Part shown: positions 1-64,000 of the stretch, in pieces | Numbering within the stretch: the stretch's first letter is position 1 | Layout of the letters: every line of letters begins with the position of its first letter | Source: an uncultured Pirellulales bacterium | GTDB taxonomy: Bacteria; Planctomycetota; Planctomycetia; Pirellulales; S012-138 | Direction of reading: 5' to 3' | DNA length: 64,000 nt | Assembly (NCBI GenBank): GCA_964445985.1 | Contig: CAYUMU010000009.1 | Span: 27,954-91,953 of the forward strand | Position numbers and translations under genes: made by a program | The notes under the pieces: generated by a model | Told to the model about the DNA's origin: nothing | The model's input: only the letters and a program-made list of their open reading frames with translations | Database searches by the model: none

Positions 1-1234
1 CCTTCCCGCGAAGGCAGAATCCCGCAAAGGGGCTATTACAGCTTTTCGAGCGGAATTGGCTCGGGTCAACGGTCCACTCGGCGTGGGGATCGATGATGAC
101 CACATCGGCGTCGGCCCCTTCGCGTAGCGTTCCCTTGCTGGCCAGGCCGAGAATCCTGGCGGGGTTGGAACTCAACTTGGAGATCGCCGCGGACCAGTCG
201 AGATAGCCCGGCAGGACCAGTTGCGAGATCACCAGGCTCAAGGTGGTTTCCAGACCGACGACACCAAATGGCGCCTGGTCCAGCTCCTGCATTTTCTTTT
301 CTTGGGCGTGGGGCTGATGTTGGCTGCAAATGACATCAATCGTGCCATCCGTCAGCCCTTGAATGCACGCCGGCACATCATACCGCGAGCGCAGCGGTGG
401 GTTGGTTTTGTAGTTCGAATCGAAGGTTCGCAGCGATTCGTCATTCAACGTGAACAAGTGAGGGCTGATCGCCGAGGTTACCCGCACGCCTCGGGCTTTG
501 GCCCGTCGCAATATCTCCACGCTGCCCACGGTGGAGACCTGCAGGATATGCAGCCGCCCTCCCGTGGCTTCGGCCAACGAGACATCTCGGCTGACCATGA
601 CTTCCTCTGCCGCGGCGGGCATACCAGCCAACCCGAGCACCATGCTCTCCAGCCCATCGTGCATCACGCCGCCCGAGGTCAACTCTTTCACCTCGGCATG
701 GCTGAGGATGGGCTTATCGAACATCAGGCAATATTGAAACGCTCGCCGCATCAACTCGGCATTGGCGATGGGAGCGTCGCCGTCGCTGAAGGCGACCGCG
801 CCGGCCTGCACTAATTGGCCAATCTCCGCCAGTTCGTGTCCTGCCCTGTTCTTGCTCACGCAGGCCACTACCACCACATTGCAGTTGTCGGCCCGCTCGG
901 CCTGGTGCTGGACAAACTCCACCGTGCCCTGCGAATCGATGGGCGGATCGGTATTGGGCATGCAAGCGACGGTCGTAAACCCACCGGCCAGAGCAGCCGC
1001 GGTGGCCGACTTGATGGTTTCATCTTCTTCGAAACCTGGCTCCCGCATTTCGGCACACATGTCGATCAAACCGGGCGCGACGATTCGGCCGGTGGCATCG
1101 ATTCGCTCGCAGCGATCATCGCCTGTCACGCCCAGCCCCTTGATTTTCCCATCTTCCAACAGCACGCTCCGCACGGCATCGATACCCTGGCTGGGGTCGA
1201 TCACCCGGCCGTTTTCAATGAGCAACCGCGACAT
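1..1234 (-). CDS. pyrC: Dihydroorotase-like amidohydrolase (PyrC or non-catalytic PyrC' type); 3' end cut by the window edge
   Basis: Absent from the ORF track because no stop lies in the window. My translation of the minus strand from ATG 1234..1232 stays open to position 1: MSRLLIENGRVIDPSQGIDAVRSVLLEDGKIKGLG..APGLIDMCAEMREPGFEEDETIKSATAAALAGGFTTVACMPNTDPP..LHILQVSTVGSVEILRRAKARGVRVTSAISPHLF..VICSQHQPHAQEKK..GADADVVIIDP. This is colinear with class I dihydroorotases. Confidence 0.85.
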   Translation of the reverse strand, partial: MSRLLIENGRVIDPSQGIDAVRSVLLEDGKIKGLGVTGDDRCERIDATGRIVAPGLIDMCAEMREPGFEEDETIKSATAAALAGGFTTVACMPNTDPPIDSQGTVEFVQHQAERADNCNVVVVACVSKNRAGHELAEIGQLVQAGAVAFSDGDAPIANAELMRRAFQYCLMFDKPILSHAEVKELTSGGVMHDGLESMVLGLAGMPAAAEEVMVSRDVSLAEATGGRLHILQVSTVGSVEILRRAKARGVRVTSAISPHLFTLNDESLRTFDSNYKTNPPLRSRYDVPACIQGLTDGTIDVICSQHQPHAQEKKMQELDQAPFGVVGLETTLSLVISQLVLPGYLDWSAAISKLSSNPARILGLASKGTLREGADADVVIIDPHAEWTVDPSQFRSKSCNSPFAGFCLRGK

Positions 1235-1420
1235 AAACACCTCGTGCCAGTTTTGCCGAGCGAGATTGGTGGTCGGTTTTCCAAGAAGACCGTTCGTACT
1301 ATCCACAATCCACGGCGGCCGTCTAGATCCTCAGTCGCCGTAAACCGGGTTGTTCTGCCGGACGTAGTTCATTGCGCGGCTGGCCCTCCGTCGAACTCGC
1401 CCACTTTGCGGGGGGGCGGC

Positions 1421-3154
1421 TCAGCGATCCAGTTCGCTATCGATAGGTGACGTGTCGACCGAGGGCAATCGGTAAATTGTAAACGTGCGATTGGTCGCCA
1501 CGACCGCAAAGGGCAGTCGTGGCTGATTTCGCGTGATCAGGTAACCGGCTCCGTACCGCTCCCCAAAGGCCACAAGGTCGGCGGCAGGCCACTGCGAAAG
1601 CCAATCCACCGAGCGAAGTCGCAAGCCTGCTGGGGCGGCGAGATCCGCGGTCATGCCCCCGGTGGCGGCGACTCCGAATCGTACTTCAGAGAAAAAGAAG
1701 AGAGCCTGAATACGCTGCCACCATTCCAAAATGGCCGCGGCGTCTTGGGGAATGTCTTTCCAGTTGGCGACTTCGGCCCGACCGCTGTGCCAACGAAAGG
1801 TTTGAGACCAGCGGGGCGTGAGGAACACGCTCCCCACCGGCGTTTTCTCGTTCGCTTCCCGGCAAATGGCAATCCAATCGCGGTGGCTCGCGGCCTGGTC
1901 GCCGGCCAACCGGCTGATCAAATGCCGATCCGCCTTGGGCAGCCAGTCGCTTTGGCGTTCGACCATGATCCGCGTCAACATGCCGCCGCACAGCAGCGTG
2001 GCCAAGAGCGCCGAACCTTGCGACCACCGCGGAAACACTTGCCAATGGGCCGCAATCAGGTACACCACCCCTAGCGCCAACCCCAAGGCCACAAAAGAAT
2101 CCGACAGCCTGAACCAGTAATAACGCATGCTCTTGGCCACCCAAATTTCGGAAAGCGGCAAAGCGCAACCCAGCACCCATCCCACGGCGGCAATCACCAA
2201 CGAACTGAACACGGCCACTGCCAGTCGCCGCCGCCCGGCGGCTCTCTCTGGCGTATCCCAGTCCGGCTCGCCGCTCGAACCGGCCGACGACGTCATAGCC
2301 CGCTTTGCCCGCGTCGAAACAACGATCAGCCCAAAAACCAGGCAACTGGCCGCCAGCATGGCAAAGAAGCTCAGAAGCCGCAGGGCGGTGAACTGCCGCG
2401 GATCGAGATGATGTCCTAGTCGCCGCACCACGTAAATCTGTGTCGCCCGCGCAACAACCGCCGGATCGCTGCCGGCGGTCAACTGCAAGGCCGGCCACAA
2501 GCCCGGCAGGCTCAGCAAGACTCCTCCGATCAAACCGGGCAGCATGCTAGACAGTCGTGGGCGTTCTCCGGAGCGGTCGGCCAGCCAGGCCACTCCCAGG
2601 CAAACGCCCGTCCAGCCCCCCACCAATACGTGAAAGGCCGATGCGGCTCCCACCGCCAGCCAGGCGGCATTCCACCGAGCGCGAACCAGGCAAGCGAGAC
2701 TCAGCAGCACAAAAACGTAAGCAAACCCTTTGGCCTCGGCGCCTCCCACCACCCATTCGCCCGCCAAATGCCCATACTCCAGCAAACCAACAAACAGGGC
2801 CGCGCTTAGCACCGCAAACAACCGCTGGGGCACGATCGCCCAACTCAATCGTTGCCAACTAGCCGCCAGCAACAGCCAGGTGAGCAGCCGCGCGCACCAG
2901 GCGAAAGCCTCCAGGCTCATCAGCCGCGTCAGCCAACCGACCGACCAGTAGAACGCCAGATGGGCGTCGGCCGAATCGAGAAATAGATCGTCGCCGCACC
3001 ACTCGGGAGCCCAATAATGCTTGGCTTTGACAAGGTAGTGCGACTCGTTGACATCCGGAACCGATCCGCCAGCGTAGAGAAAAAACACGCACGCAATCAG
3101 CAAGATTTCGGCGATGGCCGGGAGCAGAGGGGCACGGAATATTGCAGTCGACAT
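1421..3154 (-). CDS. Polytopic integral membrane protein, function unknown (possibly GT-C-like glycosyltransferase fold)
   Basis: 577-aa ORF with many hydrophobic helices and a soluble C-terminal domain. The plus-strand ORFs over it are short and Arg/Pro-rich. Confidence 0.7.
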   Translation of the reverse strand: MSTAIFRAPLLPAIAEILLIACVFFLYAGGSVPDVNESHYLVKAKHYWAPEWCGDDLFLDSADAHLAFYWSVGWLTRLMSLEAFAWCARLLTWLLLAASWQRLSWAIVPQRLFAVLSAALFVGLLEYGHLAGEWVVGGAEAKGFAYVFVLLSLACLVRARWNAAWLAVGAASAFHVLVGGWTGVCLGVAWLADRSGERPRLSSMLPGLIGGVLLSLPGLWPALQLTAGSDPAVVARATQIYVVRRLGHHLDPRQFTALRLLSFFAMLAASCLVFGLIVVSTRAKRAMTSSAGSSGEPDWDTPERAAGRRRLAVAVFSSLVIAAVGWVLGCALPLSEIWVAKSMRYYWFRLSDSFVALGLALGVVYLIAAHWQVFPRWSQGSALLATLLCGGMLTRIMVERQSDWLPKADRHLISRLAGDQAASHRDWIAICREANEKTPVGSVFLTPRWSQTFRWHSGRAEVANWKDIPQDAAAILEWWQRIQALFFFSEVRFGVAATGGMTADLAAPAGLRLRSVDWLSQWPAADLVAFGERYGAGYLITRNQPRLPFAVVATNRTFTIYRLPSVDTSPIDSELDR

Positions 3155-3759
3155 AAGGCAACTCTGGGGGCCGGCGCCGCCTGCGATTCAGGTTTCGGCC
3201 CCGTACGGGTTCCGCCCCCGATCGTACCAATTGAGCAGCGATGAACAAGCGGCTGGCGATGGGTTTTGGTTGGCTCGTTTTTCCACCCGCGTGGCAAGCG
3301 AACCCCTACGAAAGGGGCCTTGCCGCCCCTGGCCCGTTGCGGATTTCAAAATCCAGCCGAGCACACGAGCGGACGAGCAGATCCCCAACAGCCTCCCCCC
3401 TTGGCGGAAAGGGTGGGGAGTGTGGGAGAATGAGAGACGGCGTCCTCGGTTATCTGGACTTGGCTCGGGCATTTGCCTGCTCATCTGTCCAACATCATGA
3501 CTGCCCAGCGACCATCTCCGGCGCAGAGCCAGCGTCGAACACACGTCAGCCGCCCGGCTTAATCGTTCATCAAGTGCCGTAATTTACGGTCTCATCGCGA
3601 TTTTCAGCCCACTTCTCTGGGCCGGTGGCATGGCGATTGCTTTTCTGCAGATGCAAACAAGCGACTCTCGATCCGGTCGGAAGCGAGCCCCTTTCACGTT
3701 GCAGTCAAGTTCGCCGGAAAGGGTGATTGTGTCGAGATCGATCAAACAGGAGAACAGCT

Positions 3760-3960
3760 ATGAATTGGGATCAAGTCAAAGGCAATTGGAAGCAATTCAA
3801 AGGTCAAGTTCGCCAAAAGTGGGGCAAGTTGACCGATGACGACGTGAGCCAAATCGAAGGCAAACGCGAAGAATTGATTGGCCGAATTCAAGAGCGCTAC
3901 GGATATGAGAAGGACAAGGCCGAAGAGGAAGTGGATACATTCTGCCGCGCGTGCCACTAG
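3760..3960 (+). CDS. csbD: CsbD-family stress response protein
   Basis: MNWDQVKGNWKQFKGQVRQKWGKLTDDDVSQIEGKREELIGRIQERYGYEKDKAEEEV is a textbook CsbD sequence. The internal ATG at 3760 is preceded by AGGAG (3748-3752). The track ORF starts at 3727. Confidence 0.9.
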   Translation: MNWDQVKGNWKQFKGQVRQKWGKLTDDDVSQIEGKREELIGRIQERYGYEKDKAEEEVDTFCRACH

Positions 3961-4223
3961 CACGCGGTGCTGCCGCCCTGGAATTCTGGGTAGCGGCAGG
4001 CATAGAAACACGCCGCGAACACGAAGATCAGGTGCGTCAGGCTGCCGAGGCTGCTGCAATTCCTGCGAAGGCGAGGTTTTCGCATCTTCTCTCGCTGGAG
4101 GATAGTAGCGACGCGGCAGCGAGCGACGTGTTATTGCCAGGGCAGTCCCCCGCGCCAGCGATAGCCTGCGATTGATGGGCTGCCGCTAGTTGCGTAATTT
4201 TGCCGCTCCTTTCCCAAACTGTG

Positions 4224-4271
4224 GCGGCGTATCGTTCTCTTCGAAGAGCGGCGTATCGCTCTCTTCGGAGA
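4224..4271. repeat. Two tandem 24-nt units (22/24 identical) containing the 12-nt palindrome CTCTTCGAAGAG
   Basis: gcggcgtatcgttctcttcgaaga / gcggcgtatcgctctcttcggaga, in the intergenic region upstream of the 4437 gene. Confidence 0.6.
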
Positions 4272-4436
4272 ATCGGGTGGTTTCTTCGCCCTGCCTGTTG
4301 AGAAGCCGCTCGAGGCGGTGCGCCGCCGCATCTTTTTGACCGCCGCCCTGCCACCCGCCTCTTGCGGCGGCCACCGTTCCGGGAGAACATGAAGGGCGAG
4401 CAGACCCCCCTTTGTGTTTTTTTGGGATACTTATCG

Positions 4437-5396
4437 ATGGCGCAGCGCTTCGCTTTATTGTGTCACCTTCAGCGTTTTTTAGGCCGTGCCTTGGCCCCCC
4501 GGCGGTATCCCCTTGCCGTGGTGTTGCTGCTGTGGGGACTGGGGATGGCCTCTCCGGCGGTGGCCGTCGACTCCTTCGATCGCCACACTTCCTACTGGCT
4601 ATCGCATGCGGCCGAGAACAGTGAGCCGTTGGAGTCCGTGACCTCGGGTTCCGCGGCACAGTGGAAGTTTTTGGGCCGCGATGTGAGCGAGCCCTGCATT
4701 GTGGTGAAAACGGCCAGCGGCAATTGGGCCAAGGCCTTGGTGTCTTGGGGATTTCGCAAGACCGACGGCAAGCCCTTGCCGGTCCTCCTCTTGGATCGTT
4801 ACGTCACCTACGATCGCGATCGCAAGAATATCACGGTGGCGCATGGAACCAACCTGATGCTGTTTCCCGGCTTTGAGTTCGATTTTGATATCGGTCAGGT
4901 TGTCCCCTCCGGGGTCGGCGGAGACGTGGCGTTCAACGACAAGCGTCAGTTGGTTCCACTTGCTGGCGCCCAGTTGTTTGGCATGGATGGGCCTTCGCTG
5001 CCGCCTGGAGAAGACGAAGCTTACGATCCTCAGGCCCAGGAAGGCGTGCAGGTACGCGACTACGCCGGCGAGTGGCGGGTGACCGCCGATGGTCGTTGGT
5101 TCGGCACCTGGAATCTTTCCGCCGACGACGAAGGCAACATTGCCGGCCAGTATCTCAGCAACGATACCAAGAGCACGTTTCCGGTGCGCGGCAAGATCGC
5201 GCTGGGCGAACCCAACCGGATCCAGCTCGAAGTCGAATTTGCCGCTGCTTCGCAACTCTACGATCTCTACCTGTTCACTGCCGACAAATCCACGCTCTGC
5301 GGAACCACGACCCTGATCGATCGTAAATTTGGCGTGTTTGCCGAACGGGTCGCCAAAGACAAGCCCGCCGCCGAGCCAGGCAAACAGTCCCCATAG
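4437..5396 (+). CDS. Secreted hypothetical protein
   Basis: Track ORF 4362..5396. Internal ATG 4437 gives MAQRF..RRYPLAVVLLLWGLGMASPAVAV, which looks like a signal peptide. It sits directly upstream of the ABC-2 permease. Confidence 0.6.
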   Translation: MAQRFALLCHLQRFLGRALAPRRYPLAVVLLLWGLGMASPAVAVDSFDRHTSYWLSHAAENSEPLESVTSGSAAQWKFLGRDVSEPCIVVKTASGNWAKALVSWGFRKTDGKPLPVLLLDRYVTYDRDRKNITVAHGTNLMLFPGFEFDFDIGQVVPSGVGGDVAFNDKRQLVPLAGAQLFGMDGPSLPPGEDEAYDPQAQEGVQVRDYAGEWRVTADGRWFGTWNLSADDEGNIAGQYLSNDTKSTFPVRGKIALGEPNRIQLEVEFAAASQLYDLYLFTADKSTLCGTTTLIDRKFGVFAERVAKDKPAAEPGKQSP

Positions 5397-5459
5397 CGAG
5401 GATTGGTTCTGCCCCGGTTGGGTGACACGGTCGCTCCTATCTTGGTGATTCTGTCTGCC

Positions 5460-7088
5460 ATGTACTTGCTTGAAAACCCAGTTCTGCAGCGCGAATTGTT
5501 AGTCAACTTGCGGATGAAGAAAGCCTTCATCCTGCAGCTGGTTTATGTTGCCCTGCTCGGCACGATGGTCTATTTCGCCTGGCCTGGCGATGAAAAAATC
5601 GATATGGCCAATAGCGAAAAATCCATCCGCCTGGTGAATATGTTTTTCCTAGGGCAATATATCTTGGTGGGTCTGATGACCCCCACCTTTGCCGCTGGGG
5701 CGATCACCGGCGAGAAGGAGCGCAAAACCTATGAGATGCTGCTGGCCAGCCCCCTGCCGCCCGTGGCGATTGTGCTCGGCAAAATGCTGGCCTCGCTTGC
5801 CCTGCTGGCGCTGCTCATGTTTTCATCGCTCCCCATTGTGATGCTCTGTTTGCCGCTGGGGGGCACTTCGGTGTACGAAGTGCTGGCCGTCTACCTGGCT
5901 CTGTTGCTCGCCACGGGCACCTTTGGCCTGGTGAGCTTGTATTGCAGCCTCCGCTTTCAGCGAACCTCGGCGGCGCTCGTGGTTTCGTATTTGGCGATTC
6001 TGCCCGTGGCCCTGCTAGGGCTGCTGTTCTGGTATACCCTGAGCCACGGCGAAATGGCCCGTTTCCGCCTGGTGGTTACCGTGGGTCTGTTGCCGCCGGT
6101 CTGTTTCGCCATCTGGTTCGGCCTGGTCATGCTAATCAGCAATCGCCTGCTCTACCCACCCGACGTGGGCAGTGAAGGCAAAGAAGTTGTCGATGAAGAG
6201 CACGAACAGCGGCATGCAGTCGGTCTCGTCATCCGTCGCGATCAGTTTCCCGATCGGCTGTTTGCCCCACCCAAACGCGCAGGCCTCATGCCGGACGGCG
6301 CGAACCCTGTTTACGACAAAGAAATGCGCAGCGAAGTTTTCAGCCAAGGAACGCTGATGCTGCGAGTCGTGATTCAGGTCAGCATGTTTTTGGCCATGCC
6401 ATTGATGGCCTGGTGCCTGTATATCAAGCCGCAGTATGCGCCGTGGTACATCGGCTACGTGATTCTCTTTAATATGCTCGTGGGGCCGGTCTTTTCGGCC
6501 GGCAGCGTCACCAGCGAGCGCGAACGCCAAACGCTCGACCTGCTGTTGACCACGCTCATCAAACCGCGGCAAATCCTGTTCGGCAAACTACTGTCAGGGC
6601 TGCGCGTGTCCAGCGTACTTACGAGTTTCTTGCTGTGGCCGCTGCTCCTGGCCTGCCTGATGGTCACCGATTACTGGCATAATCTGGCCACCATGCTTGG
6701 CTATGTGGCGATCGTCTTCGTCACCTGCCTGTTCACGGCTACCGTGGCCCTGTTTTGCTCGGTGCTGTCGCGGAAAACATCCGTCAGTCTCACGGCCGCC
6801 TATTTGATCGTGGTTGTGATGTTCTTGGCTCCGATCGCCGCCAAAAACTTCGTCAACACATTCTTTTCCAACTCGGTCAATGTGGAAACCGTCGACAACG
6901 CCATGTTTCTCAGCCCGGTCGCCACTGCATTCGAACTACCGCTGGATCTCGATCGCGAAGGCGTCGAAGCCATCCCGGGCCGGCCCTGGGTATTCTTCAA
7001 CTTTTTGGCCCTCTACGGCGGCACGATCATGGCGATGATGTTCTCCATGATTTGGCTGTTTGGCAAGCGCTGGCGTGTGGCCTACTAA
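5460..7088 (+). CDS. ABC-2 type transporter permease (duplicated 6-TM module)
   Basis: MYLLENPVLQRELLVNLRMKKAF start and ITGEKERKTYEMLLASP / VTSERERQTLDLLLTT motifs in two repeated halves, typical of ABC-2 (NosY-like) permeases. No ATPase gene lies adjacent. Confidence 0.75.
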   Translation: MYLLENPVLQRELLVNLRMKKAFILQLVYVALLGTMVYFAWPGDEKIDMANSEKSIRLVNMFFLGQYILVGLMTPTFAAGAITGEKERKTYEMLLASPLPPVAIVLGKMLASLALLALLMFSSLPIVMLCLPLGGTSVYEVLAVYLALLLATGTFGLVSLYCSLRFQRTSAALVVSYLAILPVALLGLLFWYTLSHGEMARFRLVVTVGLLPPVCFAIWFGLVMLISNRLLYPPDVGSEGKEVVDEEHEQRHAVGLVIRRDQFPDRLFAPPKRAGLMPDGANPVYDKEMRSEVFSQGTLMLRVVIQVSMFLAMPLMAWCLYIKPQYAPWYIGYVILFNMLVGPVFSAGSVTSERERQTLDLLLTTLIKPRQILFGKLLSGLRVSSVLTSFLLWPLLLACLMVTDYWHNLATMLGYVAIVFVTCLFTATVALFCSVLSRKTSVSLTAAYLIVVVMFLAPIAAKNFVNTFFSNSVNVETVDNAMFLSPVATAFELPLDLDREGVEAIPGRPWVFFNFLALYGGTIMAMMFSMIWLFGKRWRVAY

Positions 7089-7335
7089 CCCGTTTCGCCG
7101 CCGCTCGCCGTCACTGTTCCCCGACGAGTCGTGAGGCGAAGTCCGATCATTTCGATTGGTCCAGAAACTTCGCTCCTGCCCGCGATCCACTTCCCGGCTT
7201 CCACAAAAAAAGCACTCTGCCGGCGAAGCAACTTCCTGTGCTGGAATTGCTTGCCGGCCCGAGTGCAACCAGATGCCGTTCGTATGAGATCCTGTTATTT
7301 CGGTCCCGGTTCAGTCATCCGCTAGCCGGGAAATT

Positions 7336-8067
7336 CTATTTCTGGCCTGGCACGCGAAGGGTGAGCGTGCTGTAGTGCAGTTGTTGAGCGTAAGCGTCGT
7401 CGCCCAGTTTGCCTGCCCCGGCTTCTTCCATTCTGGCTCGGATCGCGTACACGCCGGCCGCCGTGGCCGGAAGAAAGAAGAACCCATCCTTCGCGACGGC
7501 TTCCAGTTCCTCGCCTTGAGGGCCCGCGGCGACCAACTGCACGTTCTCGGTCACCGGTTTGCCCTGCCAATACACGCGAACTTGCACGCCATCGGCAACT
7601 TTGGCCGCCGTTACCGAAAGCTTCAATCGATCGCCTGGCTGTTTGGCCGATTGCCCCAATTCCTCATAGCGGGCGTAGTATTGCAGCAAGAAAGATTTTT
7701 CGCCGCGCGTGAACACCCCGTATTGGCAGGCCGCTTCCAGCCCAGCGGGGGATTGCTTGGTATTGGCAACCCATGCGCCTTCATCCCCTTGCACGTCTTT
7801 GGCAAGTTTGACGGGCGAAGCCTTTCCGCTGGCATCGATCGACCACAATTGAGCTTGAGAAACCTTATCCAACAGATAAGCTTCCGCCGGCTGCGGTCCT
7901 TCTCCAAACGAGAGTTGCAAACGCGTTTCGCCCTCCGCTTTGGCCGGCTCGGCCACGACCCAAATGAAATGAGCGTGGGCGACCGTCGACGGCAGCAGCC
8001 AGGCCGCCATGCTCCCCAACACCGCCAATCGAAATTTCGCGGACCAGGTACGTTGATTGATAAACAT
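7336..8067 (-). CDS. Secreted DUF4198-like protein (NikM-type periplasmic metal-uptake component fold)
   Basis: Signal peptide followed by AHAHFIWVVAEP. This fits the H-x-x-W start of mature DUF4198 proteins. Beta-rich sequence. Confidence 0.55.
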   Translation of the reverse strand: MFINQRTWSAKFRLAVLGSMAAWLLPSTVAHAHFIWVVAEPAKAEGETRLQLSFGEGPQPAEAYLLDKVSQAQLWSIDASGKASPVKLAKDVQGDEGAWVANTKQSPAGLEAACQYGVFTRGEKSFLLQYYARYEELGQSAKQPGDRLKLSVTAAKVADGVQVRVYWQGKPVTENVQLVAAGPQGEELEAVAKDGFFFLPATAAGVYAIRARMEEAGAGKLGDDAYAQQLHYSTLTLRVPGQK

Positions 8068-8752
8068 TGCTGAATTCTCCCGCTAATAAATAAGAGACGC
8101 AAAACTTGAGTAAATCTGATTCAAGGCCGCGGAACAGGCCGGCAGTTCACCCGTCGCCGTTGCCATCAGCGCCGCCCACCCTGCATCGAAGTCGCTCCCT
8201 GGATTGGTTGTAAAACGCGCGAGGGGACGCGTCGTTTCATGGTTGCCAGCTGCTTACCTACGGCCGGAAATGTCAGCCAGCCGCCACCTCGCGACGATGC
8301 GTTTGTTCGCCGACCACAGCGCAAGGCATCGGCCGTCTGCCAATCTCCGCGGAATACGTTGATCAGCCAGCCTGCGCCAAACACCAATCCAAACGCCATC
8401 GCATGCACCATGAGCAAGTACAGCATGTTTCGCACCTTCTTTCGACGAACACGCGCGTTCTCTTCGCCGTGCACTCTTGTTCATCAGACGCCGGTAGTTT
8501 TTGGCGTCGTCAACAGAATACAAAACCAGGTACGCGTCGGTTGGAGCGAGCGCAGCCGCGCTTGGCGGGGGGATAGAAGGGTGCGCATGCCTACACTCAC
8601 TCCAACGCGACACATGAGTAAGCGGCTGCCTGAGAAGGTGGCTTTGAATGGATCTTGTTCGGAGGTTGCTCGCGTCTTCCCCGAGGTGAAGAGAAGACGC
8701 GAACGATACCGCCGAGCCTGCTTCAAGTGAGAAATGGGGTGACGACCGGCCA

Positions 8753-9811
8753 CTATTTAGCGGGCACGAGTTCCAAGTTGGTGTATTTGCCCACTCGCAT
8801 GTTGGCGCCGCCCACCATCAGCAATTGGTTCTGATAGGGCAGCATGCGATGGAAAAAGCGGGCGTCGGCCAACTTGTCGGCTACTTCCCACTTGCTGCCG
8901 TCTTTGCTCAGGCGTTGCAGCCGGCCATGAATGGTGCTGGCGTAGAGCCGGCCATCGACCTCAAAGGCCGAGCAGCCAAAACCCTCCATGGGCTCGCCCT
9001 GAAGTTCCGGCCCCTTGGTCCATTTCTTGCTGGCCGGATCGTAGATATCCACCTGCGTGCTGGGACCTCCCTTCTCTTGCATGCCGCCAATCGCATATAG
9101 TTTGCCGTCGTGAGCCGCCAGGGCCAGGGCGCGGCGCCGGAAGCCGGGCTTGGGCAATGCTTGCCATTGCGGGTTGTCGCTGGTCAGATCCATCGAGTAG
9201 GCCGTGTCGTGCCACTTCGATTCGTCTTTGCCGGCCAGAGCCCAACCGCCCGCCACGTACAAGGTATCGCCAATCACGGCCGCATCATGAGAAGAACGCG
9301 CCTCGGGCAGGGCCGGAAGTTCCTTCCAGGTTTTGGTGCTGGGATCGTAGCTGGACGCCGTCGATTGCGAAACCAGCACGTGGTCTTCGCCTTCTTTGTT
9401 CTGCGCGGCGAATCCGCCCACGCGGTACAACTTGTTGCCGTGCGCTACCAAGGCCAAACCTTGCAGGTGGGGGCCGGTCGCGATCTCGCTCCACTCACCC
9501 TGCTTATCGAGCTTGAGCCGCAGCAACGAATTCGATTGCTCTTCCACCGAGTAGCTGTGCGCGCTCCCCTTATGCCCACCGAACACATACAACTCGTCGC
9601 CAATGATCGCCGCGCCAAAACTGGTAATCCCAAAGGGCAGCTCGGCAAACTGCGACTTGGCTGACTTGGCTGACTGTTGCGACACGGCTTCCGCTTTCTT
9701 TGCCCCCGCGGGCTCGGCGGCCTGACAAGGCATGGCGGCCATCAAGGCCAAAGTGCAAGCAGCTGGCAAACCGCCAAGCCGCGCTCCCTTTGTCAAAAGT
9801 TGTCGATTCAT
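8753..9811 (-). CDS. Secreted Kelch-repeat beta-propeller protein (NanM/galactose-oxidase-like)
   Basis: Signal peptide, then repeated units GDELYVFGG, GNKLYRVGG, GDTLYVAGG, DGKLYAIGG, DGRLYAS, NQLLMVGG. Confidence 0.85.
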   Translation of the reverse strand: MNRQLLTKGARLGGLPAACTLALMAAMPCQAAEPAGAKKAEAVSQQSAKSAKSQFAELPFGITSFGAAIIGDELYVFGGHKGSAHSYSVEEQSNSLLRLKLDKQGEWSEIATGPHLQGLALVAHGNKLYRVGGFAAQNKEGEDHVLVSQSTASSYDPSTKTWKELPALPEARSSHDAAVIGDTLYVAGGWALAGKDESKWHDTAYSMDLTSDNPQWQALPKPGFRRRALALAAHDGKLYAIGGMQEKGGPSTQVDIYDPASKKWTKGPELQGEPMEGFGCSAFEVDGRLYASTIHGRLQRLSKDGSKWEVADKLADARFFHRMLPYQNQLLMVGGANMRVGKYTNLELVPAK

Positions 9812-10027
9812 CGTAGTATCTCCTCTGGTTGCCCTGCGATAAGGAACGCCAAATTTTGTGACGATTCGTTCCTGACCAAAAGGCTGGGGGGTGTTGGCGG
9901 ACTCAAATATGCTTACGAACTAAAAACGAAAAGAAGTATGGTTGTGGTGGAACGCTTGGTCCAACCCGCGGATATCGGGCAACTGCCCCCCAAGAGGGGA
10001 AATTTCAGCCTGATCCAGCTAACATCC

Positions 10028-10507
10028 CTATTTGCCAGACGATGTGACGTTGAACTCAAACGACTTTTTCAGTGACGTATCGGCTTCCAACTTACTGTTG
10101 ACGTTAAAGCTGGCGTGCACCCGCTGGGGTTGAATCATGTCGGCGGAGACCGGCTTTGGTCCTTGCTCCGTATCCAACTCACTCGGATCGGGAAATTTCT
10201 GTTCGCTCAGGATCTCCACCCGATGAAGACCCACCACCGGCCCATTTTGCGTGTCGAATTGAAAGCGCCCATTCACGATTTTCGTGGCCACGTCCGCGCC
10301 TTTGAACTCTCCCTTGGGCGATAACCGGATCGATCCTCGCTCCAGCGGTTGGCCATCCAGGTTGACGGTTCCCTCCATCGGCACCCGGTCCAGCCCGTCA
10401 CCGCCGCATCCCACGACGACTGGCAGGAAAAGGAATCCCAGCACCGCGAATCGCTGTACGGCAATCCAAAGCGGCCCCATTGGTTGAACGAGTGGATTAA
10501 CTTTCAT
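10028..10507 (-). CDS. Lipoprotein with carboxypeptidase-regulatory-like beta-sandwich, usual partner of DUF1559 proteins
   Basis: Lipobox VVVGCGG, then EGTVNLDGQPLERGSIRLSP..GRFQF. Lies downstream of the DUF1559 gene on the same strand. Confidence 0.7.
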   Translation of the reverse strand: MKVNPLVQPMGPLWIAVQRFAVLGFLFLPVVVGCGGDGLDRVPMEGTVNLDGQPLERGSIRLSPKGEFKGADVATKIVNGRFQFDTQNGPVVGLHRVEILSEQKFPDPSELDTEQGPKPVSADMIQPQRVHASFNVNSKLEADTSLKKSFEFNVTSSGK

Positions 10508-10680
10508 GGCTTACCGTCGCTCCCTGTTCTACCGTCTACCGTCAGGCAGTGGGCCGCCTCCGGGATATTTTACTGCCTGGCTAGTCACCATTCGATCAGG
10601 CGGCGGACGATCGCGCGGGCAATCTCCGCCGCCTGACCCACATGTCAAACGCAAACGACATCCATCTCCGCGGGCAGCAC

Positions 10681-11643
10681 TTACGGATCGAGCGGCAGCA
10701 AGACATCGATCTCGTTGATGCCGCCGTTCTTGGTGACCAAAGCCAGCAGAACATTACGGTCGGTCAGAGTTGGCACCCATTGCACCGAGGCATCACCCAT
10801 CACAAAGCTGCAGCCCTCCGGGTGATCGCTACGGAAGGTGAAGACCTCATTGCCCGTGGTGTTCAAGGTGGCGTTGTAGGTGCCCATCATCGTGCCCGAC
10901 GAAGCTCCCCAGTGACCGCTCGACCAGGCGTTCGAGCCGCCGGCAATCACGCCGCCGACCAGGTAGTCTTCCAGTCCAAAGTCGCTTTCACCTGCCATGA
11001 AGGTGTTGGTTAGCCCATCAACGGCGCTGGCAAAATTGGTGTAGAACTTACGCTTGCTGGTGGGATGCGTAATGTAGCCATCCCATTTCCACACCATCAA
11101 ACCGTCCCGACCGGGGAAGGTGGGGTTCGTCGAGGTTCCGGTATACGACATGTAGCCAGTCAGGCTGCTCACGCTCCACAAATAACTGGAGTGAGCCCGA
11201 TTGGTGCTCTCCACGCGTCCTGGCGCTCGAAACATCGAGGGGCACAGGTAAAAGGGCAGCTCCTGACGAATCACCGCCTGATTGTTGGCGTGGCTATACG
11301 AAACCGTGTTGTCGTACTTGCGGAACTTCTTGGCCTGTTCCAAGTAAGGCAGGATATCGATGAACCCGCTCTTGCTCGCGACGTCCACCACGACGTCGTC
11401 CTCCGGATCCGATGGATCGGCGCCCGGATCGGTGTAGCCGTCGCCGGTCGAGGCCCACGGCAGCCGATTGTGATTCTCGTGGTAAACGTGCGACGCCAAC
11501 CCAATCTGGTGCAAATTATTGCGGCAGGATGTCTTCCGACCGCTCTCCCGCGCCGCCTGCACGGCGGGCAACAACAGGGCAATTAACATGGCAATGATGG
11601 CAATTACCACCAACAGTTCCACGAGCGTGAAACCGCGACGCAT
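10681..11643 (-). CDS. DUF1559 protein with prepilin-type N-terminal cleavage/methylation leader
   Basis: [65 protein letters not shown]-terminal ..DASVQWV.. motif. Trimmed to ATG 11643; the track ORF starts at 11679. Confidence 0.9.
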
Positions 11644-11799
11644 GAAGCGAACACCTTGCATTGAATCAAACTCCCGCAATGCGAAAAAAGAAGCTGGGCG
11701 CTCAAAGAACCATTCCTAAAGTCACCGGCGTCATTCGTCGCTGGCTGCGGAAGGGGAGGGCGTTCCCTCCATCTCCCCAAGGCGGGCTGCGGTGCCGCG

Positions 11800-11818
11800 A
11801 TTGATACTGAGTATCAAT
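11800..11818. promoter_or_regulatory. Perfect 9-1-9 palindrome ATTGATACT-G-AGTATCAAT, Fur-box-like (7-1-7 core TGATACT-G-AGTATCA)
   Basis: Read directly in the divergent intergenic region between the DUF1559 gene and hemP. It differs from the TGATAAT-N-ATTATCA consensus at one symmetric position per half-site. Confidence 0.4.
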
Positions 11819-12220
11819 TACGTGAGCGATTATCCCGCCTCCGCTGGCAATGTCAATCATCTAGTTGGGGAATTTTCTAAAGTCGTCGCGCAGCCGAGTC
11901 GGGGGAGGGGATGTGTTCCCGCAGCACGATGAGGTGGTGGCCAGGAATTGATCGGCGAAGATCAATTCTTCGCCGCTCGCTTTGCCGCAAGCCCGCAGGG
12001 ATCGTGACCCCCTGGGGATGAAAGCCGCGGCTTCAGCGGCCTGGTATCAGAATTGCAATGCGATCCCGATCGGGGGCGGTCCTGTCCTGTCGCGAAACGT
12101 CGTCAGCCTCAGGGCTGGGGCAGGCAGAGGGCAATCCCAAGGGCGTTGCCGCCCCCCGTCCGCGTTTACAACCTCCCCTTGGGCCGCGTCGCAGGATCAA
12201 GTAGGCCATTGAAATCGAGT

Positions 12221-12251
12221 TATTGACACTGCGTCTCAATATCGTTAGCAT
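12221..12251 (+). promoter_or_regulatory. Sigma70-like promoter TTGACA-17 nt-TAGCAT overlapped by the inverted repeat TATTGA-N9-TCAATA
   Basis: TTGACA at 12223-12228, TAGCAT at 12246-12251, 34 nt upstream of the hemP ORF start. The palindrome arms are at 12221-12226 and 12236-12241. Confidence 0.45.
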
Positions 12252-12284
12252 CCTGGCCGTGGCCGTCTATTGGCGTGACCTCTT

Positions 12285-12506
12285 ATGATTTCTTCCCATG
12301 ACCTTGTTTGTGTTAGACCTATGCCAGAGCCCGTCTACCAACCGTCGAAGCCAGTCGATGAACCATCGAACTCGGGTGTGCCACCCCAACGCTTCGTTCG
12401 TTCTGAAGATATTCTTCAAGGAGAGAACGAAGTGCTCATTATCCATGGCGGAGTCACTTACCGCCTGCGGCAGACCAAGAGCGGCAAGCTGATACTCAAC
12501 AAGTAG
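12285..12506 (+). CDS. hemP: Hemin uptake protein HemP family
   Basis: C-terminal SEDILQGENEVLIIHGGVTYRLRQTKSGKLILNK matches the HemP signature. An alternative start lies at ATG 12321. Confidence 0.8.
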   Translation: MISSHDLVCVRPMPEPVYQPSKPVDEPSNSGVPPQRFVRSEDILQGENEVLIIHGGVTYRLRQTKSGKLILNK

Positions 12507-12605
12507 AGCCGCCGCGCCGCCAAGAGGGTTGCGCCAGAAAATGCAACTGCCCCCCACTTCTTTCGCTGCTCTGAACAGCTGGTTGGGGAGTTACCGAGGC
12601 AGGGG

Positions 12606-14018
12606 CTAATCCAGCAGCATGGCCGCCGGGAGCTTGAGTCGGCGAATGACTTCGTTGCCAAACGCTGCTCCGATCGCGCCGTCCACCACACGGTGGTCAA
12701 AGGTGAACGAGAGATAGCCCATTTCGGCGGGCACCACGTTTCCGGCGGCATCGTACACCGGCCGACGGACCACCTTGCCCACGCCCAGAATGCCCACCTG
12801 GGGTTGGTTGAGAATGGGCGTGGAGATGAGCCCCCCAATATTGCCGATGGAGGTCACCGTATAGGTGCCACCCCGCAAATCGGCTCGCTCGGCCTGCCCA
12901 GCCCGCGCGGTTGCCGACAGCCGTTCAATTTCCTCGGCGATTGTCGCCAAACTCTTCTGATCGGCGTTGTGAATCACGGGCACGATCAGACCGGCGGGAG
13001 TGGCCGCGGCGACGCCCACATTTCGCTCCGGGTGCAACACAATTTCGCCCGCTTCTTCGTCGAGCGAGGAATTCACAATTGGCACTTCCACCAGAGCCCG
13101 AGCCACGGCATGCACGATAAACGCCAGGTAGGTGAGTCTTACACCCCGCTCGGCAAAGGTTTCTTTTAGCGCGGCGCGCAACCGCACCATCTCGGTCAGG
13201 TCGCATTCATCCACATAGGTGTAGTGGGGCGCGGTTCGCTTCGAAGCCACCATGTGCTCGGCGATCGTCTTCCTGACGCCGCGCAGCGGAATGCGCGTTC
13301 CGGCCTCGCCGAATGCTTCGGAAACCATGCCTGCTGAACTTGGCCGTGGTGCGCTCTCGGACGCAGCTTTCACTCGCGCTTCCTTGGCTTGTCGCGCCGT
13401 GGTTTGCTCTGGGCTGGTTGGCACCGTCTTGGTCGCTGTCGCTTGAGCAACCGCTTGCCTGCTGTCTACCTGGCGACTGAGGTCTTCAATCAAGATTCGA
13501 CCGCCCGGCCCGCTGCCCTCGATTTGGGTCAGGTCGATGCCCAGTTCGCGCGCCATATGCCGTACCGAGGGCGAAGCGGCCGGCAATTCCGCTCCCTCCG
13601 ACGTTCCTTTCGGTGGGGCTACCTTGGCAGCGGGCGCAGGCATTCGCCCGGCTTCGCGCCGCCGTCCGTTGTCCCCGGTTTCCGCTTTAGCCGGTTCGGT
13701 TGATACGCTTTCGGTCACGTTGGCCGCGTCGGCAACGGCGACCGCGGTAGCGTCTGGCTCGGCTGCCGTGTGTTCCGATTCCCGCGAGGCCGGTTCATAG
13801 CCCAAAATGGCCTGGCCGACGGCCACTTCATCGCCCGGCCGGGCAGCCAGCGACGTGATTTTGCCGGTAAACGGCGAAGGCACTTCCATGTTGGCCTTGT
13901 CGGTGATTACCTCGGCCAGCACATCGCCGCGGCGCACCTCGTCGCCCGGCTGAACTTTCCACGCGACCAGCTCGGCCTCGTAGACGCCTTCACCCAACTC
14001 CGGCAGCATAAAATCCAT
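12606..14018 (-). CDS. 2-oxoacid dehydrogenase E2 component (dihydrolipoamide acyltransferase)
   Basis: Lipoyl domain (EVITDKANMEVPSP), E3-binding domain (PSVRHMARELGIDLTQIEGSGPGGRI), catalytic domain with FDHRVVDG. Confidence 0.95.
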   Translation of the reverse strand: MDFMLPELGEGVYEAELVAWKVQPGDEVRRGDVLAEVITDKANMEVPSPFTGKITSLAARPGDEVAVGQAILGYEPASRESEHTAAEPDATAVAVADAANVTESVSTEPAKAETGDNGRRREAGRMPAPAAKVAPPKGTSEGAELPAASPSVRHMARELGIDLTQIEGSGPGGRILIEDLSRQVDSRQAVAQATATKTVPTSPEQTTARQAKEARVKAASESAPRPSSAGMVSEAFGEAGTRIPLRGVRKTIAEHMVASKRTAPHYTYVDECDLTEMVRLRAALKETFAERGVRLTYLAFIVHAVARALVEVPIVNSSLDEEAGEIVLHPERNVGVAAATPAGLIVPVIHNADQKSLATIAEEIERLSATARAGQAERADLRGGTYTVTSIGNIGGLISTPILNQPQVGILGVGKVVRRPVYDAAGNVVPAEMGYLSFTFDHRVVDGAIGAAFGNEVIRRLKLPAAMLLD

Positions 14019-14073
14019 GGCAGCCTTTCCCCCGATGCAAATGCGATCGCCGCCCCAGGTGGGGGGCGATCTT

Positions 14074-15132
14074 TTAGGCCGGCTCGGTGACCAGGGCCTT
14101 CAGCTCCCGCTCAATATGCGACAACTGAGGAACCGTATTCTGTTCGTAGTTTTGATTGAGTCCAATGCCTGGCACGTGTTGTCCGGCAAGCAACCGGGGA
14201 CGAACCAGCAGATCGTAAAAATGCTGGTCGATCGCGCGCCGCAAGAGATGCTCGCCGAAGTTCGTCACCTCGGTGTCTTCGTTCACAATCAACAGCCGAC
14301 CTGTTTTTTTCACGCTGTGGCTAATCGCCTGCCAGTCGTAGGGGAAGATGCTCCGCAGGTCGAGCACGTCGCAACGCACGCCCAAGTCATCCTCCAGCCG
14401 ATCCGCCACTTGCACGCACAGCGGCAAGGTCCGGCCATAGCTGATGACGGTTGCAGCGTCGCCCTCCCGCACCAACGAAGCCTTGCCGATTGGCACCACG
14501 TGTTGCTGAACCTTGGGCCACCGCGGTTGCCAGTTCTGGCGATTTTTGAGGGGGGCGTCGATCATTTCTTTTAGCAGTTGCTGATCCTCGGGCTCGCCCG
14601 GAATCAACTCCGGCCCGCGCACGCGCAACAGCGCCTTGGGCAGCAACACCATTACCGGATTGGGGTCGATAATGGCCGCCAGCATCAGCCCATAGGCATC
14701 GAGGGCGTTGCTGGGCATCACAATCTTCCAGCCAGCCAGGCGGCTGGCCCAGCTTTCGAACGAATGCGAATGGTACAGACTGCCACGGATGCCCGACCCG
14801 CTAGGCATCATCACCACCAGCGGCATTTCCCAATTGCCGCCACTGGCCCAGCGCTGGTTGCCGGCCACTTTCAGCAGATCGATGGTGTTGAAGCCGTAAT
14901 CGCAAAACTGGATTTCGGCCACCGGCTTTCCGCCAGCGTAGGCGATGCCCATGGCGGCGCCGATGATGCCGCGCTCGTCGAGCGGCGAATTCCAGGCGGT
15001 TTTCAAGCCTTGCGTGGCGGTAAATACGCCCCCCAGCGGCGGCCCGACATCTTCACCGAAGATATCGGTCACCCCCAGGTGCGTTTCACCGTAGTGCAGA
15101 GCCATCCGCACCGCTTGTACTAATGTGGCCAT
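14074..15132 (-). CDS. 2-oxoacid dehydrogenase E1 component beta subunit
   Basis: MATLVQAVRMALHYGE..IFGEDVGPPLGGVFTATQGL..DERGIIGAAMGIAYAGGKPVAEIQF, typical transketolase-like E1 beta. Confidence 0.95.
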   Translation of the reverse strand: MATLVQAVRMALHYGETHLGVTDIFGEDVGPPLGGVFTATQGLKTAWNSPLDERGIIGAAMGIAYAGGKPVAEIQFCDYGFNTIDLLKVAGNQRWASGGNWEMPLVVMMPSGSGIRGSLYHSHSFESWASRLAGWKIVMPSNALDAYGLMLAAIIDPNPVMVLLPKALLRVRGPELIPGEPEDQQLLKEMIDAPLKNRQNWQPRWPKVQQHVVPIGKASLVREGDAATVISYGRTLPLCVQVADRLEDDLGVRCDVLDLRSIFPYDWQAISHSVKKTGRLLIVNEDTEVTNFGEHLLRRAIDQHFYDLLVRPRLLAGQHVPGIGLNQNYEQNTVPQLSHIERELKALVTEPA

Positions 15133-15258
15133 TCGTAGCCTTGAAACATGTCCAACAAAAGCGAGCCAGAGGGAGGGCCTTCTGGTTCGATGACAGCCGC
15201 AATTTGCTAAATCTTATATCCGAGAAATCCTATGGATCATCTCGCCCGCCACCACCGT

Positions 15259-16326
15259 TTACTCCGGCAATCCCGTAAAGTCGTCCGGGTAGACGTCATC
15301 GACGGGGCTGGGGGCGTAGGTAAACCGCGGAATGTCGTCGGCCGTGGGCTGCGGTTCCGTCAGGGCCTGGCTCAGCGCGTCTTCGGCCTCTTTGCGGGCC
15401 GAACGATGCACTTCTTCCAGCCCCGCTTCGTGAATGATTCCGGCCGCCAGCATCCGTTCCTCAAATTGGGGAATGCAATCCGGCTCTTCCTGCACGCGCA
15501 GTGCCCCGCTAGAAGAAGAATGGCCGTGCAGCCGCGAAACTTGCACTTCCAGCATGTAGGGCCGCCGGCGTTTGCGGCAGTATTCCATGGCCCGGCGGAT
15601 GGCGTACCAGCTGGCGATGGGGTCGTTGCCTTCCACCACTTCGCCGGGAATGCCGTGGGCTTTGGCTCGTTCGATAATGGGTCGATCGACGTGCTGCGTG
15701 TTGTGCGGCGTGGAAATCCCCCAGCGATTGTTCATCACCACAATCAGCACCGGCAGTTCGTTGCCCGGGCGGGTGCTCCAGATCAGGCAACTGGCGAAAT
15801 CTCCCTCGGCCGTGCCGGCTTCGCCACCGGTTACCACGGTAATGCCGTCGCCGCCGTGACGCTTTTGCACCATCGCGGTGCCGGGCGCCATGGCATATTG
15901 AATTTCGATGACCGAAGAGGTCGGCACCACGTTCCACTCGCGTTTGGCGTAGTGCCCGCTGAAATTGCGGCCCAGCGAGTTGGTATCGGTGCGGGTCATG
16001 GCCATTTGCCGGATGCCTTCGATGAGCGGCATGCCCATGGCCACCATGGTGGCGCTGTTGCGGTAGTGCAGATGCAGGAAATCGAAATCGGGGCCGCGAC
16101 CTTTATTTACGTTGAGCCCCAGGGCCGTGTTGAAGGCTTCTTCGCCGGGTCCGCCAATCCAAAAGTATCCTTGGCCCGACTTGCTCATCTCGATCATGAT
16201 CATTTCCATGGCTCGAGCCCGAACCATGATTTTGTGGATCTCCAGACAACGCTCCCCGGGCAGCGATAGAGCGCCGGAATAAACGGCCTTGCCGTTGCGG
16301 TACTCAAGTTGGGCGTCGCGTTGCAT
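15259..16326 (-). CDS. 2-oxoacid dehydrogenase E1 component alpha subunit (TPP-dependent)
   Basis: TPP-binding region GGEAGTAEGDFASCLIWSTRPGNELPVLIVVMNNRWGISTP. First gene of the E1a-E1b-E2 operon. Confidence 0.9.
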   Translation of the reverse strand: MQRDAQLEYRNGKAVYSGALSLPGERCLEIHKIMVRARAMEMIMIEMSKSGQGYFWIGGPGEEAFNTALGLNVNKGRGPDFDFLHLHYRNSATMVAMGMPLIEGIRQMAMTRTDTNSLGRNFSGHYAKREWNVVPTSSVIEIQYAMAPGTAMVQKRHGGDGITVVTGGEAGTAEGDFASCLIWSTRPGNELPVLIVVMNNRWGISTPHNTQHVDRPIIERAKAHGIPGEVVEGNDPIASWYAIRRAMEYCRKRRRPYMLEVQVSRLHGHSSSSGALRVQEEPDCIPQFEERMLAAGIIHEAGLEEVHRSARKEAEDALSQALTEPQPTADDIPRFTYAPSPVDDVYPDDFTGLPE

Positions 16327-16843
16327 GCAGAGCTACCTTCTCGCCAGCCGCAAAAAAGGGATCACGGCCGGAAGGGGAAAAGCTATTGGCTCGCCGCTGT
16401 AAGCAGCGAGCGGGGGTGTACTTAACCGTCCCAGGTATTCTACGGGTTTCCCCAAACCGGTGAAGGCCAGATGAGACCCCGCAAAGGTGGGAAGCCCGGG
16501 TGAATCTGCCCCGGCCTGCAATTGTCGCGACATTGTCCGCGTAACCGCAAGTGCTTTGATTTTAATGCATTGCGGAATGCGCCGCCCCCTCCCCAGGGGC
16601 TTCCCATCTGCCCCGCTTGACACCCCGTTGACAAAACGATTGCGATAAAACGACATCCTGCTAGCAGTGCGAAGGGGGGACGAAGCCCGCTCAAGCAGGA
16701 GTTGTTTTAGGGGGAAGAGGCAAATGACGCAACGTGCCTCGGGTAAGCGGGGATATCTGTGGCAAATATCGTGGAGAGGAGGTTTGCTACTCGCCACTCT
16801 CAAATAAGCCCCCAATAAGCACAACCACGAACGAGGATCCCGC

Positions 16844-17908
16844 TCATTTCTTCTGGTTTTCAATCCGTTCCTTGATCCACTCGACATCGCTGCGCGGCGT
16901 ATTGGCACCTCGCATGATCTGCAAGATGTCCTCGTTTTGGTGAGTCTTCGCGGCGGTATTCGCGCCACGCTCGATCAGGTACTCAGCGATGCGTAAGCTG
17001 TACTTCCGTGCCGCATAAAGTAGTGGGGTGTAGCCATCTTGGTCCGCCGCCTCAACGCCTGAGCCCGCTTCCAAGAGCAATCGCGTTCCATCCAGGGAGT
17101 GGCCTGCGATCGCAAAGTGCAGCGAGGTTTTACCCTTTGAATCGACCGCAGCGACGTCAATCCTATTCTTGAGCAGCAAATCAACGATGTCGAGCCTGCT
17201 CCGATTGCTCGCCATCATGAGCACCGTCCAACCGTGTTGGTTTCGTTCGTCGTTCCGCGCGGCCCGTAACAGTTCGACGGGGTCCACGGGCTCCCATTGC
17301 TCAATCGCTCGAAAGAGCGGGTGCGGGTCATCGCTCCGTTCGTCAATCTCCATTCGCGCGACGAAGTCGTCGAAGTCGTCGGCAACGAAGACAGGATTTT
17401 TCGCGACTTCTTCCTCAGGATGTTCCAGCCACGATAGCCATAAGTGTACTTGGCCCGTCGGTAAATGCACGGAAAACCGATCGCCGCATGCCGTATGACC
17501 CACCGCCAGATATTCCGGCGGCAAATCCGTCTGCTGCCGTATCTTCAAGATATCTGCATAGTCCCCGGCGAAGCCCGGTTCAATCGCGTAGAGAATGAAG
17601 ACGTCTGATTCGCTGCCATCATCCAATCGGATGACGGTGGTCGGCGCAAGGCTCCCACCGTTGGTGCGTGCGAGGAACCCGCGATAAGCGTCCGGTAGCG
17701 AAAAGCCAATCCAGCGTTCCAACAATTGCAATTGCGTTTCGGTTGCGCGGCCAAAGGCATCTTGGATCTCGGGTCGCAACACGGCGAACTCAGCAATGGG
17801 AGCATGGGACGACGCACGACTCGGTATTGGGTCCGCAGCGGGACGGCACGACGCCAAACAGGCTAATGCCATTGGCAAGCAGAACTTGAATGATGCCGAC
17901 AACTGCAT
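16844..17908 (-). CDS. Lipoprotein with SMI1/KNR4 (SUKH) domain fused to ankyrin repeats
   Basis: Lipobox LASC. SUKH-like segment LQLLERWIGFSLPDAYRGFLARTNGG. C-terminal ANK repeats (GWTVLMMASNRSRLDIVDLLL, GKTSLHFAIAGHSLDGTRLLLEAG, GYTPLLYAARKYSLRIAEYLIERGA). Confidence 0.75.
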   Translation of the reverse strand: MQLSASFKFCLPMALACLASCRPAADPIPSRASSHAPIAEFAVLRPEIQDAFGRATETQLQLLERWIGFSLPDAYRGFLARTNGGSLAPTTVIRLDDGSESDVFILYAIEPGFAGDYADILKIRQQTDLPPEYLAVGHTACGDRFSVHLPTGQVHLWLSWLEHPEEEVAKNPVFVADDFDDFVARMEIDERSDDPHPLFRAIEQWEPVDPVELLRAARNDERNQHGWTVLMMASNRSRLDIVDLLLKNRIDVAAVDSKGKTSLHFAIAGHSLDGTRLLLEAGSGVEAADQDGYTPLLYAARKYSLRIAEYLIERGANTAAKTHQNEDILQIMRGANTPRSDVEWIKERIENQKK

Positions 17909-17941
17909 TGGTTGCTTCTCGTCTCGCCAGCTTCCGCCGGT

Positions 17942-18964
17942 TCAAACCGTGCTTTGCTTGGCCCCCGTGCGAATGAGCAGCTCGGCAATTTGCACGGCGT
18001 TGGTGGCCGCCCCCTTGCGGAGGTTGTCGCTCACGCACCAGAAGGCGATGCCGCTGGGGCTGGAGAGGTCTTTGCGAATGCGGCCCACGAAGACTTCGTC
18101 GCGACCGCTGCATTCGGCCGGCAGGGGGTACACCCCGTTCGCCAGGTCGTCTTGCACCACGATGCCCGGCGCGGCTTCAAATAGCTCGCGAGCTTCCGCG
18201 GCCGAAAGCGGGCGTTCGGTCTCCACCAGAATGCTCTCGCTATGGCAATTGGCCACCGGCACCCGCACGCAGGTGGGGCAAACCAGGATGCTGTCGTCGC
18301 CGAAGATCTTCTGGGTTTCCCAGACCATCTTCATTTCTTCGGAGGTGTAGCCCTCGTGCTTGGGCCCGCCCACGTGCGGAATCAGATTGAAGGCGATGGG
18401 GTGGCGGAAGGTCTTGGGCGCAAAGGTTTCGCCCGCCAGGCGAGCCTTGCTGGCGTCGTCGAGCTCGCGAATTCCTTCCACGCCAGCGCCGCTGGTCGCC
18501 TGGTAGGTGCTGACGACCACCCGCTTGATGCGGGCCGCCTCGTGCAGCGGCTTCATCGCCACCACCATTTGCGTGGTCGAACAGTTGGGGCTGGTAATCA
18601 GGCCTTCGTGATTTTCGACGGCCTCGGGGTTGACCTCGGGCACCACCAGTTTGGCCTTGGGGTCCATCCGCCAGGCGCCACTTTCATCGATCACCACGCA
18701 ATTTCGCTCGAGCGCCCAGGGCACAAAGTCCCGCGCGGTGGAGTCGGGCGTGCTGCCGATGGCCAGATTCACGCCGACAAAAGCCTCAGGCCGCAGTTCC
18801 TCAACGGTGTACGTTTTGCCTTTGAACGTGAGCTCCGTGCCGGCGGATCGGGCCGAAGCCAGGAATTTGATCTGTTGGAACGGAAAATCGCGTTCCTCCA
18901 GCATCTGCCGAATGATCCGACCCACGGCGCCGGTCGCGCCGACAATAGCCACCGTTTCAAACAC
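17942..18964 (-). CDS. asd: Aspartate-semialdehyde dehydrogenase
   Basis: VFETVAIVGATGAVG Rossmann start, SPNCSTTQMV active-site Cys, ..FWCVSDNLRKGAATNAVQIAE. Trimmed to in-frame GTG 18964 (341 aa); the track ORF starts at 19075. Confidence 0.92.
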   Translation of the reverse strand: MFETVAIVGATGAVGRIIRQMLEERDFPFQQIKFLASARSAGTELTFKGKTYTVEELRPEAFVGVNLAIGSTPDSTARDFVPWALERNCVVIDESGAWRMDPKAKLVVPEVNPEAVENHEGLITSPNCSTTQMVVAMKPLHEAARIKRVVVSTYQATSGAGVEGIRELDDASKARLAGETFAPKTFRHPIAFNLIPHVGGPKHEGYTSEEMKMVWETQKIFGDDSILVCPTCVRVPVANCHSESILVETERPLSAAEARELFEAAPGIVVQDDLANGVYPLPAECSGRDEVFVGRIRKDLSSPSGIAFWCVSDNLRKGAATNAVQIAELLIRTGAKQSTV

Positions 18965-19095
18965 GGAACGAACTCCCGACCTACAAAAACAGCCGGCCCA
19001 GCCGGCAAGTAAAGGACTTTTTAGTATGGCAGCCAGGCCGCATGGCATCAATGGCCCAGCGTGGCGTCTCTGCAAGCGTTCATCGCTCTGGGCCG

Positions 19096-19116
19096 TTGCT
19101 GGTTGCTGGGGGCTGG
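19096..19116. repeat. Heptanucleotide repeat TNGCTGG x3
   Basis: ttgctgg ttgctgg gggctgg, in the divergent asd/kinase intergenic region. Confidence 0.6.
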
Positions 19117-19329
19117 TGTTGTCGGCTTCTCGGCGCGCAAAGCGTCACCCACAGGGATCCCCGCAACGCCCGGCAAGTTCGCCCGGTTTGTCGCCCAATA
19201 TTCCCCACGGCCAACTTTTTCCCACAACCCGTGCCGCTCCCTAAGCCGATATTTTCGGAGTCTCTGCAAAAATCCCAGTTGCTCGAAGATCGGGCCTGAA
19301 TGATGATGCGTACAATTGGAGGTCACTAA

Positions 19330-20220
19330 TTGATCGCCTCATCTCCGGCCAGAAATATCGCCTTGATCAGGGCACGTCAAAAGATCGGGAAGTACCGCGT
19401 CGAGCGGCGTCTCGCCGAAAGTCCGTTTGCCACGGTCTTCCAGGCGTACGACACGATCGAGGGCATCCACGTTGCGCTCAAGATTCCGCGGGGAAACTTC
19501 TCCTCGGAGCAGGTTTTGGATGACTTTCGCCGCGAAGTCCGCCTGGCCGCCAAGCTCGATCACCCGAACATTCTGCCGCTCAAAAATGCCGCGTTTATTG
19601 ATGGTATTTTTGTCATCGTCTCGCCTCTGGGCGAAGAAACGCTGGCCGACCGACTTTGCCGGCGGATGTCGCTGCGAAATGCGTTCGACATGGCGGGCCA
19701 AATCTTGGAAGCCGTGGCCTACGCCCACGAACAGCGCATTATCCACTGCGACCTTAAGCCCGAGAACGTGATTTTATTTGCCGGGGGACGCGCCCGGCTG
19801 GCCGATTTTGGCATTGCCAAGGTGGCCTTGCGAACCCTGAGGGCCTCGGGGTCGGGCACGGTGGGCTACATTGCCCCCGAACAGGCGATGGGGCGGCCTT
19901 CGTTCAAGTCCGATGTGTTCTCCCTGGGCCTGATTCTGTGCCGCATGTTCACTGGCACGTTGCCCGAATGGCCCTACCGCTGGCCGCCCGAAGGCTTGAG
20001 CCGCCGCCGGCGCCGAATGCACCCCGAGCTGGTGGAATTCTTGCGGAAATCGACGGAGGTCGACGCCCGCCGCCGCTACGTGGATGCCCAGCAAATGCTG
20101 TCCGCCTTCCGCCGCCTGCGCGTCAAGGCCCTGAAATTTGCCGCCGCCGAGGCCGCCAAACGCAGCAGCGGCACCGATCGCAAAACGCCCGGCACCAACC
20201 GTCGCCGCGCCGCTTCCTAA
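19330..20220 (+). CDS. Ser/Thr protein kinase (kinase domain only)
   Basis: IGKYRVERRLAESPFATVFQAYD..VALKIP, HCDLKPENVIL, LADFGIAK, GTVGYIAPEQ. Confidence 0.9.
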   Translation: MIASSPARNIALIRARQKIGKYRVERRLAESPFATVFQAYDTIEGIHVALKIPRGNFSSEQVLDDFRREVRLAAKLDHPNILPLKNAAFIDGIFVIVSPLGEETLADRLCRRMSLRNAFDMAGQILEAVAYAHEQRIIHCDLKPENVILFAGGRARLADFGIAKVALRTLRASGSGTVGYIAPEQAMGRPSFKSDVFSLGLILCRMFTGTLPEWPYRWPPEGLSRRRRRMHPELVEFLRKSTEVDARRRYVDAQQMLSAFRRLRVKALKFAAAEAAKRSSGTDRKTPGTNRRRAAS

Positions 20221-20225
20221 CGCAG

Positions 20226-20244
20226 CAACTAGCCACCAGCTACC
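20226..20244. repeat. Heptanucleotide repeat, C-strand form (caactag ccaccag ctacc)
   Basis: Same family as 33829-33891, immediately after the kinase stop. Confidence 0.5.
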
Positions 20245-20253
20245 TTTTCCGCT

Positions 20254-20520
20254 ATGCCCCTGACTCGTCCGCCAGAAAATGCCTGCCCGGGCGCGAATGC
20301 CACCGCTGGCGTGCCGTGCCCTTTGCAGTGCAAGTACAATCTTTTCCAGCGGGGTGAGTTGCGGATCGATTCCTGGGAACTGAAGTGCAGCGACTGCGGT
20401 TACCGCGTGACGCAAGCTTGCCGGTCGGACGAGCCTGAACTGAACCCAGATATCGATCCGGCCCGCTGTCCCTGGTGCGGATTGGAAGGAGCCAAGCCGG
20501 GCCTGAACCCGTGCGGCTAG
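20254..20520 (+). CDS. Small Cys-rich zinc-ribbon protein, hypothetical
   Basis: 88 aa with CPLQC, CSDCG and CPWCG pairs. Starts 33 nt after the kinase stop on the same strand. Confidence 0.45.
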   Translation: MPLTRPPENACPGANATAGVPCPLQCKYNLFQRGELRIDSWELKCSDCGYRVTQACRSDEPELNPDIDPARCPWCGLEGAKPGLNPCG

Positions 20521-20623
20521 GTGGCATATTTTCGTGGCATGGCTTCCGTGGCTTGGCCGTCCCGGCCATGAATCCGCGCCGTGCTGCCAGTCATCGATCG
20601 ACTGCCAAACGGGGTTCGGCTCC

Positions 20624-21403
20624 CTAGACCAACAAGGCATCGACGCCAGTCAATGCCGCCCCCAGTCTCTCGGGCAAGACCATGCTAGCCAGACCATCCA
20701 GCGGTGTCGGCTCATCGTTGACGATCACCAGCCGAGCCCCATGTTTGGCCGCCAACTCTGGCAGTCCGGCTGCCGGGTACACCACCAGCGACGATCCCAA
20801 GGCCAGCATCACGTCGCACTGCTTCGCGTAGTCGGCGGCTCGCTCGAGTACATCGGTCGGCAGGCTTTGCCCAAACGAAATCGTGGCGTGCTTCATCCGC
20901 GGTCCGCCACACTCCCGGCAGATCGGCACCCGGTTCTCCGCCAAGAACTCCTCCACCAAAGGACCGGCCGGCAACCTGGCATCGCAGTCCAGGCAGCTTA
21001 CATACTTGGCGGTGCCGTGCAGTTCCAGCACTTCTTGGCTGCCAGCGTCTTGGTGCAGGCCGTCGATATTCTGGGTGATTACGGCGGCTAACCGCCCGGC
21101 CGCTTCCCATCTCGCTAGCACTTGATGGCCGGCCGAGGGCTTCGCGCTGGCAAAGCTGGCATGGGCTTCGGCCTTTTGTGCCCAATAATCGTGCCGCCGC
21201 TGAGGGCTGCGCAGGAACTCATCGAAAACCACCGGCTGATGCCGAGCCCAAACGCCGCCGGGCGTGCGGTAGGCCGCCAATCCCGACTCGGTGCTGATGC
21301 CCGCCCCGGTGAACGCCACCGTGCAGGCCGACTCCGCCAGCCACTGGGCCAGTTGCTTCAACAAAGGTCCGTAAGCAACCATCTCGCATCCCCCTAGAAA
21401 CAC
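20624..21403 (-). CDS. cobB: NAD-dependent protein deacylase, Sir2 family
   Basis: GAGISTESGL, YRTPGGVW, ITQNIDGLH, ELHG, two CxxC zinc pairs (CLDC, CREC), GSSLVVYPA. Confidence 0.92.
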   Translation of the reverse strand: MFLGGCEMVAYGPLLKQLAQWLAESACTVAFTGAGISTESGLAAYRTPGGVWARHQPVVFDEFLRSPQRRHDYWAQKAEAHASFASAKPSAGHQVLARWEAAGRLAAVITQNIDGLHQDAGSQEVLELHGTAKYVSCLDCDARLPAGPLVEEFLAENRVPICRECGGPRMKHATISFGQSLPTDVLERAADYAKQCDVMLALGSSLVVYPAAGLPELAAKHGARLVIVNDEPTPLDGLASMVLPERLGAALTGVDALLV

Positions 21404-21410
21404 GGATCAT

Positions 21411-21453
21411 CACCAGCAACCGCCAGTCCCTAGCCACCAGCCACTAGCAACCC
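21411..21453. repeat. Heptanucleotide repeat, C-strand form (..tccctag ccaccag ccactag caaccc)
   Basis: In the divergent cobB/OMP intergenic region. The 5' part is degenerate. Confidence 0.5.
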
Positions 21454-21795
21454 TTCCGCTCGCAACGATTTTAACGGTTTTGCGGATTTGGTGGGGAAGG
21501 CAGAGTTTGCCGGCCGATACAAGATTTGAGCCCCGCCCCCCCACTGGTAACGACGCTTTCTCGGCATCGTTTTTGGGGGAAAACGGGCGGCAACTCCCAT
21601 TTTCAATCCGTTCGAGGGGACGAAGCGGACGCATGGACGTGGCCGCTTTGTCCATCGATCCAGCAAGGTTCATTGAGCCGACTAGCTTGTGCACTCGCGA
21701 CTGCCGGGCGATGTGGAAGGGGGAAATCCACATCGCCCGGCGCGAGTAGCGCCCCCCTTTTGCAACGAGTCACCGCCCCCTCCAGGAGAAGACCT

Positions 21796-22920
21796 ATGAG
21801 AGCTCGAATCGTGGCGTGGTGCCTGGCACTTTTGGCGTTGCCTACTTGGGTGCTGGGGGCAGACACTCCCGCCAAGTTCACCTCCTACCGCGACATTGAA
21901 ACCGCCTACCATTCGCAGTCGGCCGAACTCAATGAATTGCGCATGCGGCTGGCTTCGCTCGAAGAGGAAGTGACCTACTCGGCGCCTCCTCAGGCCAGTT
22001 ACATCGACGGCAATTACGCCCACGGCGGCGGTTCCGGTTGCTGCGAGCCGTGTGCGTGCGAAGCGTGCTGCTGCGAGCCGGCTGCCATGTTCTACGCCGG
22101 CGTGGAAGCCGTATGGCTCAAGCCGCATTTCCGCTCGGCCGACGCCTACGTTCGGTCACCGGACCCTAACAATGCGATTTTTGCGCCTTTTGACTACGAC
22201 TTTGAAATTTCGCCGCGCGTGTGGCTGGGCTACAAAGCCGCCAGTGGCACGGGGGCTCGCGTTCGCTACTGGCAGTGGGATCACCTGGCCGCTTCCGCGG
22301 CCGCCGTGGCCAATCCCGGCGAGGAGCTGTTTGCCACCGCCCAGTTTATTGGGCTCGACTCCGACGGGATTGGCGGACAAGGCACAGCGGGTGTCTACAG
22401 CACCCACGCCCTGGATTTGGAAACCATCGACCTGGAAATGACGCGAGACCTGTGCGTTGGCGTGTCGATCATCCGCTTCGCCGCGGGTATTCGCTATCTC
22501 GACCTGGGACAGAAATATAATGCCTATACATTCGGCACCGCCCCCGTGCCGATCGAAGCGTTGCAGTATACGCAAGACTTTGAAGGCATTGGCCCCACGT
22601 TTGGACTGGAACTCGGGCACGACCTGGGTTGCAGTTTTTCGTTCTACGCCATGGCCCGCGGGTCGGTGCTGTTTGGCAATCGCAGCGATCAATTGACGCT
22701 CACGACGATTGGTCTTCCGACAGCGAATGCCATTCGGTCCAAGGCCGACGAGATGATCACGATTGGCGAAATTGGAATGGGTTTTGAAGCCAACTTCGGC
22801 GGGATCTTTGCCCGAGCGGGTTATGAAGGCCAGATCTGGTTCGATACCGGCACGCCCAACTACGGCGCCGGCAACATGGGCCTGCACGGGTTCAATGTCA
22901 CCAGCGGCGTGATGTTCTAA
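21796..22920 (+). CDS. Outer-membrane beta-barrel protein (BBP7 / Lpg1974-like) with N-terminal coiled coil and Cys cluster
   Basis: ATG 21796 preceded by AGGAGA. Signal peptide MRARIVAWCLALLALPTWVLGA, cluster GCCEPCACEACCCEP, alternating beta-strand pattern, C-terminal ..NVTSGVMF ending in Phe. The track ORF starts at 21526. Confidence 0.75.
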   Translation: MRARIVAWCLALLALPTWVLGADTPAKFTSYRDIETAYHSQSAELNELRMRLASLEEEVTYSAPPQASYIDGNYAHGGGSGCCEPCACEACCCEPAAMFYAGVEAVWLKPHFRSADAYVRSPDPNNAIFAPFDYDFEISPRVWLGYKAASGTGARVRYWQWDHLAASAAAVANPGEELFATAQFIGLDSDGIGGQGTAGVYSTHALDLETIDLEMTRDLCVGVSIIRFAAGIRYLDLGQKYNAYTFGTAPVPIEALQYTQDFEGIGPTFGLELGHDLGCSFSFYAMARGSVLFGNRSDQLTLTTIGLPTANAIRSKADEMITIGEIGMGFEANFGGIFARAGYEGQIWFDTGTPNYGAGNMGLHGFNVTSGVMF

Positions 22921-23083
22921 GCCGCGAGCCGACTTCGACCAAGAAACGGGGTGCCATGTTTACGCCCCCGGCGTAAGCATGTTGCCGAACCACACAGCAG
23001 CCAGCGTGAAACCGCTCGGCTGCTGTTTCGTTTATCAACTCCCCCTCCCCAACTCCGAATTCCGAACTCCGCACTTCCCAAGG

Positions 23084-25132
23084 CTATCCCAGCTCCGCCC
23101 CCAGTTCGCTTTGGCAGGCCGCAAAAATCTTTCCGTGCGTTTCGCGGGCCTGGTCCTGGGTGAGCGTTTCTTCGCGGCTTCGCAGCGATACTTGGAACAG
23201 CACCTTCTTCTTGCCGGCGGCGGCCAGTTTTTCGGTGCGATAGGTTTCCTGGTAGCTCACGCCTTCCAATAGCGCGCCGCCGTGTGTGCGGACCAGGCCG
23301 GCAATTTGAGCCCAGCGGGTATCGTCGCTGACCACCAGGTTGATGTCTTGCACCATCGCGGGGTAATCCGAGTTCTTGGCGTACTGAGGAATTAACCGCG
23401 CGGCCGCCTCGAGCACGCTCAGCTTTAGTTCGGCGCAGGTGGTCGCCGATCGCAGCCGGAATATCTCCAGGCCTGTCGGGCTGACTTCGCCCAGGAACCC
23501 TAGCAATTGGTCCCCCAACCACAGTTCGGCCGATCGCTCCGTGAACAGGCTTTGCCGCGTGTCGCGAAGTTCCAGCGGCATTGCGCAATGCAGGTCGGCC
23601 AGCAGCCCCTCGATGGCGGCCTTCGCATGGAAGAAATCCCCGCCCGAGCAAAGGCCCACTAGGGTGGCTTCGTCGGGAAGATCGCCTGGCCGGTTCAAGT
23701 AAACCTTGGCCACTTCGAACAGTTCAATTTCGGTATTGCCTAGGCCCTCGTTGGTGCGTCGCACGCCCAGCAGGCTGGGAACGAGACTACGCCGCAGCAA
23801 GTCAGCCCCTTTGATGATGGGTGTGGGCGTTTGCAGGGCCGGTTCCTTGGTCCAGGGGCTGAAGGCCCCCGACCAACCTTCCGAAACCGCGCTCAGGGTG
23901 AGGATCTCGTCGAAGCCTGCGACATTCAGGGCCTTGCGGACTCGTTCCAGCACGCGATCCCGCTGCGACCGATGGCTGCTGGCCATGGGCACCTGCACGT
24001 CTTCGGGGATTTCGTGGTAGCCGTGAATCCGCGCGACTTCTTCCACCAGGTCGATTTCGCGCGTGAGGTCGCGCCGCCAGGTGGGAGCGACGACGGTGCA
24101 GGTTTCGGCGGTGGGCTGGTCGTCGAGCCGATTGCCCAGGGCCTGCAAGATTCGCAGCACCTCGTCGCGATTAATCTCGATGCCCAAGATTCGTTTGAGC
24201 TGCGAGAACCGCAAGGTGACCTTTTGCTGGGGCACTTCGCGGGCGCCAACATCGACCACGCCCGCCGCCAGTTCGCCGCCGGCCAGTTCCAGAATCAGCT
24301 CGCAGCAGCGCCGGCTGGCCCAATCCACGCCGGCCGGGTCCAAGCCTCGAGCGAATCGGAAGGACGAGGGGCTGAACAGCTTCAGCTTGCGCGAGGTGTT
24401 GCGGATGGACATGGGGTTGAATTCGGCCGCTTCGATCAAGAGATCGACCGTGCCGGAGCTGATTTCGGTGCTGGCCCCGCCCATCACGCCGCCCAAGCCA
24501 ATGGGGCGCTTGGCGTCGGCGATCACGCACATGCCCGGTTCGAGCTCGTAGGTGCGATGGTCGATGGCTTCGAGCTTCTCGCCCGCCTTGGCTTCGCGGA
24601 CCACAATCCGCTTGCCATCCAGACGTTGGTAGTCGAAGGCGTGCAGCGGCTGGCCGCACTCCAGCATCACGTAATTGGTGATATCGACAATATTATTGAC
24701 GGGCTTCCAGGCCGAGGTTTCGCCCTGGCGCACGTCGTTGTACTTGAACAGCGCCGCTAGCCGGTTAACCATCCACTCGGGACTGGGGCCGACCTTCACG
24801 CCGCGAATTACTCGGGCCGTGTACCGGGGGCAAAGGTGAGGACTTTGAATCTCGACGGAGGTTAGCTCGGTGACCGGCGTTTGGCCTTCTTTCGGTTTGG
24901 CGGCTGGGATCTTGAGCTCCTGGCCGAACAATACCGCCGCCTCGCGGGCAATGCCGATATGCCCCAGGCAGTCGGGCCGATTGCTGGTCACTTCCAAATC
25001 GATGGCAATTTGGCCATCGATCTTCAGTGTGTCTTCGTGATTCAAACCGGCCATCATCAACCGGTTCTCAAACTCGGCCACCGAGATGTTCAGCCGGACA
25101 TATTCGTTGAGCCAATCCCAAGAAACGATCAT
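23084..25132 (-). CDS. pheT: Phenylalanine--tRNA ligase beta subunit
   Basis: MIVSWDWLNEYV start, B3/4 and B5 domains, C-terminal FDX-ACB domain (..QVSLRSREETLTQDQ..). Confidence 0.95.
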   Translation of the reverse strand: MIVSWDWLNEYVRLNISVAEFENRLMMAGLNHEDTLKIDGQIAIDLEVTSNRPDCLGHIGIAREAAVLFGQELKIPAAKPKEGQTPVTELTSVEIQSPHLCPRYTARVIRGVKVGPSPEWMVNRLAALFKYNDVRQGETSAWKPVNNIVDITNYVMLECGQPLHAFDYQRLDGKRIVVREAKAGEKLEAIDHRTYELEPGMCVIADAKRPIGLGGVMGGASTEISSGTVDLLIEAAEFNPMSIRNTSRKLKLFSPSSFRFARGLDPAGVDWASRRCCELILELAGGELAAGVVDVGAREVPQQKVTLRFSQLKRILGIEINRDEVLRILQALGNRLDDQPTAETCTVVAPTWRRDLTREIDLVEEVARIHGYHEIPEDVQVPMASSHRSQRDRVLERVRKALNVAGFDEILTLSAVSEGWSGAFSPWTKEPALQTPTPIIKGADLLRRSLVPSLLGVRRTNEGLGNTEIELFEVAKVYLNRPGDLPDEATLVGLCSGGDFFHAKAAIEGLLADLHCAMPLELRDTRQSLFTERSAELWLGDQLLGFLGEVSPTGLEIFRLRSATTCAELKLSVLEAAARLIPQYAKNSDYPAMVQDINLVVSDDTRWAQIAGLVRTHGGALLEGVSYQETYRTEKLAAAGKKKVLFQVSLRSREETLTQDQARETHGKIFAACQSELGAELG

Positions 25133-25155
25133 CGGATGGAAAAACCTGTGAAGAG

Positions 25156-25190
25156 GGGCTGGTGGTTAGGGGCTGGGGACTGGTAGCTAG
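25156..25190. repeat. Heptanucleotide repeat TNGCTGG-type x5
   Basis: gggctgg tggttag gggctgg ggactgg tagctag, in the divergent pheT/SDR intergenic region. Confidence 0.6.
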
Positions 25191-25328
25191 CCACCATGAT
25201 AGACTTCCTCCCCATTGAAGCAAAGCCGGCTCGGCTGGTAAGTTAAACCGCCATGTTCGAGGGGAATTGCTCGCCGGCCCCGCCATTTCAGCATCAGCAG
25301 CTGACCCATTCCAATAGAAAGGACCATC

Positions 25329-26021
25329 ATGGCAGCGGAAGCTAGCCGCACCATTGTGCTCACGGGCGTTAGCCGCGGCTTGGGACAGGCCATGGCCGAG
25401 GGGTTTATTGCGGCAGGGCATTGCGTGGTTGGCTGCAGCCGCAGCGAATCGGCCGTGAAAACGCTGCGCGAAAAGTGGCCCGCTCCGCACGATTTTCAAG
25501 TGGTGGATGTGGCAAACGAGGCCCAAGTTGCGGCCTGGGCCAAACGGGTGTTGGCCCAATTTGGCGCCCCCGACTTGTTGATCAATAACGCCGCCATCAT
25601 TAACCGCAATGCCCCGGTTTGGGAGATTTCGGCCGAGGAGTTCGCGGAGATCGTGAATATCAACATTCTTGGCGTGGCCAACGTGCTGCGGCATTTTGTG
25701 CCGGCCATGGTGGATCGCCGGCAGGGCGTGATTGTCAATTTTAGCTCCACCTGGGGACGCGTCACTTCGCCCGAGGTGGGACCCTATTGCGCCACCAAGT
25801 TTGCCATCGAAGGGCTCACCAAATCGCTGGCCGCCGAGCTTCCCGACGGCATGGCGGCCGTGCCGCTCAACCCGGGCGTGATCAATACCGAAATGCTGCA
25901 AAGCTGCTTCGGCAGCGGAGCGGGCGCTTACCCCACGCCCGACCAATGGGCTCGACAGGCGGTTCCCTATATTCTTGGCCTGGGGGCCAAGGAGAATGGC
26001 CAATCCGTTTCGGCGCCTTGA
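25329..26021 (+). CDS. Short-chain dehydrogenase/reductase (SDR)
   Basis: VLTGVSRGLGQAMA, NNAA, catalytic YCATKFA. Confidence 0.9.
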   Translation: MAAEASRTIVLTGVSRGLGQAMAEGFIAAGHCVVGCSRSESAVKTLREKWPAPHDFQVVDVANEAQVAAWAKRVLAQFGAPDLLINNAAIINRNAPVWEISAEEFAEIVNINILGVANVLRHFVPAMVDRRQGVIVNFSSTWGRVTSPEVGPYCATKFAIEGLTKSLAAELPDGMAAVPLNPGVINTEMLQSCFGSGAGAYPTPDQWARQAVPYILGLGAKENGQSVSAP

Positions 26022-26077
26022 TTGGGGGGCCATGTTCGCTACCGGTTATTCGCCGCACTTCCCACAGGATTTCGCAG

Positions 26078-26974
26078 ATGAACGAAGCCTCGCATGCTTC
26101 TGGCAATTCCTCCAGCAATGAGCCCGAGGGCGCAGCCTGGGGGCCGCTCAATGGGTATCAGCGGCGCGTGGCGGCCGCCATTGTGGAAAAGGCCAAGACC
26201 ACGCCGAATGCCTACCCCATGAGCCTGAACGCCATCCGCGTGGCCTGCAACCAAACCAGCAATCGCGATCCGGTGATGGAGCTGGACGAAGACCAGGTGC
26301 AAGAAACGCTCGATGAGCTGCGCGAGAAGAATATTGTGCTCGAAGTGCATGGGGCGGGTCGCGTGCCCAAGTACCGGCACATGCTGTACGAGTGGTTGGG
26401 CGTGAATAAGCTGGAAATGGCCATCATGGTGGAGCTGCTGCTCCGCGGCGCCCAGACCGAAGGCGAGTTGCGCAGCCGCGCTGCCCGCATGGAAACCTTT
26501 CCCGACTTGAACGCCCTGCGCGTGGTGCTCGAAGGGCTCAAGGCTCGCAAGCTCGTGATCCCGCTCACGCCCGAGGGTCGGGGGCACATGCTCACCCATG
26601 GGTTATATGAGCCGCGGGAAATGGAGCGGATTCGATCCAACTACTCCCACGCCGGAGACCCTTTGCCGGTCGGTGGAGCGGTGGCTGGCCCCGAGCCGAC
26701 CGTGTCGCGTGCGGTAGCGAATTCTCCGGCCCCTGCGTTTTCCTCAAATTCCGCCAGCGCGGCGCCAGTCAGTGCGGCTCGCGGCTCGGCGCCCGTGGGC
26801 GAGGCGGCGGCTCTGGAAAAGGCGCTGCGCGCGGCCACCGAAGACCTTCAGGCCAGCCAGCGAGAATTGCAGGCTCAAGTTCAAGAGCTACGCGGCCAGG
26901 TAGAAGAATTACGCGACCAATACGAGCGGCGGATAGCCTCGTTGGAGCGGTTTCGCGACGATGTGGGGGGCTGA
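26078..26974 (+). CDS. yceH: YceH/DUF480 family protein with C-terminal coiled-coil extension
   Basis: NAYPMSLNAIRVACNQTSNRDPVM and LLLRGAQTEGELRSRAARM match E. coli YceH nearly residue for residue. Trimmed to ATG 26078; the track ORF 25787 overlaps the SDR gene. Confidence 0.9.
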   Translation: MNEASHASGNSSSNEPEGAAWGPLNGYQRRVAAAIVEKAKTTPNAYPMSLNAIRVACNQTSNRDPVMELDEDQVQETLDELREKNIVLEVHGAGRVPKYRHMLYEWLGVNKLEMAIMVELLLRGAQTEGELRSRAARMETFPDLNALRVVLEGLKARKLVIPLTPEGRGHMLTHGLYEPREMERIRSNYSHAGDPLPVGGAVAGPEPTVSRAVANSPAPAFSSNSASAAPVSAARGSAPVGEAAALEKALRAATEDLQASQRELQAQVQELRGQVEELRDQYERRIASLERFRDDVGG

Positions 26975-27203
26975 GAGGTCCATTCGCCAGTCGTTGCTCA
27001 TTCAAACGGGCTTTTCAGAAACATCGACTGATGTGTTGCATTTTGTGTGAACTGCATTACAGTCAAACCCATGCTGCGCGGTCATAACAACACGCGGTTA
27101 AGCGACCCCGGTCCGTGTTGGTCCGGGGAAATCGAACGGAGCGACGTACGGCATTGGCCCGTAACGATTCGTCGAACCCCACCCCCTAGGAAACGAGGAC
27201 ACC

Positions 27204-27758
27204 ATGAAAAGAATGACGACCCTCTGTGCGGCCGTGGCCCTGAGCTTCTGTGCCACCGTGGTTGCCGAAGAAACCAAGTCCGGCTTGCAGCCCGGCGATG
27301 CGATTGGCGCCTTCGACGTGGTCAAGGTTGCCGGCGCCGAAGCTGACGGCATCGCCCTTGGCAAAACCCTGTGCTACCGCTGCAAGTACGGCTCCCGCCC
27401 CATGGTGATGGTCTTCACCCGCAATCCCGAAGAGGTTTCGGGCCTGATCGCCAAGCTGAACTCGGCTGTTGAAAAGAACAGCGGCAAGCAGCTCAAGGCC
27501 TTCGTCAACGTGCTCGGCGAAGATCGTGACTCGGCTGAATCGGCTGCCAAGAAGCTCGGCAGCAAGAGCGACGCCGTGCCCGTGGTGGTGCCCGTTGAAT
27601 TCGAAAACGGCCCCGGCGACTACGGTCTGAACGCCAAGGTCAACACCACGATCATCATCGCCAGCGGCAGCAAAGTGCAAGCCAGCCACGCCATCAACAC
27701 CGTGGATGACGCCGCCACCGCCAAGATTTTGGCCGACGTGGAAAAGCTGGTGAAGTAA
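27204..27758 (+). CDS. Secreted thioredoxin-fold-like protein with CxxC (CYRC)
   Basis: Signal peptide MKRMTTLCAAVALSFCATVVA. GKTLCYRCKYGSRPMVMVF. Followed by a strong terminator. Confidence 0.7.
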   Translation: MKRMTTLCAAVALSFCATVVAEETKSGLQPGDAIGAFDVVKVAGAEADGIALGKTLCYRCKYGSRPMVMVFTRNPEEVSGLIAKLNSAVEKNSGKQLKAFVNVLGEDRDSAESAAKKLGSKSDAVPVVVPVEFENGPGDYGLNAKVNTTIIIASGSKVQASHAINTVDDAATAKILADVEKLVK

Positions 27759-27823
27759 GCTCTTTTTGAGCGAATGGCGGGCGATTGAACTCCCAGTGCC
27801 TCGCCCGCACATCGATTTTCACC

Positions 27824-27867
27824 GAGAACCGCGCTTTCAAAAGTTGGAAGCGCGGTTCTCTTTTTTT
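27824..27867 (+). terminator. Rho-independent terminator
   Basis: 13-bp perfect stem gagaaccgcgctt / aagcgcggttctc, 11-nt loop, then TTTTTTT. Confidence 0.8.
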
Positions 27868-27942
27868 GATTATGCTGGTGAGATTGTGCCACCAGAGCGC
27901 AAGTCAAAGCTGACCCCCTGGTTCTTTTTCAAGAGACGGTTC

Positions 27943-28779
27943 GTGACCACGTACGTACTGCGGATTGACTGCCCCGATGAAAAGGGCCTGGTCTATAAGA
28001 TTACCGGCGTGCTCTATCATGCCGGCTATAGCGTGATCAGCAACCAAGAGTACGTGGATCCGTCGAGCCGTCACTTCTTTATGCGAACGGCGTTCGCCGG
28101 CGCCACCTCGCCCGACAATCTCGTGGCGTATCTCAAACAGATTCTGCCGGCGACCGCCGACGTGCGCCTGACGACCTCCGCCCCGCAACCGGTCGTGGTG
28201 ATGGTCACCAAGGAGCCGCATTGTTTGGGCGACTTGCTGGTGCGGCATGCCTATGGGGAGCTGCCGGCCATCATTCGGGCCGTGGTTGGGAATTACGATA
28301 CGCTGGCCCCGCTCGCGGAACGTTTCGGCATCCCGTTCCACACCATTTCGCATCGCAATCGGGATCGCGAGACTCACGAGGCCGAGTTGTTGGAGGCGCT
28401 GGCGCGGTACGAGCCGGAATACATTGTGCTCGCCAAGTACATGCGGATTCTCAGCCCCGCCTTTGTGGCGAAATATCCCGAGCGGATCATCAACATTCAT
28501 CACTCGTTTTTGCCGGCGTTCGTGGGCGCCAAGCCGTATCATCAGGCATTTGAGCGGGGCGTAAAAATCATCGGCGCCACGGCCCATATTGTGACCGACG
28601 ACCTCGATACCGGCCCGATCATTGCCCAGGGCGTGCAATCGGTGGATCACTCGCAGACCGCCGCCGACATGGCGCAGGCCGGTCGCGACGTGGAAAAGAT
28701 CGTGCTGGCGAAAGCCCTACGGTTGACGCTCGAAGAACGCGTGATCCTGCACCGGAATCGGGCGATTGTGTTCGAATAG
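27943..28779 (+). CDS. purU: Formyltetrahydrofolate deformylase
   Basis: ACT domain (LRIDCPDEKGLVYKITGVLYHAGYSVISNQEYVD) plus formyltransferase domain (IINIHHSFLPAFVGAKPYHQA, HIVTDDLDTGPII). The track ORF begins at TTG 27766 but that would span the upstream terminator. In-frame GTG 27943 gives 278 aa. Confidence 0.88.
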   Translation: MTTYVLRIDCPDEKGLVYKITGVLYHAGYSVISNQEYVDPSSRHFFMRTAFAGATSPDNLVAYLKQILPATADVRLTTSAPQPVVVMVTKEPHCLGDLLVRHAYGELPAIIRAVVGNYDTLAPLAERFGIPFHTISHRNRDRETHEAELLEALARYEPEYIVLAKYMRILSPAFVAKYPERIINIHHSFLPAFVGAKPYHQAFERGVKIIGATAHIVTDDLDTGPIIAQGVQSVDHSQTAADMAQAGRDVEKIVLAKALRLTLEERVILHRNRAIVFE

Positions 28780-28801
28780 CAGTCATGCGCTGCTCGCATG
28801 T

Positions 28802-29845
28802 TTACTTGTCGAGCTGATTCATCACTTCCTGGGCTTTCAGCTTGACGCCCGCGGGAAGGTGGGGCGCATCGCGCAGTCGCTGCACGGCTTCGCGAATCTG
28901 CGCGCGGTCGAAATCGGTCTTCGCGGCCAGCAGTTGTTCCACCGCCCGCAGGCCGTTGACCTGGATCAAACTGCGTTTGTATTCTTTGGCGGCATCTTTT
29001 TCGTTATCGAGGCCGGCGCGCTGCTCAGGGTCCAGCATATCGATCAACACCGGCGCCGCAGCCAGGTTGCCCATGCGGGCCAGGCCCGTGGCCGCATTGA
29101 AGCGGGCATCGATATTGGGTTCACGAAACACGTCGGTCATGGCCACGAGCTGCTTTTCAGCTTCGGCGCCGCCGTAAATTCCCAAGGCAAAAGCCGCGCG
29201 ATAGCGCACGCTACCCTCGGGCTCCGATGGTTGCGAAGCGAGTTCCAGCAGCGTCGCCAACAACCGGGGGTCGGCAAAGTCTGGCTGATTTTTGCGAATG
29301 TTGTCGACGAGCAGCGCGAGCGCCTCGATTGCCGCTAGCCGCACAATGAGTTGATTCTGGTTGTCGCCCGAGGGGGTTGTCGCCACGGTCATGAGCACCG
29401 GCAGACCGGTCGGCACTTCAAACTCACCAAGTGCCTTGCACAAGAACACGCGGAACTGGACTTCATCGACGGTAGCTGGCTGATCGGTGCTGCCCAATTC
29501 TCGGCCCAGTCGATCACTTAGAAGCTTGGCCACGCGACCGGCCACTTCTTCGTTTTTGCGCAGCTCGGGGCGGCCACGCAGTTCTTGCACAAAGTCGTGG
29601 GCACGCTGCCAGCTATTGGCCGCGCCGCGTTCCATGTCGTCGAGATAGGATTGCGGATTGCTGCCGAGGTGGACCAGCCAGTCGAAGGCGAATACCACCG
29701 ACACCACCACGCTCACAATGATTGCCGGAACGACGAACAGTTTGATGATGAACCCGGCACTGGGCGGCTCCACCGGCGGCAAGAGATCGTCGGGATAACT
29801 CGACTGGGAGCGGGGGGGTTCGGGGGGACGGCTGGTTTCCGACAT
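28802..29845 (-). CDS. Membrane-anchored HEAT-repeat protein
   Basis: MSETSRPP.. then TM helix FIIKLFVVPAIIVSVVVSVVFAF and HEAT-like repeats (VRLAAIEALA, VRYRAAFALG, ARFNAATGLARMG). Trimmed from track ORF start 30487 to ATG 29845. Confidence 0.75.
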   Translation of the reverse strand: MSETSRPPEPPRSQSSYPDDLLPPVEPPSAGFIIKLFVVPAIIVSVVVSVVFAFDWLVHLGSNPQSYLDDMERGAANSWQRAHDFVQELRGRPELRKNEEVAGRVAKLLSDRLGRELGSTDQPATVDEVQFRVFLCKALGEFEVPTGLPVLMTVATTPSGDNQNQLIVRLAAIEALALLVDNIRKNQPDFADPRLLATLLELASQPSEPEGSVRYRAAFALGIYGGAEAEKQLVAMTDVFREPNIDARFNAATGLARMGNLAAAPVLIDMLDPEQRAGLDNEKDAAKEYKRSLIQVNGLRAVEQLLAAKTDFDRAQIREAVQRLRDAPHLPAGVKLKAQEVMNQLDK

Positions 29846-30251
29846 GCTCGCGCTTCTTTGGTGTTGGTGGAATGGCGGAGGACGCGCGGGGAGGTTAGTT
29901 TCTTGCTCGTTATCATCTCTGCAAGCTGCGGAGAACTTTAATGCCTCAGTGTTCGTTTGCGGTTTACCCGCGTTAAGTATTTTCTCCGCGGTGGTTACGG
30001 AGAAAAATGTTTGGCAATCTTGCGACCTACCGCGGTTCCCCTCGTCGGCATACACTCGCAGGCCGGCAGCCCGTACATTTGTGGAAACCCCGCGCTCGCG
30101 CGCCAGGGTGGTTTCTTCCCGCTTCCATAAGTTTAAGAGGTACCGGAGAGCCGTCAACGTGCGCCCCCCACCCGACGTGGTCGCGGCGGCCCGCATTCGT
30201 TCGATTCTGGGCCATTGTTTGGCAGATTTCCGTAATTCTCGCTCCATCACC

Positions 30252-30974
30252 ATGCAATTCCTCGCCTGTACGCTCGAAACGCCCGCAGCCAACCTGGCCT
30301 TGGATGAAGCCCTGTTGGGCGTGGCAGAAACCGGCGACGAGCCGCGAGACGTGTTGCGGATTTGGGAGTCGCGACAGCCGATGGTGGTGGTGGGCCGAGC
30401 CACGCGGCTCGAAGAAGAAGTGAAGGTCGACACCTGCCGGGAGTTGGGAATTCCCGTGTTGCGGCGAACCAGCGGCGGGGCTGCCATCGTGGCGGGGCCA
30501 GGCTGTTTGATGTATTCGGTGGTGCTGAGCTACGAGTTGCATCCCGAAGTGCAGGCCATCGATCGGGCTCACGGGTTTGTGCTGGAACGGGTGATATCCG
30601 CCCTGCGGCAACTGAATTTTCCCGCCCAGCGCGACGGCACGTGCGACGTGGTGGTGCACGGTCGCAAGGTTTCGGGCAATAGCTGCCGCTGCCGCCGCCG
30701 AGCGCTGCTGTACCATGGCACATTGCTGTACGCCTATCCATTGAGCCTGATTTCCACCTGCTTGAAAATGCCTCCCCGGCAGCCCGACTATCGCCTCCGC
30801 CGGCCTCACGACGACTTTGTGGGCAACCTCACGGGCGTCACGCCGCGGCAGTTAGAAGACAGTTTGCGAACCGCCTTCGGGGCGATTGAAATTCTGCCCT
30901 CGTGGTCGCGCGAGGCGGTGAATGAACTGGTGGCCGAGAAGTTCGAGAACCCGGAATGGAACCTTTTGCGATAG
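30252..30974 (+). CDS. Biotin/lipoate A/B protein ligase family protein (lipoate-protein ligase-like)
   Basis: NLALDEALL, RIWESRQPMVVVGR, VLRRTSGGAAIVAGPGCLMYSVVL, GRKVSGNS. Trimmed to ATG 30252. Confidence 0.8.
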   Translation: MQFLACTLETPAANLALDEALLGVAETGDEPRDVLRIWESRQPMVVVGRATRLEEEVKVDTCRELGIPVLRRTSGGAAIVAGPGCLMYSVVLSYELHPEVQAIDRAHGFVLERVISALRQLNFPAQRDGTCDVVVHGRKVSGNSCRCRRRALLYHGTLLYAYPLSLISTCLKMPPRQPDYRLRRPHDDFVGNLTGVTPRQLEDSLRTAFGAIEILPSWSREAVNELVAEKFENPEWNLLR

Positions 30975-31110
30975 CAGTGCCGTCGCTGCCATTGGCATTG
31001 CCTTGGTTCGCCGTTCGCGCGTACTATTCCCCTCGCGACATTCTCAGAGGGGCGATTCGTGGATTTCGCGAACGCTTGTCCGGCGACCGATCAAGCATAA
31101 GGAATGAACC

Positions 31111-32256
31111 ATGCTCGCGCAGAAATACGATCTCTGGTTGGCGCTCGCCGTGGTGGTAGGGCTTGCCAGCCCACTGGCTGCGCAAGACTTTCAATCGCCT
31201 TCGGCTCAGCCGTATCAGCCCTATCCGGTTTACCAACCAATGCCTGCCGCGGCGGTGCTTTCGCCGCAGACGGCCACGATTCAATCGGCGACCCAGGTGT
31301 TGACGGACGTCACGGCGATTCCGGAAGGGGGCATCCCCGGGAATCTGATTGCGAAGGCGCATGCCGTGGCGATCATACCCGGCGTGATCAAGGTGGGCTT
31401 CATCGCCGGCGTGCGGCATGGCCATGGTGTGATTATGGTGCGCGATGCCCAAGGCGCCTGGAGCGCTCCGCAGTTTGTGTCGCTGACCGGCGGCAGTATC
31501 GGCTTTCAGGCCGGCGCGCAGTCGACCGATGTGGTGCTGGTTTTCAAGAGCCCTGAAACCGTGGCCGCCATGTTGCGGGGTAAGATCACGCTGGGGGCCG
31601 ATGCCGCCGTGGCTGCTGGCCCCGTGGGCCGCCGCGCCGAAGCCGCCACCGACTTGCAGCTCAAAGCCGAAATCTTTTCTTACTCGCGCAGCCGGGGCCT
31701 GTTTGCCGGCGTGTCGCTCGATGGGGCCTCGCTCAAGACCAACGCCGAAGAAACCACGGCCTACTATGCCGCGGGCGTGCCCGAGGCTTCGCTCCAACTG
31801 GTGGAACTGGTCACCAAGTTGGCGCAAGCAGGAACGCCGCAACCGGCGATGGAAGGGGGCGCTCAATTGGTGCCCGTGCCCAGTCAACCTGTGGTCGAAG
31901 CGCCTGGCGTGGTGCTGGAACAACCCAACATGGCGCCGGTTCAGACGCCTTCGGCCGTGCAGCAACTCGGCGGAAGCTGGCAGAATTTGGCAGGCAAACT
32001 CGACGACCAGTGGCGAAACTACCTGGCCCTGCCGCCCGACGTGTTCGCTCCCGGCGCCGCCCCCAGCGTGGAATCGCTGGCCAAGTCGCTGCAAAATTAC
32101 GAAAGCGTGGCCGCCAACCCGCAGTATCGCGCTTTGGCGGAAATACCAGAATTCCAAACCACGCTGCAACTGTTGCGCGGCAGTATTGTGGAACGCGTGA
32201 AGGCGCCCATTGCTGGTTCCGGCCTGCCGATGCTGCCTCCTCCGCCGCGGCAATAA
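31111..32256 (+). CDS. Secreted SYLF (Ysc84/DUF500) lipid-binding domain protein with Pro/Ala-rich C-terminus
   Basis: AHAVAIIPGVIKVGFIAGVRHGHGVIMVRD..SLTGGSIGFQAGAQSTDVVLVF..GADAAVAAGPVGR..FSYSRSRGLFAGVSLDGA. Confidence 0.85.
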   Translation: MLAQKYDLWLALAVVVGLASPLAAQDFQSPSAQPYQPYPVYQPMPAAAVLSPQTATIQSATQVLTDVTAIPEGGIPGNLIAKAHAVAIIPGVIKVGFIAGVRHGHGVIMVRDAQGAWSAPQFVSLTGGSIGFQAGAQSTDVVLVFKSPETVAAMLRGKITLGADAAVAAGPVGRRAEAATDLQLKAEIFSYSRSRGLFAGVSLDGASLKTNAEETTAYYAAGVPEASLQLVELVTKLAQAGTPQPAMEGGAQLVPVPSQPVVEAPGVVLEQPNMAPVQTPSAVQQLGGSWQNLAGKLDDQWRNYLALPPDVFAPGAAPSVESLAKSLQNYESVAANPQYRALAEIPEFQTTLQLLRGSIVERVKAPIAGSGLPMLPPPPRQ

Positions 32257-32292
32257 TTGCCGTAGGGTGATGATGGTGGGCCGCTGGGGACG

Positions 32293-33720
32293 TTAGCCTT
32301 GTGGCTTGGCGACAAGCAGTTTTTCGTCGCCCGGTTCAAAGGTGTCGGGCTGCGGCGTGTCGGCGGTGATGCGTTTCCACGATTTGCCGTTCTCGCGGAA
32401 CTTGCGGAAGTCCACCGCCTGGTAAGCCACGTTCAGATGCGGGGTTTCCACCGCTTTGCCCGCGGCGTGCGACTGCATGGCCGCCTGGAGCGCCCCGCTC
32501 ACCAGCAGCGTGCGCTCCACCGGGTACGGCGGCTGGCCGGTCTTGAACATGTGCTGGATGGAGTGCGAGAGGGCCTTGAACAGGCAGCGGTTACCCCAAG
32601 GGCCGTTGAACAGGGCCGTGGCGACCGGCTGTTCCTGGCCTCGCAGTTTCAAGGCAATATCCCAGCGATCGCTGGAACTTCCATACTTGAGGACGGTGGC
32701 GCGAAAACCGTCGCGATAGGTCACCACCAGGGCGTGATTGCCGGGGTTGTTGACATCCGAGGCCGGATGGCGCGGGATGTTGCGGCGGATGGGCCGGTCT
32801 TGTCGCACCACGTCCATCTTCTGCTCGGCTGTCAGCGCGGCTTCCACCAAAGCCTGGGGCCAGGTGTTGCTTTGCAGGGCTGCCTGGAAGCGGTCGCCGG
32901 TCAGCATTTCAATCCTGGCGATGCCCGTTTCGCCCCCGGCGCGCAATTCCACAAAAGACTGCAAGAGTTCCAATCCGTGGAAGTCGTACGATTCCATGCC
33001 GCCGCCATGAATGGCCACGGCCTCTTCAATCTGGCTGCCGGGCGGAAGATTCAGCTTGGGCCGCCGCTCCGCGAGCGGCACCGAACTGCCAGCCAACAGC
33101 GGGATGTGCAGCCGCCGCGCGGTATCGTACATTTCCTTGGCCCAATCCCAACGATACGACAGATGCTTGTCGTTGAAGATCGGCGCGCCGCGGCCCGACT
33201 GCTCCATCACGGCCACGATCTGATCGAAGAATTCTTTGCGAGGGTACATCCGCTGCCCGAGCTCGTTGTCGGGGTAATCGCCGTGCTCTCCGATCAGCAG
33301 CACGCCATCCACGGCCAGCGACTTCCCGCCGCAAGCCACGGCCCCGGCAATCGAATCGTAGAGCGGGATCTCGAACTTCTTGGAGATTTCCCGAGCCATG
33401 TCGTTGCCGGGAAACTGGTCCGCGTAAAACGAAACCACATCGCAGCCGGGGTCGACCAGTTCCCCGCTAAACAGGTACGGCTCGATAAAGTTTTCCAGAA
33501 TGTTGTAGGCGTGCGAGCGGAAGCGCAGTTCGGTGAAAACGGCCGCGATTTTGGGGCGACGGTTGGCTTTACTCGGTGTGGGTTTGCTTTCTTTCGCTTC
33601 CAGACCAAGGCCGCCGCAAGTCGACCAACCGGCCACCACCGCCGCCGCGCTGCCGGTTTGGGTTAAGAACTGTCGCCGGGTGGAGTTGCCGCCATGGTTG
33701 TCGGGATGGGAGTGACTCAT
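32293..33720 (-). CDS. Tat-signal exported protein, function unknown
   Basis: MSHSHPDNHGGNSTRRQFLTQTGSAAAVVAGW (twin-arginine motif). Trimmed to ATG 33720. The upstream part of track ORF 33972 is just the translated heptad repeat. Confidence 0.7.
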   Translation of the reverse strand: MSHSHPDNHGGNSTRRQFLTQTGSAAAVVAGWSTCGGLGLEAKESKPTPSKANRRPKIAAVFTELRFRSHAYNILENFIEPYLFSGELVDPGCDVVSFYADQFPGNDMAREISKKFEIPLYDSIAGAVACGGKSLAVDGVLLIGEHGDYPDNELGQRMYPRKEFFDQIVAVMEQSGRGAPIFNDKHLSYRWDWAKEMYDTARRLHIPLLAGSSVPLAERRPKLNLPPGSQIEEAVAIHGGGMESYDFHGLELLQSFVELRAGGETGIARIEMLTGDRFQAALQSNTWPQALVEAALTAEQKMDVVRQDRPIRRNIPRHPASDVNNPGNHALVVTYRDGFRATVLKYGSSSDRWDIALKLRGQEQPVATALFNGPWGNRCLFKALSHSIQHMFKTGQPPYPVERTLLVSGALQAAMQSHAAGKAVETPHLNVAYQAVDFRKFRENGKSWKRITADTPQPDTFEPGDEKLLVAKPQG

Positions 33721-33828
33721 GGTGGGGGAGTGGCTCCTGGTGCGGATGCGGTTGGTGCGGAGGGAAGACCGGCTGGGAAGACGACCCGAGTATAGGCCGG
33801 GCGGGTGGGCCAAACCACATAAAGTTGG

Positions 33829-33891
33829 TGGCTGGTAGCTAGTGGCTGGTAGCTGGTTGCTGGTGGTTGGTAGCTGGTAGCTGGTGGCTGG
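33829..33891. repeat. Heptanucleotide tandem repeat, 9 units, consensus TNGCTGG
   Basis: tggctgg tagctag tggctgg tagctgg ttgctgg tggttgg tagctgg tagctgg tggctgg, in a divergent intergenic region. Confidence 0.85.
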
Positions 33892-34059
33892 CGGGGTTTG
33901 GCTTTCCAATTTCTGGCGAGAGGCCCATGTTGAGGCCAGATAGTGAGGAGCTTTCTCTTGAGTGGAGCCCACGGCGGGGGATAAAATTTGCTAACGCCTA
34001 TGCCTACGGCCTCGCCACCCTTGTCGGTTCCGTTATTCCCTTGGAATGCCTTCCCCGTC

Positions 34060-34932
34060 ATGCTCTCGTCGATTGAACAGATTGAAAGCGTCATTGCCAA
34101 CTATCAGAAGGCAACCGAAGCCAATCGCAACACGCCTGGTCGCGTGGGCAATGTGGTGGAGATCACCCCTGAGTTGGCCGACGAGGTGATGATCACGGCC
34201 GACCTCCATGGCAACCGCCGCAACTTTATCGCCATCCGCCGGCTGGCCGCGCTGGAGAAGAACCCGCGACGGCACTTAATCATGCACGAGGTTTGCCACG
34301 GGGGCCCCACTTACCCTGGCAATGGCGGCTGCATGTCGCACGGCATGCTCGAAGACGTGGCCCAAATGAAGGCCGATTTTCCGCGGCAGGTCCACTTCAT
34401 TTTGAGCAATCACGAGTTGGCCGAACTCACGGACTACCCGATTCTCAAACAAAAGAAGATGCTCAACCTGCTGTTCCGGCTTGGCATGCAAGAGGCTTAC
34501 GGGCCGGCCGCCGATAAAGTGCGCGAGGCTTCGCTGCCGTTTTTGAAGAGCTGCCCCCTGGCAGTGCGTCTGCCCGGCAAGGTGGTGGTTTGCCACAGCG
34601 CGCCGGCCAACTTCGACGCCCAGCGATTCGATACGAGCATTTTCGACCGGCCGCTGGGACCTGAGGATTACATCGAACACGGAGACGTGTTCAATCTGGT
34701 GTGGGGGCGCGACTACCGACCAGAGAACGCGGCGGCCTTTGCCAAAGCCATCGACGCCGAAGTGCTGATCCACGGCCATGAGCCTTGCCCCGAAGGCTAC
34801 CAGGTGCCTAATGACAAGCAGATCATCATCGATTGCTGCGGGGCCAAGGCCAGCTATTTGATGGTGCCAACGGATCGGGCGTTTACGCACGCCGAGTTGG
34901 TGAAACGGATTACGGCGTTGCCGACTTCTTAG
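34060..34932 (+). CDS. Calcineurin-like metallophosphoesterase (PPP-type phosphatase-like)
   Basis: ITADLHGN, ILSNHE, VVVCHSAP, LIHGHEP motifs. Trimmed to ATG 34060. Confidence 0.8.
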   Translation: MLSSIEQIESVIANYQKATEANRNTPGRVGNVVEITPELADEVMITADLHGNRRNFIAIRRLAALEKNPRRHLIMHEVCHGGPTYPGNGGCMSHGMLEDVAQMKADFPRQVHFILSNHELAELTDYPILKQKKMLNLLFRLGMQEAYGPAADKVREASLPFLKSCPLAVRLPGKVVVCHSAPANFDAQRFDTSIFDRPLGPEDYIEHGDVFNLVWGRDYRPENAAAFAKAIDAEVLIHGHEPCPEGYQVPNDKQIIIDCCGAKASYLMVPTDRAFTHAELVKRITALPTS

Positions 34933-34935
34933 GCT

Positions 34936-37900
34936 CTAAGGCGCTGCCGACGGCGCCCAAATGTGCAGTCGATCACGATCCAATATGGCCAATGCTTTGC
35001 CCTCGCCGAGCACCGCCAATTTGGGCGTGCTGGCGACAGGCACTTCCGCGAGCAACTTGCCGGTATTGAGATTCCAGAGCGTTACCTGGGGCGTAGGGAC
35101 GGAGTTGTACCCCGCGAAGAGTTGCGAGGCAGGATCGTAGGTGGCAGTGTACAGCGGCGGTAGTCTCTTTCGCAGATTGTCGCTCAGCAAACGGATTTGG
35201 GAACTTCTGGTATCGAGTACGCCCACGCCGGTGTTGGTGAGCACGACGATGCCGCTGCCGTCTTTGGTAAAACCGATCGGGCGACAGGGCCAATTCATGG
35301 TTTGCTCGGCGCCCGTTTTCAGATGGATCAGGCGACACACGGAAGTGCGGTCGGTCATTTGAACCGACAAGGGAATCAGCACCTGGTCGCCATCGGGGTG
35401 GAAGATAAGCTCCCTGCCGTTGGTCGTGGCATCGAGATTGAAGGTGCGTTTCCGCTCAAGGCTGGGCAACTCAAAAACGGACAGGGCCTTTTGTGCGCGC
35501 GATAGCAGGAACTTGCCATCAAGCGAGAAGCCCAGGTTCCCCGCATATTCCACGGCCGCAACCACGCCCAAGTGGCCCTTGCCGCGCATATCCACGACAT
35601 TAATGGCCCCGGCGCTGTTCCATGCCAGCAGGTTGCCATCGGCCGACATGGCTGGCGCCGTGAGCGAATTGACCGGGGGCGTGAATTCCCAGAACTTTTT
35701 GCCGTCTCCTATGTCGTAGGCGGCAACCTTCGATTCGAGCCAGCTAAACATGGCCAACGAATCACCCGAGGAAGTGATGATGTAGTTGCTCCAGTAGCGG
35801 GTGGGAGTTCCCGCGCGCACCCACGGTTTGGCGAGGGAGGCCGGCGTGACCGGCGCGCGCTGACCCAGGGGTAAGGTCTCGGGCAATCCCGCTGCTTGAA
35901 CGGGCGACCATTCGGCGGCGAAAATTTGCCCATGGTGCGACTTTCCCGAGGAGTCGGTCAGCACATTGCCCGAGCCATCGTCGCAGTGATAGAGCGCCAG
36001 GGTTTGTGGATCGGCCTCGAACCGGGGCTGGGGAGTAAAATCACTGGAGTACCGGGCGACGCTGGAAATACGAATCTCGTCGATATTTCCACGAAAGTGA
36101 TCGCTGAGTTGCGGCACCGAAGCCGCGCCGATCAAGAACTGATTGAACGCCAGGGCATTGCTGTTGCGCGGCGCGGTTGCGACCCGCTTGCCGTTGACGA
36201 ACAGCCGCAGCTCTTCGTCGGCCCAAACTCCAGCGATATGTTGCCATCCCCGCAAAGTCATTGCCGCGGCAGCCATGGATTGCCAACTGCCATTCTCAAG
36301 AACATGACCACAGCGCCACTCCGTCGATTCTTGTCCGCCCAGGTAAACGCCCGGACCCATTACAATGGCGCCGCGGTTGGCCGAGTGCCGCGACGGCAGC
36401 ACATAGGCTTCGATCGTGAGCGGACCCTTGGTAGGGATCTTGAAATTGGGGACGCTGACGTAGCCCCGGTTTAAGAGTTCAAGGCTGTAGTTAACCTGGC
36501 CTGGGGCGCCGGCCGAAACGAACCAAGTCTCGCCCGATTGGGAACCGATGCCAGAAGATACGGGGAGTTGAGGTGAATTGGGAATGGGGGTGGACGACGC
36601 GATGCTGACAGAGCCCGTTTGATTACTTGCATCCGACTTGATTGCAACCAACGCCACGCGGAAACCCAGGCAGCGATTTCGGAAGGTTGGTTCAATGCCA
36701 TCGCGAAAACTACAAGTGCAAGCGTCGGCGCCGTCTGACCAACATCCACCCCGGCGCACGCGTTTCTCACCTATCGCCGTAGTTTCAGGATCTATTCCTC
36801 CGGCTAACGATCCTCTAAGCCAATCACGGCACCATTCACGCAGGTTACCGTGCATGTCGAAAATTCCCCACGGATTGGGACGCTTCTGACCTACCTGGTG
36901 CGGAAAGGGTTGCCCGCCGAGAAGTGCGTTTTGTTTGTACCACGCATATTGGTCCAACTGAGATTCGTCGGAGAAGGAGTATGTGCTAGTGGTGTGTGCC
37001 CGACAGGCGTATTCCCATTGTGCTTCGGTCGGAAGCGCGTATTTCCAGCCCAATGGTAGTCGGCTGGCGGCGCGTTCCGTTTCTGTCAACTTGTTGCAAA
37101 ACTCGGTGGCATCTTCGTAGCTCACAAAGCTTGCGGGGTAGTCGGAGCCTTGCGGTACAGAGGAATCTGCTCTCCAAGGCTCAGTTCCAATCACAGCTTG
37201 CCACTGGCTTTGGGTGACTTCGGTTTTACCAACCCAAAAGCCTGACGAAAGCGTGACATCGACCGCACTCGTGCGATCACCCATCTTAAATGAGCCGGGA
37301 GGGCACCAAACCATTTTTAGCTGCAAAGAATTGTCGTCCCGCTCGTCACCCGCAGCCGAACCGTGGATGGATGGTGGTTGTGTTGATGAACCAGCTCGCG
37401 GTTGGGTCAACTCTGGAGGAAGGTCGTTCAGATCGATGGTGAAAATCAAAGACCCGTCGGCGGCGACGGTGCGAACGCTCGTTGGCGGCGCGGTTGGCGT
37501 GGTTGGCATAGGGGGCGTGACTGGCGTGCCGCCGGGAGTCGAAGGTGTGCCGCCCGGTGTCGAAGGAGTCGAAGGCGTGCCACCGGGGGTGACGGGCGTG
37601 CCTGGGCCGGGGTTGTTCTCGGCCACCTGCTTGGGCTGGAGCGACACCTTCAGCAGTTCTTCCCCACCTTTGCTGATCGTGAGGTTTTGGCTATGGATGG
37701 TGAAGCCATCTTTGGTCACGGTGATCTGTTTGCTGCCCGGCTTGACGCTGAGTTGCACCTTTTTTTGCCCCGAGGCGTCGGTGATTTCGACCGTGCCCTG
37801 GTCGTCGAGCACTTTGACCACCGCGCCGGGCTCGTTGACTTCCACGACCAAGGTGCCTTCGCTAGTTGGCAGCAGGAACACCACGGCTGCCGCCGCGATC

Positions 37901-39234
37901 GCTGCCAGTATCACCAGTCCCCCCACGATGGGCAGCCACGAGCCCCGCGACTTGCGGTAGGCGACCGAAACGGGCGTGTGTTCGGCATGGATTTGCGGCT
38001 GTGGGACCAACTCCGCGGTCAGCATTTGGCTGTGGTCGGTGGAGTCGCCCATGCTGGCCAGGGTGTTGTCGGGATGGGCGCCGTGAACTTGAGGCGGCGA
38101 TTGCAACCGCGGCTGAGCCAAACCGCTCAGGGAGGGCATCGACAGACCGCTGCCCGAAAGCGAATCGGCGTTCCAGCCTTCCAAGACCGACACACCGGGG
38201 TCGATGGGGGGCGGCCCGCTGGGGGCGGCGCACGTTTCCAAAGCAGCGATCAGCTCCGTCATATTCGCGAAGCGACCGTCGGGCGACTTGGCCACCATGC
38301 GGGTAAAAATAGCTTCTAGCCCGGGGCTGACATCGGGGCGAACTGCCCGAAGCGACGGGATCGGCCGCTCGCGATGGGCAATGAGGGTTTCGACCAGGGT
38401 AGAGCCCTCGTAGGCCGGCCGGCCGGTGAGCAAAAACCAGAGCGTCATCCCCAGGCTGTAGATATCGGAGCGGGCGTCGGTGTTTTTGGTGTTGAGCGAT
38501 TGCTCGGGCGCCATGTAATTGACGGTGCCCATGATCTGGCCGCTCTCGGTCAGGTCGGCATCGCCGGTGGCGTCGAGCCGGGCCATGCCCAGGTCAAGGA
38601 TGCGGACAACCCCGTGGCGGTCGAGCAGCAAATTGGCCGGCTTGATATCGCGGTGAATCACGCCCTGCGAGTGGGCGTAGGCCAGGCCCTTGGCGGCCTG
38701 CATCACACAATCCGCGGCTTCGGCCGGCGGCAAGGGACCCTTTTGGGCAACCAACTGCGCCAGGTCGGCCCCCTCCACGAACTCCATTACCAAAAAGTGG
38801 GTTTGATTGACTTCGTCGGCATCGTAGGCGGTGACAATATTGGGGTGCGTAAGCCGCGCGGCCGCTTTCACTTCACGATGAAACCGCTCGATGGCCCCGG
38901 GCGTTTTCACCACGCGAGAAAACAACACCTTCAGGGCGACAATCCGATCCATCCGCCGGTGACAGGCTTTGAGCACCATGCCCATGCCCCCCTGGCCCAG
39001 TTTGTCCATCACCACATAATTGCCAAGAACCAGATTGGCCCCCTTGCCCTGGTACACGGCCTTGGCCTGATAGGGAGTGAGCTTGCCGAGCCGGATCAGC
39101 TCTTTGGCCAGCGCCGTGGGATCTTTGGGCCGCTGCTCGGGCGGCATGCCCTCGATAACGGCGGTGAGCTCGGCCTGGGGAAGGAGCCCGCACTCGGTGA
39201 GTTGGGCCATGAATTGTTCGAGCGAAACTTGCAT
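34936..39234 (-). CDS. Giant membrane Ser/Thr kinase: kinase - TM - Pro/Thr linker - FGE-sulfatase (SUMF1) domain - LamG/ConA-like domain - beta-propeller
   Basis: HRDIKPANLLL, DLGMAR, YMAPEQ. TM WLPIVGGLVILAAIAAAAVVFLL. FGE-sulfatase MVWCPPGSFKMG..WGIFDMHGNLREWC..RVRRGGCW. LamG ..IDEIRISSVARY. C-terminal WD40-like repeats. Trimmed to ATG 39234. Confidence 0.9.
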   Translation of the reverse strand: MQVSLEQFMAQLTECGLLPQAELTAVIEGMPPEQRPKDPTALAKELIRLGKLTPYQAKAVYQGKGANLVLGNYVVMDKLGQGGMGMVLKACHRRMDRIVALKVLFSRVVKTPGAIERFHREVKAAARLTHPNIVTAYDADEVNQTHFLVMEFVEGADLAQLVAQKGPLPPAEAADCVMQAAKGLAYAHSQGVIHRDIKPANLLLDRHGVVRILDLGMARLDATGDADLTESGQIMGTVNYMAPEQSLNTKNTDARSDIYSLGMTLWFLLTGRPAYEGSTLVETLIAHRERPIPSLRAVRPDVSPGLEAIFTRMVAKSPDGRFANMTELIAALETCAAPSGPPPIDPGVSVLEGWNADSLSGSGLSMPSLSGLAQPRLQSPPQVHGAHPDNTLASMGDSTDHSQMLTAELVPQPQIHAEHTPVSVAYRKSRGSWLPIVGGLVILAAIAAAAVVFLLPTSEGTLVVEVNEPGAVVKVLDDQGTVEITDASGQKKVQLSVKPGSKQITVTKDGFTIHSQNLTISKGGEELLKVSLQPKQVAENNPGPGTPVTPGGTPSTPSTPGGTPSTPGGTPVTPPMPTTPTAPPTSVRTVAADGSLIFTIDLNDLPPELTQPRAGSSTQPPSIHGSAAGDERDDNSLQLKMVWCPPGSFKMGDRTSAVDVTLSSGFWVGKTEVTQSQWQAVIGTEPWRADSSVPQGSDYPASFVSYEDATEFCNKLTETERAASRLPLGWKYALPTEAQWEYACRAHTTSTYSFSDESQLDQYAWYKQNALLGGQPFPHQVGQKRPNPWGIFDMHGNLREWCRDWLRGSLAGGIDPETTAIGEKRVRRGGCWSDGADACTCSFRDGIEPTFRNRCLGFRVALVAIKSDASNQTGSVSIASSTPIPNSPQLPVSSGIGSQSGETWFVSAGAPGQVNYSLELLNRGYVSVPNFKIPTKGPLTIEAYVLPSRHSANRGAIVMGPGVYLGGQESTEWRCGHVLENGSWQSMAAAAMTLRGWQHIAGVWADEELRLFVNGKRVATAPRNSNALAFNQFLIGAASVPQLSDHFRGNIDEIRISSVARYSSDFTPQPRFEADPQTLALYHCDDGSGNVLTDSSGKSHHGQIFAAEWSPVQAAGLPETLPLGQRAPVTPASLAKPWVRAGTPTRYWSNYIITSSGDSLAMFSWLESKVAAYDIGDGKKFWEFTPPVNSLTAPAMSADGNLLAWNSAGAINVVDMRGKGHLGVVAAVEYAGNLGFSLDGKFLLSRAQKALSVFELPSLERKRTFNLDATTNGRELIFHPDGDQVLIPLSVQMTDRTSVCRLIHLKTGAEQTMNWPCRPIGFTKDGSGIVVLTNTGVGVLDTRSSQIRLLSDNLRKRLPPLYTATYDPASQLFAGYNSVPTPQVTLWNLNTGKLLAEVPVASTPKLAVLGEGKALAILDRDRLHIWAPSAAP

Positions 39235-39484
39235 GGGACTGCCCTGACTTCGTGAGGTGGACGTTCGGGGCATTGTAACAAGAAACGGGGGGTAACCGCA
39301 CGTTATTTGGGGGGTGAGCACGGCGTCCGGTCAAATTCCCTCAAACAAGACCCCGACGAGGGCCGTTACAAACCGTGAAATCGCCAGGGCCGGTCGTAGC
39401 TGGCGGCAGGTCGCGGCAGAAAATTTCGAGGCACTTGCAACGTTCAAAGCGTGGCGTATAATTTCCCATCTCACCCAATTAATT

Positions 39485-39558
<74 letters not shown>

Positions 39559-39564
39559 TTTGTA

Positions 39565-39600
39565 ACGCTCGTTGTCAGCAGTAGACAGCGAGCGTTTTTT
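39565..39600 (+). terminator. Rho-independent terminator after tRNA-Asp
   Basis: 12-bp stem acgctcgttgtc / gacagcgagcgt (one G-U pair), loop agcagta, then a T run. Confidence 0.8.
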
Positions 39601-39731
39601 CGTATCTTCAGCGCACTTCCGCCCACCGCTCGGTGACTGGGGTTTGACTCTCTCCCTGCGGGCGAGCATCCTGCAGGGCAGCACCGTCGGTTAAGTGGAC
39701 TTCCACAAACTTTACGGAAGGAAGGGCTAAC

Positions 39732-40223
39732 GTGAGTTTTGACCTTTTTTACATGTCGAGTCACTTTGGAAGCGAGCCAGTTGAACAAAAGAACGTCTGG
39801 ACTGGCGAAGTGCAAAAGTTCCGGCCCAGTTTGCCCCTGACCCCAGACGAACTTTCTGCCGTTCAAAATTTGCTGCGTGAATCCGCGCCAACTGGGCCAG
39901 GCGACGAGGGTTGCTACGTCGTGACGCTTCCCAATGGCGGCGTTGCGGAAGTGTTTGGCGACGATTTGAGCCGCGGTTTCATGGTTGCGGTTCGAGGTGA
40001 GTTCTCTCCGGCTTTCCTCGAGTTACTGTACCGCCTATTGAAAGACGGCAACTTGCTTTTGCGTCCTGCCATGGAGGACGCGGTGACGATTGGAGCGAAC
40101 GAAAGCAGCTTTGACGAGATCCCGGACGACATGCCGCAAAAGGTCGTCTGCAATTCAGGCAAAGAACTGGGGGTGCTGCTGTCCAACGGACTCGATTCGC
40201 CACGAACTTGCCAGCGTCGATAA
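39732..40223 (+). CDS. Hypothetical protein
   Basis: 163-aa ORF (GTG start) with balanced composition and no competing ORF. Confidence 0.5.
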   Translation: MSFDLFYMSSHFGSEPVEQKNVWTGEVQKFRPSLPLTPDELSAVQNLLRESAPTGPGDEGCYVVTLPNGGVAEVFGDDLSRGFMVAVRGEFSPAFLELLYRLLKDGNLLLRPAMEDAVTIGANESSFDEIPDDMPQKVVCNSGKELGVLLSNGLDSPRTCQRR

Positions 40224-40341
40224 CGCCCGCCCTTAGGGTACTGGGCGAACCTCGCATGCACCAACGTACGCAGATGGATTGTTCGAGCGGTTTTCGGGCG
40301 ATGATTTTGGCGTTTAGCGAGTCCCGGGCGGGCAGGTCCGG

Positions 40342-41589
40342 TTATTTGGACGCTTCAATCCGATAGAGGTGCGTCTTGGTGCGGACGAAGAGCGCATCGC
40401 CCGAAACGGCGGCCGAGGCCATGCAGCCGCCGTCGAGCTTGTTGGTGGCAATCAATTCAAACTCGGGGCCTGATTTGATCACCTTGGTTTCGCCGTCTTC
40501 GTCGAAGAAGTAAACGCGACCTTGCGAGTAGAGCGGCGAGGCCGAAAACTTGCCGCCCAGCCGTTTGGTCCACAACTCTTCGCCCGTTTTGGCGTTCAGG
40601 CCAGCGGCAATACCGTCGTCGTTCACCAGGTAGAGCTCGTCACCCACCAGCAACTGCGAGGGACGCGTGGGCGAGGTGCGCGAGAACTTCCAGGCAATGT
40701 GGCTATCGGTCACGTCGCCGCTGCCGCCCGGCTTAACCGCAAAGGTTTTGATGCCGCCGGCGGCCGTGTTGGCGTAGATCAGGCCGTGGCCATACAGCGG
40801 CCGGGCCGCGGCGTTCATGCCGCCGCTATAGGCCCGCCAGAGTTCTTCGCCCGTGCGAGGATCGTAAGAAACCGTGGCCGAGGCACTAGGGCTAATGAGC
40901 TGCAACTTGCCGTCGATTTCGAACACGGTGGGGGTGCTGTAAGCCTTCTTGATGTCGCCGTTGTCGATCCGGTATTCCAGATCGCGGTCTTTCTTCCAGA
41001 CGGTTTTGCCCGTGGCCTTATCGAGCGCCACCAGGTACTGGAGGTCGAAGCCATCGAAGGTGAGAATCAGCAGGTCTTCCCAAAGGATGGGCGACGAGGC
41101 GGGCGCGCGGTGGTGATCGCAGGGCAAATCCTGGCGAACCCACAGGGGCTTGGCCGTGGCCGTATCGAGGCACGCGGTGCCGTAACTGCCGAAGTGAATG
41201 TACACGCGGCCCTCCTCGATGGCGGGCGTACACGAGGCGTAGCTGTTCATTTCGGGGCAAAAGCCAGGCTCTTTCACGTCGAACAGTTTGAAGTCGTGTA
41301 GAACCTTGCCCGAGGTTTTGTCGACGCAAATGACCGACATTGCATGACCCTCGGGCGTGGCGGTCGTCATCCAGATTTGGTTCCCCCAAATGACCGGCGA
41401 CGACCAGCCTTTGCCGTGGATGGGCGTTTTCCAGGTGACGTTTTCGGTTTCGCTCCAAGTCAGCGGAAGCTTGGCGTCGGCCGCGTGGCCATCGCCGCTG
41501 GGGCCGCGAAACTCGGGCCAGTTCTCGCCAGCTTGAGCGACCGCGAAACAACTCATCAACGCCAGGGCGGGCAGAAATCGTGGAAACAT
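40342..41589 (-). CDS. Secreted PQQ-like (BamB-type) beta-propeller repeat protein
   Basis: Signal peptide, WPEFRGPSGDG start, repeated ..G.v..l...tGk.lW units. Confidence 0.8.
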   Translation of the reverse strand: MFPRFLPALALMSCFAVAQAGENWPEFRGPSGDGHAADAKLPLTWSETENVTWKTPIHGKGWSSPVIWGNQIWMTTATPEGHAMSVICVDKTSGKVLHDFKLFDVKEPGFCPEMNSYASCTPAIEEGRVYIHFGSYGTACLDTATAKPLWVRQDLPCDHHRAPASSPILWEDLLILTFDGFDLQYLVALDKATGKTVWKKDRDLEYRIDNGDIKKAYSTPTVFEIDGKLQLISPSASATVSYDPRTGEELWRAYSGGMNAAARPLYGHGLIYANTAAGGIKTFAVKPGGSGDVTDSHIAWKFSRTSPTRPSQLLVGDELYLVNDDGIAAGLNAKTGEELWTKRLGGKFSASPLYSQGRVYFFDEDGETKVIKSGPEFELIATNKLDGGCMASAAVSGDALFVRTKTHLYRIEASK

Positions 41590-41741
41590 AGGCTTTGGAT
41601 ATGGCTATGGGGCAGGATCGGTTTGAATCGCCATGCGCAGGGAGCGTGGGCGGGGATTGCGAACACAACGACGGGGTGGTTAGTCCACCGCCGCCGTTCA
41701 CCTTACTATATTACCACGATGAATCTCGGGGCGGGAATGGT

Positions 41742-42959
41742 TTACTCGGCCGGTTCGTCGGTTGCCCGCTCGGCGACAAACAACTGGGTGAACTCGCCGT
41801 CGTTCACGTTGAAGTAAATCCGGCGACTGTCGGCGCTGAAGATGGGGTGCGGATGATTGCCTCGCCAGGAGCGGGCGCCGCCGGTTTGGCTGAAGCGATG
41901 AATGATTTCAAAACGATCTTTGCCGCCGCGAAGATCACACACAAAAATGCCCCATTCGCCCGGCTGCCCGCCGAAGGCGTCGAGGCGGCCATCGGTGACC
42001 AGCAACTTGCCGTCGGGGCTAATCGAAGGGTGGCTGCCCGAGGGCTTGGGGATTTCGGGAATATCGGTTCGCTGGCCGCCGTGGTCGGCATCGAACAGCA
42101 TGTTGCCCACTTCCACAATGTGCCGCGAGTCAGGGTGCCAGGCGGGGTGCCCCCATTGTTGCCGCATGAACAAGAACTTCTCCTGGGCCAGGTCATACAC
42201 GAACGTGCCTTTTCGCACGCTGGCCTGCTTGCTGCGGAAATCATTTCCGCCCGAACCGGCCGCCAGCTTGAAAAACAGTCGCTGGCGATTAGGGCTCACA
42301 ACGGGAAAGAACATGGAGATGGCGTTATCGCCGTACATCTCTTTCAACTGCTCACCGTATTTGGCCTGAAGTTGCTCCATTTTGATGACTTGCCGCAACT
42401 CGCCGGTTTCCACATTGGCCAACTCAATACCGCGGTGCGGGCCGGGGTTCCAGTGGCAGCCGTACAGCGGAAGTTCGTCGTCGCTGGGGTTGCCGAAGCC
42501 AATCTGGCGGTCGTGCGCCACCGTGGTTTGCTTGCCTGAGTTCAAATCGACCGTGCAAACCCGCCACTGGTCAGAACGCACTTCGTGATAGGCCACGCGA
42601 CGACCGTTCGAGGTCCACTGTTGGCAAGCGGCGCGATGCGCGTCTTCCGTGGCAATATCTTTCGCGATCAACCGCTCCTTGCCGGTCGCCCGATCTTGCA
42701 CGTAGAGATTGCCCAACTGAGCGTCGGGCGTGGTCGAGCCATAGAAAACCACCTGCGAGCCATCGGGGCTTTCGGGGCAGGTGAGATAATAGCTGTGAAT
42801 GGTATGCCGGCCTGGCACGGTCGATACCGGCCGCACCTGCGCGCCGGTTCGCCAGGCCGAGAGCGGATCGGCGGCGGTAGGATCAGCCGCGGGGCTCCTT
42901 GTCGCAAATGCCAGGCTCGCGGCCGAAATGAGCACAGCGGAGGCGAAGCGAACAGTCAT
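41742..42959 (-). CDS. Secreted TolB-like / oligogalacturonide-lyase-like beta-propeller protein
   Basis: Signal peptide. Motifs SPDGSQVVF, SNGRRVAY, SPDGKLLVTDG, SADSRRIYFN, typical of TolB-type blades. Confidence 0.65.
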   Translation of the reverse strand: MTVRFASAVLISAASLAFATRSPAADPTAADPLSAWRTGAQVRPVSTVPGRHTIHSYYLTCPESPDGSQVVFYGSTTPDAQLGNLYVQDRATGKERLIAKDIATEDAHRAACQQWTSNGRRVAYHEVRSDQWRVCTVDLNSGKQTTVAHDRQIGFGNPSDDELPLYGCHWNPGPHRGIELANVETGELRQVIKMEQLQAKYGEQLKEMYGDNAISMFFPVVSPNRQRLFFKLAAGSGGNDFRSKQASVRKGTFVYDLAQEKFLFMRQQWGHPAWHPDSRHIVEVGNMLFDADHGGQRTDIPEIPKPSGSHPSISPDGKLLVTDGRLDAFGGQPGEWGIFVCDLRGGKDRFEIIHRFSQTGGARSWRGNHPHPIFSADSRRIYFNVNDGEFTQLFVAERATDEPAE

Positions 42960-43258
42960 GGGCGGCGGTTCCTGAAGGGGGGAGAGGCAGGTTTTCCATC
43001 GCGCTTAACGGCCTAACCGCGAAGCGAAACAGAATGGTGGGGGAGCGCAATGCGCGGCGATGCATGCGGATTACCTCTTCTCAATCATACCCGCCACCCG
43101 TTTGGCCATGCCAGCGGATCTTGCCCTGAGAAAACGAAGAACGCCCGCCTCGGAGCGATGTCCGAGGCGGGCTATCCTGCTTCACCCCATCGTTGCTTGT
43201 TACGGTCCCCGTGAACCGTTCTTCCCTTCAATCGCACTGCCAATCGTTTGGCCGGGGG

Positions 43259-43591
43259 TTACCGACCGATGTACAGGCCGAAACCGGGCGTGCGGATGCC
43301 AAAGCCGCTTTGGTACGGGTAATAAGCACGCGGTTGGTAGTAGTTGTAGCCGCCGTAAATACCGCGGTTGTAGTTGTACGACGGATAGTGGTTGTGATGG
43401 TGATGACCATGGTTGTGGTGCCCATGACTGTGATGGCCATGGTTGTGATGCCCACCGTGACCACCATGCCTACCGTGATTGCCATGTCCATGTCCATGTC
43501 CACCGCCACGGTAACCGTCGAACGCTTGGGCCTGGCTGCCGACGAACAGCAACATGGCGACGGCAAACACGCTTAAGAAAATGCGTTTCAT
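43259..43591 (-). CDS. Secreted His/Gly-rich, Tyr/Asn-rich low-complexity protein
   Basis: MKRIFLSVFAVAMLLFVGSQAQA signal peptide, then GGGHGHGHGNHGRHGGHGGHHNHGHHSHGHHNHGHHHHNHY, then YNYNRGIYGGYNYYQPRAYYPYQ. Trimmed to ATG 43591. Confidence 0.65.
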   Translation of the reverse strand: MKRIFLSVFAVAMLLFVGSQAQAFDGYRGGGHGHGHGNHGRHGGHGGHHNHGHHSHGHHNHGHHHHNHYPSYNYNRGIYGGYNYYQPRAYYPYQSGFGIRTPGFGLYIGR

Positions 43592-44013
43592 GATTTCGTT
43601 CCTTTTGGTTTCAATACTTGGGGAGGTTTGCTGTCGGGCGAGTTCCCCTTCAGCACGAGAAACGTAAAACGCAGCCACCATGCCAAAGCCGGCGACGCTG
43701 GCGCTTTCAGCCCGATTCCGCGGTTTCTGCCGCGTTTTTGGCGGTTAGCTTCATTTCAATCCGCCTGCGGTGTTTCCACGACCGCAGGCAAGTGTCGTCG
43801 ATTTGATATCGAGCGCCATCACAATGACTGCGCGCCAAGCGGGGGCTACGTCGCGCGCTCGCTCTCCACACCCTTCTTGTGAGGGGTTTTGTCCTGGCGA
43901 GGCTAAAAGCATCGGCCAGGTGCGTCTTTACAAGTGGGAACGAGAGGGCGAAGTTGGATGTCGCCCCCGCGCCGCCCGTTTCCCCTCCCCCGCAATTCAG
44001 GAAACGCACCTCG

Positions 44014-44139
44014 ATGAAATCGCATCGCGAATACCTCACATTCAACGTGCCCGCCCGGATGGGTTTCGAGAACATCACCCCCCAGGTGGAAGAAATCGTC
44101 AGCAAAAGCGGCGTCCGCGAAGGCCTGGTGCTGGTGAAC
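44014..44139 (+). pseudogene. yjbQ: 5' fragment (codons 1-42) of a yjbQ/UPF0047 gene disrupted by the element
   Basis: [42 protein letters not shown] aligns to residues 1-42 of the intact copy at 51604..52026. Homology stops exactly at 44139. Confidence 0.85.
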
Positions 44140-45805
44140 CCGACGACGAATGCACCTCACACCGATTTCCGTCGAGGGGGGTGAGCCCGTGAACCTCGAT
44201 TGCCCATCGCTTGGCCCGATGATTCTTCTGGCCGGCAATCGGGAAGACATAAACTCCGCAGGGGCGACTGTCGGGCAGGCTCCCGTCGAACACTCGGTCA
44301 ATTAGCCCCTTCTTGTCTTCGTCCGACATTTCTTCGATGTAATGGCTCGCCAGTCGAATTGTCGCTGCCAGCCTGGTCTTTTTTCGCTTGAGGACTTTTG
44401 TATCTCCGTCCGTCCACTGGGACAGCCAGTTGGCCGTCACGAGGGCCTGTTCCTTAATTGCATCAGCATCGGGAAGGTGGGAGACGGAATCACTCAGCTT
44501 ATCCCGATCATCCAGCAGTTTGGCCTCCCGGGCTTTCAACTCGCCCAGTTTCTGTTCGGCCTGCTCATCACTGATGGCGTCCCGTTCGATCAAGTTGAGG
44601 ATGCGATTCCTCGCTTTCTCGATTTTGCCAATCTCGATACTCACGTCGGCAATTCGCTTCCTGGCCTCTACGACCTTCTTGGAATTGGGTTGAGCCTCGC
44701 GAATGGCTTTTTCAATCGCGATCGGATTGCCGAAGGTCTCAAACAACAACTCCAATACAGTCGCCTCTAGTTGATCTGCCCGAACCCAGGGCCGGGGCTT
44801 TATGCCGCACTCTCGGCAGCGACTGCTGTGAGCGTGACGATAGTAATGGAGTTTGCAGTGGTTTGTTTGGCCAAACATTCCATAGCCGCACTTTCCACAA
44901 AACACTCGGCCCGATAACAAATAGTCGTGTTTGGGTTTGCCATGCAGATAGGTCTTGTTTGCTTGGCAACGCTTCCGAATCGCCTTGATCGTTACCTCAG
45001 GAAGCAATCGAGGGATGATATGAGGCACCACTTCCTCGATATTCAAGTCGCTGATGGTGAAACTCTCCTCCCATTGAGTTCCGCAACGCTGCATCAGCGT
45101 CTTGTGTAAGTTTGTGTGGTTGATGCCATATTCCGGGGCAAGATTGGCCAGCGACTCCCCCTGTAAATAGCGATGGGCACAATCCTCGACCATCGCCTTC
45201 TTTTCGGGAATCACATTCCATTTGCCGGTCTCTTTGTCGAATTGGCGACCGAAGGGCATCTTTCCACTGGTCGGTATGCCCCGTTTGGCTCTCTCGATGC
45301 GATTCAAGATGGACTTCTGCTTTTGGGTATTTGCCTGGAAAGCGTTGATCGTGGAAGCAATCGACAAGAAAAATCTTGCTTGAGGATCGAACAGATCGTA
45401 TTCGGTCGTCAGCACGAAAAATCGAATGCCGTTGTCTCGGAGGATGTCGAGCCCAGTTTCATTCGCGACATTATCGCGGCTCCATCGTGACGGATCGGCC
45501 ACGATAACGGCGTCGAAAGGCTTTCTTGCTTTCCTGGCATCGGCTAACAATGCATTGAGCTGTTCACGCTCCCAACCCGATGTTGCGTGTTCCTGCCCTG
45601 CATACTTCGTTGCGTGTTCCTGCCCTGCATACTTCTTAGTGATCTGTCCTTCAAGAGAAGCGACGGCCTGCCCAATTTGTTTATCCTGAGTGCGAAGCGA
45701 CTCCCCCTGCTTTTCCTGTTTCTCCGTCGAGACTCGAATTAGAGCAGCGAACCGAAGGGGCTTATTGGAGTCTTGGCCATTCAAGCCAGAGTCTTGTTTG
45801 GGCAT
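44099..45805 (-). CDS. Large serine recombinase (integrase)
   Basis: [14 protein letters not shown] catalytic motif, [12 protein letters not shown], recombinase domain, zinc ribbon [15 protein letters not shown], coiled coil. The last ~13 codons read across attL into antisense yjbQ. Confidence 0.9.
44131..44162. repeat. attL: 9-bp direct repeat CTGGTGAAC (44131-44139) plus left terminal inverted repeat CGAATGCACCTCACAC (44147-44162)
   Basis: The same 9-mer occurs at 53851-53859. The IR matches the reverse complement of 53833-53848 at 15/16 positions. Confidence 0.75.
45582..45635. repeat. Perfect 27-nt tandem duplication inside the integrase catalytic domain
   Basis: gttgcgtgttcctgccctgcatacttc x2, giving [18 protein letters not shown] just before the conserved SG..R segment. 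Confidence 0.9.
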
Positions 45806-46019
45806 AGTTTCCTTAACCTATCCCTTGACCTGCGAGGAAGAAATAAAGGGGGCGGCTGACCAATCCGGTCAAGGAGAAGATGGTCCTGCTTAGGAGGCCA
45901 ATCCCGAGCAGTGCCGCCCGAACTCGATCTTAGCGCCGGGGGGGCTTTATGGCACGGGTTGCACCGATTTGAACCCGCCCCACCGGCTCAAGACTCGAAG
46001 TTAAGAGGTTTGCCTGCGA

Positions 46020-46373
46020 TCAGTACATTCGCGGCAATTCCAGAACCTCCTCATCGTGGGGAACGCTTTTGCCGGCCCCTTGATTGCGAATGGGCTCCCG
46101 TTCAAAGTTCATTACGGGGAGCGGCAGGGGCGACTCATCCCCCGAAGCATTCTCGACGAGGGCTTGCGAATCGGGATTGCGAATGGACTCCCGTTCAAAG
46201 TTCATTACGGGGAGCGGCAGGGGCGAGTCATCGCCAGTTTGGTTTGCAGGAGTACGTCTTGTGGCTCCCTGTGCTCCCTGGTAACTGCTTCTGCTCGTGT
46301 TGCGATTGATGCTGCCGCCGTCGTCGGCACCCAGGATGCCGCAATTGTGGACCATGATTAGCTGATGCGTCAT
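46020..46373 (-). CDS. Hypothetical protein with an internal 31-residue repeat
   Basis: GD(D/E)SPLPLPVMNFERE(S/P)IRN occurs twice. Same strand as the flanking element genes. Confidence 0.4.
   Translation of the reverse strand: MTHQLIMVHNCGILGADDGGSINRNTSRSSYQGAQGATRRTPANQTGDDSPLPLPVMNFERESIRNPDSQALVENASGDESPLPLPVMNFEREPIRNQGAGKSVPHDEEVLELPRMY
46082..46232. repeat. Two 58-nt direct repeats (56/58 identical), 93-nt period
   Basis: gattgcgaatgg[g/a]ctcccgttcaaagttcattacggggagcggcaggggcga[c/g]tcatc at 46082-46139 and 46175-46232. Confidence 0.9.
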
Positions 46374-46431
46374 TGGATTGTCCTTAGTTTGAGATTGAAA
46401 AAGTTGGGGTCGCTGTGTTGCGGTGCTACTC

Positions 46432-46983
46432 TCAGACCTGGAAGCGTTCGATCATTGCTTTCGCTTCCTCCAACTCCTGTTGGCGTTCCTTTTCCCAAGC
46501 GACTTCTTCTCGGCTTTTGCGGGGTGTTATCGCCCGCTCAGCCTTTTTGACGTCCGCTTTGATTGCATGAACGGCATCGGCTAGAGCTTTCAGTTTCTTC
46601 TCTTCCGCAGCCGTCGGCGTGCGACCGTGCTTAACTTGCATCAAGAGAGTTTGCCGATATTCGTCAAACTCAGGAATGGCTCGATCGAGCCGAATCTGGT
46701 GGTATCTGACGATGTTGCACAGTCGCCGGTGTTCGTCGATCCTGCGGCCACACCCCATATAGGGCCATCGTGGGTGTACAAGAGGATCGCGTTCGCAGGT
46801 CGCCCCGTCGGGAAAATATCCTGTGCCGTTCTGAAATAAGGCAAAGCCCCCGTGCAGTTCGTTCCATCGCTCCCAGATCGACTTCGCATCGTGCCAATTT
46901 GGGTGCCCCAACTTCTCCCCTCGTTGTTTCAGATCCTGCTCGCGGCGTAAGGTTTCGTGTCGGTCAATTTCGATCCTATGCAT
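46432..46983 (-). CDS. Hypothetical protein (element-borne)
   Basis: 183 aa from ATG 46983 (MHRIEIDRHETL..), charged helical C-terminus. Immediately downstream of the terminase large subunit. Confidence 0.55.
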   Translation of the reverse strand: MHRIEIDRHETLRREQDLKQRGEKLGHPNWHDAKSIWERWNELHGGFALFQNGTGYFPDGATCERDPLVHPRWPYMGCGRRIDEHRRLCNIVRYHQIRLDRAIPEFDEYRQTLLMQVKHGRTPTAAEEKKLKALADAVHAIKADVKKAERAITPRKSREEVAWEKERQQELEEAKAMIERFQV

Positions 46984-47005
46984 TTTTGAACTCCTTTCAA
47001 TATGT

Positions 47006-48403
47006 TCACAATGCTCCGACGCATATTTTTGAAATAGAAACAATTCTTGCGACGCCAGCCAAAGCGTTGGCCAGATCGTCGTGGCCACCGGGAGGATGGT
47101 CGATCACGTCTCGCCCACCGCTGCGAGTGCGTCGCTCCAAACTCGCTAGCTGGGTGATTAGTGTTTCGTTGTCGAGCAGTTCCACCTGACCCGAGCACAA
47201 TTGGGGCAGTAGCTCCAAATAGAGTTGGCTCTTGGGCTGCTCGGCTTTCCTGAACTGAACGCCCCGCTTCTTGAATGACGCGACGACAAACTCGGCGGCG
47301 TAGTTGTCGCCTGTGACCCGATGGAGCCCGAACTTTTGCAGCACCTGGCAGCAGTCGCCGATAACATCGTCGGGGCTGAAGGGCGGCTTCCAGCGATGCA
47401 GCAGATCGACGACCACAACCCTGTCGCGATGGGCAATGGCCAGGGCAGCATCGTCGTGTCGGCCCCCGCTCATATCGACGAAGGCGGAATAGTTGGTTTT
47501 TGGACGGGGCGACAATTCTTGCCTGCCTTTGACGACATACTGCTCGACGACTTCCCGCGTTAGGAAGGTTTCGATGTCATCCCGAAATTCGCCCCCATAT
47601 TCGCTACGGGCGGCAGATGGATCGTCGGCATAGGCATCGTCGATGATCTTCTGGGACAGGGTTGGATTCATCGCCCTGCTGGGCGTATTCCAGACCAGGC
47701 ACTGCCTCGCACCCTGCTCTCGTGATCGTTTGAATTGTCGCCAGCACCATCCCTTGCGGGCATAGGGCGTCGTAATCGCGATCAGCCGACCTCCCACGCT
47801 CGACAACCCAGGGGCGATGGCCTGGATTAGAGCAGAGTCGGACTTGATGCGGCTGCTCTCGTCGAGCCCGAAGAAGGCGGCTTCGTCGACAATCGCGGCA
47901 ATTAGCGTATAACCCCGGATTGATCGCCAATCACCTGCCAGTATTTCAATGCGATTGCCATTCCGTAGCTCGAAGCCCTCGACAGTTTCTCGGGCGACTT
48001 CACCGGACAGGATTGGAGTCGAGTTGAATACCGCCCGACAATAGTCCCTGACAATCCGCCCCTGTGGCTTTGTGGGAGCGATGATCGGCACCACCCCTTT
48101 CTCGCCGGCAGAAAGCTTGGCTTCGTGTCCAGCGAGAATGGCTTCGTAAGCAGCGATGATGGCCGCTATCCGGCTTTTCCCAGAACGTCGCCCTGTAAGA
48201 AACAATGCTTGGGAGTATCCGTCGGGCGGCAATTTCGAGGGGTCGAGGGCAGCAGCGGTTTGGATGAGTGCTTTGTCGGCAGATTTGATGGGCAGTCCAT
48301 AGAGGGCCGAAAGTGCAGCCCTCCAGGGTCGCCATGATTTGAGACTGGCTCCCAGGAATGGGCGAAACAACTGGTCGTCGGAAATGGCTTGAAGAATGTT
48401 CAT
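47006..48403 (-). CDS. Phage terminase large subunit-like ATPase/nuclease
   Basis: Walker A GRRSGKS, Walker B LIAAIVDEAAF, coupling motif ITTPY. RNase H-like nuclease half with FVDMSGG, TGDNY, HPPGGHDDLANA. Confidence 0.8.
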   Translation of the reverse strand: MNILQAISDDQLFRPFLGASLKSWRPWRAALSALYGLPIKSADKALIQTAAALDPSKLPPDGYSQALFLTGRRSGKSRIAAIIAAYEAILAGHEAKLSAGEKGVVPIIAPTKPQGRIVRDYCRAVFNSTPILSGEVARETVEGFELRNGNRIEILAGDWRSIRGYTLIAAIVDEAAFFGLDESSRIKSDSALIQAIAPGLSSVGGRLIAITTPYARKGWCWRQFKRSREQGARQCLVWNTPSRAMNPTLSQKIIDDAYADDPSAARSEYGGEFRDDIETFLTREVVEQYVVKGRQELSPRPKTNYSAFVDMSGGRHDDAALAIAHRDRVVVVDLLHRWKPPFSPDDVIGDCCQVLQKFGLHRVTGDNYAAEFVVASFKKRGVQFRKAEQPKSQLYLELLPQLCSGQVELLDNETLITQLASLERRTRSGGRDVIDHPPGGHDDLANALAGVARIVSISKICVGAL

Positions 48404-48792
48404 TTGCTGCCGCTCCGAACATAGTCATTCAAGTTGACCGTCGGCGTCTGGCGTTCTAGTCCCAGCATCTTTGCCAGACCTACCAGGCTATTGGTCGCTT
48501 GCACCCAGCGACCGATGAGTTCGGCGGATTCCTTACTGGACTGTGCGTCTGCTAAGAACTGTTCGATTCCTTGCAGGACGTATTCCAGCCAAAGGAATCT
48601 TTCGACGAGTGCCAGTTTGACATGCGAAATGTCATCGCCGCCCAAGTCTGAAATAACAGCGTCGTATCGTGATCGCAACACCTTGGCGATTTCCAGCCGA
48701 CCATCAAGCTTGGCAAGAAAGCCTGGCTCATATCGCTTGGGAGGTGTGCGGAGTCTGGAATTGCTAGTTCGATGGGATGAAGGCTTAGGCAT
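48400..48792 (-). CDS. Putative terminase small subunit (assigned by position)
   Basis: 130 aa from ATG 48792. Its stop overlaps the TerL start by 4 nt (ATGA). Helical protein with a basic N-terminus. Confidence 0.45.
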   Translation of the reverse strand: MPKPSSHRTSNSRLRTPPKRYEPGFLAKLDGRLEIAKVLRSRYDAVISDLGGDDISHVKLALVERFLWLEYVLQGIEQFLADAQSSKESAELIGRWVQATNSLVGLAKMLGLERQTPTVNLNDYVRSGSK

Positions 48793-49004
48793 AGATAGTT
48801 CCCAGGAAAAAAGGATCACCCCAAAAAAAGGATCACCCGGAGTGACGAGAGGAGTACACGTCACTCCCTTTCATCTATACCCGTGACAGAATTAGAATCA
48901 CTAGGGTTTTTTCGGGGGAACTATCTTCTATTTTCACAGAGGCTTTTCAGAGGGAATCGCACCCTACGCTCGATCTATTTCAGGGGGTACTCAGGCACCA
49001 GGAG

Positions 49005-49640
49005 CTATTTTTTACGTTTGCGAGACTTTGGTTGCATATCGGTCGCAAGCACCGACTGAATGGTGGGCCGTGATAGCCCGACAGCTCTGGCAATCTTGGC
49101 TTTGGCAACTCCATCAGCGGCCATTTGGCGAATGATCTTGTCCTGCTCGACGGTCACTGTCTTACGCACCCCGGCTTTGCTCCCTCCCCACGATCGGCCT
49201 TTCTCTCTGGCTGCTGCAATGCCCGCTGCTTGCCGCTCCCGGCGGGTCTCTTGTTCCATTTCAGCGATGCCCAGCAGAACGGCGGCAAGCATCTTGCCTG
49301 TGGCCCCATTGAAGTCGATTTGCTGGGTCACCGAGACAACCCGCAGCCCTTTGTCGCACCAATCGCAAAGGACATTGATGCCGTCCCTCAGGCTTCGCGA
49401 GAGTCGATCAAGTCGCCAAACAACGATGGCCTCGACCTCACCGTTGAAGATGGCCTTCTGCAACTTCTCGAATTGAGGGCGGGCGAGGTTATCCCCGCTG
49501 GACTTGTCGATCAGCCAGAGGGGGTTGTCGATTGCATGGCCCTCCACCCATCGCTCGATGTCCCGCACCTGGCCTGCTTCGTTCTGACCGACCGTTGAAA
49601 CCCGCACATAGCAGGCCGTTCGCTTGGCTTTCTTTCCCAT
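49005..49640 (-). CDS. Small serine recombinase (resolvase/invertase) with C-terminal HTH
   Basis: TACYVRVSTVGQNEAGQ, IVVWRLDRLSRSLRD, C-terminal AKIARAVGLSRPTIQSVL. Trimmed to ATG 49640. Confidence 0.9.
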   Translation of the reverse strand: MGKKAKRTACYVRVSTVGQNEAGQVRDIERWVEGHAIDNPLWLIDKSSGDNLARPQFEKLQKAIFNGEVEAIVVWRLDRLSRSLRDGINVLCDWCDKGLRVVSVTQQIDFNGATGKMLAAVLLGIAEMEQETRRERQAAGIAAAREKGRSWGGSKAGVRKTVTVEQDKIIRQMAADGVAKAKIARAVGLSRPTIQSVLATDMQPKSRKRKK

Positions 49641-50090
49641 TGATCTTCTCCTGCGATTCTCGAAAGACGTTGATATTCCCCAGCCTTCGCAGGGCCGAGG
49701 GCTGGGCCGGGGGATGATCTTATCCACGCCCCCGCGAGTCGGTCACGAATGAATTACACCTGAAACTTTGCGTTTTCGAGGGGGTCCGAATTGATCGGAA
49801 TCGGGGCGAATCGAGGGGAAGCAGGGCGGGGGGATGATCCTTGACCGATTGGCCCGATTCAGGGCTCGGGCATCGCTTCTGAACGCTTCCCAGACCCTTG
49901 GGGGTTTCGGGGTCGATCGGGAATCAGGGATCGCAGGAGAAGCGATCCCCGAAGCTCTCCGAGGGGGAAGGATCGATCGCGATGGCCCCAAGTTCAGCGA
50001 AGTGCCCGTGCGCCAGGGGGCGAAGTCGGCGACCCTATTCCCCAGACAGGGACATTTGCCGATTCTCGACCTTGAACGAAGGAGGAACCA

Positions 50091-50333
50091 ATGGGCTTAT
50101 TGGTGATTATTAGTTGGGTGGCCGTGAACGCGACAATTGGAGCGTTGATCGGGAAAAGTTGCTTGGGGCGACCGGGCGACGGGGCCATTGTCGGTGGGCT
50201 GTTAGGGCCGTTGGGCTGGCTGATGCTGGCGACTTGCTTTAGCGATACCCGCAAGCGATGCCCTGCCTGTCGAGGCATCGTTGATCCCAGGGCGAGTATC
50301 TGCCCGCATTGTAGGTCGAGCCTAGAGGGCTAA
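50091..50333 (+). CDS. Small membrane protein (2 predicted TM helices) with C-terminal zinc ribbon
   Basis: GGAGG 6 nt upstream of the ATG. MGLLVIISWVAVNATIGALIG..IVGGLLGPLGWLMLATCF then CPACRG..CPHCRS. Confidence 0.65.
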   Translation: MGLLVIISWVAVNATIGALIGKSCLGRPGDGAIVGGLLGPLGWLMLATCFSDTRKRCPACRGIVDPRASICPHCRSSLEG

Positions 50334-50443
50334 GCTGGGCGGAACGGTAGGGGCCGGGACAAGAGAAGAGGAAGTAGACCCCCCGAGACTCTCCCCAGGA
50401 ACCTCACCTTAGAATACCACGCACACTTAGAGTTGTACTTTAA

Positions 50444-50746
50444 TCAGGCAGTGCTCCTAAGCAGCCTAATTTCATGCTCCAGCAGCGACAGGCTCGCTTT
50501 GAGGACGACGCGCTGGGAAAGGCTTAGTTCGTCACTGTCCAGCAAACGTGAGACCATGCTAGCGACCGTCGAGCAATCATTGACAACGCTGTCCTTGATT
50601 TTCAGCATCTCAGTTTGTGGTAACGTCCAAATGCGGTTCACTATGTCGCGGCGTTGTTGAATTAGATAATCTCGTGTGCTGTCAAGCGCATTGACTATCT
50701 GCTTAAATTCTTCGTTGTCCAACATTCCTATTTCCCCTGGTGGCAT
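50444..50746 (-). CDS. Small all-helical hypothetical protein coupled to the GTPase gene
   Basis: Start at ATG 50746 (19-nt overlap with the GTPase ORF) or ATG 50725 (2 nt after its TAG stop). AT-rich codon usage like the GTPase gene. Confidence 0.55.
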   Translation of the reverse strand: MPPGEIGMLDNEEFKQIVNALDSTRDYLIQQRRDIVNRIWTLPQTEMLKIKDSVVNDCSTVASMVSRLLDSDELSLSQRVVLKASLSLLEHEIRLLRSTA

Positions 50747-51540
50747 AAGGATGTCAGTTTGGTGACAAATTGTTGAAGCGACTTCATTTGCTTCTCTTGG
50801 CTATAGTCGGAGTTGGTCTTGGCTAACGTCAATTGCTCTCCACCAAAAAACTTTGGGGCGGCAAAGTCCTTAATGATCTGCGACACAAACGCTATCTCAT
50901 GCTGAAACGCATTTGCTCCGATCGAATGGCGGATTCCTTCTATCACCCTACTGTAATCTCCGTCGAGGTAATGCTGATGCACTTCGTTGGATTCACCAAA
51001 CCATAAGTCTTCTTTTGTTACTACGGTGAGCATCCAAAACTTCTCTCGCCTCCCCCTGATGAGAGGAGCGATGTGATTCAGCACTTCGATTTCTTCTGTC
51101 CGCTTCTCCAGCAGGTACGACTGCAAGAATTGCTCGGCGTCGCCCGTTGCTTGAAAATCCGCGTAAGAACGTTCGCCCTGCATACCTGCCGGCCCGATGG
51201 CATGATAGCCGAAAGCATTCACGACAATAACGCCGTCGACTTCTCCGGTTTTAACTTCCTCAAGAATACCGTCCCAGGAAAGACGTCGATGCCCCTGCCC
51301 AGCCAAAACGTGCAACATCGCATTCTTAAGTTGGGGAGCTTTCTTATCTTCGGTATTAGTGCTCTCTACATACTCCGGAGTTAGGTGCAGCATCGATTGC
51401 CTATGGGCGAACGCTTCGCCCATAGATGTCTTGCCTACGCCGCCAGCACCTACGATTACGATTCGTTTCTTCCGAAACAACTCTTTCAGCTTTGCGAAAG
51501 CAATTGGAGCGAACTCTTTGAGCAAATCTATCCACGACAT
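50728..51540 (-). CDS. Ras-like P-loop GTPase-domain protein with C-terminal extension
   Basis: G1 IVIVGAGGVGKTS, G3-like VLAGQG, G4-like VVTKEDL (NKxD/TKxD type). About 47% GC in a hand-counted 60-nt sample, against about 60% in the flanks. Confidence 0.65.
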   Translation of the reverse strand: MSWIDLLKEFAPIAFAKLKELFRKKRIVIVGAGGVGKTSMGEAFAHRQSMLHLTPEYVESTNTEDKKAPQLKNAMLHVLAGQGHRRLSWDGILEEVKTGEVDGVIVVNAFGYHAIGPAGMQGERSYADFQATGDAEQFLQSYLLEKRTEEIEVLNHIAPLIRGRREKFWMLTVVTKEDLWFGESNEVHQHYLDGDYSRVIEGIRHSIGANAFQHEIAFVSQIIKDFAAPKFFGGEQLTLAKTNSDYSQEKQMKSLQQFVTKLTSLCHQGK

Positions 51541-51603
51541 TTACGGCCCCCTTTTCTATTGCTTAGATTCAACACGCAGTTGTCTGTAGATGTTGCCTCA
51601 GTC

Positions 51604-52026
<423 letters not shown>

Positions 52027-52417
52027 GGGTGCCTCTTGCTGTGGAGTACGGAATCGATCAGGGCCAGTGCGATTTCGAGTACTTCATTCAGCCTGGAAGC
52101 CGAGCTTACCCTGCCCACGACGACACGCCAACGGTCGGGATGCCAACTATCCTAACAGCCGACCGAGCACAAGAAGGAACGCCAACAACTTCTGCCACAA
52201 TGTCGCAGTGTTCGATTGTATAGGCGAGGTGTTACATCGACAATCCCCGATGGGCTGAGGGGTTGCAGGGCCGGGATGGTGAATGCGAGCGATTGAGACG
52301 GGAAGGAGGTGCGAGCCATTCGCGTGTATAGGCTCACGATCGGGTGGGATGGGTGGAGAGGCCCGGGGAGAATTGCCGAAGGAGGCATTTGAACCCATTG
52401 GGGGTCGATGGGCGGGG

Positions 52418-52702
52418 CTAGGCCATCAGTTGTCGGAGGATTTGTTTGGCTCGCTTCCGACCATACCGGGCTGCCAATCTTTGGACTAGAGCGAAGGAAA
52501 AGGATTCTTCGACTAACACCTGCTCGTAAAAGTCGGTGAAGCCTGCGTGCTTCAGCCATTGGACCATTGCTGCCCGAGAAAGGATTTCTCTGGGGTCTGG
52601 GGTGAATGGGGCTCCCCCACCCCGGTATCCATCGGGGGTGTCCACGTGGTTGAAATAGCTCAGCCAAGAGTCGCGAAGTCCTTGGCGGTCGATCGTCTGC
52701 AT
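52418..52702 (-). CDS. Hypothetical protein (94 aa)
   Basis: ATG 52702, MQTIDRQGLRDSWLSYFNH... Same strand as the neighbouring element genes. Confidence 0.4.
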   Translation of the reverse strand: MQTIDRQGLRDSWLSYFNHVDTPDGYRGGGAPFTPDPREILSRAAMVQWLKHAGFTDFYEQVLVEESFSFALVQRLAARYGRKRAKQILRQLMA

Positions 52703-52918
52703 GGGAGTCCTCCGTGAGTTGGTGGGAAAGCGTGGGCCAGTCGGGCGTCGAATTTGGGTGTGGGAATCGGGCGGAAAAGTGGGACGGGAAGGAAAGGAAA
52801 GTAAGGGTGTATATCTCTTAACCCCTGGGAATCGGCCGACTCCCATTTCATCCCGTAAAAACAGGGTTCAAAGCCACATCGACAAATGCTTGCCAGAATT
52901 TGACCCCCCTGCTTCCAT

Positions 52919-53695
52919 TCACGACTGCTCCCATTCCTTCACCCACCGTTTGAACGTCTTTTCCGGCACTCCGACCTCGTTAGCAATCCGTCGCATTCCC
53001 CATCCCATTCTTCTCAGCCGTTCCGCGACAGGACGGACCTGTTGCTGCTTCAGCGACTTGGCGTCGCCTACCAGGTAGGGACCACGCTTGCGGGCTTCTA
53101 ACACCGCGAGTACCCGATCCGCTTGCCATTTCGTCGTTTCGGTCGTCCTGTCTGAAAGCAAGGTTTGGATCAAATGGTGGGGAAGGTCCGGACCATAAAG
53201 TGATACTAGAGGCACGCCGTCAGCCTCGTCCAGGAGTCGGTCAACTTGTTCGATGGTTGGCAACACTAAATAGTTCTTATGCGAGTGATATTTCGGATGT
53301 CTAAGTAGCCGGGTGAAGTTCTCGACGACGATGGGAATGTCGTACAGCTTGGCAAACGCAACACATGCTCGCCATTCTGAGCCCCGCCTGTGACCCTTCG
53401 CAATTTCGTCGAAAACGAAAAGGATTCGGACTCCATAAACTTCGGTTATCCAGTGTCGCATCCAAGCTTCTGCCGCCGGAATGTGGTGTTCTTGGCCCTT
53501 ACTTGAAACCCGAATGTAGACAACGACTCCTCTTCTGCGTTGCTCAGGTGTCATCGTCTTGAAAAACACAGCCCAGTAAAGGACGTACTGCCCGTATCTG
53601 ATTTTGAGGTCGTCGCTGGCCCGCCCGACTCTTCCGCGAGCTGTGGATTCTTTTCCCCTGGACGGGCGGTCTTTTTTGTTCTTCGTATGATTCAT
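52919..53695 (-). CDS. Atypical serine-recombinase-like protein with C-terminal HTH
   Basis: VVVYIRVSSKGQ (Y-x-R-V-S-x-x-x-Q catalytic motif), IVVENFTRLLRH, C-terminal MRRIANEVGVPEKTFKRWVKEW. Trimmed to ATG 53695. Confidence 0.6.
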   Translation of the reverse strand: MNHTKNKKDRPSRGKESTARGRVGRASDDLKIRYGQYVLYWAVFFKTMTPEQRRRGVVVYIRVSSKGQEHHIPAAEAWMRHWITEVYGVRILFVFDEIAKGHRRGSEWRACVAFAKLYDIPIVVENFTRLLRHPKYHSHKNYLVLPTIEQVDRLLDEADGVPLVSLYGPDLPHHLIQTLLSDRTTETTKWQADRVLAVLEARKRGPYLVGDAKSLKQQQVRPVAERLRRMGWGMRRIANEVGVPEKTFKRWVKEWEQS

Positions 53696-53832
53696 GGTAG
53701 TTACTTTCGGGACCCGCGAGCAGACACTGGACACGGCTGCTCGCGGGTTTTTTTATTGGATTGGTCAATCGATTCGAGACATATTCTAACCGGGGCTCGG
53801 ATCGCGGGAACCCTTGCAGACCTCCCCCTTCA

Positions 53833-53859
53833 GTGTGAAGTGCATTCGCTCTGGTGAAC
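53833..53859. repeat. attR: right terminal inverted repeat GTGTGAAGTGCATTCG (53833-53848) plus 9-bp direct repeat CTGGTGAAC (53851-53859)
   Basis: See attL. The host reading frame resumes at 53860. Confidence 0.75.
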
Positions 53860-54156
<297 letters not shown>

Positions 54157-54200
54157 CGAGACAAGTTGAGGACGGCCAAGTGAATAATGACGATTACTCC

Positions 54201-54905
54201 ATGACCGAGGACGATTGGCTCGCCTCGGCCGACCCAGAAGACATCCACCGGCCCAAACCCAGCATCCAACCGGAAACAATGCTCCAGTTCCTTCGTGTCC
54301 AACGCAGGGCCGACAAGACCAAACAGGGTCGCCGCAAACTTCGACTATTCGCCTGTGCCTGTTGTCGCCGGTTCTGGCCGTCGTTGAGTGAGGAAAGCCG
54401 GGAAGCATTAGAAATTGCGGAGCGATACGCTGATGGCGAGGCCAGCAAGAAAGACCTTGGCTATGCGTGGCGGATTTCGGTTCGACAGTTTGGATGGGGG
54501 CCACGCACAGCCGATGGTATCGCTGGCGAAGCGGTAGCGACGGGTGCAATGACGGCGGCGGCGCTTGTAGCCCTGGTCAGCTATTCAGTCGTCGCCAACA
54601 CAACCGCACAGCCTCACGAAATGTGGAATGAGAAATTCCAACAGGCGGCAATCATTTACGACCTATTCGGCAATCCGTTCCAAACGACTGCCGCCGACGT
54701 TGCCTCACAGTTCGCAGCCGTCGATTCGGTACGAAAGTTGGCCGACCACATTTACCAGAGCCGGCGATTTGAGGACCTCTCCGCCCTTGAGAATGAATTG
54801 AAGCACGCCGGATGCACCGACACAGAGGTTCTTGAACACTGCCGGCAAACTATACACTTTCGAGGATGTTGGCTGGTGGACGCATTGCGTGGCGTTCCGC
54901 TCTGA
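54201..54905 (+). CDS. Conserved hypothetical protein (MLQFL..RKLRLFACACCRRFW.. family common in Planctomycetes and Myxobacteria)
   Basis: N-terminal MTEDDWLASADPED..MLQFLRV..RKLRLFACACCRRFW..ALEIAERYADGEA, and C-terminal HCRQTIHFRGCWLVDALRG. Trimmed to ATG 54201. Confidence 0.6.
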   Translation: MTEDDWLASADPEDIHRPKPSIQPETMLQFLRVQRRADKTKQGRRKLRLFACACCRRFWPSLSEESREALEIAERYADGEASKKDLGYAWRISVRQFGWGPRTADGIAGEAVATGAMTAAALVALVSYSVVANTTAQPHEMWNEKFQQAAIIYDLFGNPFQTTAADVASQFAAVDSVRKLADHIYQSRRFEDLSALENELKHAGCTDTEVLEHCRQTIHFRGCWLVDALRGVPL

Positions 54906-54912
54906 TCTCAAA

Positions 54913-55437
54913 ATGATGGACGCGACTTTGCGATTTGCTGCGGGTGTTGCTGAAGGTGATTGGGGAGCAAACATGGAAAATGGATTTGATCTCAAAGCAG
55001 TGTGGAATCGACTGTCCCTTATGACTTCTTTGCGGTTCAAAGCGACATCAAACGCCAGCGGCGGTGGCTGGAACGGCGAGGGACGAGGTTCCGTCGTGGT
55101 CGAGAGCGCCGATCCTACCACTTTGTTGTTTCACGAGAACGGGCAATGGAAATCGGAGGAGGGGAAGGAACTGACTTTCACCAACATGTATCGTTGGACG
55201 GCCCTTCTCGAAACGCACTCTCTCCGACTGGAACACCTCCGGTTTGGCCACAATCATCCGGTTTATCTGTTTGACCTGAAACAGAGCGATGACATTTCCT
55301 GGCAGTCCGTCGAGCCACATGTCTGTCGAGACGATCTCTACACGGCCGTCATGACATTCGGCGCCGACGTGCTCGACCTCCACTGGACCATCCAAGGGCC
55401 AACCAAGAACGAACGGATACACTACTCGTATCAGTGA
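54913..55437 (+). CDS. DUF6314-like protein
   Basis: ..YRWTALLETHSLRLEHLRFGHNHPVYLFDL..WQSVEPHVCRDDLYTAVMTF..LDLHWTIQGPTKNERIHYSY. Start ambiguous (54913 or 54973). Confidence 0.55.
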   Translation: MMDATLRFAAGVAEGDWGANMENGFDLKAVWNRLSLMTSLRFKATSNASGGGWNGEGRGSVVVESADPTTLLFHENGQWKSEEGKELTFTNMYRWTALLETHSLRLEHLRFGHNHPVYLFDLKQSDDISWQSVEPHVCRDDLYTAVMTFGADVLDLHWTIQGPTKNERIHYSYQ

Positions 55438-55443
55438 TCGGCA

Positions 55444-55811
55444 CTAGACGTCGACCGTAGCAACTTGAGCATCTGCCGGGGGCTTGCCCTCTTGCGCAAC
55501 AGCGAAATGACCTTCCCAATCCACCTGCTGATTCAATACCGCCAACGTGAATTGCACGAGGTAATCCAGTTGCCGCAAATGAGGGCGCAGCAAGATCACG
55601 CCGCACGTTGCGTTCGATCCCGGAACGCCATCTCGCCAAAATCCTTGTCGAACGTCACTAGTACCCGACCTTCCGACAAAGCCAGGGCCAGCACGGTGTT
55701 GTCGTCGGCCCCCGCCGATTGCTCCGAAATCCATCCCATGTCGTGCCCCGCCTGACGAGCGGCCTGCACGACATCGCCAGGAACATTCTCATTTGCCAGA
55801 AATTTCGCCAT
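55444..55811 (-). pseudogene. DUF5615 (PIN-like toxin) gene with a -1 frameshift; no DUF433 antitoxin partner
   Basis: Frame 1 reads MAKFLANENVPGDVVQAARQAGHDMGW..VLVTFDKDFGEMAFR then a stop. The family continues in another frame as GSNATCGVILLRPHLRQLDYL..WEGHFAVAQEG. One extra G in the run at 55619-55621 would restore a ~122-aa protein. Confidence 0.7.
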
Positions 55812-56265
55812 GTTCTACACCGGCAAGGGATAGACGCCCTTTGTAACCTATAGTGCAACCTTGCCGAGATCGCGACTGGGACATCTTGTCATCCTAAATC
55901 ATATATACGACACGGGTTACAATCGCCGTCGACTCCTCGAACGCTGCCGTCCCCGCTTGCTTTCATCCCGCAAAACTGCTCCAGCCCGAACCGCCCCACT
56001 GGCAGGGGGGGTTCCACCCACTTCTCGCAACCAGCTTGAGTGTTGCAAAGTAGCAACTAACATTGAAGGTGCGGGAGTGCGTTCCGCATCTATCTACCCC
56101 GACTTAAATTCACAAACCGCTGCCAAGTAATAACTTACCGATTCCAAGCCCCTTCTTGCCCCAATTACCTCAGCCCCTTGCGCGGCACAATTGAACTTTT
56201 CGAACCTTTGCCGCCACTAAAGTCATTGAGCAATCTTCTCCTGCCCCCCAGCGAGGACTTCATTC

Positions 56266-57315
<1,050 letters not shown>

Positions 57316-58330
57316 TGCGATCCGTCGCATTTCGCGGATGGACTTGCGCGCCCGGCACATTGTGGAAGGGTTTTTGTCCGGCATGCACCGGAGCCCTTAC
57401 TTTGGCCAGTCGGTGGAGTTCCTGCAGCACCGGGAATACGTTTCCGGCGACGATGTTCGCAACATCGACTGGAAGGTGTGGGCCAAGCAAGACCGCTTCT
57501 ACATCAAGCAGTACGAAGAAGAAACCAACATGCGGGTCACGCTGCTGGTGGACGTTTCCAACAGCATGCGGTACGGCAATGGCCCCATGAACAAGTACGA
57601 ATACGCCTGCACGGCGGCCGTCAGCCTGGCGTACCTGGCGCTCCGCCAGCAAGACGCCGTGAGCTGCATGGCGTTTTCGGATCGTATCAAGGCGGCCATG
57701 GAGTACCGCAGCCGCAAAACCCACCTGCAGGCCATCATCAAGGCGCTCAGCATCAACGAGCCGCAAGACGCCACCGACCTGGCGCCCATTCTGGCCAATG
57801 TGGCCCAGAACCTGCCCCGCCGCGGCATGATGGTGATCTTTTCGGACTTGCTGGTGGACCGCCCCAGTTTCTTCAAAGGGCTCAAGCTGCTGCGGCAGCA
57901 AGGGCACGACGTGCTGGTGGTTCACGTGCTGGACGACGATGAACTGGAATTCCCCTTCTCTGGCCCCACCCGGTTTGAAGGGCTCGAAACGCCCGATCAC
58001 CTGTCGTGCAATCCTCGGGCGCTTCGCAAAGGTTATCTCGAAGCGCTCAACGCTTACCTGGAAGAGGTCCGCTGGGGATGCACTTCCAACTCGGTGGATT
58101 ACGCCCTGGTGCGAACCAGTTTCCCGCTCGATGCCGCCCTGGCCACCTTCCTGAGCAACCGGTTAGGCATGCACCACAAGAACTAACGCCACCCCGTACA
58201 ACGCACCTAGTGAAATTGATTGCCCCCCATTTGATTACTGACTACCAGCCGTTGACAGAGTCTCGCCCAACGCCCGCCGGTCATGGCGTTGGAGATGGCG
58301 CTGTTTTGCTTTGCGAGGTTCATTCTCCCC

Positions 58331-61006
58331 ATGGCTGAATGGTTTTTTAACGCGAACCTGGTCTGGCTCGGCCTGCCGCTGCTGGCCTTGCCGATCATCA
58401 TTCACCTCATCAACCTGATGAGGCATCGTCGCGTGGCCTGGGCCGCCATGGAATTCGTGCTGGTTGCCCATAAGAAAAGCAGCACCTGGATTCTGCTCAA
58501 GCAACTCCTGCTGCTGATTCTCCGGATCTTGGCGATTGCGGCCATCATTGCCATCTTGGGCCAGTTTGTCTTTCGCGAAGATCGCTGGATGTTCGGCAGC
58601 ACCACCCATCACATCGTGGTGGTCGACGATACCTACTCCATGTCCGACAAGCTGGGCGAAACCAGCGCCTTCGACGACGCCAAAACTGCCGTGCGAAAAA
58701 TCGGCCGCTGGGCGTCCAGTGCCCGCAGCAAGCAGCGGTTCACGCTGGCCAGTTTCTCGTCGGCCGGCAAACCGTTGCCAGAATTGAACAAAGTCGACGT
58801 GGCCACCGATTTCGACAACACCCGGCTGCGCTCCGTGCTCGATGGCCTGCAGGTCTCGCAGGCTTCGGTCAGTCCCCTGCAAGCGCTCGATGGCGTGGCC
58901 AGCGTGCTTTCTTCCACGCAAAACGAAAAGCGCGTGGTCTACCTGGTTTCTGACTTTCGCGATCGAGACTGGGATGCCAGGCAGTTGGCCAACCTCAACG
59001 AACGCCTGGCCACGCTCACCGACGACTCCACCGAAGTCCGCTTGATCCAATGCGTGAATCGCCAGCACACCAACGTGGGCATCACCTCGCTGCAACCGGT
59101 TTCCGGCAGCCCCGCCGCCGGCGTTGGCATCGAGATGGAAGTCCGGGTTCGCAATCACGGCAACAACCCGATTCGCGAGCTTTCGGTGCTACTGCTCGAA
59201 GACGGCCGGCCGCGCACGCCGGTGGTGTTCGAAAGCATCGCCGGCAACGACGAAGCGGCCAAACGCTTCGTGGTGCGCTTCGAGAATCCCGGCCAGCACA
59301 CCGTGACCGCGCGGATTTCCAGCGACGCCGTCGAGGCCGACAACAGCCGTTTTGCCGTGCTCGACCTGCCCGAAGGGCACCCGGTGCTGCTGATCGACGG
59401 CGACCAGGATCGCTCGGGCAGTTGGTTCATCGCCAACGCCCTTAGCCCCGGCGAAGTGCGCACCGGTTTGCGTCCTCAAACCCAAAAACCCAACTACCTG
59501 GCCGAAAAACGGCTCGACCAGTTTCAAACCATTTACGTGACCAACTTCCACCAGCTTTCGCCGCAAGCCGTCGATGCGTTGGAGGAGTACGTTCGATCGG
59601 GCGGCGGCCTGGCCCTCTTTATGGGGCCTCCGTTGGATGAAACGGGCGTGTTCAGCGGATTTGAATCGGACTCGCTGCAGCGGATGGTCGATTTCGTCTC
59701 GCGCACCAACAAGTCCCTGTATCGCAACGGCCAAGGTTTGCTCCCCGCGCCCCTGGCCGCCGATGCACAACTGGTGACCGATCGCCTGGAAACCGCGCCC
59801 GACCTGGCGCCCGAAGACCATCCCATTTTCCGCATCTTCAACCGGACGGGCGACGCCTTCCTCCGCGACGTCAAGATTCTTTCGTACTACGCATTGGCCA
59901 AAGGTTGGGAGCCCGATCCGCAATCCACCACCAAGGTGATTGCCCGTCTGCGCAACGGGGCCCCGCTCGCGATCGAGCACCACTTTGGCTCGCAAAATAG
60001 CCGCTCGCTTCGCGATGCCGAAGCGGCTCTATCGCAAGCTGCCGAGTTGCTCAACCAGGCCCTGAAGAGCGCCAACCCGACGGGCGAGGCCGCCAGCAAA
60101 CAAAAGGAAGCGGTCGCCGTCCAGTTGCGAGAAGCAGGCGATCGTTTTACCGCCGCCTTGGCGGCGCTCGAAGCCCAATCGCAACGGTTTGGCGATTCCA
60201 AGCCGCAATTGGCCGATTACCTCGATCGCCTCAAGGTCTTGAACACCCGCCGCCAGGAACTCGCCGAGCAACTGCTGGCCGCCAAGCCGGCGGGCGCTGC
60301 CGAGTCCAAAGACGGGCCCCCGCTGCCCAGTCGCATCTTGGGCCTGGCCAGCGATGCGGGCCGCCTGGCAAACGACATCACGCTGACCGAAGGGCCGGGC
60401 GGAACCGTGGTCACCTTCCTCACCACCGCCGGGCCGGTCTGGAACAATTGGGCAGCCAATCCCAGTTTTGTGATCAGCGCCCTCGAACTCCAAGCCTACC
60501 TGGCCGCGTCTCGTACGGCCGCGCAGGAGCGGCGGGTGGGAGCCCCCATCGAGGTTCGGCTCGATCCCGAGCAATACCAAGAGAAGTACGTGCTGGCGAT
60601 GCCTGGAGCCAGCGGTTCGGCCAAAACAACGGTCGAAAGAGCCATCCCCAATACCGGCGACCAGCTCGAAACCGCCATCACCGATACGGGCGTCGCCGGT
60701 ATTTACGAGTTGCAGCTATTCCGCCGCGACGGTCGAACCGATCCCCCCCAAACTTTTGCCTATAACGTGGCGCCCGAAGAAGGCGACCTGCGGCTGCTGT
60801 CCACCGCCGATCTGGAAACCCGTGTCACTGCCGATCGCGTGACGGTGGAGGCGGCCGCCGATGTCAAAGGAGCGGCCAGCCAAAGTGCCCGCTCCAACCT
60901 CACCGAAATTCTGTTGTACGTGCTGATCGCCCTGCTGTTGGGCGAACAGATCCTGGCCTACACCCTGAGTTACCACTCCGGCGGCGCGGCCCGCGCGTCG
61001 GCCTGA
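58331..61006 (+). CDS. BatA-type (aerotolerance regulator N-terminal domain) membrane protein with vWA-like and large C-terminal region
   Basis: MAEWFFNANLVWLGLPLLALPIIIHLINLMRHRRVAWAAMEFV is the BatA N-terminal signature. VVVDDTYSMS is MIDAS-like. C-terminal TM helix. Trimmed to ATG 58331. Confidence 0.85.
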   Translation: MAEWFFNANLVWLGLPLLALPIIIHLINLMRHRRVAWAAMEFVLVAHKKSSTWILLKQLLLLILRILAIAAIIAILGQFVFREDRWMFGSTTHHIVVVDDTYSMSDKLGETSAFDDAKTAVRKIGRWASSARSKQRFTLASFSSAGKPLPELNKVDVATDFDNTRLRSVLDGLQVSQASVSPLQALDGVASVLSSTQNEKRVVYLVSDFRDRDWDARQLANLNERLATLTDDSTEVRLIQCVNRQHTNVGITSLQPVSGSPAAGVGIEMEVRVRNHGNNPIRELSVLLLEDGRPRTPVVFESIAGNDEAAKRFVVRFENPGQHTVTARISSDAVEADNSRFAVLDLPEGHPVLLIDGDQDRSGSWFIANALSPGEVRTGLRPQTQKPNYLAEKRLDQFQTIYVTNFHQLSPQAVDALEEYVRSGGGLALFMGPPLDETGVFSGFESDSLQRMVDFVSRTNKSLYRNGQGLLPAPLAADAQLVTDRLETAPDLAPEDHPIFRIFNRTGDAFLRDVKILSYYALAKGWEPDPQSTTKVIARLRNGAPLAIEHHFGSQNSRSLRDAEAALSQAAELLNQALKSANPTGEAASKQKEAVAVQLREAGDRFTAALAALEAQSQRFGDSKPQLADYLDRLKVLNTRRQELAEQLLAAKPAGAAESKDGPPLPSRILGLASDAGRLANDITLTEGPGGTVVTFLTTAGPVWNNWAANPSFVISALELQAYLAASRTAAQERRVGAPIEVRLDPEQYQEKYVLAMPGASGSAKTTVERAIPNTGDQLETAITDTGVAGIYELQLFRRDGRTDPPQTFAYNVAPEEGDLRLLSTADLETRVTADRVTVEAAADVKGAASQSARSNLTEILLYVLIALLLGEQILAYTLSYHSGGAARASA

Positions 61007-61153
61007 GCAGGATGGGTCCGCCCAAGGCCCATCGCGGCCGTGGCATAGGTTCGCTTGCTGGAATAAGAACCAGAAAACTGAATTAAGCCGACTTGGAAGG
61101 TTCGCTCGCCCCGCGGCGAGCAGCGTCCGTTTCCTATAAGGAAGACTTGCGAT

Positions 61154-63667
61154 ATGTGGTTGCTGGCCCAAGCATCGGAGCAAGGAACCCGCACCTTCGA
61201 ATTCGGTCGAATGGTGGGCGTGGATCCCTTTTCGCTCCAATCCGTGCTGCTCGCGGTGGTCGCCGTCGCCGTGATCGCCCTGGTGATCTTCTTCTACATT
61301 CGCGACTGCGTGGAGATCGGCGGCATTATGGCCGCGCTGCTCATCACGTTGCGGTTGGGCGCTTTTGCTGGCTTGCTCTGGATCTGGCTGCAACCCCAGT
61401 GGCGTGTCGAGAAAGAAACCATTATCCCCTCCCGCGTGCAGGTGCTCGTCGATACCAGCCAAAGCATGCTCACCAGCGACGAAGGCGGCAGCCCTGGCCA
61501 AAGCGCCGGAGTTGGCGGCCGCCCCCGCATCAACGTGGTGATCGACGCCCTGCAGAAAGGCCCGTTGCTCCAAAAGCTGCAACAATCGCACGATGTGTTC
61601 GTTATCGCTTTCGATGGCAAAACCAATACGGTGGCCAGCCTGTTCAAGCTCAACCCCGAAGGGAAAGCGGCAGCCACCCATTCCGACGAGCCGGCCGCCG
61701 CTCCGCCCGATTGGGCCGCCTTGCTCACCGCCAAGGGCTCCAGCACGCTGGTGGGCGAATCGCTCAACTCGGTGCTGAACGAGGTTCGCGGCGATGCGCC
61801 GCTGGCCGGCATTGTGGTCTTTTCCGACGGCGGCGACACCAGCACCTCGGCCGCGGAAGCGGCCGCCGGAACGGGCATCGACGCGGCCATCAAAAACGCC
61901 AAGGACAAGCGGGTGCCGATCTACACCGTGGGTCTGGGCACGGTGCAGCAAGATATGGATCTTCGTATCTACACCTTCGAGGTTCCTCGCCGCACCTATG
62001 CGGGCGATGCCTACGAAGTGAAGGGCCTGTTGGTCGCCTCCGGCCTGCCTGGCCAGGCTTCCACCGATCCCGAAAGCCGCCCCGAAGTAACCGTGGAACT
62101 GCGGGCACTGGAGAATGAAAACGAAGATCGCGAAGGCGCGTTGATCGATTCAACGACCGTGATCCTCGGCCCCAGCGGCGAGCAAGTCCCCTTCAGCTTC
62201 AAGCTCGACGCCGAAGCCGTCGGCCGCCGGGTGCTGCAAGTTCGCGCGCTCCCCCCCGATCCCCGCGTGCAACGCACGGTGGACATGGAAGCCAAAGACA
62301 TTGTTGAAATCATCGACCCCAAAACGCGCGTGCTGCTGTTCGCCGGCGGACCTTCGCGTGAATACCACTTCCTGCGCAACCAGCTCAGCCGCGACTCCGG
62401 CATGATCTCCGACGTGCTCTTGCAAACGGCCCAGCAGGGCATCTCCCAAGAGGCCAACGAAATTCTGTTCGACTTTCCCAGCGATAAGGAAACGCTCTAC
62501 AAATACGACTGCATCGTGGCCTTTGACCCCGACTGGCGCGAACTCGACGAAAACCAGATTCGCTTACTGGAAAAGTGGGTCGCCGAAGAAGGCGGTGGGC
62601 TGATTGTCATTGCCGGACCCGTGAGCACCGACGAATGGGTGCACGATCGCAAGAGCGAAGACCTGCTGCGCAAGATCAAAGCCTTGTACCCCGTGGATTT
62701 CAAGCAGCACTTCGCCATTCTTGACGACAGCAAGTACGACAACGCCAAACCCCGCCGGCTGCGATTCACTCCCTATGGAGAAGACGCCCAGTACCTGTGG
62801 CTGAGCGACGATCGCATCGATAGCTCGCGCAACTGGGACGAATTCGAGGGCGTGTTTGGCTATTACGGCGTGCAAGGCGCGAAGCCCGTGGCTCAAATTC
62901 TGGCTCGGCTCGAAGATCCCGATGCCCTCAATCCGGCCGAGGCGCCGGTGTTCTTGGTTTCCCAGTTTTACGGCTCGGGCCGGGTGCTCTATATGGGCAG
63001 CGGAGAGTTCTGGCGTCTGCGATCCCAGGACGAAGGCTTCTTTGAAGTGCTCTATACCAAAGTGCTGCGGCACGTTTCGCAAAGCCGGCTGCTGCGCGGC
63101 AGCAACCGCGGACGGCTGCTGGTGGACAATAAGCAGGTTGGGCTGGGCGAAACGGTCCCCATTCGCGTTCAACTCAAAGATTCGCAATTGGATCCGCTCG
63201 TGGCCGACTCGGTCGAGCTGGAATACTTTACCCCCGATGGCATCCGCCACACCACGCCGCTGACTGCCATTAAAGAACAGCCCGGCATCTTCGGCGGCCA
63301 GTTCGGCGCGTACCAGGCGGGCGTGTACCGCATCAGCGTGGCCATCCCTGGCAGCGACGAAACGCTGAGCGACGCCATCAAGGCTTCGCTCCCCGACCTC
63401 GAAAACAAGCACAAACAGCGAAACGACTCCCTGCTCAGTCGCCTGGCCGAAGGCACCGGCGGCCGCTACTACGTAGGCGTGCCGGCGGCCATCTCCGAAT
63501 CCGACGCCAAGAGCCTGGTGGCAGTGGCCACCCTGCCCGACCGCAGTCGCATCAAGCCCGAACGCGACGAGCCCGAGTCCCTGTGGGACAATCAATGGAC
63601 CCTGTTCATTATTTGTGGTCTGTTGTGCATGGAATGGCTGATTCGCCGCCTGGCCAAGCTGGCGTAG
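61154..63667 (+). CDS. Membrane vWA-domain protein with GATase1-like middle domain (Bat-operon family)
   Basis: N-terminal TM helices, VLVDTSQSM MIDAS motif, VLLFAGGPSREYHFLRNQL..GGGLIVIAGP, C-terminal TM helix WTLFIICGLLCMEWLI. Confidence 0.85.
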   Translation: MWLLAQASEQGTRTFEFGRMVGVDPFSLQSVLLAVVAVAVIALVIFFYIRDCVEIGGIMAALLITLRLGAFAGLLWIWLQPQWRVEKETIIPSRVQVLVDTSQSMLTSDEGGSPGQSAGVGGRPRINVVIDALQKGPLLQKLQQSHDVFVIAFDGKTNTVASLFKLNPEGKAAATHSDEPAAAPPDWAALLTAKGSSTLVGESLNSVLNEVRGDAPLAGIVVFSDGGDTSTSAAEAAAGTGIDAAIKNAKDKRVPIYTVGLGTVQQDMDLRIYTFEVPRRTYAGDAYEVKGLLVASGLPGQASTDPESRPEVTVELRALENENEDREGALIDSTTVILGPSGEQVPFSFKLDAEAVGRRVLQVRALPPDPRVQRTVDMEAKDIVEIIDPKTRVLLFAGGPSREYHFLRNQLSRDSGMISDVLLQTAQQGISQEANEILFDFPSDKETLYKYDCIVAFDPDWRELDENQIRLLEKWVAEEGGGLIVIAGPVSTDEWVHDRKSEDLLRKIKALYPVDFKQHFAILDDSKYDNAKPRRLRFTPYGEDAQYLWLSDDRIDSSRNWDEFEGVFGYYGVQGAKPVAQILARLEDPDALNPAEAPVFLVSQFYGSGRVLYMGSGEFWRLRSQDEGFFEVLYTKVLRHVSQSRLLRGSNRGRLLVDNKQVGLGETVPIRVQLKDSQLDPLVADSVELEYFTPDGIRHTTPLTAIKEQPGIFGGQFGAYQAGVYRISVAIPGSDETLSDAIKASLPDLENKHKQRNDSLLSRLAEGTGGRYYVGVPAAISESDAKSLVAVATLPDRSRIKPERDEPESLWDNQWTLFIICGLLCMEWLIRRLAKLA

Positions 63668-63739
63668 TTTTTTCGGAACTTAAGGTATCAAGAGTCAGCA
63701 TCGATCACCCCTTCTGGTCTAACCAGCGAACATTCACCG

Positions 63740-64000
63740 ATGAGCGCAACTACCGAGCGACCTGTCTCCTCACCCAGCCAGTTGTCGCCCACCATCACCT
63801 CCAAGCTGGCCTCACTGCGACGGCGAATTCGCCGCTACGTGGGTCTCGATGGTTTGGCTTGGGCCGTGGCCTGGCTAGGGCTGGTGTTTTGGGTCACGCT
63901 GGCGATTGACTATCTCCCGGTCAAGCTGGGCTACGATGAATCGAACCTGGCCGTCCGGGTGGTGCTGCTGATCATCGCCTCCGCGGGCTTGTTGTGGTTG
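63740..64000 (+). CDS. Membrane protein, next gene of the Bat-like operon; 3' end cut by the window edge
   Basis: My translation from ATG 63740 is MSATTERPVSSPSQLSPTITSKLASLRRRIRRYVGLDGLAWAVAWLGLVFWVTLAIDYLPV.., open to the window end. Not in the ORF track. Confidence 0.6.
   Translation, partial: MSATTERPVSSPSQLSPTITSKLASLRRRIRRYVGLDGLAWAVAWLGLVFWVTLAIDYLPVKLGYDESNLAVRVVLLIIASAGLLWL

Follow-up and report, generated by a model that had tools for sequence, protein, structure and literature searches.

A divergent Ras-like GTPase and its coupled helical partner carried on an integrative element of a Pirellulales bacterium: a candidate conflict module

In bacteria, small Ras-like GTPases are uncommon and little understood, and a published census of these proteins lists the MglA and Rup families only (PMC4316618). 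MglA, which carries TxPGQ in the G3 motif, has been described as the only GTPase family without a conserved G3 aspartate (PMC3000849; PMC4316618). Another point of reference is provided by the DO-GTPase/GAP1 conflict systems, in which a TRAFAC GTPase has a conserved downstream partner and some components are membrane-linked (Kaur et al., 2020; PMC7159879). DO-GTPases have a conserved Walker-B Glu, often carry N-terminal zinc ribbons, and occur with a large three-domain GAP1 (N/M/C) plus GASH or FNIII; passages of the same paper name PNPase among the effector domains of these systems (PMC7159879). The locus described here encodes a GTPase and a small helical partner, a two-gene unit that recurs in many bacteria and falls outside any named family.

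In the window, that is, the whole 64,000-nucleotide stretch analyzed, the host yjbQ gene is interrupted by an element of ~9.7 kb with a gene for a large serine recombinase (Table 1). The GTPase/partner pair is cargo of this element, as the preliminary description had proposed; the split host yjbQ at the two junctions, the recombinase, and the phage-type genes all agree with this placement. The block also lies between two serine-recombinase genes, as previously stated, with Resolvase matches at 49005–49727 and 52919–53734. The latter protein, in which the Resolvase match is weak, contains the motif YIRVSSKGQ. A gap of 63 nt separates the GTPase start from the end of an intact yjbQ copy upstream, as had been described. 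This linkage does not reach beyond the present locus: because homologues of the GTPase have other upstream genes, it is specific to this element.

Table 1. Features of the GTPase/partner locus and of the integrative element (window coordinates).
Feature	Position	Strand	Evidence
GTPase ORF, 270 aa	50728..51540	-	ORF call; Foldseek/AF2 fold; family conservation
Partner, 93 aa, three-helix bundle	50444..50725	-	ORF call and AF2; alternative 100-aa start at 50746
TM/zinc-ribbon protein, 80 aa, convergent	50091..50333	+	ORF call, DZR match below cut-off
UPF0047/yjbQ, intact copy on element	51604..52026	-	Pfam E=1.1e-35; repeats I1 and I2; alignment
Disrupted host yjbQ, 5' fragment, left junction of element	44014..44143	+	Repeats, alignment
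Disrupted host yjbQ, 3' fragment, right junction of element	53857..54154	+	ORF, repeats, alignment
Large serine recombinase, 568 aa, left end of element	44099..45805	-	Resolvase E=5e-16, Zn_ribbon_recom E=2.5e-10, phrog_95 integrase E=1.6e-50
Terminase-large-subunit-like gene of element	47006..48403	-	phrog_2 E=4.3e-27
Small serine recombinase/DNA invertase	49005..49727	-	Resolvase E=1.7e-31; phrog_125 E=3.6e-47
Resolvase-like protein, 271 aa, C-terminal HTH	52919..53734	-	Resolvase E=7.8e-4, HTH_23 E=1.5e-4, phrog_125 E=1.3e-6

The GTPase and partner genes together (50444–51540) have a GC content of 49.1%, whereas the window averages 59.3% (z=-3.4 relative to same-size windows). All five of the lowest 300-nt GC windows in the whole 64 kb, at 44–45%, fall within 50551–51050. 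Because the GC content of the zinc-ribbon gene is host-like (58.8%), the low-GC patch is confined to the GTPase and its partner; the earlier view of the three-gene block as the most AT-rich part of the window holds for the pair and fails for the third gene. A search around the patch found no flanking repeats.

The three open reading frames of the preliminary description and the motifs ascribed to them were all confirmed from the sequence. The 270-aa protein carries GAGGVGKTS at residues 31–39, LAGQG at 79–83, and TKED at 175–178. Its functional sites comprise a P-loop spanning G31 to T38, S60 of switch I, G81-Q82, GYH at 111–113, and T175-K-E-D178-L-W, and V78 stands at the site of the Walker-B Asp. 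The AF2 model (pTM 0.83) has a G-domain fold with a beta2-beta3 hairpin beside the P-loop strand. Its best PDB matches in Foldseek are Arl6, Arl2, SRbeta, RagD, Gtr, and Ras, with E values of about 1e-5, along with Rho; nearly all of the 50 best structure matches belong to the Ras superfamily or related TRAFAC proteins (Arl, SRbeta, Rag, Ras, Rho, Galpha, and IRG), and the viral matches are Rab, Ras, and Ran proteins of giant viruses. The predicted structure is that of a divergent Ras-superfamily (TRAFAC) GTPase, in agreement with the core recognized earlier. A C-terminal extension of ~100 residues, which had been read from the sequence, is not borne out by the model. Following TKED are helices, beta6, a hairpin, and a final helix, and this order of secondary-structure elements indicates that the region is the predicted remainder of the G domain with inserts and no extra domain. 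Between beta4 and beta5 the model has a helical insert of ~45 residues, and a hairpin precedes the last helix; the N-terminal helix is weakly amphipathic.

Sequence comparisons leave the protein without a named family. The best Pfam matches, RsgA_GTPase (E=0.0071) and Roc (E=0.029), cover the P-loop only and are far below cut-off, and Arf and Ras models did not match. No significant match was obtained in NCBIfam, PADLOC, or PHROGs, and sequence-profile searches of the PDB returned P-loop matches only. GGVGKT and TKxD raised the SIMIBI class as a possibility, but the predicted beta2-beta3 hairpin contradicts it, as do structural matches that are exclusively TRAFAC.

Homologues form a large family, with 1272 clusters at E<1e-3 and 351 at E<1e-30, mostly from Planctomycetes. 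At 90% identity there are 268 clusters, nearly all singletons and almost all annotated 'hypothetical'. Members of about 270–290 aa share the motifs GxGGVGK[ST], xPGQ (more fully, [V/I]xPGQ), and [T/A]K[Q/E]DLW. In G1, residues G31, G36, and K37 are kept in at least 256 of 262 members; G3 retains G81 (261/262) and Q82 (260/262), and G4 retains K176 (261/262) and D178 (262/262). Position 78, however, is V, I, A, or T and never D, so that the Walker-B Asp is replaced in 262 of 262 members. The family accordingly has canonical G1 (GxxxxGK[ST]) and G4 ([NT]KxD) motifs and lacks canonical G3 (DxxGQ); a distant plasmid relative retains DTPGQ. A genome scan on the P-loop pattern yielded at least 11 loci, and a metagenome scan with subfamily-specific patterns added only two more distant ones. 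No phage-borne copies emerged from a viral-contig scan, which gave one P-loop-only match, or from a search of INPHARED phages, which gave zero. A limited literature search, which cannot prove absence, found no description of the family.

The GTPase gene is tightly coupled to a second gene. Translation of the partner from the ATG at 50746, which overlaps the GTPase gene, gives 100 aa; the ATG at 50725, 2 nt past the GTPase TAG, gives 93 aa, and this second start is also the one called independently in an identical Logan contig. A single-sequence AF2 model (pLDDT 89.7) predicts helices at residues 4–31, 37–62, and 69–90 that form a three-helix bundle, consistent with the small, all-helical, coupled protein first reported. 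The linkage to a small partner that had been put forward as a check is present in 16/16 other independent homologous loci, where a co-directional ORF of 100–204 aa closely follows the GTPase gene on its 3' side. Clear starts fall in a range from 22 nt ahead of the GTPase stop to 15 nt past it, and in P0002, the closest relative, a gene of 92 aa lies 9 nt downstream of that for the GTPase. Partners across loci have the motifs LLKEYxxKL and SQxIEH...ELxLRLAExE in common. In five of the 16 loci they contain hydrophobic, TM-like segments (two segments in four loci and one in L008), and the partner on a Rhodococcus plasmid also appears membrane-anchored. The two proteins co-diverge (r=0.71), with the partner changing about twice as fast.

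Equivalence of the window partner to the others is positional before it is sequence-based. A homologue search with the 93-aa protein found only itself, with no word-level homologues, and a profile of 15 other partners ranked it second among all window ORFs (hmmsearch E=0.44; hhalign P=0.017). Because this similarity is not significant, the proposed homology is based on where the gene lies, on the size and helical character of its product, and on a weak C-terminal motif. Foldseek matched the partner model to generic three-helix bundles, none below E=0.06. Neither a DNA-binding domain nor a roadblock match was found by Pfam and structure comparison, and PADLOC models gave no match. A likeness to the GGA GAT domain was not significant and was not used.

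The surroundings of the unit differ in nearly every genome with a GTPase homologue. About 13 of 17 loci lie between ordinary housekeeping genes (ArgJ, RRF, RimK, MnmE/YidC, the ribosomal str operon, and others) rather than in defence islands. Gemmata relatives have a downstream GNAT gene in common and are partially syntenic, which suggests stable vertical residence in that lineage. Other copies keep different company: the copy on the Rhodococcus plasmid pDK4 is beside T4CP and MobF genes, and locus L005 adjoins a type I HsdR, YgjP, and an Mrr-like type IV enzyme (PADLOC E=7.5e-42). HicA/HicB genes occur near the GTPase unit in two loci. In one subclade (P0027, L007, and P0017), the GTPase has a PNP_UDP domain joined to it at the N-terminus; the fused domain matches the PADLOC CBASS 'PN-superfamily' effector (E=2.5e-16) and PDC-M60C (E=1.3e-17). 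The window encodes a minimal, TM-less version in which no effector is evident.

The reading favored here, at a probability of about 45%, is that the pair constitutes a horizontally mobile GTPase-switch module, consisting of a divergent Ras-like GTPase and a coupled, fast-evolving helical partner, and that it is probably a conflict system. The low GC content suggests that the pair was acquired horizontally. The intact P-loop and guanine-specificity KxD suggest that the GTPase would bind GTP and act as a switch. Since the whole clade lacks the Walker-B Asp, nucleotide cycling probably relies on other residues or on the partner, which may bind the GTPase as a regulator or adaptor. In non-planctomycete loci, the probable TM segments of the partner (two in four loci, one in one) would bring the complex to the membrane. 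A conflict function, be it defence, abortive infection, or addiction, is the probable output; a defence-type PNP is fused in a subclade, and members reside on an integrative element, on a plasmid, and in a restriction island. Against an output in conflict stand the housekeeping surroundings of most loci, the lack of phage-borne copies in the viral-contig and INPHARED searches, the vertical residence suggested by the GNAT gene of the Gemmata loci, and the absence of a significant PADLOC match for either protein. The statistically unsupported homology of the window partner and the lack of an evident effector in the version found here also count against the favored reading. A bolder form of it, in which the locus is the founding example of a two-gene immune or abortive-infection system built on an Arf/SRbeta-like GTPase without the Walker-B Asp, with the partner sensing or gating and the output running through the membrane or a fused nucleosidase, is rather unlikely.

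By analogy with Arf/SRbeta or MglA-type polarity switches, the pair could instead be a non-conflict accessory switch, in which a membrane-associated GTPase and an adaptor or GAP-like partner control an envelope or membrane process and carriage by the element is incidental. The top structural matches (Arl, Arf, and SRbeta), the weakly amphipathic N-terminal helix, the membrane-anchored partners of five loci and the Rhodococcus plasmid, the concentration of the family in Planctomycetes, and the housekeeping surroundings with partial synteny among Gemmata relatives would all suit such a role. This possibility nevertheless remains on the unlikely side, given that flanks vary between genomes, nearly every cluster is a singleton, divergence of the partner is very rapid, the GC content of the window locus is foreign, defence-type PNP effectors are fused in a subclade, and a plasmid, an integrative element, and a restriction island all harbor copies. 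A further alternative is an addiction module that stabilizes the element in the manner of a toxin-antitoxin pair, with a toxic free GTPase neutralized by its small, co-translated partner. The translationally coupled operon with a small second gene (a 2-nt spacer here, -22 to +15 nt elsewhere), the scattered, single-copy distribution in variable contexts, carriage on the element and the plasmid, and the proximity of HicA/HicB in two loci speak for it. It is nonetheless improbable: antitoxins do not typically bear TM segments as some partners do, a DNA-binding domain is lacking in the partner, and a type II toxin with a GTPase fold is not known to exist and did not turn up in a literature search.

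The preliminary description had envisaged a cassette of three genes, with the convergent TM/zinc-ribbon protein as a membrane effector. Its account of the 80-aa protein is accurate: hydrophobic segments span residues 2–20 and 32–50, CPAC...CPHC lies at the C-terminus, and a GGAGG ends 6 nt before the ATG. Adjacency of the genes, the strong ribosome-binding site, and a product that is plausible as a small membrane protein favor the three-gene arrangement. Inclusion in the module did not hold up, however. The gene is encoded on the other strand, with 110 nt between it and the stop of the partner gene; its GC content contrasts with the 49% of the pair; and a similar gene is absent within 4 kb of the GTPase at every other locus. 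Since it is missing elsewhere and has normal GC, the conserved unit has two genes rather than three. The protein matched nothing in phages or plasmids and no PADLOC model, and its Pfam match to DZR (E=2.5e-4) is below cut-off. A three-gene cassette is very improbable, and the zinc-ribbon gene is an unrelated neighbor outside the module.

With its hundreds of clusters, its distinctive catalytic site, and a partner that is obligate and co-evolves, the family is a new and compact system in which to study G-domain function without the Walker-B Asp; it was missed by the Ras, Arf, and Roc Pfam models in the scan run here. The PNP-fusion subclade provides a directly assayable enzymatic read-out. If the pair is a conflict system, it would add a new class of defence or addiction module, one gated by a GTPase; if it is an immune system, small Ras-like switches would be added to the STAND, dynamin, and McrB-type NTPases that control prokaryotic immunity.

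Among known systems, no PADLOC component matched significantly, as had been anticipated when no named system was recognized; in the PADLOC v2 scan, the GTPase matched at the P-loop level only (IetA, E=0.0023, and others). Likeness to the CBASS PN-superfamily and PADLOC PDC-M60 nucleosidase sensors is limited to the fused subclade. Unlike those effector-NTPase sensors, the window protein has no effector domain, and its NTPase is a small GTPase that is not STAND- or CD-NTase-linked. The housekeeping GTPases Era, Der, Obg, and EngB were rejected because they gave no significant Pfam/NCBIfam match and the context is not conserved. A housekeeping family with conserved context, named earlier as the contrary outcome, was not encountered: no family matched, and the flanks vary. 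DO-GTPase/GAP1 systems resemble the pair in combining a TRAFAC GTPase with a conserved downstream partner, in the membrane link of some components, and in counting PNPase among their effectors. They were set aside because the Walker-B position is V/I here, the partner is a helical protein of 93–204 aa, and neither protein has a significant Pfam match; the N-terminal zinc ribbons, GAP1, GASH, and FNIII components are likewise absent. MglA is similar in the family's [V/I]xPGQ and in having an obligate partner gene, but the partner here is a three-helix bundle encoded downstream, unlike MglB (Roadblock/LC7). Comparison of the family profile with an MglA sequence (hhalign) aligned 24 P-loop columns only, at a probability of 10%; MglA was rejected on this P-loop-only alignment and the lack of an MglB-type partner. 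The closest structures are those of the Arf/Arl/SRbeta/Rag/Gtr branch (Arl6, 4v0l_A, E=7.6e-6; SRbeta, 1nrj_B; RagD, 2q3f; Arl3, 7ok7_E, TMt 0.61). The window GTPase departs from the Arf/Rag branch in lacking sequence-level membership and the Walker-B Asp and in having the beta4-beta5 insert and the late hairpin. It nevertheless shares with the Ras superfamily a P-loop, GAGGVGK, identical to that of Ras, the switch II G-Q, and the KxD guanine motif, and with Arf/Sar proteins a helix ahead of the P-loop.

The GTPase and the small ORF directly downstream of it very probably form a two-gene module, a conserved and horizontally mobile pair of an unnamed family (probability about 0.85). All 16 independent loci from other genomes whose DNA could be read (L001, L002, L005-L014, L017, L019, L020 and L022) have a same-strand ORF of roughly 100-204 aa after the GTPase gene, which bears out the linkage proposed in the preliminary description. 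Where the partner start is clear, it lies from 22 nt before to 15 nt after the GTPase stop codon, and the gene table for P0002, the closest relative, places a 92-aa gene 9 nt downstream. In the window, all three ORFs of the proposed cassette are present, including both partner starts, and the 93-aa form is an independent gene call on an identical Logan contig. GC content is 49.1% in 50444-51540 and averages 59.3% across the window (z=-3.4), and 50551-51050 holds all five of the lowest-GC 300-nt windows of the entire stretch. The zinc-ribbon gene has 58.8% GC, in line with the element backbone; therefore, the compositionally foreign patch consists of GTPase and partner only, and the low-GC block once drawn around three genes holds for two. 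The 80-aa ORF has the sequence features attributed to it (see table). Within 4 kb of the GTPase in other loci, no CxxC...CxxC ORF occurs except two short Cys-rich ORFs (42 and 58 aa) that do not resemble the zinc-ribbon protein, for which matches in phages or plasmids were also absent. Because it has no counterpart near the GTPase elsewhere and shares the GC of the backbone, the zinc-ribbon gene is a neighbour rather than a module component.

Two motifs are common to these partners, an N-terminal LLKEYxxKL and, at the C-terminal end, SQxIEH...ELxLRLAExE. Mid-protein hydrophobic, TM-like segments occur in five partners from cyanobacterial, Armatimonadota and alphaproteobacterial loci (two segments in four loci, one in L008); planctomycete-type partners, including that of the window, have none. 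Partner divergence follows GTPase divergence (r=0.71) at roughly double its size: GTPase identities of 81%, 55% and 52%, for instance, correspond to partner identities of 65%, 28% and 14%. No other partner is as short or as divergent as that of the window. AlphaFold2 models the window partner as a confident three-helix bundle, for which the structure search returned no significant neighbour, and in sequence it shows no significant resemblance to the other partners; its equivalence to them is positional and architectural. The GTPase may act as a switch that depends on GTP, whose cycle or output the co-evolving partner would regulate or localise.

Searches of the GTPase against Pfam, NCBIfam, PADLOC and PHROGs gave P-loop-level noise only. 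From a 10-sequence alignment, AlphaFold2 produced a confident model (pLDDT 79, pTM 0.83). Because the best PDB matches of this model are Arl6, Arl2, SRbeta, RagD/Gtr, RRAS2, Ral, Rho, Galpha and IRG proteins (E from about 1e-5 to 1e-4; target-based TM of at most 0.61), and those in a viral structure library are giant-virus Rab/Ras/Ran, the protein is a TRAFAC, extended-Ras-like G domain. Past TKED the model runs through helices, beta6, a hairpin and a terminal helix, an order indicating that the supposed ~100-residue C-terminal extension would be the rest of the G domain with inserts. A further helical insert probably spans residues 119-162. Conserved positions among 262 family members include S60 (240), G81 (261), Q82 (260) and E150 (260), together with G31/G36/K37, G111-[Y]-H113 and K176/D178/W180. 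At position 78, the expected site of the Walker-B Asp of DxxGQ, all 262 have V/I/A/T.

An exhaustive profile search, clustered at 50% identity, places 1272 clusters in the family at E<1e-3; the number falls to 827 at E<1e-10 and to 351 at E<1e-30, and lengths are 265-300 aa with few exceptions. A second search yielded 268 clusters at 90% identity, nearly every one a singleton; few are named, mostly as 'hypothetical protein'. Among the matches listed, Planctomycetes (Gemmataceae, Planctomycetaceae) are the main taxa, joined by cyanobacteria, Armatimonadota, Alphaproteobacteria and Bacteroidota; the loci from the genome and viral scans are likewise those among the matches listed and carry no frequencies. 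A distant member (L025, 6932-8237; E=1.7e-29 to the family profile) resides on Rhodococcus sp. DK176 plasmid pDK4. It retains a canonical DTPGQ, is followed after 166 nt by a gene for a 128-aa two-TM protein, and is flanked by T4CP/DUF4913 genes on one side and a MobF relaxase gene on the other. No description of the family was found in Pfam, NCBIfam, PADLOC, PHROGs or the literature searched, which is not proof of absence.

The pair was also described as cargo of an integrative element, and this claim holds given the split yjbQ, the content of the ~9.7 kb between its pieces, and the chromosomal-looking flanks (PQQ and PD40 propellers on the left; DUF6314, MoxR and BatA on the right). Both junctions share CTGGTGAAC. 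The block lies between serine recombinase genes, and the intact yjbQ (UPF0047) ends 63 nt upstream of the GTPase gene, as reported. Because the element carries a terminase-like gene and no portal, capsid or tail genes, it resembles a satellite-like element or decayed prophage.

Features of the element and its surroundings (window coordinates)
Feature	Coordinates	Strand	Remarks
1461-aa protein	34936-39321	-	Ser/Thr kinase, FGE-sulfatase and Laminin_G_3 domains
Host yjbQ 5' piece	44014-44143	+	split gene
Large serine recombinase, 568 aa			left end of element
27-nt tandem duplication	45582-45635		perfect; in-frame 9-codon repeat, 5' part of large recombinase gene
61-nt direct repeats	46082-46142, 46175-46235		95% identical, 93-nt spacing; between recombinase gene and 218-aa ORF
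Terminase-large-subunit-like gene	47006-48403		phrog_2, E=4e-27
Small serine invertase			within element
Zinc-ribbon ORF, 80 aa	50091-50333	+	convergent; GGAGG ahead of ATG; two hydrophobic segments; CPAC...CPHC
Partner ORF, 100 or 93 aa	50444-50725	-	93 aa from ATG 2 nt past GTPase TAG
GTPase ORF, 270 aa	50728-51540	-	
Intact replacement yjbQ	51604-52026	opposite to host yjbQ	within element
Resolvase-like protein			within element
Host yjbQ 3' piece	53857-54154	+	split gene
28-nt copy of extreme yjbQ 3' end	54940-54967		93% identical; inside DUF6314 ORF, 814 nt downstream of 3' piece
Bat-like operon	56266-61006		MoxR-type AAA_3 ATPase, then BatA/VWA genes; GC about 60% from here onward

The element interrupts the host yjbQ yet brings an intact copy, which has 90% identity to the host 3' fragment and only 70% to the 5' fragment; this points to a compensating gene whose past may include mosaicism or gene conversion. 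The large recombinase ORF crosses the left junction by ~45 nt into the yjbQ 5' fragment (44099-44143); consequently, excision would give the protein a different C-terminus. The 61-nt repeats may represent an array of binding sites or a small repeated element, and the 28-nt yjbQ copy may be left over from a former insertion or attachment site.

The flanks of the GTPase loci are different in almost every genome. Most consist of housekeeping genes, such as the ribosomal str operon, MnmE/YidC, UDPGP/MFS, ArgJ/EutBC, RimK/AstE, RRF, deoxyhypusine synthase, HIT and GNAT, the last being a common downstream gene of related Gemmata loci. This predominance, the lack of a match to any known defence model and the existence of a minimal version without an obvious effector make a non-conflict membrane or regulatory switch a serious rival. 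A conflict function, toxin-antitoxin-like roles included, stands at or slightly below even odds. It is favoured by the foreign GC of the pair, the fast evolution of the partner, the singleton distribution of family clusters, mobile and defence contexts, and effector fusions. Exceptions to the housekeeping flanks are L005, which adjoins YgjP, a type I HsdR and a type IV enzyme of Mrr-like kind (PADLOC E=7.5e-42), the Rhodococcus copy beside T4CP and MobF genes, and two loci with a HicA or HicB gene no more than 5 kb away. An N-terminal PNP_UDP nucleosidase is fused to the GTPase in three clusters, P0027, L007 (4921-6741) and the truncated P0017, and a partner-like reading frame is still present after the fused gene in L007.

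Among known GTPases, MglA is described as the sole family without the G3 Walker-B Asp (PMC3000849, PMC4316618); assignment of the window GTPase to MglA was rejected, as profile comparison aligns the P-loop only. The features that define DO-GTPases in PMC7159879 are likewise absent from it. Two PADLOC models are hit by the fused PNP domain, that of the 'PN-superfamily' CBASS effector (E=2.5e-16) and PDC-M60C (E=1.3e-17), and PMC7159879 places PNPase among the effector domains of NTPase-centred conflict systems.
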